Both the position numbers and the translations under genes were made by a program. A stretch of 41,685 bases of DNA from Actinomycetota bacterium. GTDB lineage: Bacteria > Actinomycetota > CADDZG01 > WHSQ01. The stretch is taken from positions 1 to 41,685 of the forward strand of contig JBOGWZ010000001.1 in NCBI GenBank assembly GCA_050694075.1. The letters run 5' to 3'. Shown one piece after another: positions 1-41,685 of this stretch. How positions within the stretch are numbered: the first letter of the stretch is position 1; each line of letters opens with the position of its first letter. The notes below the pieces were generated by a model. The model worked only from the letters and a program-made list of their open reading frames with translations. It was not told where the DNA came from and ran no database searches.

Positions 1-331
1 GCTTGAGCACCCTCCAGATCGTCGCGACCGACGGCGGCGACGGATCGCTCAGGCCGAGGTGGTAGTGGATCGTGCAGGCGCCGCCATCGAAGCCCCGCTC
101 GGTGAGCTCCTTTCGCAGCCGCACGATGTTGTCCTCGGTCTCGTCTTTGGTCCGGTGCGGGATCCGCCGCGCCGCCTTGGAGCGGGGGGCGAGTGCCTCG
201 TAGCCCCCCGATCGGTAGCGGGCGACGAGCTTGGCGACCCAGCTCTTTGACACCCCATGGGCCCCGGCGACCTCCCGATAGCTCCGCCCCTCCACCACCA
301 CCGCGTCGACCACGTAGCGAGCCACATCCAA
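1..331 (-). mobile_element. IS481-family-like (rve/DDE) transposase, N-terminal HTH part only; the gene continues past the left window edge
   Basis: Own minus-strand translation, in a frame absent from the ORF track because there is no stop in the window: LDVARYVVDAVVVEGRSYREVAGAHGVSKSWVAKLVARYRSGGYEALAPRSKAARRIPHRTKDETEDNIVRLRKELTERGFDGGACTIHYHLG..PPSVATIWRVLK. The HTH plus the 'L.PRS..P...P' linker is typical of IS481/IS3-type transposase N-termini. TTG at 329-331 is preceded by GGGAGG (338-343, minus strand) with a 6-nt spacer. Confidence 0.7.
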
Positions 332-424
332 TGGACACCTCCCTGATAGGTGTCCACGATGCTCCGCGACAGGCGTCCACTATCCGGTGAAATCACACAC
401 CTCCCGCCCTGCTCGTCGCCCTTT

Positions 425-478
425 GTCTGCACATCCCGGCACTTTTTCGGGCGCGCGAAACTACCGGGATGTGCAGAC
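425..478. repeat. Perfect 15-bp inverted repeat (gtctgcacatcccgg / ccgggatgtgcagac) with a 24-nt spacer, between the transposase start and secE
   Basis: Read directly: 425-439 is the exact reverse complement of 464-478. The spacer contains a smaller tttcg/cgaaa stem. Function unknown; it could be an IS terminal/subterminal structure, a terminator or an operator. Confidence 0.9.
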
Positions 479-516
479 GAAACGGCGTCGCCAAGGGTGC
501 CACCCGGCCCTCGACG

Positions 517-525
517 TGCTAATCT
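517..525 (+). promoter_or_regulatory. Possible extended -10 element (TGcTAATCT) upstream of secE
   Basis: TG-n-TAATCT at 517-525, about 65 nt upstream of the secE GTG. No convincing -35 element. Confidence 0.25.
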
Positions 526-589
526 CGGTACTCACCCCCCGTAGCTCGGACTCTTACCGAACGCGTCCGGGAAGCCGAGGAGAGGGCCC

Positions 590-886
590 GTGAACAGGCA
601 GTACAAGCGGATGATGAAGCGCCAGGAGGCGGCCAAGCAACGCGCCGCTCCTCGTCCCGTCCAGAAGGCCCCCGGCGCGCCCGCCAAGAAGGAGCGCACC
701 AAGCCGCGTCAGTTCATCAGGGAGGTGATCGCCGAGCTTCAGAAGGTGAACTGGCCGACGCGTCCAGAGGTCGTCGCGTACTCACTTGTCGTGCTCGTCA
801 GCGTGGTCGTGATCGCGTCGCTCATCTTCGGCATGGACTACGTGTTCACGAACGCGATCCTGACCTTGTTCGGAGTGGAGACATGA
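590..886 (+). CDS. secE: Preprotein translocase subunit SecE
   Basis: 98 aa with a GTG start after GAGGAGAGGG. Basic N-tail, [10 protein letters not shown] motif and a single C-terminal TM ([21 protein letters not shown]). ATGA overlap with nusG. Confidence 0.9.
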
Positions 887-1899
887 CCGAGACCCATACC
901 GAGCAGGAGCGTAAGCAAGAGGCGGAGCAGGAGCCGGCTCCAGAGGATGTCGGCGCGACCCCCGAAGCTCCCATCGAGGATCCCGAGCCCGAGGGCGAGC
1001 CCATCGTCGAAGGAGAGCCTCAGCCCGCGGCCGAGGTCGCGGTCCAGGACGAGACTCCCGACGAGGAGCCGGCCCCCGATCCCGAGGCATCGGATGCCGA
1101 GGCTACCGAGCAGGCCGAGGCGGCCGCGGCCCCCGAGGCGCTCGTCGAACAGCCCGAGCCCGGTCCCGAGCCCGACGTGATCCAGGCGGACGCGGCCCTG
1201 GAGGCGCGCGCCGAACCCGCGACCGATACCGAGGCCGAGGCGATCGCCGAAGCCGACGTGCAGGCCGCTGAGGCCGCCGAGGTCCCTGCGCCGGCGGAGG
1301 CGGCGGCCGCCCCCGCGGAGCCGGTGGCCGAAGAGGAGGAAGAGGTACGCATCGTCCCTCCGACCGAGCGACCGGGTCAGTGGTACGTGATCCACACTTA
1401 CGCCGGCTACGAGAATCGCGTCCAGGCCAACCTCAGATCGCGCATCTCCTCGATGAACGCCGAGGATCGCGTATTCGAGGTTGTGATCCCGATGGAAGAC
1501 GTCATGGAGATAAAACAGGGGCGCAAGCAGGTGGTGCAGAAGAAGGTGTTCCCCGGTTATCTCCTGGTGCGGATGTACCTCGACGACGACTCCTGGCGTG
1601 TCGTGCGCGAGACCCCCGGGGTCACCGGCTTCGTGGGCTCGGGTGCCAAGCCGACACCTCTCTCGGACAAGGAGATCGATCGCATCCTCGGCGTCAAGCC
1701 CGAGGACAAGAAGAAGCTCAAGCCGCGGCTCGAGTTCGAGGAGCAGGAGTCGGTCCGAGTGATCTCCGGTCCGTTCGCGAACTTCACCGGGACGATCTCC
1801 GAGATCAACGTCGACCAGTCCAAGCTAAAGGTGCTCGTGAACATCTTCGGTCGGGAGACGCCGGTGGAGCTCGGCTTCGACCAGGTCGCGAAGCTCTAG
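883..1899 (+). CDS. nusG: Transcription termination/antitermination factor NusG with a ~165-aa acidic N-terminal extension
   Basis: NGN domain ([25 protein letters not shown]) and KOW domain ([20 protein letters not shown]). The start at 883 is inferred from the ATGA overlap with secE. An in-frame GTG at 1258 is an alternative start. Confidence 0.9.
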
Positions 1900-1908
1900 G
1901 GAGAAGAC

Positions 1909-2343
1909 GTGCCCAACGGTCGGCGCAAGAAGGTCATCCAGGTGCTGAAGCTCCAGATCCCCGCGGGGCAGGCGACGCCGGCGCCACCGGTCGGCCCGGC
2001 GCTGGGCCAGGCCGGCATCAACATCATGGAGTTCTGCAAGCAGTACAACGCCGAGACCCAGCAGCAGACGGGGACGATCGTGCCCGTCGAGATCACCGTG
2101 TACGAGGACCGCTCCTTTAGCTTCATAACCAAGACCCCGCCGGCCGCAGTTCTGCTCAGGCAGAAGGCCAGGGTCGAGAAGGGCTCGGCCGAACCGAACC
2201 GCGACAAGGTGGGCCGGGTGACGCGCGATCAAGTGCGGGAGATAGCGGAGATCAAGATGCCCGATCTCAACGCCAACGACATCGAAGCCGCAATGAAGAT
2301 CATCGAGGGCACGGCCAGGAGCATGGGCATAGAGGTCGCATAA
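1909..2343 (+). CDS. rplK: 50S ribosomal protein L11
   Basis: [39 protein letters not shown] start after GGGAGAAG. Conserved position after nusG. Confidence 0.95.
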
Positions 2344-2400
2344 CATTTCGTTCGGTGGGAGGCGGCCGGCGGCCGCCGCTCGGACCACGAGGAGGACGAC

Positions 2401-3126
2401 ATGGCAAGGCCGGGAAAGCGCTACCGCGAGGCCCTCGAGAAGCTCGATCGAGACACCCTGTACGCCCCGCGCGACGCGATCCGGTTGCTCAATGGTTTTC
2501 CGGACTCGAAGTTCGACGAGACGGTCGAGCTCAACGTTCGCCTGGGAGTGGACCCGCGCAAGGCCGATCAGATGGTCAGGGGCGCGATCTCGCTTCCCAA
2601 GGGGACGGGCAAGGCGATCCGGGTCGCGGTGTTCGCCAAGGGCGAGAAGGCGAAGGAGGCGAAGGACGCGGGCGCGGACGTGATCGGCGACGATGATCTC
2701 GCCGAGCGGATCAACTCCGGCTGGCTCGAGTTCGACGCGGCGGTCGCCACTCCAGACATGATGCCGGTCGTGGGGAAACTCGGTCGCGTCCTCGGTCCCC
2801 GCGGGCTGATGCCGAACCCGAAGTCCGGCACGGTGACCGACGATGTGGCGAAGGCCGTCGGCGATCTCAAGGGAGGCCTGGTCGAGTACCGCACCGACCG
2901 CCACGGCAACCTGCACATGATCATCGGCAAGAAGTCGTTCTCCGAGGAAGACCTCGCGGAGAACTATCTGACGGTGATGGACGAGGTGCTGCGCGCCAAG
3001 CCGGCCTCCTCCAAGGGCCGTTACCTGCGGAGCGTGACGCTCTCGACGACGATGGGACCGGGGATCCGGATCGACCCGGCCAAGGCGAAGGACCTCGAGG
3101 AGACCGAGCTCCAGCCTACTGGCTGA
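2401..3126 (+). CDS. rplA: 50S ribosomal protein L1
   Basis: 241 aa. [14 protein letters not shown].., ..[31 protein letters not shown]... Conserved position after rplK. Confidence 0.95.
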
Positions 3127-3288
3127 GGGTCCGCGCCTTCGTTTCGAGCTCGGCGGGATCCGCGCTCTGCTATCCTGCGTCCCGAGCCGAAGACCGCCGG
3201 GGGCCGCGGGCCTTAATCAGCCGGCGCAGGCCGAGAGCTTGCAGCGCGGTCGCTTCGGCGGCCGTTTTTCTTTGAAGAAGGGAGCAGC
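3127..3288 (+). promoter_or_regulatory. rplJ (L10) leader region with an attenuator-type hairpin
   Basis: 162-nt non-coding gap before rplJ. It ends in a UUCG-capped hairpin plus U-tract immediately 5' of the rplJ SD (GAAGGGAG). L10(L12)n-responsive leaders are known at this position. Confidence 0.45.
3247..3273 (+). terminator. Intrinsic terminator/attenuator hairpin in the rplJ leader
   Basis: cggtcgc-ttcg-gcggccg (7-bp stem including one G.U pair, UUCG tetraloop) followed by tttttcttt (3265-3273). Confidence 0.55.
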
Positions 3289-4047
3289 GTGCCGAGACCC
3301 GACAAGCAGCAGGCGGTCAAGGAGATCGCCGAGCGGTTCTCGAGCGTGGGCGCGGCCCTGCTGACGGAGTACCGCGGGCTCTCCGTCGGCGAGATGGCCG
3401 AGGTGCGCACGGCGCTGCGTCAGGCCGAGGCCGACTACCGGGTCATCAAGAACACCCTCGCTCGTATCGCCTTGCGCGACGTCGGGCTCGAGGAACTGGT
3501 TGCGATGCTCGAAGGCCCGACGGCGGTGGCCTTCTGCCGCGGCGACGCGGTGGAGGCTGCGAAGGCTCTCGACGATGCCTCCAGGAAGTTCCCCGTCCTA
3601 GTCATCAAGGGAGGGGTCCTGAACGGTCGCATCGTCAGCGCCGACCAGGCCAGGGAGCTGGCCCGGCTGGAATCGCGCGAGGTGCAGCTCGCGAAGATCG
3701 CGATGCTTGCGAACTCGCCGCTGCAGCAGACGGTGAACGCGTTCGCCGCACTGCTCAGAGATCTCGGGTCGATGCTGGCCCAGGTGTTGCAAGAGAAAGA
3801 GGCCGCCGAGCCGGAACCGGAGGCCGCCGAGCCCGAACCGGAGGCCGCCGAGCCCGAACCGGAGGCCGCCGAGCCGGAACCGGAGGCCGCCGAGCCGGAA
3901 CCGGAGGCCGCCGGGCCGGAACCGGAGGCCGCCGGCGCCGAGGTTCCCACCGAGGCGAGTGCCGAGGAGACGGAAACCCCCGATGAGAGCGAAGCCGGCC
4001 AACAGGAGACCGAACCCGCGGCAGAGGAAGAGTCGAAGGAGGAGTAG
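3289..4047 (+). CDS. rplJ: 50S ribosomal protein L10 with an ~85-aa acidic repeat-containing C-terminal tail
   Basis: 252 aa with a GTG start. The L10 core ([28 protein letters not shown]..) is followed by (AAEPEPE)n and an E/T/A-rich tail. rplL begins 3 nt after the stop, and its SD (GAAGGAGGAG) lies inside the tail. Confidence 0.9.
3802..3942 (+). repeat. Tandem 21-bp coding repeat, 6 full units plus 1 partial (gccgccgagccggaaccggag), encoding AAEPEPE
   Basis: Units at 3802, 3823, 3844, 3865, 3886 and 3907, plus a partial unit at 3928-3942. The units differ only at 1-2 positions. In frame within rplJ. Confidence 0.95.
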
Positions 4048-4049
4048 GT

Positions 4050-4448
4050 ATGGCGAAGACCGTGTCTCAAGACGACGTTCTCGAAGCGATTTCCGGGTGG
4101 ACTGTGCTCGAGCTGTCGGAGTTCGTGAAAGCGTTCGAGGACAAGTTCGGGGTGAGCGCGGCGGCGCCGGTCGCAGTAGCGGCACCGGGTGCGGCGGCTG
4201 CGGGCGCCGGTGCAGAGGCCGCGGCCGTGGAGGAGCAGGACGAGTTCGACGTCGTCCTGGCGTCCGCCGGTGACAAGAAGATCCAGGTGATCAAGGAGGT
4301 TCGGGCGCTGACGAGTCTCGGTCTGAAGGAAGCCAAGGACCTCGTCGACTCGGCCCCCAAGCCGGTGCTCGAGAAGGTCAACAAGGAACAGGCCGACGAG
4401 GCCAAGGGCAAGCTCGAGGCCGCCGGCGCCACAGTCGAGCTCAAGTAA
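4050..4448 (+). CDS. rplL: 50S ribosomal protein L7/L12
   Basis: 132 aa. N-terminal dimerisation helix, Ala-rich hinge and C-terminal domain [33 protein letters not shown]. Confidence 0.95.
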
Positions 4449-4506
4449 CCACCCGCCGAGCTGGGTCTCAGCCCCCCCATAGGGGCGCTCAAATGCAAGT
4501 CGGCAT

Positions 4507-4532
4507 GGGGGTCCGCGGGAATAGGGGCGGGG
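4507..4532 (+). other. Canonical G-quadruplex-type motif (G5-N5-G3-N4-G4-N1-G4) in the rplL-rpoB intergenic region
   Basis: gggggtccgcgggaataggggcgggg read directly. A C7 run lies about 30 nt upstream. Confidence 0.5.
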
Positions 4533-4541
4533 CGTCGGCGG

Positions 4542-4570
4542 TTGACTTACTCCGGAACCGGGCATAGGGT
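4542..4570 (+). promoter_or_regulatory. Promoter-like element P1 upstream of rpoB (TTGACT-17-TAGGGT)
   Basis: -35 TTGACT at 4542-4547, 17-nt spacer, -10 TAGGGT at 4565-4570. Confidence 0.3.
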
Positions 4571-4631
4571 TTCGGACTAGTCAGCAGCAAGGAGAATCGA
4601 TACAGGCTCTGACCCGCTTCAAGCATCATGC

Positions 4632-4661
4632 TTGACGCCGGTGTAGGCGCGTGCCTATACT
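4632..4661 (+). promoter_or_regulatory. Promoter-like element P2 upstream of rpoB (TTGACG-18-TATACT)
   Basis: -35 TTGACG at 4632-4637, 18-nt spacer, -10 TATACT at 4656-4661. It lies inside the spurious 5' extension of the track ORF 4651-8169. Confidence 0.5.
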
Positions 4662-4821
4662 GGCGCTTACCTGTGCCCAGCCCCCGCTCGCTCCAGTCCT
4701 TTGTCGCGCGGCTCAGAACCGCCCGGAGGAACCCGGCTGGGGATCGTCCGGCCAGCGGCTCCCTCGCCCCTGGACGGATGGCTTCAAGTTAGCCGTTCGG
4801 CACTTTGAGGAGGAGGCTCGT

Positions 4822-7800
4822 TTGTCGTTCAATGCCCTGCGCGAACGCCGTTCTTTCGCCAAGCTCGAAGAAGTCCTCCCGCCCCCCAACCTCGTATCCG
4901 TACAGAAGGAATCGTTCGACTGGTTCCTGAACGAAGGTCTGGCAGACACGCTGGGTGACATCTCACCCATCGAGGACTTCACCGGGAACCTAGCGCTTCT
5001 GTTCGAGGGGCATCGCTTCGAGGAACCGAAGTTCGATGAGGACGAGTGCAAGGCGAAGGATCTCGACTACTCGCGTCCGTTGTTCGTGACGGCTACGTTC
5101 GCGAACAAAGAAACGGGCGAGATCAAGACCCAGTCGGTCTTCATGGGCGATTTCCCGATGATGACCGGCAAGGGCACGTTCATCATCAATGGGACCGAGC
5201 GAGTGGTGGTCAGCCAGCTCGTGCGGTCGCCGGGGGTCTATTTCGACCGTAGCGTGGACAAGACGACCGATAAGGACATCTTCGGATGCAAGATCATCCC
5301 GGCGCGCGGCGCCTGGCTCGAATTCGACACAGATAAGCGCGACACGATCGGTGTCCGTATCGACCGCAAGCGGCGCCAGTACGCGACGGTGTTGCTGAAG
5401 GCGCTCGGCTACAGCGAGGAAGAGATCCTCGACCTTTTCGACGGCGCCGAGTCGATCCGGCTCACCTTCGAGCGCGATCCGATCCAGGGCCAAGAAGAGG
5501 CTCTTATGGACGTCTACCGAAAGCTGCGGCCGGGCGAGCCTCCCACCGTGGAGAGCGCGAGCAACCTGCTGAACAACCTGTTCTTCAATTCAAAGCGCTA
5601 CGACCTGGCGCGGGTGGGGCGCTACAAGGTCAACAAGAAGCTTGGTTTCGAATTCGACGAGAAGACTCTGAAGCAGACGGGAACGGTGCTCCGCAACGAC
5701 GACATCGTTGCGACTATGCAGTACCTCGTCCGGCTGCACGCCGGTGACCCCGAGTGCGACGTCGACGACATCGATCATTTCGGCAACCGCCGCGTGCGCC
5801 CGGTGGGCGAGCTGCTGCAGAACCAGATCCGCGTCGGGCTTTCGCGCATGGAGCGCGTGGTGAAGGAGCGGATGACCACCCAGGACGTCGAGGCCATTAC
5901 TCCGCAGACGCTCATCAACATCCGTCCCGTAGTGGCTTCGATCAAGGAATTCTTCGGTTCATCCCAGCTCAGCCAGTTCATGGACCAGACGAACCCGCTC
6001 GCGGGCCTCACTCACCGCCGGCGGCTGTCGGCGTTGGGTCCCGGTGGCCTGAGCCGCGAGAGAGCCGGGTTCGAGGTACGCGACGTCCACCCGTCCCACT
6101 ACGGACGGATGTGCCCGATCGAGACTCCCGAGGGCCCGAACATCGGGCTGATCGCGTCGCTGTCGACCTACGCGCGCCTCAACCGCTACGGGTTCATCGA
6201 GACCCCGTATCGGCAGGTCCAGAACGGTCGGGTCTCGGCCGAGATCGTCTACCTCACGGCCGATGAGGAGGACCGAGCGATCATCGCTCAGGCGAACGCT
6301 CCGGTGGACACCCGCGGACGCTTCGCCGAGGAGAAGGTGCTGGTGCGCGCCCGCCACAACGAGCTCGAGTGGGTGGCGCCGGACGAGGTCGAGTACATGG
6401 ACGTCTCGCCGAAGCAGATCGTCTCGGTCTCGGCGGCCTGCATCCCGTTCCTCGAGCACGACGACGCCAACCGAGCGCTGATGGGCGCCAACATGCAGCG
6501 CCAGGCGGTGCCTCTGCTGACGCCGCAGGCACCGATCGTCGGCACCGGCCTGGAGTACCGCGCCGCGATCGACGCCGGCGATGTTGTCATCGCCGGGGAG
6601 AACGGGACCGTGAACGAGGTCTCCGCCGAGAAGATTGTTCTCTCTACGAACAACGGAGCGCGCGAATACGAGCTCGAGAAATTCCGGCGCTCCAACCAGT
6701 CCACGTGCATGAACCAGCGTCCGCTCGTGAGTGTGGGCCAGAAGGTCAAGAAGGGGGACATCCTCGCCGACGGTGCATCGACCGACAACGGGGAGCTCGC
6801 GCTCGGCGCGAACCTGATCGTCGCGTTCATGTCGTGGGAGGGATACAACTTCGAGGACGCGATCATCGTGTCGGAGCGTCTCGTGAAGGAAGACCTTCTC
6901 ACCTCGATCCACATCGAGGAGTACGAGATCGAGGCGCGCGATACCAAGCTCGGCCCCGAAGAGATCACGCGGGACATCCCGAACGTCTCCGAGGAAGTGC
7001 TTGCCGACCTCGACGAGCGCGGCATCGTTCGCATCGGCGCCGACGTCGGGCCTGGGGATGTGCTCGTGGGGAAGGTGACTCCCAAGGGAGAGACCGAGCT
7101 GACGCCGGAAGAGCGCCTCCTGCGCGCGATCTTCGGTGAGAAGGCGCGCGAGGTACGCGACACGTCGCTCAAGATGCCGCACGGTGAGTCCGGGAAAGTC
7201 ATCGGGGTGCGTGTGTTCTCCCGCGACATCGGTGACGAGCTGTCCCCGGGCGTCAATGAGTTGGTGCGCGTGTTCGTCGCACAGAAGCGGAAGATCCAGG
7301 AAGGTGACAAGCTCGCCGGTCGCCACGGGAACAAGGGCGTCATCTCGAAGATCCTTCCCGAGCAGGACATGCCGTTCCTGCCCGATGGGACGCCGGTCGA
7401 CATCATCCTGAATCCACTGGGAGTGCCGAGCCGCATGAACCTCGGCCAGGTGCTCGAGGCCCACCTCGGCTGGGCGGCCAAGATGCGGTGGGAGGACGGA
7501 GCGATCAACGGTGCGGAGCCGGGCGTGTGGAGGGACACCACCCCGACGTTCGTCGCCACCCCCGTCTTCGATGGGGCCAAGGAGGACGAGATCCTGCAGG
7601 CGCTCGAGTCGGTGGCGGAACGCAAGACCGAGTACCCGCTCGTAAACAAGGTCGGCAAGGCGAGGCTGTTCGACGGACGATCGGGCGAGCCCTACGACAA
7701 CGAGATATCCATCGGCTTCATGTACATCCTGAAGCTCGTGCACATGGTGGACGACAAGATTCACGCGCGCTCCACGGGTCCGTACTCGATGATCACGCAG

Positions 7801-8169
7801 CAGCCGCTCGGCGGTAAGGCCCAGTTCGGGGGCCAGCGGTTCGGCGAGATGGAGGTGTGGGCGCTCGAGGCCTATGGGGCCTCCTACTGCCTGCAGGAGC
7901 TGCTAACGATCAAGTCCGACGACGTGCTGGGCCGCGTGAAGGTCTACGAGGCCGTCGTCAAGGGCGACAACATCCCCGAGCCCGGCATCCCCGAGAGTTT
8001 CAAGGTGCTCATCAAGGAGATGCAGTCGCTGTGCCTCAACGTCGAGGTGTTGTCGGCGGAGGGCGAAGAGATCGAGATGAAAGAGATCGACGAGGACATC
8101 TTCCGCACGGCGGAGGATCTCGGGATCGATCTTTCCCGCAGAGAGCCGTCTTCGGTCGAGGAGGTCTAA
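4822..8169 (+). CDS. rpoB: DNA-directed RNA polymerase subunit beta
   Basis: Motifs [17 protein letters not shown] (Rif cluster I), NMQRQAVPL and [13 protein letters not shown]. The start is re-assigned to in-frame TTG 4822, preceded by GAGGAGGAGG (4807-4816). The first 57 codons of the track ORF are non-conserved and contain the promoter. Confidence 0.95.
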
Positions 8170-8177
8170 GACCACAC

Positions 8178-11100
8178 ATGCTTGACGTCAATTACTTCGA
8201 CGAACTAAGGATCGGGCTCGCCACCGGCGACCAGATCCGCGCATGGTCCAACGGCGAGGTCAAGAAGCCGGAGACCATCAACTACCGCACTCTCAAGCCG
8301 GAGAAGGACGGGCTCTTCTGCGAGAAGATCTTCGGCCCGACCAAGGACTGGGAGTGCTACTGCGGCAAGTACAAGCGCGTGCGGTTCAAGGGAATCATCT
8401 GCGAGCGCTGCGGGGTCGAGGTCACGCGCGCCAAGGTGCGGCGCGAGCGGATGGGCCACATCGAACTGGCCGCACCCGTCACCCACATCTGGTACTTCAA
8501 GGGCGTTCCCAGCCGCCTCGGATACCTGCTCGACATCCCACCGAAGGAGCTCGAGAAGGTCATCTACTTCGCCGCGTCGATCGTCACCTACATAGATGAG
8601 GCCAAGCGCCACAAGGATCTGCCGGTGCTCGAGGAGGAGATCTCGAAGGAGGTCGCGCGCCTCGAGTCGCGGCGCGACCAGAGGGTCGACGAGATCCTCA
8701 AAGAGCTCGAGGAGAAACTCGAGGAGATGGAGTCGCGCAAGGCCCGCTCTTCGGAGAAGACCGCCGCGCGCAATCAGGCAGAGCGTCAGCAGCGGGACAT
8801 GCGCGAGCGCACCGAGACCGAGGTGGATCTCGTCAGGCGCGCCTTCGAGACCTTTAGGGACCTGAAGATCCGCCAGATCGTCGACGACGAGATCCTGTGG
8901 CGGGAAGTGAAGGACCGTTACGGCGACTACTTCCGCGGCGGCATGGGGGCCGAGTCGGTTAAGGAGCTGCTGGCGGCGCTCGATCTCTCCGCCGAGGCCG
9001 AGGCGCTGAAGGAGATGATCCGCACCGCGAAGGGCCAGAAGCGCCAGCGCGCCATCAAGCGCCTCAAGGTGATCGCGCCGTTCACCGATCCCAACACCAA
9101 GAACTCGCCCATGGGGATGGTGCTGGATTGCGTCCCCGTGATCCCACCCGACCTGCGCCCGATGGTGCAGCTCGACGGGGGCAGGTTCGCGACCTCAGAC
9201 CTCAACGACCTCTATCGGCGGGTGATCAACCGCAACAACCGGCTGAAGAGGCTTCTCGACCTGGGGGCGCCGGAGATCATCGTGAACAACGAGAAGCGCA
9301 TGCTTCAGGAGGCGGTCGACGCGCTCTTCGACAATGGGCGTCGCGGTCGTCCGGTAACGGGCCCGGGGAACCGGCCTCTCAAGTCCCTGTCCGACATGCT
9401 CAAGGGGAAGCAGGGACGGTTCCGCCAGAACCTGCTCGGAAAGCGCGTCGACTACTCGGGGCGTTCCGTCATCGTGTCCGGTCCGAAGCTCAGGCTTCAC
9501 CAGTGCGGGCTGCCAAAGCAGATGGCGCTCGAGCTCTTCAAGCCGTTCGTGATGAAGCGGTTGGTGGATCTTGGCTTCGCTCAGAACATCAAGTCCGCCA
9601 AGCGAATGGTCGAGCGGTCCCGCCCGCACGTTTGGGACGTGCTCGAAGAGATCATCCATGAGCATCCCGTGCTGCTTAACCGCGCGCCGACGTTGCACCG
9701 ACTCGGCATCCAGGCGTTCGAGCCCGTGCTGGTAGAGGGCAAGGCGATCCAGATCCACCCACTCGTGTGCGTTGCATACAACGCCGACTTCGACGGCGAC
9801 CAGATGGCGGTGCACGTGCCGCTGTCCTCGGAGGCGCAGGCCGAGGCCCGCATCCTCATGCTCAGCGCGCACAACGTGCTGTCGCCGGCGCATGGAGATC
9901 CCATCGTTACACCCACTCAAGACATGATCCTCGGCACCTACTACTTGACCGTGGCGCGCGACGGTGAGGTCGGCGAAGGCCGCGTGTTCTCCTCCGCAGA
10001 CGAACTGCTGATGGCATACGACGCCAAGGCCGTCGCGATCCATGCCAAGGTGAAGGTACGGGGGCTCAAGCGCTTCGAGGAGGAGCCCGTCGAGGAGTAC
10101 GAGGCGAATCCGAATCGTCTGATGGAGACGACGGTGGGCCGAGTGATCCTCAATCGGTGCTTCCCGGAGGACTTCCCGTTCCAGAACTCGATGGTCAAGA
10201 AGAGGGAGCTGTCCGCCCTCGTCGACCGCTGCGCCCGCATCTACGGCAAGAAGGAGCTCGCGCAGGTCCTCGACGCCGTCAAGGACACCGGCTTTAGCTG
10301 GGCGAGTAAGGCGGGCGTGACGATCGGGCTCCAGGACGTGACCACGCCCAAGGAGAAGGCAAAGATCCTCGCCGAGCACGAGAAGCGTGGGGAGAAGGTC
10401 GAGCAGCAGTATCGCAAGGGTGTGATCACCGAACGGGAGCGCCGTCAGGAGCTGGTCGAGATCTGGACCGAGGCGACCGACAAGGTGAAGGACGCGATGG
10501 AGGCCGGCTTCGACGAGCTCAACCCCATCTACATGATGGCGAACTCGGGTGCCCGAGGGAACATCATGCAGATCCGTCAGATCGCGGGCATGCGCGGCCT
10601 CGTGGCCAACCCACGCGGAGAGATAATCCCGCGGCCTATCCGGTCGAACTTCCGCGAGGGCCTGACGGTGCTCGAGTACTTCATATCGACGCACGGCGCT
10701 CGCAAGGGTCTCGCCGACACGGCGCTCAGGACGGCCGACTCCGGATATCTCACTCGTCGTCTCGTCGACGTCGCGCAGGAGATCATCGTGCGCGGGGAAG
10801 ACTGTGGTACCGACAGGGGCATCCGCTTGGACCTGCAGAAGGAGAAGCCCTTCCTCAAGCAGAAACTGCTGGCCCGCGCCCTGCTCGAGGACGCGATCGA
10901 CCCGAAGGGCAAGGTCGTCGCCCCCGCCAACGCCGAGATGACCCCCGAAGTCGTCAAACAGATCGAAGAGGCGGGGGTCGAAGAGGTCGTCGTACGTTCC
11001 GTGCTGAACTGCGAGGCGCGCTACGGCGTCTGCCAGAAATGCTACGGGGTCTCACTCGCGACCGGACAGGTCGTCGAGCTCGGCGAGGCCGTTGGGATCA

Positions 11101-12083
11101 TCGCCGCACAGTCCATCGGCGAGCCCGGAACCCAGCTCACTATGCGCACGTTCCACACCGGTGGTGTCGCAGGTGAGGACATCACTCACGGTCTCCCTCG
11201 TGTCGTCGAGCTCTTCGAGGCGCGTGAGCCGAAGGGTAAGGCGGAGATCGCCAAGGCGACCGGAACGGTACAGATCACCGAGGATCAGCGGACTCGCACG
11301 ATCGAGCTCGTTCCCGAAGACGGCTCCGATGCGATCGCGTACAAGGTGCCCGCACACGCTCGACTGCGGGTCCGCGCCGGCGACCAGGTGCAGGCCGGCG
11401 ATGCCCTCACCGAGGGCTCGAGGCACCCGGAGGAGGTCCTCTCGGTACAAGGACAGCGTGAGGTGCAGCGCTACCTCGTGGACGAGGTCCAGAAGGTGTA
11501 TCGGAGCCAGGGCGTACCGATCCACGACAAGCACATCGAGCTGATCGTTCGCCAGATGCTGAGGCGAGTCGAGGTCGTCGAGCCCGGCGATACCGAGCTC
11601 CTGCCGGGTGACCTGGTCGATGCCCGCGGCTTCGCCGACGCCAACGAGCAGGTGCTGGCCGACGGGAACGAGCCGGCCTCGGCCCGCCCGAAGCTCCAGG
11701 GCATTACCCGCGCGTCGCTCACCACCGACTCGTGGTTGTCGGCGGCGAGCTTCCAGGAGACGACGCGGGTCCTGACCGAGGCCGCGATTCGCGGCAAGCG
11801 GGATCCGCTGCTCGGACTCAAGGAGAACGTCATCATCGGCAAGCTGATCCCTGCCGGGACGGGGATGTCCCGCTACCGGTCTATCCGGATCACGACGGCC
11901 GGGGAGCCCTCGATCACCGACGAGGAGGCGCGGGCCATGTTCGGTCTGCCGCCCCGCGAGGAGATCGGCCAGGAGGCGGCCGAGGCCGCCCGGGAGCTGC
12001 TCGGCGGGGTGGGCCTGCAAGCGGTGCCGACGCCGTCGGGCGACGGCCAGTCCGAAGAAGACGAAGAAGCCGCAGCCGAGTAA
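8178..12083 (+). CDS. rpoC: DNA-directed RNA polymerase subunit beta'
   Basis: [38 protein letters not shown], a Zn motif [23 protein letters not shown] and the catalytic [18 protein letters not shown] 8178 is in frame with track ORF 7857-12083, whose 5' part overlaps rpoB. Acidic C-terminal tail. Confidence 0.96.
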
Positions 12084-12105
12084 GGCGGCATTCAGGAGAC
12101 GTGGA

Positions 12106-12131
12106 GGTGGCCGCCTTTCTGGGCGGCCGCC
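12106..12131 (+). terminator. Terminator-like GC hairpin after rpoC (no U-tract)
   Basis: ggccgcc (12109-12115) / ggcggcc (12122-12128) with loop tttctg. It can be extended to about 10 bp with one G.U pair. Confidence 0.35.
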
Positions 12132-12276
12132 GACCGCCTGCGAGTCGAGGGTTTCGTTGGACCGTTAGGCGGCGAGGAGCGCCGTCGCCCGAGGCACCCT
12201 GGTCTTGACGGTTTCGGGTCCGAGGGCGATGCGTGCGACGCAGCCGCCCGGCTAGCCGATGCTCGAGCGAGCCCGT

Positions 12277-12305
12277 TTGACCGCCTACTACGGGAGGAGT
12301 ACCCT
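12277..12305 (+). promoter_or_regulatory. Promoter-like element in the rpoC-rpsL spacer (TTGACC-17-TACCCT)
   Basis: -35 at 12277-12282, 17-nt spacer, -10 at 12300-12305. It would give a leader of about 280 nt for rpsL. Confidence 0.25.
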
Positions 12306-12587
12306 TGCTGGTCGCGCCCCCAGGGGGCGCGCAGTCGCGTTGCGCAGGTCCAAATGCGCAAGCGAGCGAGGACTTGTACCCGAGTCCGGTGAGCCTCGGT
12401 AGGCCCTCTTCTGAGGGAACCGCCGCGGTCGGGGTTCCATCGCCGGACGCCTCCCGAGAGGACAACCCGGGCTGTTTCGTGCCGCCCGGACCCTATCTCT
12501 CGGGCGGGGCAAAAACGGTCCGTGAGATGGGTACGGGCCCATAGAGGTGAGGTAGTCGATTCCGACCGGAGGTCGGAAAGGAGAAAC

Positions 12588-12962
12588 GTGCCGACCGTTC
12601 AGCAACTGGTACGCCAGGGGCGCAAGGCCAAGAAAGAGAAGTCGAAGTCGCCGGCGCTGCGGGGATCGCCGCAGCGGAGGGGGGTGTGCACCCGCGTCTA
12701 CACGACCACGCCCAAGAAGCCCAACTCGGCTCTTCGCAAGGTCGCTCGCGTCCGCCTCACCTCTGCGATCGAGGTCACCGCATACATCCCCGGCATCGGT
12801 CACAACCTTCAGGAGCACTCGATCGTGCTCGTGCGCGGGGGCCGGGTGAAGGACCTTCCCGGAGTGCGCTACAAGATCGTTCGCGCGGCCCTGGACACCG
12901 CGGGCGTGCGTGATCGCACTAAGGCTCGCTCAAAGTACGGCGCCAAGAAGGCGGGTGCCTGA
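12588..12962 (+). CDS. rpsL: 30S ribosomal protein S12
   Basis: [12 protein letters not shown].., [16 protein letters not shown]. 124 aa from in-frame GTG 12588, after AAGGAG (12578-12583). The track ORF start at 12522 is an over-extension. Confidence 0.95.
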
Positions 12963-13432
12963 TGCCTAGACGCGGGCCTGCGTCCCGCCGTGAGCTCCAG
13001 CCGGATCCGGTCTACGGCTCGCTGCTCGTTACCCAGATCCAGAACCGGATCATGAACGACGGTAAGAGAACTCTGTCCGAGAAGATCGTTTACGACGCGC
13101 TGACCAAGGTGGGGGAGAGGGCCGGCAAGGACCCGATCCCGATCCTCAAGAAGGCGGTGGACAACGTGAAGCCGCTTCTAGAGGTGCGCTCGAGGCGCGT
13201 CGGAGGAGCGACCTACCAGGTTCCCGTGGAAGTCCAGCCCCGCCGGGGCACGACGCTCGCGATCCGGTGGCTCGTCGGCTACGCGCGCCAGCGCAAGGGA
13301 GCCACGATGTCCGACCGTCTCGCCGGCGAGATCCTCGATGCCTCGGGCGGCACCGGCTCTTCGGTAAAACGGCGGGAGGACATGCACAAGATGGCCGAGG
13401 CGAACAAGGCGTTCGCCCACTACAGGTGGTAA
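12962..13432 (+). CDS. rpsG: 30S ribosomal protein S7
   Basis: 156 aa. [18 protein letters not shown].., ..[19 protein letters not shown]... TGATG overlap with rpsL. Confidence 0.95.
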
Positions 13433-13440
13433 AGCTAGCC

Positions 13441-15612
13441 ATGGCAGAAGCAGCGCAGAAACCCAAGCAGCAGGACCGGCCCGACCTCCGCGAGGTGAAG
13501 GGGGGCAAGGGGCTCGCCGCGCGCGAGTACCCGCTTAGCCGCACTCGGAACATCGGGATCATGGCCCACATCGACGCGGGCAAGACGACCACCACCGAAC
13601 GCATCCTTTACTACACCGGCAAGACCTACAAGATCGGTGAGGTGCACGAGGGCGCCGCGGTCATGGACTGGATGGTCCAAGAGCAGGAGCGCGGCATCAC
13701 GATCACGTCGGCGGCCACCACGTGCAACTGGAAGGGCTACTGGATCAACATCATCGACACGCCCGGACACGTGGACTTCACGGTGGAGGTCGAACGCTCC
13801 CTTCGCGTCCTCGACGGCGCGATCGCTGTGTTCGACGCGGTAGCGGGTGTGGAGCCTCAGTCCGAGACCGTGTGGCGTCAGGCCGATCGTTACCGAGTGC
13901 CTCGGATCTGCTTCGTCAACAAGATGGACCGCACCGGCGCCGACTTCTTCCGCACCGTGCAGATGATCGAGGATCGCCTCAACGGTCACCCCGTCGTCTT
14001 GCAGCTCCCCATCGGCAAGGAAGCGGATTTCCACGGGGTCGTAGACCTGGTGGCCATGGTCGCCCACTACTGGCCGTCGGAGGGCTTCGGGGAACAGTGG
14101 GAAGACCGCGAGATCCCCGAGGAACTCAAGGACCAAGCCGATCGATACCGACACGACCTCATCGAGTCGCTGGCCGACCACGATGAGCGGGTCATGGAGG
14201 CCTACGTCGCCGAGAGAGAGCCGGACATTGAGTTGCTGCGCAAAGCGATCCGGCGCGCCACCATCACCGGTGAAGTCACCCCCGTGCTATGTGGGTCGGC
14301 GTTCAAGAACAAGGCCGTACAGCCCCTGCTCGACTCGATCACCTGGTATCTGCCGTCCCCAGCCGATCTGCCCCCATACGAGGGCACGCATCCCGCCACC
14401 GGCGAGTCGATCGAACGGAGGCCCGAGGACCACGAATCATTCTCGGCCCTCGCGTTCAAGATCATGAGCGACCCCCACGTGGGCCGGCTCACGTATCTCC
14501 GCGTCTACTCGGGCACGCTGAAATCCGGCGATTCCGTGAGCAACTCGACGCGCGATCGCAAAGAGCGCATAGGGCGCATCCTTCAGATGCACGCGAATCA
14601 CCGTGAAGACAAGGAGGCGGTGTTCGCAGGTGACATCGTGGCGGTCGTTGGACTGAAGCACACGCTCACCGGCGATACCTTGTGCGACCCCAGCCAGCCG
14701 GTCCTGCTCGAACAGATGAGCTTCCCGGCCCCCGTGATCGACGTCGCTATCGAGCCGAAATCGAAGGCCGACTCCGAGAAGCTGGGAAACGCGCTGCAGA
14801 AGCTCTCCGAGGAAGACCCCACGTTCCGGGTACACACCGACGAGGACACGGGACAGACGATCATCTCCGGGATGGGGGAGCTTCATCTGGAAGTGCTCGT
14901 CGACCGGCTCGTGCGTGAGTTCAAGGTCGGCGCCAATGTCGGGCGACCCCAGGTCGCCTACCGCGAGACGATCCGCAACCCGGTTGAGAAGGTCGAGACG
15001 CGCTACGTGAAGCAGACCGGAGGTAAAGGTCAGTATGGGCACGTGGTGATCGCGCTCGAGCCGACGGGCCCCGGCGGCGGCTATGAGTTCATCAACAAGA
15101 TCACCGGCGGGAAGATCCCAACCGAGTACATCCCGGCCGTCGACCAGGGGGTGCAGGAGGCGATGGCCTCAGGCGTTCTCGCCGGCTATCCCGTGGTCGA
15201 CGTAAGAGTGACGCTTACGGACGGCAGCTACCACGAGGTGGACTCGTCGGAGATGGCGTTCAAGATCACGGGCTCCATCGCGTTCAAGGAGGCAGCCCGG
15301 AGGGCGAAGCCGGTGTTGCTCGAGCCCATCATGGATGTCGAGGTGGTTACGCCCGAGGAGCACATGGGCGACGTGATCGGAGACCTATCGGCCCGGCGCG
15401 GACGCGTCGAGGCGATGGACCAGCGCGGGAGCGACCGCATCGTGCGGGCCCAGGTGCCATTGGCCGAGATGTTCGGCTACGCGACCGAGTTGCGCAGTCG
15501 TACCCAAGGGCGCGCCACTTACTCGATGCAGTTCAACTCCTATCAAGCAGTTCCGCAGTCGAAATCCGATGAGATCGTAGCGACGGTTCGCGGGGAACCG
15601 GTCGGGAAGTAG
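13441..15612 (+). CDS. fusA: Elongation factor G
   Basis: [26 protein letters not shown] and [18 protein letters not shown] 13441 is in frame. This gives a ~25-aa N-terminal extension over typical EF-G, so the start is uncertain (an in-frame GTG about 50 nt downstream is possible). Confidence 0.93.
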
Positions 15613-15629
15613 GAGGAAGGGAGAAGGCG

Positions 15630-16817
15630 ATGGCCAAGCCAAAGTTCGAGCGCACCAAGCCTCACCTCAACGTTGGAACCATGGGTCACATCGACCATGG
15701 AAAGACCACGTTGACCGCGGCTATCACGAAGGTTCTCGCCGAACAGAACCCGAACGTCCAGTTCACGTCCTTCGAGCAGATCGACAACGCGCCGGAGGAG
15801 AAGGAGCGTGGGATCACGATCGCGATCTCGCACATCGAGTACGAGACGGAGAACCGCCATTACGCCCACGTCGACATGCCCGGGCACGCCGACTACATCA
15901 AGAACATGATCACTGGCGCCGCCCAGGTCGACGGAGCGATCCTCGTGGTCTCTGCGGCCGATGGGCCGATGCCCCAGACGCGTGAGCACGTACTGCTGGC
16001 GCGCCAAGTGAACGTTCCGTACATCGTGGTCGCGCTCAACAAGGTGGACATGGTCGACGATCCCGAGCTGCTCGACCTCGTGGAGCTCGAGGTGCGGGAG
16101 CTGCTCACCGAGTACGAGTTCCCCGGGGACGACGTTCCGGTCGTCCGCATATCCGCGCTCAAGGCGCTCGACGGCGACGCGGATGCTCAGCAGCAGGTTG
16201 TGGAGTTGATGGCGGCGGTGGACGAGTACATACCGGAACCGGTGCGCGAAACCGAGAAGCCGTTCCTGATGCCGATCGAGGACGTGTTCTCGATCACCGG
16301 TCGAGGGACGGTCGTGACCGGGCGCGTCGAGCAGGGCCGTCTGAAGCTAGGCGACGAGATCGAGATCGTCGGGATCCAGGACACCCAGAAGACCGTCGTG
16401 ACGGGCATCGAGATGTTTCGCAAGATGCTCGACGAAGCGGTCGCCGGCGACAACGCCGGCATCCTGCTGCGGGGCACCAAGAAGGAAGACGTGCAGCGGG
16501 GCCAGGTGCTCTGCACGCCCGGCTCGATCACTCCGCACACCAAGTTCCAGTCACAGGTCTACGTCCTTTCCAAGGAAGAGGGCGGTCGGCACACGCCGTT
16601 CTTCAATAACTACCGGCCGCAGTTCTACTTCCGGACGACGGACGTGACCGGGTCGATCCAGCTGCCCGACGGAACCGAGATGGTCATGCCGGGCGACAAC
16701 ACGGAGATGACCGTTGAGCTGATCCAGCCCATCGCGATGGACGAGGGACTCCGGTTCGCCATCCGCGAGGGCGGGCGCACGGTGGGCGCCGGCCGGGTCA
16801 CAAAGATCATCGCGTAG
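15630..16817 (+). CDS. tuf: Elongation factor Tu
   Basis: 395 aa. [26 protein letters not shown] and [15 protein letters not shown]. Confidence 0.97.
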
Positions 16818-16840
16818 CGGCAGGAAGGAAAGGTTCTCGC

Positions 16841-17152
16841 GTGGCGCAGGGGATGAAGATCCGGATCAGGCTGAAGGCCTATGACCACCAGGTCATCGAT
16901 CAGTCGGCGAAAAAAATCGTCGAGACGGTGACCCGTACGGGCGCGAGCGTCAACGGCCCGATCCCGCTCCCGACGGAACGCAGCATCTATACGGTCATCC
17001 GCTCGCCACACAAGGACAAGGACAGTCGCGAACATTTCGAGATGCGTACGCACAAGAGATTGCTAGACATCGTCAACCCGACGGCGAAGACGGTCGACTC
17101 GCTTCAACGACTCGACTTACCCGCCGGCGTGGACATCGAACTGAAGCTGTAG
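16841..17152 (+). CDS. rpsJ: 30S ribosomal protein S10
   Basis: [29 protein letters not shown]... GTG start only 23 nt after tuf. Confidence 0.95.
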
Positions 17153-17178
17153 GCGGAGAGGAAGAGGGGATTCATAAG

Positions 17179-17829
17179 GTGGGAGAGGTCAAAGGGATCC
17201 TCGGTCGCAAGATCGGGATGACCCAGGTCTTCGACGAGAACGGGCGGGCGATTCCCGTGACCGTGCTCGAAGCCGGGCCCTGCCTCGTCGCGCAGGTGAA
17301 GAAGCCCGAGATTGACGGCTATTCGGCGATACAGCTCGCCTTCGGTGGCGCGCGCAAGGTGAACAAGCCGCTGGCGGGACACTTCGCCAAGGCCGGGATC
17401 GACGGGACGCGCCACCTCGCAGAGCTTCGTCTGGACGAGCTCGGTGAGTTCGAGCCCGGGGCCGAGATCAAGGCAGACGTCTTCGTGGAAGGTGAGTTGG
17501 TCGACGTCATCGGCGTCACAAAGGGCAAAGGCTTCGCCGGACCGATGAAGCGACACCACTTCCACGGTCTGTCGGCAAGCCACGGCACCGAGCGGAAGCA
17601 TCGCTCGCCCGGTGCGATCGGCGCGTGCGCGACCCCCGCGCGTGTTTTCAAGGGCACGAAGATGGCCGGTCATATGGGTCACCACCGCGTAACGACCCTG
17701 AACCTCAGAGTGATCAAGGCCGATCCCGAGCGCAACCTGCTCCTCCTAAGGGGGGCCGTGCCCGGTCCCAAGGGTGGGCTCGTCCTCGTGCGTTCGGCCG
17801 TGCGGCTGCGGCAGAGGAAAGCGAGTTAG
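17179..17829 (+). CDS. rplC: 50S ribosomal protein L3
   Basis: [31 protein letters not shown]... S10-operon order. Confidence 0.95.
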
Positions 17830-17831
17830 AC

Positions 17832-18458
17832 ATGGGCAAGGCCGCGGTCTTCGATACCAACGGCAAAAAGGTGCGGGACACGGATCTCCCCGAGGAATTC
17901 TTCGGTGGGGAAGTCAATGTGGCCCTCATGCACCAGGTGGTCACCGCGCAACTCGCCGCGGCGCGCTCCGGCACCGCGTCCACGAAGACGCGCTCTGAGG
18001 CGCGGGGCGGTGGAGCCAAGCCTTGGCGTCAGAAGGGCACCGGCCGCGCCCGGCACGGTTCCATACGCAGCCCGATCTGGGTCGGCGGGGGCACCGTTTT
18101 CGGCCCCAAGCCGCGTGATTACTCGATGCACGTGAACAGGAAGATGAAGAAGGGCGCGCTGCGTTCCGCCCTGGCAGACAAGGCTGGGGCCGGCAACGTC
18201 TTCATTCTGGACGGTTTCAAAGAGCAAAAGACGAAGGCTGCCGCGAACTGGCTCAAGGCCGCGGACCTCGCGGGACGCATTCTCTTGGTGCTCGATCCTG
18301 AAGACGAGCAGTCGCGTACGGTGGATAAAGCCTTCCGTAATCTCAAGAAGGTTGCATTCGCCCTCCACGGCTCCCTCGCTACCTACGACGTGCTGGTGGC
18401 CGACGCCGTCGTATTCACCAAGAGCGCGTATCAGCGATTCACTGGAGGTGACAAGTAG
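17832..18458 (+). CDS. rplD: 50S ribosomal protein L4
   Basis: ..[33 protein letters not shown]... ATG 17832 is in frame with the over-extended track ORF 17625-18458. Confidence 0.94.
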
Positions 18459-18460
18459 CG

Positions 18461-18763
18461 ATGGGCAGCACGAAGATGGATCCCAGGGAAGTCGTGCGAG
18501 CTCCCGTCGTGAGCGAGAAGTCGTATTCGCTGCTGGACGAAAATTGGTACACGTTCCTCGTCCATCCGGACGCGAACAAGACGGAGATCAAGCAGGCCGT
18601 CGAGCAGATCTGGGAAGTGAAGGTCGTCCGAGTGAACACCGTCAGCCGCAAGGGCAAGAAAAAGCGGTTCAGGTTCACTCAAGGTCGCCGGTCCGACACG
18701 AAGAGGGCCGTCGTGAAGCTGGCCGAGGGCGACAAGATCGAGATATTCGAGCAGCAAGTCTAA
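18461..18763 (+). CDS. rplW: 50S ribosomal protein L23
   Basis: [37 protein letters not shown]... The ATG 15 nt downstream is an alternative start. Confidence 0.93.
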
Positions 18764-18773
18764 GGAGAGCCGT

Positions 18774-19610
18774 ATGCCGGTACGCAAGTCGAAACCAACA
18801 TCCTCGGGGCGGAGGTTCCAGAGCTATCCGGACTTCGCCGAGGTCACTCGGTCGGAGCCGGAGAAGTCGCTTCTCGACCCCAAGCCCAAGAAGGGCGGCC
18901 GTAATACCTACGGCCGCATCACGACGCGCCACCGCGGAGGGGGCAACAAGAACCGTTATCGCGTGATCGACTTCCGGCGCGACAAGGACGGAGTTGTGGC
19001 CAAGGTGGCACACATCGAGTACGACCCCAACCGGAACGCGCGCATCGCGTTGCTCCACTACCGAGATGGCGAGAAGCGTTACATCCTCCTGCCCAATCGG
19101 GTGAAGGTAGGGGATGTTGTCGAATCCGGCCCCCGTTCGGAGATCCGGCCCGGCAACGCTCTTCCCCTACGCAACATCCCGGTCGGCACGGTCGTGCACA
19201 ACGTCGAGCTGAAGCCGGGGGCGGGCGGAAAGATGGCGCGCTCCGCCGGTTCCTCCGTGCAACTAGTGGCCAAGGAACGCGACACGGCAACGCTGCGCCT
19301 TCCATCCGGAGAAGTGCGGATGGTCCCGATGGATTGCCGAGCGACCGTTGGAGAGGTCGGCAATGCCGAGGCGGAGCTCGTCTCGCTCGGCAAGGCCGGG
19401 AGGGCGCGACACAAAGGCCGCCGACCCTCGGTGCGCGGTGTGGCGATGAACCCGGTGGACCACCCTCTTGGGGGCGGAGAGGGGAAGGCATCGGGTGGGC
19501 GCCACCCCGTCAGCCCGTGGGGGAAGAAAGAGGGACGCACCCGTAAGAAGAACAAGACGTCGGATCGTCTGATCCTTCGCCGGCGCGGCAAGGGCAGGGG
19601 TAGTCGCTGA
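18774..19610 (+). CDS. rplB: 50S ribosomal protein L2
   Basis: 278 aa. ..[26 protein letters not shown].., ..[17 protein letters not shown]... Confidence 0.96.
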
Positions 19611-19894
19611 TGCCTAGAAGCCTGAAGAAGGGTCCGTTTGTCGACGAGCACTTGCTGGTGAGGGTGCTCGAGATGAACCGTCGCAACGAGAAGCGTGTAC
19701 TGAAGACGTGGTCGCGGCGCTCCACGATCATCCCGGAGATGGTCGGACACACAATCGCCGTGCACGACGGCCGAAGGCACGTCCCGGTGTACGTCACCGA
19801 AACGATGGTGGGCCACAAGCTTGGTGAGTTCGCGCCGACCCGCGCGTTTCGTAGCCACGGCGGGCCGTCCGAGAGATCAACGAAAGTGAAATAG
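19610..19894 (+). CDS. rpsS: 30S ribosomal protein S19
   Basis: [46 protein letters not shown]. Confidence 0.96.
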
Positions 19895-19897
19895 GTC

Positions 19898-20497
19898 ATG
19901 GCTACGAGGATTTCTCCCGGTGCTCAAGAGGCCCTCGCCACGGCGAGGTTCATACGGATGTCGCCGACCAAGGCGCGCCAGGTGGTGGATCTGATCAGAG
20001 GCCGCCACGTCGACGACGCTCGCCGGGTGCTCGCCTTCACCCAGCGCGGCGCGGCCCGCACCGTGATCAAGGTGCTCAACTCGGCGATCGCGAACGCGGA
20101 GCACAATCGCAGCCTGCCCGCGGACGAGCTCGTCGTGTCGAGGGCCTGGGTGGATGAGGGGCCGACGCTTCGGCGGTTCCGTCCCAGGGCGTTGGGTCGT
20201 GCGACGCGCATCCGAAAGCGCACCTGCCATATCTCCGTGGTCGTCGCGCGCCCTGAGGAGGAGATCCTCGAAGTCGCCGAAGCCCCGAGGGCGGGCAGGT
20301 CGAGGAAGTCGACTCGTCCCAAGACCAGGGCCGAGCAGGCCACACGTCGCAAGAGGGGCGCGAAGAAGACGACCGCGAAGAAAACAACCGCGAAGAAGAC
20401 GACCGCTAAGAAACCAACGAAGAAGACAACCGCGAAGAAGTCCACGGCGAAGAAGACGACCGCCAGAAAGAGGACCAGAAGGAAGAAGGAAGAGTAG
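19898..20497 (+). CDS. rplV: 50S ribosomal protein L22 with a ~80-aa basic K/T/A repeat tail
   Basis: Core: ARFIRMSPTKARQVVDLIRGRHVDDARRVLAF..RAWVDEGPTLRRFRPRALGRATRIRKRTCHISVVV. Tail: ..AKKTTAKKTTAKKTTAKKPTKKTTAKKSTAKKTTARK... Confidence 0.93.
   Translation: MATRISPGAQEALATARFIRMSPTKARQVVDLIRGRHVDDARRVLAFTQRGAARTVIKVLNSAIANAEHNRSLPADELVVSRAWVDEGPTLRRFRPRALGRATRIRKRTCHISVVVARPEEEILEVAEAPRAGRSRKSTRPKTRAEQATRRKRGAKKTTAKKTTAKKTTAKKPTKKTTAKKSTAKKTTARKRTRRKKEE
20360..20476 (+). repeat. Degenerate tandem 15-bp coding repeat (gcgaagaagacgacc), about 8 units, encoding AKKTT
   Basis: Read directly. In frame within the rplV 3' end. Confidence 0.85.
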
Positions 20498-21499
20498 ATG
20501 GGACAGAAGGTTCACCCCTACGGGTTCCGACTCGGGATACACACCGACTGGAAATCGCGATGGTTCACCGAGAAGCAGTACCGCGCCTATCTCGAGGCGG
20601 ACCTGAGGATCCGTCAGTACCTGCTGGGCGAGCTTCCCCACGCGGGTATAAGCCGCATCGACATCGAGCGCACGCGTGAGAGAGTGCGCATCGACGCCCA
20701 CACTGCGCGACCCGGGATCGTGATCGGCCGCCGGGGAAGTGAGGCCGAGCGTCTGCGCCGCAAGCTAGAGGAGATGGAGAGCAAGCTCTACGGCAAGCCC
20801 GTGGACGTGCGGCTGAACATCATCGAGGTCAAGCAACCAGAGCTCGACGCGCAGCTGATCGCACAGGGCGTCGCGGAACAGCTCGCCAGCCGTGTGTCGT
20901 TCCGGCGCGCGATGAAGAAGGCGGTCTCTACGGCGATGCGCGCCGGTGCAGAGGGCGTTCGCGTTCAGTGCGGCGGCCGCCTGGGAGGCACCGAGATGAG
21001 CCGGTCGGAGTGGTACATCGACGGGCAGATGCCCCTACACACGATCCGCGCCGACATCGACTACGGCCTCGCAGAGGCCCGCACGACGTTCGGCCGCATC
21101 GGCGTGAAGGTGTGGATCTACAAGGGGTACGTGGAAGACGTCTACGCCTCGGCGCGCGATGTGGCTCGGTTGCGGCGAGAAGCCGCCCTCGCGGCCGGCG
21201 AAACCGTCGGTCGCGGCGCCGATGATCGGGCGCGCAGCGCTGCGGGCGGCACGTCCCCCTCGTCACCCGAGCCCCTTAAGGGTTCCTCGGGGAACGTGCC
21301 GTCCTCGCAAGAGCAAGCTGGCGCCGCATCATCTTCTAACTCCAGGCTTGAGGGTTCGTCGGCGAACGCCTCGTCGGCTCCCGCCTCGTCCTCAGCCTCT
21401 GGTTCTCCGGAAGCAGCGGCCGAACCGGCCGATGCTTCCTCCGAAAGTCGGCCTGCGGACGAGGGCGGGGCCTCCTCGGAGCAGGAGGAGGAGAAGTAG
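20498..21499 (+). CDS. rpsC: 30S ribosomal protein S3 with a ~115-aa Ser/Ala/Glu-rich C-terminal tail
   Basis: [23 protein letters not shown].., a KH region, then ..[11 protein letters not shown]. After that comes a low-complexity tail ending in SSEQEEEK. rplP starts immediately after the stop. Confidence 0.93.
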
Positions 21500-21925
21500 A
21501 TGTTGCAGCCTAAGAAGGTCAAGCATCGCAAGCAGATGCGCGGGCGCATGCGTGGCCGTGCCAAGGGCGGCACGATCGTCAGGTTCGGCGACTTCGGACT
21601 CATGGCCCTCGAGCCTGGCTGGATCACCAACCGGCAGATAGAGGCCGCGCGTATCGCGATGACCCGGCACATCCGTCGCGGTGGGAAGGTCTGGATCAAC
21701 ATCTTTCCCGACAAGCCCGTGACCAAGAAACCCGCCGAAACCCGAATGGGGTCGGGGAAGGGGAATCCCGAGCACTGGGTGGCCGTCGTAAAGCCCGGAC
21801 GCGTGATGTTCGAGATTGCCGGTGTCCCTGAACCCCTGGCGCGCGAGGCGATCCGCCTGGCGGCCCACAAACTTCCGATCAAGTGCAAGTTCGTCTCCAG
21901 GGATCAAAGCCTGGAGGTTCAGTGA
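21500..21925 (+). CDS. rplP: 50S ribosomal protein L16
   Basis: [23 protein letters not shown]... 141 aa. Confidence 0.96.
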
Positions 21926-22185
21926 TGGCGATCAAGGCGCGCGAGATCCGCGACCTGTCGCTGGACGAACTCCGGCAGCGACTCGACGACACGAAAGAGG
22001 AGTTGTTCAACATGCGGTTTCAGCACGCGACCGGACAACTGGACAACTACCGGCGCTTGCGCGAGCTGCGAGGTGACCTAGCCCGCCTGAACACGATCCT
22101 GAGGGAACGGGAGCTGGAAGAGGTCGGAACTGGACTCCCGGCGAGCACTCCGAATCCGGCTCCGACTGAGGAGACGAAGACATGA
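21925..22185 (+). CDS. rpmC: 50S ribosomal protein L29 (with a ~20-aa C-terminal extension)
   Basis: [39 protein letters not shown]... ATG 21925 overlaps the rplP stop (TGATG). The track ORF start at 21883 is an over-extension. Confidence 0.92.
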
Positions 22186-22460
22186 GCACCAGCGAGAAGG
22201 ACATCAAGCAGAGAGGGAGCCGCAAGGTTCGGACGGGCCACGTGGTCTCTCAGGCCATGGACAAGACGGTAGTGGTGGAGGTGCGCGAGTCGGCGGCACA
22301 TCCCACCTACGGAAAGATCGTCCGTCACAGCAGGAGGTTGAAGGCACACGACGAGCGCAGCGAAGCCTCTGTGGGAGATCTGGTGCGGATCACGGAGACA
22401 CGTCCTTTGTCCAAGACCAAGCGCTGGCGGATAGTCGAGGTTGTGGAAAAAGCGAAGTGA
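22182..22460 (+). CDS. rpsQ: 30S ribosomal protein S17
   Basis: ..[40 protein letters not shown]... ATGA overlap with rpmC. Confidence 0.94.
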
Positions 22461-22825
22461 TACAGCAGGAATCCAGGTGCCGCGTAGCAGACAACACGGG
22501 AGCCCGGGAGGTTCTCGTGATCAAGGTGCTGGGCGGATCGCGGCGCCGCTATGCGGGCATTGGCGACATCATCGTCTGCACGGTGAAGGACGCGATCCCG
22601 GGCGGCGCCGTCAAGAAGTCGGACATCGTCAAGGCGGTGGTAGTTAGAACCGCCAAGCAGCAGCGTCGGCATGACGGGTCCTACATCCGGTTCGATGACA
22701 ACGCGGTGGTGATAGTGGACAACCAGATGCAGCCACGAGGGACGCGCATCTTTGGGCCGGTGGCTCGAGAACTGCGCGACAAGCGGTTCATGAAGATCAT
22801 CTCTCTCGCCTCGGAGGTGTTGTAG
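22457..22825 (+). CDS. rplN: 50S ribosomal protein L14
   Basis: [28 protein letters not shown]... 122 aa. GTGA overlap with rpsQ. Confidence 0.96.
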
Positions 22826-23149
22826 GTGTCGGCATCCAAGATCCGCAAGGGAGACCGCGTGGCGGTGGTGGCGGGCAAGGACCTCGGTGCCGAGGGGCGC
22901 GTGCTTCAGGTGCTCCCCCGCAGGAACAAGGTCTTGGTGGAGGGGATCAATCAGGTGAGCCGCCACGAGAAGATCCGCATGTCCAGACGCGGGGCGCAGG
23001 AGGGTGGGATCACCCACAAGGAAGCGCCCCTGGACCTCTCGAACGTCGCTCTGATCTGCCCGACCGACGGGCCCACCCGCGTGGGATTTCGGCTGGAGGG
23101 GGGCGGGGCGAAGGTGCGCGTGTGCAAGAAGTGCGGGACGGAGCTGTGA
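22826..23149 (+). CDS. rplX: 50S ribosomal protein L24
   Basis: [38 protein letters not shown] (KOW). GTG start. Confidence 0.93.
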
Positions 23150-23727
23150 TGGCTAAAATCGATCAAACGTACATACCGAGGTTGAGGGAGCGCTACCGGA
23201 CCGAGGTTCGTGAGCGGCTCATGCAGGAGCTTGGCCTCCGTAACGTCATGGAGGCCCCGCGACCCGAGAAGGTCGTGGTGAACATGGGGGTCGGAGAGGC
23301 ATCGCGCGACGGCAAGCTCATCGAGGGGGCGACCAAGGACCTCACGACGATCACGGGCCAGCGTCCGTCGATCCGCAGGGCCCGCAAGTCGATTGCGACC
23401 TTCAAGATCCGCCAGGGGATGCCGGTAGGAGTTGCTACGACGATACGAGGCGACCGGATGTGGGACTTCATCGACAGGCTCACCTCGATCGTGCTGCCGC
23501 GTATTCGAGACTTCCGCGGGCTCGACCCCAGGTCCTTCGACGGGCGAGGCAACTACACCTTCGGAGTCACCGAGCAGCTCGTGTTCCCTGAGGTCGATTA
23601 CGACGATATCGATGAAACCAGGGGGATGGACATCTCGATCGTCACTACGGCGAGGAACGACGAGGAGGGCCGAGCACTGTTGACTGCGCTCGGCTTTCCG
23701 TTCCGGCAGATAAGGACGGAGGGCTGA
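23149..23727 (+). CDS. rplE: 50S ribosomal protein L5
   Basis: ..[46 protein letters not shown]... ATG 23149 overlaps the rplX stop. The track start at 23122 is an over-extension. Confidence 0.95.
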
Positions 23728-23912
23728 TGGCGAAGAAGGCGCTTGTCAACAAGGCCCGCAGGAAACAGAAGTTCAAGGTACGCGAGTACACGCGTTGTGT
23801 CCGATGCGGCCGACCGCGCGCGGTCTATCGCCGCTTCGGATTGTGCCGGCTGTGCTTCAGGGAGATGGCGCACAACGGCGAGATCCCGGGCATCACGAAG
23901 TCAAGCTGGTAG
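23727..23912 (+). CDS. rpsN: 30S ribosomal protein S14, short zinc-binding type Z
   Basis: 61 aa with CVRCGRP...CRLCFRE (CxxC...CxxC) and a C-terminal ITKSSW. Confidence 0.94.
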
Positions 23913-23921
23913 GGAGCGACG

Positions 23922-24320
23922 ATGAGCATGACAGATCCGATCGCCGACATGTTGGCCCGTATCCGCAATGCCGCCTCGGCTTCGCACGAGGAGGTCACTA
24001 TCCCCGCGTCCAAGATCAAGGCGAACATCGCCAAGATCCTGGTGGAGGAGGGCTTCGCGGATGGATACGACGTCCTTGAGAACGGTGCTCACCGCTCGAT
24101 AAAGATCACGCTGCGCTATTCGGACACCCGGGAACCGGCGATCACCGGGATCCGCCGAATCAGCAAGCCCGGACGTCGTGTCTACAAGGGCGCCGACGAC
24201 CTGCCGCGGGTCCTCGGCGGTCTCGGTGTCGCCATCGTCTCGACGTCGCGCGGCGTGATGACCGATAAGCAAGCGCGCCGCGACCGAGTCGGCGGCGAGA
24301 TCCTGGCTTACGTCTGGTAG
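23922..24320 (+). CDS. rpsH: 30S ribosomal protein S8
   Basis: [17 protein letters not shown]... and ..GGEILAYVW. Confidence 0.96.
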
Positions 24321-24332
24321 GGAGGATCGAGG

Positions 24333-24881
24333 ATGTCACGAGTAGGTTTGTCGCCGATACCGATCCCCTCCGGGGTTGAGGTGCAGATCTCTTCGGGGGC
24401 CGTGCGGGTTAAGGGCCCGAAGGGTGAGTTGCACCAGCCGATCCCTGAGGGCATCTCGGTCGAGCAGGCCGACGGCGAGCTGCGCGTGGCGCGGGCCAAC
24501 GACCAGCGAGAGGTGAGGGCCTTGCACGGCCTTATCCGAAGCCTCATCGCGAACATGGTGCGGGGGGTTACCGAGGGTTTCGAAAGGGCCTTGGAGATCC
24601 AGGGCGTCGGATACCGTGCCGCGAAGAAGGGCAACGATCTCGAGCTCACGGTCGGTTACTCACACCCCGTCAACAAGAAGGCCCCGTCGGGGATCGAGTT
24701 CGAGGTTCCCCAACCGACCCGGATCGTGGTCCGCGGTATCGACAAGGAGCTGGTGGGCCAGACGGCGGCGGAGATAAGAGCGATCCGCAAACCCGAGCCC
24801 TACAAGGGAAAGGGGATCCGCTACGAGGGTGAGCAGGTGCGCCGTAAGGCCGGCAAGGCCGCCAAGGCTGCGGCGATCTAG
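24333..24881 (+). CDS. rplF: 50S ribosomal protein L6
   Basis: [25 protein letters not shown].., ..GVGYRA.., ..[10 protein letters not shown]... Confidence 0.95.
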
Positions 24882-24889
24882 GAGTGCTC

Positions 24890-25240
24890 ATGGGAACCGA
24901 GCAGAAGGTAAGGAAGCTGAGAAGGCGCCACAGGCGCGTGCGCAAGAAGGTGTTCGGCACGCCCGAGCGCCCTCGCCTCGCCGTATATCGGAGCAGCCGC
25001 CACATCTACGCGCAGCTGATCGACGACGTCTCAGGTCATACCGTTGCCGCCGCGTCCAGCTTGAAGGATGCCGACGGCGAGGACCCGAAGGCGCGGGCAA
25101 AGGCCGTCGGGGTATCTCTCGCTCAGCGGGCGAAGAAGGCGGGCGTGAGCCGCGTGGCCTTCGACCGAGGCGGCTTCAAGTTCCACGGTCGCGTTGCGAA
25201 GGTCGCAGAGGGCGCCCGCGAGGGCGGCTTGGAGTTTTAG
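24890..25240 (+). CDS. rplR: 50S ribosomal protein L18
   Basis: ..[35 protein letters not shown]... ATG 24890 lies 5 nt after AGGAG (24880-24884). GTG 24884 is the alternative start. Confidence 0.94.
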
Positions 25241-25261
25241 GACACCGAGGAAGGAGAGCAA

Positions 25262-25837
25262 TTGGCACGAGGAGGATCGCGTTCCACCGGACGGTTCGGT
25301 AGAGCCGATGACGACCGGGCGCAGTACGAGGAGAGAGTCGTATCCATCAATCGAGTCGCCAAGGTCGTGAAGGGTGGCCGCCGGTTCTCGTTCACAGCGC
25401 TCATCGTGGTCGGCGACGGCCAGGGGCAGGTGGGGGTCGGATACGGGAAGGCCAGAGAGGTCCCCGCTGCGATCCAGAAGGGCATCGAGGAAGCGAAGCG
25501 AAGCTTCTTCCGGGTCCCGATGGTGGGTCAGACGATCACTCACGAGATCGTCGGCGAGGACTCCGCCGCCGTCGTCCTGCTGAAGCCGGCATCCCCCGGG
25601 ACCGGCGTCATCGCGGGTGGTCCGGTCCGGGCCGTGATCGAATGTGCGGGCATCCGAGACGTTCTCTCGAAATCGCTGGGATCCGGCAACGCGATCAACA
25701 TCATCCACGCCACGGTGAAGGCGCTGAAGGAGCTCAAGACCGCCGACCAGGTGGCCAAGACGAGAGGGAAGACGCCCGACGAGGTGGCTCCTCCCTATCT
25801 CTTGCGCGACGCGTCGCCCTCGGGGGTGCAAAGGTAG
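25262..25837 (+). CDS. rpsE: 30S ribosomal protein S5
   Basis: ..[50 protein letters not shown]... TTG start after GGAAGGAG. Confidence 0.94.
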
Positions 25838-25840
25838 GAG

Positions 25841-26098
25841 ATGGCAAAGCTGAAGGTGACCCAGAACCGGTCCGTCATGGCTCGCGGCTCCAAGCAGAGG
25901 GGCACGATGCGAGCACTCGGCATCAAGCGTGTTGGACAATCGGTGATCCACGACGATAAGCCGGAGATTCGGGGCATGATTGCCGCCGTGGGTCATTTGG
26001 TGACAGTTGAAGAGGTAAAAACAGGAGGGGGAAGGGGGGAACCAGTGAGGCGCCTTGGCGCCGGGGTTCCCCCGAAAGAGGGGAAGAAGAGATCGTGA
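25841..26098 (+). CDS. rpmD: 50S ribosomal protein L30 (with a ~25-aa C-terminal extension)
   Basis: [50 protein letters not shown]. The tail overlaps the rplO start (GTGA). Confidence 0.9.
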
Positions 26099-26547
26099 AG
26101 CCACACGAATTGCAGCCCGCCGACGGTGCCCGCACGCGCCGCAAACGCGTGGGCCGCGGCGAAGGCTCCGGATACGGCAAGACCGCGGGCCGCGGCACCA
26201 AGGGGACGAAGGCGCGCGGGAAGGTAAATCCGTTCTTCGAGGGCGGTCAGATGCCCCTGGTCCGTCGCGTTCCGAAGCTGAAGGGTTTCAAGCCGCCCGT
26301 TCGAAAGGACTACGGCACGGTCAACGTCGGGGACATCGCGGCCCTGAAAGGAGACGCGATCGGTCCGGAGGAGCTGAGGGCCACCGGGCTCATCCACAAG
26401 CGTCATGCTCTGGTCAAGGTCCTCGGCGACGGCGAGCTTCAGCGGGCGGTCACGGTGCGGGCGCACGCCTTCAGTGAGTCGGCTCGCTCCAAGATCGAAT
26501 CCGCCGGAGGAAAGGCTGAGGTAGTGGAGGAGAGGACGACCAAGTGA
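26095..26547 (+). CDS. rplO: 50S ribosomal protein L15
   Basis: ..[40 protein letters not shown]... Confidence 0.95.
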
Positions 26548-27842
26548 ACCTGCTCGGCGCATTCGTAAACGCCTTCAAGGTCCCAGACCTTCGCAAGAAG
26601 ATCCTGTTCACCCTTTTCATCATCGCGGTGTACCGCCTCGGATCTCACGTCCCGGCCCCCGGGATCGACGTCCAGGCGGCGCAACAGTTCGCCGCGCAGG
26701 CTCAGGGCGGCATCCTGTCCTTCATAAACCTGTTCTCGGGCGGAGCCCTGACTCAGATGGCGGTCTTTGCGCTCGGGATCATGCCCTACATCACCTCGTC
26801 GATCATCATGCAGCTCCTAACGGTTGTGATCCCGAAACTCGAGGCCTGGTCCAAGGAAGGGGAAAGTGGTCACAAGAAGATCACCCAGTGGACGCGCTAT
26901 CTCACGGTTGTTCTCGCCTTGATGCAGTCGACCGGACTCGCGTTCCTGATGCATCAGGGCCGGCTCGGCCAGACGGGGGCGGACATCGGTGTGGACCTCA
27001 TCCCCAACTTCGGCCCTGGGCGCGTGGCCCTCATCGTGCTCTCCCTGACGGCCGGCACCGCCTTGATCATGTGGCTGGGCGAGCTCATCACGCAACGAGG
27101 CATAGGCAACGGCATGTCGGTGCTGATCTTCACCTCGGTGGTCTCGACCTTTCCGAGCGAAGGCAACGCGATCCTCGAGCAGAAAGGCATGGGCCCCTTC
27201 CTCGGGATCCTGTTGATCGGAATAGGGGTCATCGTGGCGATCGTTTTCATGGAGCAGGGTCAGAGGCGGATCCCCGTCCAGTACGCGAAGCGGGTGGTTG
27301 GCAGGAGGATGTACGGGGGCTCTTCGACCTACATCCCGCTGAAGGTGAACCAGGCGGGCGTTATCCCGATCATCTTCGCTTCGAGTGTTCTCTATATCCC
27401 GGTTCTCTTGCAGAACGTGTTCCAGAACCAGGGCATACAGAACTTCATCGAACGGCACCTGGTCGATCCGCGTGCCGCGACCTACATGATCCTCTACGGA
27501 TTGATGGTGGTCTTCTTCGCTTACTTCTATACGGCAATCACGTTCAATCCGGTGGATGTTTCCGACAATATGAAGAAGTACGGGGGTTTCATTCCCGGCA
27601 TCCGGCCCGGCCGGCAGACCGCTGAGTATCTCGATCGCATCCTGACGCGAATCACGCTGCCGGGCGCCCTATTCATCGCGGCCATAGCGCTGATGCCGTC
27701 TATCTTCCTCGCCGCGTACAACGTCAACCAGCTGCCCTTCGGGGGGACGTCGATCCTCATCGCGGTCGGTGTGACGTTGGAGACGATGAAACAGATCGAG
27801 TCGCAGCTGATGATGCGTCACTATGAAGGCTTCCTCAAGTGA
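26544..27842 (+). CDS. secY: Preprotein translocase subunit SecY
   Basis: 432 aa and multi-TM. ..[27 protein letters not shown].., ..[15 protein letters not shown]... GTGA overlap with rplO. Confidence 0.96.
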
Positions 27843-27849
27843 CCCCTCG

Positions 27850-28485
27850 ATGCGGCTGATCATCTTCGGCCCCCAGGGCGCAGGTAAGGGAACCCAGGCA
27901 GAACGCATCTCCGAGAAGTACAACGTTCCTGTGATCGCGACGGGGGACATCTTCCGATGGGCGATCTCCGAGGGCTCACCGTTGGGAGACCGCGCTGAGC
28001 AGTTCGTCGAAGCAGGCAAGCTCGTCCCGGACGACGTCACGATCGGGGTCATGCGAGAGCGGCTGGGAGCCGCCGATGCCATGGACGGTTTCGTTCTGGA
28101 CGGCTTTCCGCGGAATCTGCAGCAAGCGAAGGCGCTCGAGGAGATCCTCACCGAGAGAGGGGTCGAGCTCGACGCCGCGATCGTCATCGAAGCGCCTGAG
28201 GAGGTCTCGGTCCGCCGCCTGCTCGGGCGCCGGGTCTGCTCGAGTTGTGGACGGAATTACCACGTGGACGTGCCTCCCAAGGAGGACTGGAAGTGCGACG
28301 CTTGCGGCGGCGACGTTGTGCCCCGCAATGACGACAACGACGAGGCGATCAAGGAGCGTCTCCGCCTCTACCATGAGCAGACAGAACCTCTGCGCGAGCA
28401 CTATGAGCAGCAGGGTGTGCTGCGAGTCATCGATGGCGTCGGCTCGCCGGACAAGGTATTCGAGCGGATCGCAGCCGTCCTGTGA
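27850..28485 (+). CDS. adk: Adenylate kinase with a four-Cys zinc lid
   Basis: MRLIIFGPQGAGKGTQA (P-loop). Lid: CSSCGRNYH...CDACGGDVVPRNDD. ATG 27850 is in frame. The track start at 27823 overlaps secY. Confidence 0.94.
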   Translation: MRLIIFGPQGAGKGTQAERISEKYNVPVIATGDIFRWAISEGSPLGDRAEQFVEAGKLVPDDVTIGVMRERLGAADAMDGFVLDGFPRNLQQAKALEEILTERGVELDAAIVIEAPEEVSVRRLLGRRVCSSCGRNYHVDVPPKEDWKCDACGGDVVPRNDDNDEAIKERLRLYHEQTEPLREHYEQQGVLRVIDGVGSPDKVFERIAAVL

Positions 28486-28495
28486 CGTGGTCCAC

Positions 28496-29269
28496 ATGAT
28501 CTACAAGAAATCGCCACAGGAGATCGAGATCATGCGGCGAGGGGGCAGGATCCTCGCCGATGTTCTCAACCGGATCGAGGATGCTCTACGTCCGGGGATC
28601 ACCACCGCGGAGCTCGACCGCATCGCGGAAGAGGCGATCACCTCAGCCGGCGCGCGTCCGTCCTTCAAGGGATACAGAGGATTTCCCGCGTCGATCTGCA
28701 CTTCGCCCAACGAGGTGATCGTGCACGGGATCCCGGACGACACCGTCGTAGACGAGGGGGACATCATCTCGGTGGACGTGGGGGTTCTGTACGAGGGCTT
28801 GCACGTGGACTCTGCGTGGACGCTCCCGGTGGGTGAGGTCGCGCCCGACGTCGCTCGGCTTCTGCGGGTGACGGAGGAGGCGTTGGGGGCGGGGATCGCC
28901 CAGGTCGCACCGGGACGTCGGATCGGCGACATCGGCCACGCGGTCCAGCAGGCGGCCGAGGCGGCGGGTTTCTCCGTGGTTCGTGAGTACGTGGGCCATG
29001 GCGTCGGGCGCGCCTTGCACGAGCAGCCGCAGATCCCCAACTACGGTCCCCCGGGGCGCCGTGAGCTTCTCGGGGTAGGCATGGTGCTTGCCATCGAGCC
29101 GATGGTGAACGCCGGCGGTGCCGGGACCCGGGCCCTGGACGACGGCTGGACCGTGGTAACCGCCGACGGGGGTCTCTCGGCCCACTTCGAGCACACCGTC
29201 GCCGTGGTCCCGGAGGGTCATGAGGTTCTGACTCCACGCGAGACGAAGGAAGCTCTTCGTGCAGGCTGA
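28496..29269 (+). CDS. map: Methionine aminopeptidase type I
   Basis: [20 protein letters not shown].., ..[22 protein letters not shown].., ..HGVGRALHE.., ..EPM...EHTV... ATG 28496 is in frame with the over-extended track ORF 28076-29269. Confidence 0.94.
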
Positions 29270-29416
29270 GGCCGCACCGAGCTTGGATCTCTTGTCCACC
29301 GACTTCGCCCGTCTCGACCTGGGAAAACCGTCTGTTATCCTTACGGGTCGGCCCGAGCTGGGTCGGGACGGAATCTGGTCTCTCGCCGGTGATCTGGTTC
29401 CGATGCCGGAATGTTG

Positions 29417-29436
29417 CGCCCCCGAGGGGGCGTTTT
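29417..29436 (+). terminator. Intrinsic-terminator-like hairpin with a U-tract between map and infA
   Basis: cgcccc-cgag-ggggcg (6-bp GC stem, 4-nt loop; 29417-29432) followed by tttt (29433-29436). Confidence 0.45.
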
Positions 29437-29487
29437 GCATGGTCGGTCAACAAGGCAGCCCGGTCGTCAATCCAGGTGGTCGAACGC

Positions 29488-29730
29488 GTGGCAAAGAACA
29501 AGGAGAAGGGCGCCCAGAAGGAAGAGGGCATCCAGATCGAGGGGACGGTCATCGAGACCCTTCCCAACGCGATGTTCCGTGTCGAGCTGGACAACGGCCA
29601 TCGGGTGCTCGCCCACATCTCGGGCAAGATGCGGATGCACTACATCCGCATCCTTCCCGGAGACCGGGTGCTCGTCGAGCTCTCCCCGTACGACCTGACC
29701 AGGGGTCGGGTCATCTATCGCTACAAGTAG
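29488..29730 (+). CDS. infA: Translation initiation factor IF-1
   Basis: ..[66 protein letters not shown]. In-frame GTG 29488 lies 8 nt after AGGTGG. The track start at 29389 is an over-extension. Confidence 0.93.
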
Positions 29731-29740
29731 GAAAGAGCGG

Positions 29741-29854
29741 ATGAAGGTGCGCCCGAGCGTCAAGAAGATGTGCGACAAGTGCAAGATCATCCGCAGGCGC
29801 GGGCGCGTGATGGTGATCTGTTCGAACCCCCGACACAAGCAGCGCCAAGGCTAA
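29741..29854 (+). CDS. rpmJ: 50S ribosomal protein L36 (zinc-binding form)
   Basis: Not in the ORF track because it is too short. Own translation: [37 protein letters not shown] followed by TAA. Canonical position between infA and rpsM. Confidence 0.93.
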
Positions 29855-29863
29855 GGAGAGAAT

Positions 29864-30247
29864 GTGGCTCGGATAGCGGGTGTCGATCTGCCGAGGGAGA
29901 AGCGCCTCGACTTCGGCTTGACCTACATCTACGGGATCGGCCGTACGAAGGCGACGGACACCTGTGTGGGTGCGCGCGTCGACCCGGCTACACGGGTGCG
30001 CGACCTCACCGACGAGGAGATCGTCCGCATCCGGGACTGGATCAGCTCGAGTTATTCGGTCGAGGGCGACCTGCGGCGTGAGGTCAACCAGAACATCAAA
30101 CGCAAGGTCGAGAACGGCTCGTACCAGGGTCTCCGGCATCGGAGGGGTCTCCCCGTTCGGGGTCAGCGCACGCATACGAACGCGCGCACCCGTAAGGGAC
30201 CTCGGAAGACGGTAGCCGGGAAGAAGAAGACCAAGGCAAAGAAGTAG
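29864..30247 (+). CDS. rpsM: 30S ribosomal protein S13
   Basis: [26 protein letters not shown]... GTG start. Confidence 0.95.
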
Positions 30248-30266
30248 GAAGGACGGAGAGTAGAGC

Positions 30267-30659
30267 TTGGCAACGAAGAAATCTAAGAAACCACGCCGTA
30301 AGGAGAAGAAGAACATCGTGCACGGCGTCGCCCATATCAAGGCGACGTTCAACAACACGGTCATCTCGATCTCCGACCTCGAGGGAAACGTGATCTCGTG
30401 GGCCTCCGCCGGCAACGTCGGCTTCAAGGGCTCGCGTAAGTCGACCCCCTTCGCGGCGCAACTGGCGGCCGAAGCCGCCTCGCGGCGCGCTCAGGAGCAC
30501 GGCGTGCGCAGGGTGGAGGTGCAGGTCAAGGGGCCCGGTTCCGGACGAGAGACCGCGATCCGGTCGCTCCAGGCCTCGGGTCTTGAGGTGCTCGGGATCA
30601 AGGATGTGACGCCGGTGCCACACAACGGGTGTCGCCCACGCAAGCGCAGGCGGGTGTAA
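30267..30659 (+). CDS. rpsK: 30S ribosomal protein S11
   Basis: ..[44 protein letters not shown]... TTG start. Confidence 0.95.
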
Positions 30660-30666
30660 GAGCACG

Positions 30667-31293
30667 ATGGCGCGCTATACCGGGCCGGTCTGCAAGCTGT
30701 GTCGCCGCGAGCGAATGAAGCTGTTTCTCAAGGGCACGCGCTGCGAGTCGCCGAAGTGCCCGATCGAAAAGGGTCGGCCGCCCCCCGGGGAGCACGGTCG
30801 CGGCCGCGTGCGCGAGAGCGAGTATCTGCTTCAGCTTCGGGAGAAGCAGAAGGCCAAGCGCTTCTACGGGATCCTGGAGCGTCAGTTCCGCCACTACTAC
30901 CAAGAGGCAGCCCGCTCCAAGGGCGTCACCGGCGAAGAGCTGATGCGGATCTGCGAGTCCCGCCTCGACAACGTGGTCTTTCGGTCGGGGTTCGCCATGA
31001 ACCGCGCGATGGGCCGACAGCTCGTTTCCCATGGACACTTCGAGGTCAATGGACGCAAGGTGAACATCCCCTCCTATCGGGTGAAGCCCGGAGACGTGGT
31101 CTCGGTACGCACCCGCTCCAAGAAGATGGGGCGGATCGTGGAGAACTCCGCCTACGCCAAGGGACGAGAGATACCGGGCTGGCTTGGATCCGATCTGACG
31201 GCACTGAAGGTTGAGGTGAGATCGCTACCGGAGCGGGACCAGATCGACGCTCCCGTCCAGGAGCAACTCATCGTCGAGTACTACTCGAAGTAG
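30667..31293 (+). CDS. rpsD: 30S ribosomal protein S4
   Basis: MARYTGPVCKLCRRERMKLFLKGTRC... and an S4 RNA-binding domain (..RLDNVVFRSGFA..R..ARQLV.HGH..VNG..V). Confidence 0.95.
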   Translation: MARYTGPVCKLCRRERMKLFLKGTRCESPKCPIEKGRPPPGEHGRGRVRESEYLLQLREKQKAKRFYGILERQFRHYYQEAARSKGVTGEELMRICESRLDNVVFRSGFAMNRAMGRQLVSHGHFEVNGRKVNIPSYRVKPGDVVSVRTRSKKMGRIVENSAYAKGREIPGWLGSDLTALKVEVRSLPERDQIDAPVQEQLIVEYYSK

Positions 31294-31321
31294 TTCTTTC
31301 GCAAGGCGAGAGAGGAGTTAG

Positions 31322-32263
31322 ATGAATCTGCTGATAGTTCAACGTCCTCACATCAACGAAGTGGAGATCTCCTCGGTTCGCAGCAAGTTCACGATCGAAC
31401 CGCTGGAACCGGGATTCGGCTACACGCTCGGCAACTCGCTGAGGCGCACGCTCCTCTCGTCGATCCCAGGCGCTGCCGTCACCCAGGTGAAGATCGACAG
31501 CGTGCTGCACGAGTTCTCCACCATAGAGGGCGTCAAGGAGGACGTGACAGACATCGTCCTGAATCTGAAGCAGCTCGTGATCCGGAGCGAGAACGAGGAG
31601 CCGACCACGGTCTACCTTCGCGTGTCGGGTGCCACCGAAGTCACTGCGGGCGATATCGAGCTGCCCGCGGGGGTCGAGGTTCTCAACCCCGAACACCACA
31701 TCGCCACGCTCAACGACAAGGCTACGCTCTCGATGGAGATGCGAATCGAGCAGGGTCGCGGATACGTCGCCGCCGCCACCGCTCCTAAGGAGGCGATCGG
31801 CACGATCCCCCTCGACGCGATCTTCTCTCCGGTCAAGCGTGTGACCTACGAGGTCGAGCCGACGCGCGTCGAGCAGATGACCAACTACGACCGGCTGATC
31901 CTCGACGTGGAGACGGACGGATCGGTAACGCCGGCGGATGCCGTGTCGTCTGCGGGCTCCACGCTCGTCAACCTTCTCCAGTTGTTCGCGGAGAGCGGAG
32001 AGGGCGCCGGTGGTCTTGTCCCCGGTCCGGAACCTGGCGAGGAAGAGGTCTCCGGCGTCCTCGCCCGGCCGATCGAGGAGCTGGACTTCACCGTCCGCTC
32101 CTATAACTGTCTCAAGCGCGAAGGGGTCACCACGGTAGGGGAGCTCGTCGAGAAGACCGAAGATGACCTACTCGAGATCCGGAACTTCGGACAGAAGTCG
32201 ATCGACGAAGTCAAGGCGAAGCTCGAAGAGTTAGCGCTAAGCCTCAAGAGCAAAGAGTTCTAG
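31322..32263 (+). CDS. rpoA: DNA-directed RNA polymerase subunit alpha
   Basis: ..[32 protein letters not shown].., and a C-terminal domain ..[38 protein letters not shown]... Confidence 0.96.
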
Positions 32264-32283
32264 GAGCAATAAGGAGCACGGCC

Positions 32284-32883
32284 ATGCCCAAGCCGAAGAA
32301 GGGCCCCCGCCTCGGAGCGAATCCGTCGCATCAGGATCTGATGTTGCGCAACCTGGCGCGCTCGCTCTTCGAACACGAGCGGATCCAGACGACCGAAGCC
32401 AAGGCAAAGATGCTCCGACCATTCGCGGAGCGGCTGATCACGAAGGCGAAGAAGGGCGACGTCCATCAGCGCCGTCAGGTTCTCTCGACGATCGAGGACC
32501 GGGACGTCGTCCATAAGCTCTTCTCGGATATCGCACTGCGTTTTTCGGATCGCAACGGCGGCTACACGCGCATCCTGAAGGTGGGCCCACGGGGCGGAGA
32601 CGGGGCTCCGATGGCGCTCGTCGAGCTCGTCGGAGAGAGTGTGCTTTCGGCGGCGACGGCCGAGCAGGCGGAAGGGAGCGCTCCCCGCAGGCTCCGCCGC
32701 CCCTCACGCAGGCGGGCCGTCGAGCAGCGGGCGCCCGAGGCCGCGCCCTCGCCGGAGGCAACCGCCGAGCGTGACGAGGAGGAAGTGGAGGAAGCCGGCG
32801 ACGAGGGCGCGGCTCCCGGCGACGCGAAGTCCGAGACGTCGCAGGACACGCCCGGCGATGACGAGGAGCAGAAGGAGAGCTGA
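32284..32883 (+). CDS. rplQ: 50S ribosomal protein L17 with an ~80-aa acidic/Ala-rich C-terminal tail
   Basis: ..[36 protein letters not shown]... and ..[25 protein letters not shown], followed by a low-complexity tail. Confidence 0.94.
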
Positions 32884-33647
32884 ACCTCCGCCTCGATCTC
32901 GCTTACAACGGAGCGCCGTTCCGAGGCTTCGCGAAACAACCGGATGTTCCCACGGTTCAGGGCGATCTCGAGAGCGCGTTGTCGCGCCTATTCCAACGCC
33001 AGGTCATCATCTTCGGTGCGGGACGAACGGACGCGGGTGTGCACGCCCTGGGCCAGGTCGTGAACACCTACGACGCGCCCGAGGACGTCGATCCGGTCAA
33101 GGTGCGCGACTCGATCAACTCCATGTGCGAACCTCACATAGCAGTCTCCCGTTGCAGCTTCGCGGCCGACGACTTCCATGCACGAACCTCCGCGCGCTCG
33201 CGCACCTACGTTTTCGCGATCCTCGAGGGAGACGTGCCGGATCCCTTCTTGGCGCCGATCACTCTCTATCATCCGGAATCGCTCGACGTCGATGCGATGA
33301 ATGAGGCATGTGGGCATCTGCTCGGCGAAAACGACTTCAGCTCCTTCGGCCGGGTAAAGGAGGGGGGGTCGCCGGTACGCAACCTGTTCGAGTTCCACGT
33401 CGCCCGTACGGGAAAAGTTGTGCACATCCGCGCCCGAGCCAATGGCTTTCTCCAGCAGATGGTGCGCTCGCTCGTCGGTACGGTTATCCCGGTTGGAGAG
33501 GGACGGCTCTTGCCCGAGGAGATGCTCGACGTCCTGAACGCGAAGGACCGGGCCGCAGCCGGTCCGGTGGCTCCTCCACACGGCCTATGCCTCGTGTCGG
33601 TGGAGTACGACGCGGGCTGGAGCCGTCCGTTTGCGCCGTTCGGATAG
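32880..33647 (+). CDS. truA: tRNA pseudouridine(38-40) synthase TruA; start provisionally placed at CTG 32880, overlapping the rplQ stop
   Basis: The frame is open from 32862 (in-frame TGA at 32859-32861) and encodes the conserved N-terminus [34 protein letters not shown].. before the catalytic GRTDAGVHA. The first canonical start (TTG 32979, the track ORF start) would delete about 33 conserved residues. The CTGA overlap with the rplQ stop suggests coupled initiation. Confidence 0.85.
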
Positions 33648-33671
33648 GCTCCTGTATCCTTCAGTGTCCCG

Positions 33672-33687
33672 CCGAACGGCCGTTCGG
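33672..33687 (+). promoter_or_regulatory. Perfect 16-nt palindrome (ccgaacgg/ccgttcgg) in the 60-nt truA-rplM spacer; possible rplM leader hairpin
   Basis: Read directly. It lies about 20 nt upstream of the rplM start. Regulatory role not established. Confidence 0.3.
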
Positions 33688-33707
33688 GCTGTGGTGAGAG
33701 GTAGTTG

Positions 33708-34202
33708 ATGAAGACCCACTCGACCAAAGCAAGTGAGATAACGCGCGATTGGTGGCTGGTGGACGCCGACGGCGTCGTGCTCGGCCGCCTTGCGTCTGAG
33801 GTTGCGAAGCTGTTACGCGGCAAGCACAAGCCCAACTTCGCCCCGAATCTCGACGTGGGCGACCACGTGGTCGTTGTGAACGCGGCGAAGGTCCTCTTGA
33901 CCGGCAACAAGATCATCCACAAGGAGCTGATCCGCCACTCCGGCTACCCGGGGGGCCTCAAGCGTTACTCGTATGAGAAGTTCCTGGTCGAGAACCCCGA
34001 GCGGGTGATCGAAAAGGCCGTCAGGGGGATGCTGCCGGGGAACCGTTTGGGGCGGGCGATGCTCAAGAAGCTGAAGGTCTACGCGGGGGCGGAGCACCGA
34101 CACCACGCCCAGGGTCCCAAGCCCTTCGACCTGAAGCCCGTCGCCGCTCCCCACAACCCGGACCAGGCGCACACGATCGAGGAGCTGACACAACATGCCT
34201 GA
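33708..34202 (+). CDS. rplM: 50S ribosomal protein L13 (with a ~20-aa C-terminal extension)
   Basis: ..[47 protein letters not shown]... ATG 33708 lies 6 nt after GAGAGG. TTG 33705 is the track start. Confidence 0.94.
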
Positions 34203-34587
34203 TCCTTTGTCGAAGGCAACCGGCAAGCGCAAGGAGGCCACCTGTCGCGCCCGGCTCGTCGCCGGTAGTGGGAAATGGGAGGTCAACGGGCGCCCACTCG
34301 AGGACTACTTCCCGAGCGCCGCTCACCGCATGCTGATCACCGAGCCGCTGAGGCTCACCGAGACCGAGCCGAACTACGACGTCGTCGCGAGGGTCGAAGG
34401 CGGGGGGGTATCGGGCCAGGCCGGCGCCCTGCGTCACGCGCTCGCCCGCGCCCTGGCCGACCTCGACCCCGACTACCGACCGGCGCTAAAGAAGGCCGGA
34501 ATGCTCACGCGCGACGCGCGCGAGAAGGAGCGGCGCAAGTACGGGCTGAAGAAAGCCCGAAAGGCGCCGCAGTACTCGAAGCGCTAA
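34195..34587 (+). CDS. rpsI: 30S ribosomal protein S9
   Basis: ..[14 protein letters not shown]...VNGR.., ..[19 protein letters not shown].., and a C-terminal ..RKAPQYSKR. 8-nt overlap with rplM. Confidence 0.95.
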
Positions 34588-34589
34588 CC

Positions 34590-34642
34590 CCGAACTGATC
34601 GCCGCAACTCACCATATGAGGGAGCTGGGGCGATCAGTTCGG
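34590..34642 (+). terminator. Perfect 14-bp inverted repeat (ccgaactgatcgcc / ggcgatcagttcgg) with a 25-nt loop directly after rpsI; putative end of the r-protein array
   Basis: 34590-34603 is the exact reverse complement of 34629-34642. There is no U-tract. It starts 3 nt after the rpsI stop. Confidence 0.4.
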
Positions 34643-34679
34643 CCTGAAGAGTAGTCCGTGCGAGCATGGGGCCACGCTC

Positions 34680-36119
34680 GTGGAAAAGAACGCCAAACCC
34701 GTGGGGAAAATGGTCCCGGACGATCACGTGCTGGTGATCTTCGGGGCGAACGGAGACCTGTCGCGGCGGAAACTGCTCCCCGCGCTTTTCCACCTGTTTC
34801 AGGAGGGGCTGATGCCCCGGCGCTTCCGCGTGATCGGCAACTCCCGCAGCCCTCTCTCCGACCAAGACTTTCGAGAGTTCGCGCGCTCCGCCGTAGACGA
34901 GTTTTGCCGCTGCGACCCGGACGACGAGTCGTGGGCGGAGTTCTCATCCACCCTGTCCTACGTCTCCCACGAGTTCACCGCGGAGGACAACGAGCCCGTG
35001 GCCGACGCGGTGAGACGCGCCGAGAAGGAGCTCGGAGTTGATGTCCGCCGCCTCTTCTATCTGTCGGTGCCGCCGCCCGTCTTCTCGGTGATCACCCGGG
35101 CCCTGGGGGCGTGCGGGCTCGACGAGAGAGGTCGCGTCGTGTTCGAGAAGCCTTATGGGCTCGACCTCGAGTCGTTCCGCGAGCTCGACGCGGTCGTTCG
35201 TTCCGTGCTCGACGACACGCAGGTCTTCCGGATCGACCATTTCCTCGGCAAGGAGACCGTGCAGAACATCCTTGCGCTTCGCTTCGCGAACGGCATGTTC
35301 GAGCCGATCTGGAACCGCCAGCACGTGGAGCACGTCCAGATCGATGTGCCGGAAACGCTCGGTATCGGCAGGCGCTCCGGCTTCTACGAGCGCACCGGTG
35401 CGTTCAGGGACATGATCGTCACGCACCTCTTCCAGGTGTTGAGCTTCGTGGCGATGGAGCCCCCGACGTCGCTCGACCCGAAGCCGCTACAGGACGAGTC
35501 CGCCAAGGTCTTCGATTCGATGGTGGAACTGTCTCCGGACGACGTGGTCTACGGGCAGTACGACGGGTATGTGGATGAGGACGGTGTGAGTGACAGCTCG
35601 CAAACGGAGACGTTCGCCGCGGCCCGGCTGTCCATAGACAACTGGAGATGGGCAGGTGTGCCCTTCTACCTGCGGACGGGCAAGCGCATGGCCGAGGACA
35701 AGCAGATGGTGACGCTGGCGTTCCGAGAGCCGCCCCGTCAGATGTTCAGGGAGCTGGACGAGAGCGCGTTCGATCAGGACCATCTCGCGCTCGAGCTCGC
35801 GCCCGACGAGGGGATCTCGGTCTCGTTCCTGGCCAAGAATCCCGGCCCCGAGATCGTGCTCGCCCCCGCCGAGATGCGCTTTCGCTACGAGGGATCGTTC
35901 GGCTCCACGTTGATCGAGGCCTACGAGCGGCTGATACACGACGCGCTGATCGGGGACCGAACCCTGTTCACGCGTGGGGACGGCGTAGAGCGGGTGTGGG
36001 AGGTGGTGGAGCCGGTCCTTCGCCGGCCTCCGAAGCTGCATCCTTACCCGCAGGATTCATGGGGACCCGTGGCCGCAGACGAGCTGATCTCCCCACACCG
36101 GTGGCACCTAGGTGGCTGA
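34680..36119 (+). CDS. zwf: Glucose-6-phosphate 1-dehydrogenase (NADP-type Zwf)
   Basis: VIFGANGDLSRRKLLPALF (dinucleotide site) and the FRIDHFLGKETVQNILALRFANGMFEPIWN signature. 479 aa. The start is uncertain (GTG 34680, GTG 34701 or ATG 34710). Confidence 0.92.
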   Translation: MEKNAKPVGKMVPDDHVLVIFGANGDLSRRKLLPALFHLFQEGLMPRRFRVIGNSRSPLSDQDFREFARSAVDEFCRCDPDDESWAEFSSTLSYVSHEFTAEDNEPVADAVRRAEKELGVDVRRLFYLSVPPPVFSVITRALGACGLDERGRVVFEKPYGLDLESFRELDAVVRSVLDDTQVFRIDHFLGKETVQNILALRFANGMFEPIWNRQHVEHVQIDVPETLGIGRRSGFYERTGAFRDMIVTHLFQVLSFVAMEPPTSLDPKPLQDESAKVFDSMVELSPDDVVYGQYDGYVDEDGVSDSSQTETFAAARLSIDNWRWAGVPFYLRTGKRMAEDKQMVTLAFREPPRQMFRELDESAFDQDHLALELAPDEGISVSFLAKNPGPEIVLAPAEMRFRYEGSFGSTLIEAYERLIHDALIGDRTLFTRGDGVERVWEVVEPVLRRPPKLHPYPQDSWGPVAADELISPHRWHLGG

Positions 36120-36560
36120 CCTCCAGACGTGAGAGCGCGCCGCCCGCCGTTCGGCCAGCTCTTTTGCCTCGAGGAGGTGCTCGCGCACCAGGCGTTCGAA
36201 GACTCGCTTGACGTACAGCCTCCCGATCAGCGGACCGAAGAGGCCGGGTGGCGAGGCGAACCAACCCGCGTAGGTGACATCGGTCTCCGCCCCATCGACC
36301 TCTTGGAACGAGATCTCCTCACGGACGTCCGGCAGTGGTCCCTCGAGCCATGCGTACTGGATGCGCTCCGGAGGTTGCAGCTTGATCTTTTCGAGGGTGG
36401 GGATCGTGCGCTTTCGGTGGGAGGTCTCGAAGCGCACGATCTTCTCGAACTCCGAACGCTGCTCGACGACGCGGCCCGCGCTCGCAACGACCTCGAAACA
36501 CAGACCTCTGGGCGCGTGCATGCGAACCGTTTGGGTTCGAAGCGGTATACGTTGGCTCAT
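36108..36560 (-). CDS. SRPBCC-superfamily (polyketide cyclase/dehydrase-like) protein
   Basis: 150 aa. The composition and pattern (..FEVVASAGRVVEQRSEFEKI...DVTYAGWF...LIGRLYVKRVFERLVREHLLEAKELAE) resemble Polyketide_cyc2/SRPBCC small proteins. Convergent with zwf, with a 12-nt 3' overlap. Weak SD. Confidence 0.6.
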   Translation of the reverse strand: MSQRIPLRTQTVRMHAPRGLCFEVVASAGRVVEQRSEFEKIVRFETSHRKRTIPTLEKIKLQPPERIQYAWLEGPLPDVREEISFQEVDGAETDVTYAGWFASPPGLFGPLIGRLYVKRVFERLVREHLLEAKELAERRAARSHVWRSAT

Positions 36561-36625
36561 CCTGAAAGAGGATGCCCTATCAGGACGTTTGATTGCATGG
36601 TGATCGGAGACAGAGAGGGGGGACC

Positions 36626-37216
36626 GTGAAGATCGACTTCCACTTCGACCCGCTGTGACCGTGGGCGTGGCAGAGCTCCCGGTGGATCCGGGAGGTTGCG
36701 AAGGTTAGAGACGTCGAGGTCTCGTGGCGCCTCTTCAGTCTGCAAATCATCCACGAGGGCAAAGAGGACCCGCTGGCGGACCTGCACGCGCTCGGCACAC
36801 CGGCGCTGAGAACGCTGGCGGCCGTGGGCCGGAAACACGGCAACGAAGGCGTCGGGCGGCTGTACGAAGCGATCGGGCGGCGCGCGCACGATGGAGGAGA
36901 GGAACTGTCGCCCGAGCTCGTCGAGAAGGCTCTGAAGGACTCGGGGCTCGATGCCTCGTTCGTATGGAGGGCCCTCGATGACGACTCCACGATCGCCGAT
37001 GTGAGGGCCGAGCACGATGCGGTCGTCTCCGAGGTCGGCGCGTTCGGCGTGCCGACGATCGTTCTGGAGGACGGCGGAGGGATCTTCGGCCCGGTCATCT
37101 CGTCGGCTCCCCAGGGCGAGGAGGCCGGAGAGCTGTGGGACCACGTACGGTGGCTGACCGAGCACGGCTACTTCTTCGAGCTCAAGCGCGAGCGGGACCG
37201 AGGTCCCGGTGAGTGA
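36626..37216 (+). CDS. DsbA-like (Rv2466c-type) thiol oxidoreductase with in-frame TGA at 36656-36658 in place of the catalytic Cys; candidate selenoprotein (alternative: nonsense pseudogene)
   Basis: Own translation: GTG 36626 (after AGAGGGGGG) gives MKIDFHFDPL-TGA-PWAWQSSRWIREVAKVRDVEVSWRLFSLQIIHEG...GVPTIVLEDGGGIFGPVISSAPQGEEAGELWDHVRWLTEHGYFFELKRER... It is in frame with track ORF 36824-37216. There are no other stops, and no ATG/GTG/TTG between the TGA and 36824. The family motif is FDP(L)CPWC. Confidence 0.65.
36676..36694 (+). promoter_or_regulatory. SECIS-like stem-loop downstream of the in-frame TGA
   Basis: ctcccgg-tggat-ccgggag: a 7-bp stem with a 5-nt G-containing loop. The stem starts 17 nt after the TGA, and the loop starts 24 nt after it. 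Confidence 0.45.
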
Positions 37217-37330
37217 CCGCGCCGAGTTTCGATTACGACCCCCATTGCGTTCAAACTAGCCGGGGCTGTGTCCTAGGGGGTGGGAATACCCTAGTGACCT
37301 GGAGGTGAGGGCATAGTCGACGAGTACGAC

Positions 37331-38683
37331 GTGATCGTGATCGGGATGGGGGTCGGCGGCGAGGAGGTCGCGGGGCGCTGTGCCGAAGGCGGCATGAACG
37401 TGCTCGCCGTCGAACGCAAGCTGGTCGGCGGCGAGTGCCCCTACTGGGGATGCATCCCGTCGAAGATGATGATCCGCGCCGGCAACACGCTTGCGGAGGC
37501 CCTGCGCGTTACGGGGCTCTCGGGGAAGTCCGAGATATCACCAGACTGGGCGCCGGTAGCCAAGCGCATCCGCGAGCAGGCCACCGATACCTGGAACGAC
37601 GCGGTCGCGGTCGAACGTCACGAGAAGAAGGGGAGCACCGTGCTGAAGGCACCGGCGCGGATCGTCGGCCGCAACGAGGTCGAGGTGGACGGCGCGCGGA
37701 TGAGCGCCCGCCGCGGTATCGTGATCGCGACCGGCAGCGAGCCGGCCGTGCCTCCCATCAACGGCATCTCGGACGTCGAGTTCTGGACGAACCGAGAGGC
37801 CGTCGAGACCGAAGAGGTCCCACGCTCTCTGATCGTTCTGGGGGCGGGTCCGATCGGACTCGAGTTCGGCCAGGTGTACCACCGCTTCGGCAGCGATGTG
37901 ACCTTCGTCGAGCTGGCCGACCACGCGCTACCGATGGAGGAGCCGGAGAACGGTGACGCGATCGCCGAGGTCCTGCGTTCGGAGGGCATGACGCTTCACA
38001 TCGGCGTATCGGCGCAGTCGGTGAAGCGCAGCGACGGGGGCACGGCGGTGGAGCTGTCCGACGGCCGCGTGATCGAGGCCGAGCGCCTGCTCGTTGCCAC
38101 CGGGCGACGCACTAACCTGAGTGAGCTGGGGATCGACGCGGCCGGGCTGGACCCCGAGGCGCGGGCGATCGAGGTCGACGAGCACATGCGGGCCGGGGAC
38201 GGGCTCTGGGCCGTGGGAGACGTCACCAGCAGGGGCGGGTTCACCCACCTCGCCGTCTACGAGGGGCGCGTGGCCGCCGCCGACATCCTGGGCCAGGAGA
38301 ACCGTCCCGCCGACTACTCCGCGGTTCCGCGCGTGACCTTTACCGATCCCGAGGTGGCAAGCGTGGGACTCACCGAGGCGCAGGCGAAGGAGCAAGGTAT
38401 CGAGGTGAGAACCGGGGTCTCGACGACATCGTCGTCGTCTCGCGGCTGGATCCACGGCCCGGGGGCCGAGCACGGCGTCACCAAGGTCGTCGCCGACGCC
38501 GACCGCGATGTTCTCGTCGGCGCGTCGACGATGGGACCGGCCGCCGGCGAGGTGCTGGGGCTGTTCGTTCTGGCGATAAAGGAGAAGATCCCGATCCCCG
38601 CCCTGCGGGATTTGATCTATCCGTATCCGACTTTCGTTCGGGGCGTCGAAGATGCCTTCCGGATCCTCGTCGAGGGCCGCTAG
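37331..38683 (+). CDS. Class-I pyridine nucleotide-disulfide oxidoreductase (LpdA/Mtr/MerA-like flavoprotein disulfide reductase)
   Basis: VIGMGVGGEEVA (FAD), the redox-active GGECPYWGCIPSK (CxxxxC), a second Rossmann motif LIVLGAGPIGLEFGQ, ..ATGR.. and ..WAVGDV.., plus a dimerisation domain. The C-terminal YPYPTF replaces the HPT/E dyad of lipoamide dehydrogenases. The start is uncertain (see findings). Confidence 0.88.
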   Translation: MIVIGMGVGGEEVAGRCAEGGMNVLAVERKLVGGECPYWGCIPSKMMIRAGNTLAEALRVTGLSGKSEISPDWAPVAKRIREQATDTWNDAVAVERHEKKGSTVLKAPARIVGRNEVEVDGARMSARRGIVIATGSEPAVPPINGISDVEFWTNREAVETEEVPRSLIVLGAGPIGLEFGQVYHRFGSDVTFVELADHALPMEEPENGDAIAEVLRSEGMTLHIGVSAQSVKRSDGGTAVELSDGRVIEAERLLVATGRRTNLSELGIDAAGLDPEARAIEVDEHMRAGDGLWAVGDVTSRGGFTHLAVYEGRVAAADILGQENRPADYSAVPRVTFTDPEVASVGLTEAQAKEQGIEVRTGVSTTSSSSRGWIHGPGAEHGVTKVVADADRDVLVGASTMGPAAGEVLGLFVLAIKEKIPIPALRDLIYPYPTFVRGVEDAFRILVEGR

Positions 38684-38716
38684 GCAGAGGCAATCGGCTC
38701 CTCCCCGGAGGCGTCC

Positions 38717-39241
38717 GTGAGGGCGATGGACAATCTGCGCAGAGGTGCCCTGGTGGCGGTAGCGGCCCTGGCCGTCGTGCTCGTCGCCGTTCTGCTGGGC
38801 ACGGGCGGGGATGGCACGGTCGCAATGGGAGAGTCCGCCCCCGAGCTGACACTGACCGACTTCGAGGGCAGCCAGTTCTCGTTCGCGGATTACGAAGGTA
38901 CGCCCTTGGTCGTGAACTTCTGGGCATCGTGGTGCCCGTTCTGCGTGTCGGAGATGCCCGATTTCGAGCGGGTGCACCAGGCTCTCGGCGACGAGGTCGT
39001 CTTTCTCGGGGTCGACCAGCGCGACCGTCGCGACCGAGCCCTAGAGCTGGCGCGCCAGACGGGCGTCACGTACCGCTTGGTATGGGACCCTCGGGGAGAG
39101 GTGTTCGACGCTTTCGGCGGGCCGGGGATGCCGACCACGGCCTTCATCGACGCCGAGGGCACGGTGGTGGAGGTCATCCCCGGACAGTTGTCGGCCGGAC
39201 TCCTGCGCGACCACATCCAGCGGAATTTCGGGATCGGTTGA
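38717..39241 (+). CDS. TlpA/ResA-like membrane-anchored thioredoxin-fold protein (WCPFC)
   Basis: N-terminal TM (ALVAVAALAVVLVAVLL) and ..PLVVNFWASWCPFCVSEMP..GMPTTAFID... GTG start after GGAGG. Confidence 0.88.
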   Translation: MRAMDNLRRGALVAVAALAVVLVAVLLGTGGDGTVAMGESAPELTLTDFEGSQFSFADYEGTPLVVNFWASWCPFCVSEMPDFERVHQALGDEVVFLGVDQRDRRDRALELARQTGVTYRLVWDPRGEVFDAFGGPGMPTTAFIDAEGTVVEVIPGQLSAGLLRDHIQRNFGIG

Positions 39242-39242
39242 C

Positions 39243-40445
39243 ATGCGCGACGACATGTGGGCTCAGGCCCCGGGCGAAGGGACCCGCAGCGCGGCGTGGA
39301 AGGTAGTGCTGGCGCTGGTGCTCGTGCTCGGATTGGGGGCCGGGTTCGTGGGGGTCATCCTGGCGGGGGAGGACGAGGCCCCGCAACCGCCTGCTTCTCC
39401 CGTCGCGGAGGACGAAGAAACGGGAGCCCTGCCGGGTGGTTTCGACGAATCCCGGATCGTCACGGTGCTGTCACCGGATGCGATCCCGGCGCTCACCGAC
39501 CCCCCGTTCCAGTCCGTGTCCGATGTCGATTGGCTCACTTCGGAGGAGCCGGTGATCGCGGTCGAGCTAAATGGGGACGCGCGCGCCTATCCACTGCAGA
39601 TCATGACGTGGCACGAGATCGTCAACAATGACGTCGGAGGAACGCCGGTCACCGTCACGTTCTGCCCACTGTGCAACACCGCGTACGCGTTCCAGCGTCC
39701 CGAGGTTGACGGCAAGGTGACCACTTTCGGCACGTCCGGGAAGCTCTACCACTCGAACCTCCTGATGTACGACCGGGCCACGGACTCGCTGTGGCCGCAG
39801 GCACTGGGTGTCGCCACGACCGGAAAACTCAAGGGAACGGTGCTGGAGCGCGTTCCCGCGCAGATCGTCTCGTGGGAGGAGTTCCGGGCCACGTTCCCCG
39901 AGGGAAGGGTCGTGTCCCGGAACACCGGACACACGCGCAACTACGGAGAGAACCCCTATCCCGGCTACGATGACATCGACAGCCAGCCTTTCCTTTTCGA
40001 AGGAGAGGTCGACGGCCGTCTCGCCGCCGTGGAGCGTGTGCTGGGGATCGAGGGCAGGGGAGCGATCACCGCCTTCCCGTACTTCCGCCTGAAGGAAGCG
40101 GCCGACGGTGACCTCGTCGCGATCAACGCCGAGGTCGGCCGCACTCCCGTGATGGTCGTGTGGAAGGAAGGGACGCGGTCCGCACTCAACGCGACCTCGA
40201 TCGCCGAATCGAAGGACGTAGGCGCGGCTTTTGCCTTCTCTCGCAAGCTCGGCCAACGTGTCCTTTCGTTCGACGTGGTCGGCGGCAAGATCGTCGACCG
40301 TCGAACGGGCAGCACTTGGAACATCTTCGGTCGCGCCACTTCGGGTTCGCTGGAAGGGGAGAAGCTCGCGCCGGCCGACGCGCACGACTCTTTCTGGTTC
40401 GACTGGGCGGCGTTCCATCCCAACACCCAGGTCTGGGAGGGATGA
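39243..40445 (+). CDS. DUF3179-family protein with an N-terminal membrane anchor
   Basis: TM (VVLALVLVLGLGAGFVGVIL), ..IPALTDPPF.., ..ARAYPLQIMTWHEIVNNDVGGTPVTVTFCPLCNTAYAF.., ..GTSGKLYHSNLLMYDRATDSLWPQ.. (pattern recalled for DUF3179). It starts 1 nt after the TlpA-like stop. Confidence 0.8.
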   Translation: MRDDMWAQAPGEGTRSAAWKVVLALVLVLGLGAGFVGVILAGEDEAPQPPASPVAEDEETGALPGGFDESRIVTVLSPDAIPALTDPPFQSVSDVDWLTSEEPVIAVELNGDARAYPLQIMTWHEIVNNDVGGTPVTVTFCPLCNTAYAFQRPEVDGKVTTFGTSGKLYHSNLLMYDRATDSLWPQALGVATTGKLKGTVLERVPAQIVSWEEFRATFPEGRVVSRNTGHTRNYGENPYPGYDDIDSQPFLFEGEVDGRLAAVERVLGIEGRGAITAFPYFRLKEAADGDLVAINAEVGRTPVMVVWKEGTRSALNATSIAESKDVGAAFAFSRKLGQRVLSFDVVGGKIVDRRTGSTWNIFGRATSGSLEGEKLAPADAHDSFWFDWAAFHPNTQVWEG

Positions 40446-40446
40446 G

Positions 40447-40968
40447 ATGGCGCGGCGCCCCCACGACGACTTCCTGGCGGCGACGCTTCCCGCCCTCGAC
40501 CTCGTGTACAACCTCGCGCGCCGGATGGTGGGGGGGTCGGTGGAGGTCGAAGACCTCGTCCAGGAGACCTACACGCGCGCGTTCCAGGCGTGGTCCGATG
40601 GCCGCAAGCCACGCAAGGTCGAACCCTGGATCGCCACGATCTGTCTCAACGCGGGCCGGAGCTGGCTCCGGCGCTCGTCGCACTGGCGTGAGATACCGAC
40701 CGAGCACGATCAGTCGATGGCCGACGTGACGGACGTCGAGGAGGAGGCGATCGACAGGGTCAGGCGCACCCAGATCGACCGGGCGCTCTGGAAGCTTCCG
40801 GAGGAGCAACGCGTCGCGATCTCGCTGATGGACCTGTGCGGTTTCACGGCCTCCGAGGTGGCTCGCATGACGGGTTCGCCCCGGGGGACGGTGCTGGCGC
40901 GTGTGCACCGCGGCCGCAAGAAGCTCGCGGTCTTGCTCGAGAGGAAGGAGATCCGTCTTGAGCCATGA
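40447..40968 (+). CDS. ECF-type RNA polymerase sigma-70 family factor
   Basis: Region 2 (VEDLVQETYTRAFQAW..PWIATICLNAGRSWLRR) and region 4 (LPEEQRVAISLMDLCGFTASEVARMTGSPRGTVLARVHRGRKKL). ATG 40447 is in frame with the over-extended track ORF 40231-40968 and starts 1 nt after the DUF3179 stop. Confidence 0.9.
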   Translation: MARRPHDDFLAATLPALDLVYNLARRMVGGSVEVEDLVQETYTRAFQAWSDGRKPRKVEPWIATICLNAGRSWLRRSSHWREIPTEHDQSMADVTDVEEEAIDRVRRTQIDRALWKLPEEQRVAISLMDLCGFTASEVARMTGSPRGTVLARVHRGRKKLAVLLERKEIRLEP

Positions 40969-41641
40969 CCCCGAGCGCAGCGCGGCGGAATACCTGGGCG
41001 GGAGCATGTCGCGCCGGCGCCGTCGTTCGTTCGAGGCCCACATCCTCGAGTGCGAGGACTGCTGGAGCGAGCTCGAGCTCGGCCGCAGTGGCCGCACGGT
41101 GGCGGAGGCCGGCAGGGAGCTAGCACCACAGTTCCTGAGGGAGCGGGTGAGGGCTTCGGTGGAGGCACTCGAGTCACGCCCCCACCGTCTTCGCTGGCGG
41201 ATGTCGGCGGGGCTCGTCGTGGTTGCGGCGGTGGCGCTGTCGGCTGTGCTCTGGATCGCCGATGGGGGACAGCCTCCCGCGATCGATGCGATCCTGGCCG
41301 ACTTCCACGGCCAGGCCCCACTGTCGGCGGGGGCCCCCGCGCGCCTGCCCGATCGCCTCGGGGACCTTCGCCTGGTCGAGGTCAGGGCCGGGGATGCCGC
41401 CGGCCTCCCGGTGGTCGAACACACGTACGAGGACGCCGCGGGCCACGTCGTGAGCGTGTACCAGTCCGAGGCCCGCTTCCCCGTCGCCCAGGGGGCAGAT
41501 CACTCGGCGCGGGCGCCCACCTGGACGGCGCGGCCCGAGGGGACGGTGATGTTCTGCTCCGATTCACCGATCCCGTCGCTGGTCGTCGGCGACGACCGCC
41601 GCGAGGTCATCATGGCCGCGACCGAGCTCGACCTCCGGTGA
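40958..41641 (+). CDS. Membrane anti-sigma factor with an N-terminal HxxxCxxC (ZAS-type) motif
   Basis: FEAHILECEDCWSEL (H-x3-C-x2-C), a TM (MSAGLVVVAAVALSAVLWIA) and a ~110-aa extracytoplasmic C-terminal domain. TTG 40958 lies 7 nt after GAGGAAGGAG and overlaps the sigma gene 3' end by 11 nt. Confidence 0.8.
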   Translation: MSHDPERSAAEYLGGSMSRRRRRSFEAHILECEDCWSELELGRSGRTVAEAGRELAPQFLRERVRASVEALESRPHRLRWRMSAGLVVVAAVALSAVLWIADGGQPPAIDAILADFHGQAPLSAGAPARLPDRLGDLRLVEVRAGDAAGLPVVEHTYEDAAGHVVSVYQSEARFPVAQGADHSARAPTWTARPEGTVMFCSDSPIPSLVVGDDRREVIMAATELDLR

Positions 41642-41685
41642 GCGCGACCGGCGCCGAATCTCGAGTCGGACGGGGGGCCGTGGCG

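What the first reader, a model, noticed from the sequence alone, without database searches (positions are those of the whole stretch)
36626..37216. In-frame TGA exactly at the catalytic-Cys position of an Rv2466c-type DsbA-like oxidoreductase: candidate selenoprotein with a U-P-W-A active site
Seen in sequence:
- A short ORF head (GTG 36626, purine-rich SD, MKIDFHFDPL) runs into TGA 36656-36658.
- The same frame then stays open for 186 more codons to 37216.
- After the TGA, the frame has no ATG, GTG or TTG until 36824. Without recoding, about 55 residues that look like a conserved thioredoxin-fold N-terminus (PWAWQSSRWIREVAKVRDVEVSWRLFSL...) could not be translated.

Established knowledge, recalled rather than searched:
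- The DsbA-like family that includes M. tuberculosis Rv2466c (a mycothiol-dependent reductase) has the N-terminal motif [11 protein letters not shown] followed by ..SRW..EVAKVRD.EV.
- The TGA here aligns with the first, nucleophilic Cys. The resolving Cys is Ala here (UPWA).
- Sec/Cys pairs at redox-active positions of thioredoxin-fold proteins are the classical signature of bacterial selenoproteins.
- To my recollection, DsbA-like families have appeared in computational selenoproteome surveys. I am not aware of a Sec form of the actinobacterial Rv2466c-type enzyme.

Inference: this is a UGA-recoded selenoenzyme rather than the 130-aa fragment in the ORF track.
Basis: partly seen in the sequence, partly recalled or inferred. 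Interest (0 to 1): 0.85.

Follow-up and report, generated by a model that had tools for sequence, protein, structure and literature searches.

The report
Selenocysteine form of an Rv2466c-like reductase
A stop codon sitting exactly where this redox enzyme's catalytic cysteine should be is almost certainly read as selenocysteine, and the same substitution recurs in many uncultured soil actinobacteria, pointing to a selenoprotein subfamily that I could not find described.

Summary
GTG 36626 opens a 10-codon head, TGA 36656-36658 interrupts it, and the frame runs 185 more codons to TGA 37214-37216. The 196-aa product is a full-length Rv2466c-like DsbA-fold protein (PF22234, 3.4e-44; PDB 4NXI, 9e-40), and the TGA aligns with the first Cys of CPWC.

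All 79 GTDB species-representative homologues have TGC or TGT at this codon. A TGA-specific scan of metagenomes and look-ups of truncated gene calls found about 30 distinct genes with TGA at the same codon, in at least five clades. Their frames are intact in all but two. Purifying selection acts on the whole gene (pN/pS 0.15-0.48) and on the 8 codons upstream of the TGA (0.13-0.18). Stem-loops follow the UGA and show compensatory changes. UGA is the commonest ordinary stop on the contig, so the codon is not reassigned. A related MAG carries a tRNA-Sec.

Caveats:
- selA/B/C/D could not be checked in this genome.
- The formal bSECIS criteria barely discriminate in GC-rich DNA.
- The nearest Cys-form relative has the identical hairpin.
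- A catalogued "DsbA-like form 2, DxxUP" selenoprotein may overlap this family.

Verdict: the selenoprotein reading is supported (about 0.8). It is a new member of a known kind and of moderate interest.

The parts
36612..36623 (+). Purine-rich Shine-Dalgarno-like run (AGAGAGGGGGGA) upstream of the GTG start
   Evidence: Read directly from the sequence. The nearest relative P0001 starts at the homologous GTG, giving MKIRFYFDPLC.
36626..36655 (+). Ten-codon N-terminal head (M)KIDFHFDPL of the selenoprotein gene
   Evidence: GC3 is 1.0. The homologous 8 codons are under purifying selection in the all-TGA clades, with pN/pS of 0.18 and 0.13.
36656..36658 (+). In-frame TGA, proposed selenocysteine codon (residue 11), at the nucleophilic Cys position of the C-P-W-C/A motif
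   Evidence: It aligns with the first Cys of CPWC in Rv2466c. The codon is TGC/TGT in 79 of 79 GTDB species representatives and TGA in about 30 other homologues.
36659..37216 (+). Remaining 185 codons of the Rv2466c-like DsbA-fold domain plus the genuine TGA terminator (37214-37216)
   Evidence: PF22234 matches 1-180/180 at 3.4e-44. PDB 4NXI, 4ZIL and 5XUR match at about 1e-39 over residues 3-194. The length after the codon equals that of the Cys forms.
36670..36699 (+). Candidate bacterial SECIS. The upper stem pairs 36676-36682 with 36688-36694 (CUCCCGG/CCGGGAG), the apical loop UGGAU is at 36683-36687, and a lower 4-bp stem pairs 36670-36673 with 36696-36699. The loop starts 24 nt after the UGA.
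   Evidence: Folds (-18.5 kcal/mol). It meets the bSECIS criteria quoted. The closing pair is G-C in 4 sequences and C-G in 4 across TGA forms. Caveat: the identical hairpin occurs in the Cys-form P0001.
34680..36119 (+). Glucose-6-phosphate dehydrogenase (Zwf), conserved upstream partner and inferred NADPH source
   Evidence: Pfam G6PD_N and G6PD_C. It lies immediately upstream of the Rv2466c-like gene in 26 related loci, 50-152 nt away in 24 of them.
37331..38683 (+). Class-I flavoprotein disulfide reductase (redox motif GGECPYWGCIPSK), the inferred recycling reductase. The gene caller starts it at 37346.
   Evidence: Pfam Pyr_redox_2 and Pyr_redox_dim. It scores below every NCBIfam cutoff. 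It recurs downstream of the homologue in L015, L016, L021, L024, L121 and the P0003 contig.

Best explanation
The gene at 36626-37216 encodes a 196-residue cytoplasmic thiol-disulfide reductase of the Rv2466c/mycoredoxin-2 type (DsbA fold). Its single catalytic residue is selenocysteine, inserted at UGA 36656-36658.

Shown here:
- The UGA occupies the nucleophilic-Cys column of the family.
- The same UGA is kept, with intact and selectively constrained reading frames on both sides, in several deep clades of homologues.
- A stem-loop with a G-containing apical loop follows 22-24 nt downstream.
- UGA is otherwise an ordinary stop in this genome.

Inferred:
- SelB carrying Sec-tRNA(Sec) recognises the stem-loop at 36670-36699 and inserts Sec.
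- The protein has no Cys and carries Ala at the resolving position (U-P-W-A), so it must work by a one-selenol ('monothiol-type') mechanism like the one documented for Rv2466c. The selenolate attacks a mixed disulfide, such as an S-thiolated protein. The resulting Se-S intermediate is resolved by a low-molecular-weight thiol.
- The oxidised thiol is re-reduced by the flavoprotein disulfide reductase encoded 115 nt downstream, using NADPH from the G6PD encoded upstream.

The conserved peptide S-R-W-[IM]-R-E itself encodes 4 of the 7 stem pairs. Lineages that have the Sec machinery may therefore be able to switch between Cys and Sec by one nucleotide.
For: Family and column:
- PF22234 matches at full length, 3.4e-44.
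- Rv2466c structures match end to end, with the TGA on the first Cys of CPWC.
- All 79 GTDB species representatives have TGC/TGT at this codon.

Recurrence:
- The P0096 clade has TGA in 7 loci from 7 samples. A syntenic Cys orthologue, P0004, is 90% identical.
- 27 of 29 hits to a TGA-specific pattern in metagenomes are real family members, falling into at least 5 subfamilies.

Selection:
- Frames stay open for 183-193 codons after the TGA, as in Cys forms.
- Whole-gene pN/pS is 0.15-0.48 within all-TGA clades at 60-95% identity.
- pN/pS for the 8 codons upstream of the TGA is 0.18 and 0.13.

RNA:
- TGA forms have a continuous 6-7 bp stem. None of 75 GTDB Cys forms reaches 6 bp.
- Group A has a 17-bp stem with a C-G to A-U swap made by two synonymous changes. 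The window group's closing pair is G-C in 4 sequences and C-G in 4.
- 95-96% of cells are paired, against 26-64% when partners are slid.
- Sec forms have stronger hairpins than Cys forms, p = 3e-4.

Code and machinery:
- TGA terminates 14 of 25 genes on the contig.
- A tRNA-Sec (RF01852, 79.9 bits) occurs in a related MAG.

Mechanism and context:
- Rv2466c uses a monothiol mechanism (PMC6178380).
- The G6PD and flavoprotein neighbours are conserved.
- The protein contains no Cys.
Against: - No selA, selB, selC or selD lies in the 41.7-kb window or in the rest of the contig held. The remainder of MAG GCA_975307135.1 could not be searched.
- The published bSECIS criteria are also met by 56% of Cys forms and 79% of shuffled sequences, so passing them carries little weight.
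- The nearest Cys-form relative, P0001, has exactly the same 7-bp hairpin. The hairpin is therefore not Sec-specific in this lineage, and a very recent TGC-to-TGA mutation cannot be excluded from the RNA evidence alone.
- The second assembly with the same TGA is 100% identical over 2.8 kb and may come from the same reads.
- The closest putative TGA relative, P0003, could not be verified at the DNA level.
- Two TGA forms elsewhere (L100, L120) look damaged.
- The roles of the flavoprotein and G6PD, and the identity of the thiol cofactor, are inferred from gene order only.
Confidence: 0.8

Rival explanations
1. Recent inactivating nonsense mutation. In this one lineage a TGC-to-TGA change killed the gene, and the downstream hairpin merely pre-existed because the peptide S-R-W-I-R-E encodes it. 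The product is nothing, or a non-catalytic 130-aa fragment restarted at GTG 36824.
For: - The nearest Cys relative, P0001, has the identical hairpin.
- The peptide forces 4 of the 7 stem pairs.
- Sec machinery is unverified for this genome.
- L100 and L120 show that decaying TGA forms exist.
Against: - Only 1 of 62 one-step nonsense paths hits this codon.
- There is no second lesion in 185 codons, and GC3 is 0.85 between the TGA and GTG 36824.
- The closest relative, P0003 (84.7% identity), has a truncated gene call that implies the same in-frame stop. This would place the TGA before about 15% amino-acid divergence.
- pN/pS between the window gene and P0001 is 0.24.
- The same TGA is stably maintained in several other clades.
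Confidence: 0.12
2. UGA is read through or reassigned without selenium. Near-cognate tRNA-Trp or tRNA-Cys decodes a leaky UGA-C context, or UGA has been reassigned across the genome as in some Eggerthellaceae.
For: - All TGA forms have the weak-termination context UGA-C, because a Pro codon follows.
- UGA-to-Trp reassignment is documented in Actinomycetota (PMC13462651).
Against: - TGA terminates 14 of 25 genes on the contig, including this gene, G6PD and DUF3179.
- The reassigned lineages have 31-40% GC, lack prfB, and have UGA aligning with Trp. Here GC is 65% and UGA aligns with Cys.
- Trp at the catalytic position would give a dead enzyme, which is inconsistent with the purifying selection seen.
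- Conserved, covarying stem-loops and a tRNA-Sec in a relative point to SelB-dependent decoding.
Confidence: 0.04
3. Sequencing or assembly error. The true codon is TGC or TGT.
For: This is a single-nucleotide difference in a MAG. The two assemblies are identical and may share reads.
Against: - Two different assembly pipelines give TGA.
- The same TGA is seen in about 30 other sequences from more than 25 independent samples, so errors would have to recur at one base.
Confidence: 0.02

Closest known systems
Rv2466c / mycoredoxin-2 of Mycobacterium tuberculosis (PDB 4NXI, 4ZIL, 5XUR; Pfam PF22234)
   Same: - Alignable end to end (E about 1e-39, residues 3-194 against 12-205), with the same N-terminal FxFDPL-C-PW motif and the following SRWI.EVAKVRD.EV helix.
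- Documented to use a monothiol mechanism with a low-molecular-weight thiol and a flavoprotein disulfide reductase, MSH/Mtr (PMC6178380). This is the mechanism a one-selenol enzyme would need.
   Different: - Rv2466c has C-P-W-C. The window protein has U-P-W-A and no other Cys, so it cannot use the dithiol route that Rv2466c uses for prodrug activation.
- Its gene context is G6PD plus an unclassified flavoprotein reductase, not Mtr.
- Its thiol cofactor is unknown.
DsbA-like selenoprotein 'form 1' (UxxC, COG2761/FrnE-like; Sargasso Sea 2005, then Deltaproteobacteria and Clostridia)
   Same: It has a DsbA-superfamily (PF01323) thioredoxin fold, with Sec at the N-terminal nucleophilic position of the CxxC-type motif and a bSECIS just downstream.
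   Different: - Its motif is UxxC, with the resolving Cys kept. Here it is UxxA.
- It belongs to a different subfamily (COG2761, not Rv2466c-like PF22234).
- It is found in marine and anaerobic Proteobacteria and Clostridia, not in Actinomycetota from soil-type metagenomes.
DsbA-like selenoprotein 'form 2' (motif DxxUP, PF01323, representative MDP6049977.1 annotated as crotonase/enoyl-CoA hydratase family; Peng et al. 2016 as listed in the 2026 review PMC13188914)
   Same: The motif D-x-x-U-P fits the window's D-P-L-U-P, and the Pfam clan is the same. JGI annotates the window's homologues as 2-hydroxychromene-2-carboxylate isomerase, the DsbA branch with D-x-x-S/C-P motifs.
   Different: - The catalogued representative carries a crotonase-family name, which suggests a different, fused architecture.
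- All forms seen here are stand-alone proteins of about 200 aa with no second domain.
- The accession could not be retrieved, so whether the two are the same is unresolved.
NCgl2478 of Corynebacterium glutamicum (DsbA-Mrx1 cluster, C-P-F-C)
   Same: An actinobacterial cytoplasmic DsbA-fold, mycothiol-dependent thiol-disulfide reductase involved in oxidative-stress resistance (PMC8280269).
   Different: It is a dithiol C-P-F-C enzyme with no Sec form reported. It was not compared by sequence here.

Membership tests
Rv2466c-like (Pfam PF22234), DsbA-fold mycoredoxin-2 family | Full-length match to the family profile above its curated cut-off | tested here: met
   151.6 bits against a cut-off of 27, covering profile positions 1-180 of 180.
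Rv2466c-like (Pfam PF22234), DsbA-fold mycoredoxin-2 family | Collinear similarity to the solved Rv2466c structures across the thioredoxin and helical domains | tested here: met
   4NXI, 4ZIL and 5XUR match at E about 1e-39, residues 3-194 against 12-205. This is a sequence comparison only. No structure was predicted.
Rv2466c-like (Pfam PF22234), DsbA-fold mycoredoxin-2 family | Nucleophilic Cys in the N-terminal F-x-F-D-P-x-C-P-W motif | tested here: met
   The motif is present, with TGA (proposed Sec) in the Cys column.
Rv2466c-like (Pfam PF22234), DsbA-fold mycoredoxin-2 family | Second (resolving) Cys of the C-P-W-C motif, as in Rv2466c itself | tested here: not met
   The residue is Ala (U-P-W-A). 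This is the norm for the clade, where most of the 79 loci are C-P-W-A and only 8 are C-P-W-C.
Rv2466c-like (Pfam PF22234), DsbA-fold mycoredoxin-2 family | Mycothiol-dependent reductase activity | not testable with these tools
   This needs biochemistry. The msh genes could not be looked for outside the window.
Bacterial selenoprotein (SelB/SECIS-dependent UGA recoding) | In-frame UGA aligned with Cys in homologues (Sec/Cys pair), with conserved flanks | tested here: met
Bacterial selenoprotein (SelB/SECIS-dependent UGA recoding) | UGA-containing orthologues in other organisms, under purifying selection on both sides of the UGA | tested here: met
   About 30 distinct TGA forms in at least 5 clades. 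pN/pS is 0.13-0.18 upstream of the UGA and 0.15-0.48 over the whole gene.
Bacterial selenoprotein (SelB/SECIS-dependent UGA recoding) | bSECIS stem-loop: apical loop of 3-9 nt with G in its first two positions, stem of 4-16 bp, 16-37 nt after the UGA, MFE of -7.5 kcal/mol or lower | tested here: inconclusive
   The window element meets every criterion: UGGAU loop, 7 bp, 24 nt, -18.5 kcal/mol. Compensatory changes exist. However, 56% of Cys forms and 79% of shuffles also pass, and the Cys-form P0001 has the same hairpin.
Bacterial selenoprotein (SelB/SECIS-dependent UGA recoding) | selA, selB, selC and selD present in the same genome | not testable with these tools
   None is in the window or contig. 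A tRNA-Sec is present in the related MAG NAD bin27.
Bacterial selenoprotein (SelB/SECIS-dependent UGA recoding) | UGA is not reassigned genome-wide | tested here: met
   TGA terminates 14 of 25 called genes on the contig.
DsbA-like selenoprotein form 1 (UxxC) | U-x-x-C redox motif | tested here: not met
   The motif is U-P-W-A and the protein has no Cys. The family motif is given.
DsbA-like selenoprotein form 2 (DxxUP, crotonase-family annotation) | D-x-x-U-P motif in a PF01323 domain | tested here: met
   D-P-L-U-P. PF01323 also matches at 2.4e-12.
DsbA-like selenoprotein form 2 (DxxUP, crotonase-family annotation) | Crotonase/enoyl-CoA hydratase domain, as implied by the representative's name, and homology to MDP6049977.1 | tested here: inconclusive
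   No second domain is present in the window protein or in any TGA form examined. The representative sequence could not be retrieved for comparison.

The most novel reading that the evidence does not exclude
The Rv2466c-like family contains a previously uncatalogued one-selenol (U-P-W-A/T) subfamily that has arisen or reverted repeatedly in uncultured, probably aerobic soil and desert Actinomycetota. The switch is easy because the conserved peptide S-R-W-[IM]-R-E already encodes most of a SECIS-like hairpin, with its loop on the Trp codon. A single TGC/TGA change can then toggle Cys and Sec in lineages that have the machinery. The enzyme sits in a self-contained G6PD, flavoprotein disulfide reductase and selenol relay.
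Probability: 0.45. Interest if true: 0.65.

Novelty: new member of a known kind. Interest (0 to 1): 0.55.

Why it matters
- Gene callers and NCBIfam miss this family. Every TGA form examined was annotated as a truncated 130-180-aa fragment, and no NCBIfam model hits the protein. Annotation of many soil Actinomycetota MAGs is therefore wrong at this locus.
- Rv2466c is the activator of antitubercular prodrugs and a mycoredoxin. A natural Sec form with Ala at the resolving position is a ready-made test of the monothiol mechanism and of what selenium adds to it.
- The 2026 review states that aerobic bacteria rarely retain selenoproteins. A selenoprotein found repeatedly in high-GC Actinomycetota from soil-type metagenomes would extend where Sec use is expected.
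- Very close, syntenic Sec/Cys pairs, and a hairpin partly dictated by the protein sequence, make this a tractable system for studying how Sec codons are gained and lost.

Tried and rejected
- Rfam and ARAGORN on the window found no tRNA-Sec and no RNA family.
- tblastn with E. coli SelD and SelA, both recalled from memory and so approximate, found no hit in the 1.4 Mb of fetched DNA.
- A GC3-based scan of the window for other TGA-interrupted genes gave only noise from off-frame and antisense high-GC3 frames, with no convincing second selenoprotein.
- The genome-contig scan found no TGA form among the 79 loci I classified out of the 80 returned. It was useful as a Cys control set but gave no named Sec-using host.
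- The long open frames upstream of the TGA in L103, L100 and L111 were tested as possible crotonase fusions. They are low-complexity GC-rich non-coding sequence.
- Neighbours of the tRNA-Sec in L022 are RTX and BNR repeat proteins, not sel genes.
- The formal bSECIS criteria were rejected as a discriminating test after controls.
- Genome-wide UGA reassignment was rejected.
- Literature searches for Rv2466c with selenocysteine, for selenoprotein with mycothiol, and for selenoprotein with HCCA isomerase returned nothing. The deep-Sep and Actinomarina papers do not mention DsbA-type proteins.
- My TGA-specific pattern allowed only Ala or Thr at position +3, so U-P-W-C forms were not searched.
- No structure prediction was run, because the sequence match to solved structures was already full length.
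Full report
**1. The observation**

- A purine-rich run (36612-36623) precedes GTG 36626.
- Ten codons (VKIDFHFDPL) lead to TGA 36656-36658.
- The same frame continues for 185 sense codons to a second TGA at 37214-37216.
- The first possible restart codon in frame is GTG 36824, 56 codons after the TGA. This is where gene callers start their 130-aa product (P0038).

The window is part of contig CDIAGT010000085.1 of the NCBI MAG GCA_975307135.1. A Logan assembly of run SRR27067773 contains the same 2.8 kb with the same TGA. It is 100% identical, so it may share reads with the MAG.

**2. What the protein is**

With Cys substituted for the TGA, the 196-aa product matches Pfam PF22234 (Rv2466c-like) over the whole model at 3.4e-44, and PF01323 (DSBA) more weakly. 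It aligns end to end with the crystal structures of M. tuberculosis Rv2466c (4NXI, 4ZIL, 5XUR; E about 1e-39). In that alignment the TGA falls on the first Cys of the C-P-W-C motif. No NCBIfam model hits it.

Among the 120 best homologues in the protein collection, the full-length ones all read F-H-F-D-P-x-C-P-W-A-W. So the Ala at the 'resolving' position is the norm for this clade, not a peculiarity of this gene. The window protein contains no Cys at all.

**3. Is the TGA a one-off?**

It is not. About 14 of the 120 best hits were 172-180-aa proteins starting just after the motif.

Fetching the DNA for four of these clusters gave seven loci from seven samples. Every one has TGA at exactly this codon (`MTETVRFHFDPI*PWAWQSSRWMR[ED]V`), never TAA or TAG. 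These loci lie in a different genomic context: lepA, hemN, LOG, the gene, then peptidase M15. A Cys orthologue, P0004, is 90% identical and occupies the same syntenic slot with TGC.

One scan of 185,579 species-representative genomes, with a query trimmed to start after the codon, returned 80 loci. The 79 that I classified all have TGC or TGT.

One scan of JGI metagenomes used the TGA-specific pattern TTYGAYCCNNNNTGACCNTGGRCNTGG and returned 29 hits. Of these, 27 are genuine family members with TGA at the Cys codon, and they fall into at least five divergent subfamilies. A neighbour-joining tree shows two deep clades made only of TGA forms (groups A and B). Smaller Sec groups are interspersed with Cys forms, and the Cys-form L010 is nested inside the clade that holds the window and the P0096 group.

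**4. Are the TGA forms functional genes?**

- Where the contig allows, the frame stays open for 183-193 codons after the TGA. This is the same length range as in Cys forms.
- Two sequences are exceptions and may be decaying: L100 looks frameshifted and L120 has a stop at +32.
- Whole-gene pN/pS within the all-TGA clades is 0.15-0.48, at amino-acid identities from 60% to 95%.
- The 8 codons upstream of the TGA would be a useless peptide if the TGA terminated. They have pN/pS of 0.18 in group A and 0.13 in group B, with synonymous divergence of 0.37-0.56.
- For the window gene itself, pN/pS against its nearest Cys relative is 0.24.
- Only 1 of 62 one-step nonsense mutations would hit this codon.
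- The window's closest relative, P0003 (84.7% identity), has a truncated gene call with room upstream for the 26 missing codons.

**5. RNA structure**

In the window, a 7-bp stem (CUCCCGG/CCGGGAG, 36676-36682 with 36688-36694) closes a UGGAU loop. The loop starts 24 nt after the UGA, and a 4-bp lower stem flanks the main stem. This meets the four bSECIS criteria quoted in the 2026 review.

All TGA forms of this subfamily have a continuous stem of 6-7 bp at this position. None of the 75 distinct GTDB Cys forms reaches 6 bp. The closing pair is G-C in four TGA forms and C-G in four others.

Group A has a 17-bp stem-loop (-30 to -40 kcal/mol) whose apical loop lies on the same Trp codon. One of its pairs changes from C-G to A-U through two synonymous third-position changes. 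In both alignments 95-96% of cells are paired, against 26-64% when the partners are slid. Only 3-5 of 500 shuffles reach the observed covariation score.

Three caveats limit this evidence.
- The peptide S-R-W-[IM]-R-E forces 4 of the 7 pairs by itself.
- Applied by script, the bSECIS criteria are met by 87% of Sec forms, but also by 56% of Cys forms and 79% of shuffled sequences. Only the comparison of strengths is informative (Mann-Whitney p = 3e-4).
- The nearest Cys relative of the window protein (P0001, TGC) has the identical hairpin. That hairpin is either a relic of a recent Sec-to-Cys reversion or a structure that was there before Sec.

**6. Genetic code and Sec machinery**

TGA terminates 14 of the 25 called genes on the contig, including this gene. 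The known UGA-to-Trp Actinomycetota have 31-40% GC, lack prfB, and have UGA aligned with Trp. Codon reassignment is therefore excluded.

The window has no tRNA and no Rfam match. The other contigs of the MAG could not be reached with these tools.

Scanning all 1.4 Mb of fetched DNA found one tRNA-Sec (ARAGORN; Rfam RF01852 at 79.9 bits against a gathering score of 47). It lies 38 nt downstream of the Cys-form homologue in the MAG 'Actinomycetota bacterium NAD bin27'. Its neighbours are not sel genes. This shows that the Sec trait exists in this uncultured group. It does not show the trait in this genome.

**7. Context and likely mechanism**

Five genes surround the candidate.
- A G6PD gene lies upstream (34680-36119).
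- A small conserved antisense gene follows (36108-36560).
- A class-I flavoprotein disulfide reductase with the motif GGECPYWGCIPSK lies downstream (37331-38683).
- Next is a membrane-anchored TlpA-like redoxin.
- Last is a DUF3179 protein.

G6PD is immediately upstream of the homologue in 26 related loci. In 24 of them the distance from the G6PD end to the Cys codon is 50-152 nt. The flavoprotein recurs downstream in several loci, including the nearest relatives.

Rv2466c is documented to reduce mixed disulfides by a monothiol mechanism fed by mycothiol and mycothione reductase (PMC6178380). By analogy, and as inference only, the window enzyme would proceed in three steps:
1. Its single selenolate attacks a mixed disulfide.
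2. A low-molecular-weight thiol resolves the Se-S intermediate.
3. The neighbouring flavoprotein and G6PD supply the reducing power.

**8. Comparison with what is known**

Thioredoxin-fold selenoproteins with Sec/Cys pairs are a well-known kind.
- 'DsbA-like' selenoproteins were described in 2005 (UxxC, COG2761). They are listed in 41 organisms by Peng et al. 2016.
- The 2026 catalogue of 119 families has 'form 1' (UxxC) and 'form 2' (DxxUP, with a crotonase-family representative).
- The window protein fails the form 1 motif.
- It fits the form 2 motif but has no second domain. The representative accession could not be retrieved, so overlap with form 2 remains possible.
- No paper in the searchable library links Rv2466c, mycothiol or HCCA isomerase with selenocysteine.

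**9. Verdict**

The main rival is a recent nonsense mutation (about 0.12). Non-Sec read-through or reassignment (about 0.04) and sequencing error (about 0.02) are minor. The decisive missing test is a search for selA/B/C/D in the rest of the MAG.

It is a new member of a known kind, possibly already catalogued under another name. It is of moderate interest because of the link to Rv2466c, the one-selenol active site, the recurrent and very recent Sec/Cys switches, and the unexpected host group.

Noticed in passing
L022 1089-1178 (+), contig JALZGD010000228.1, MAG 'Actinomycetota bacterium NAD bin27': A full-length tRNA-Sec gene (anticodon TCA; Rfam 79.9 bits) lies 38 nt downstream of the stop of the Cys-form Rv2466c-like gene (457-1050). 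The sister locus L017 has no tRNA-Sec there, and the neighbours are RTX and BNR repeat proteins. This may be coincidence or linkage.
   Followed up: partly
window 36108-36560 (-): A 150-aa ORF (137 aa by the gene caller) with no Pfam match. It is conserved (58% identity in L024, 47% in L038) and inserted between G6PD and the Rv2466c-like gene only in these three loci. In 24 other loci the two genes are almost contiguous.
   Followed up: partly
window 37331-38683 (+): A flavoprotein disulfide reductase with an unusual redox-active motif, C-P-Y-W-G-C. It scores below the curated cut-offs of every NCBIfam equivalog (MerA, LpdA, mycothione and glutathione reductases), so it belongs to an unnamed subfamily. 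It co-occurs with the Rv2466c-like gene in several relatives.
   Followed up: partly
L010/L012 (GCA_050694215.1) compared with L003-L009: A Cys-form orthologue (TGC) that is 90% identical and fully syntenic nests inside an otherwise all-TGA clade. This suggests a very recent Sec-to-Cys reversion, or several Cys-to-Sec gains.
   Followed up: partly
L121 262-888 (Logan SRR23018269): The nearest Cys-form relative of the window protein has the identical 7-bp hairpin after its TGC codon and the compact arrangement G6PD, gene, flavoprotein. The hairpin is therefore not exclusive to Sec forms.
   Followed up: yes
L100 (2369-2428, - strand) and L120 (241-300): Two TGA-form genes carry further damage: L100 looks frameshifted and L120 has a stop 32 codons after the TGA. 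They are possible decaying copies or assembly errors.
   Followed up: no
Group A loci (L092, L095, L099, L105-L110, L113, L117), 18 codons after the UGA: Synonymous divergence is lower in the stem-loop region (0.31) than in the flanking codons (0.56 upstream, 0.48 downstream). This is consistent with RNA-structure constraint on silent sites. The pattern is not seen in group B.
   Followed up: no
window 38717-40445 (+) and L001 13624-14145: A membrane-anchored TlpA/ResA-like redoxin (WCPFC), a DUF3179 protein and an ECF-type sigma factor follow the reductase genes. The same order occurs in L024. Together they may form an envelope redox module next to the cytoplasmic one.
   Followed up: no
P0018 (324 aa, Logan): A two-domain relative with about 125 extra N-terminal residues fused to the Rv2466c-like domain. 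It was not examined.
   Followed up: no
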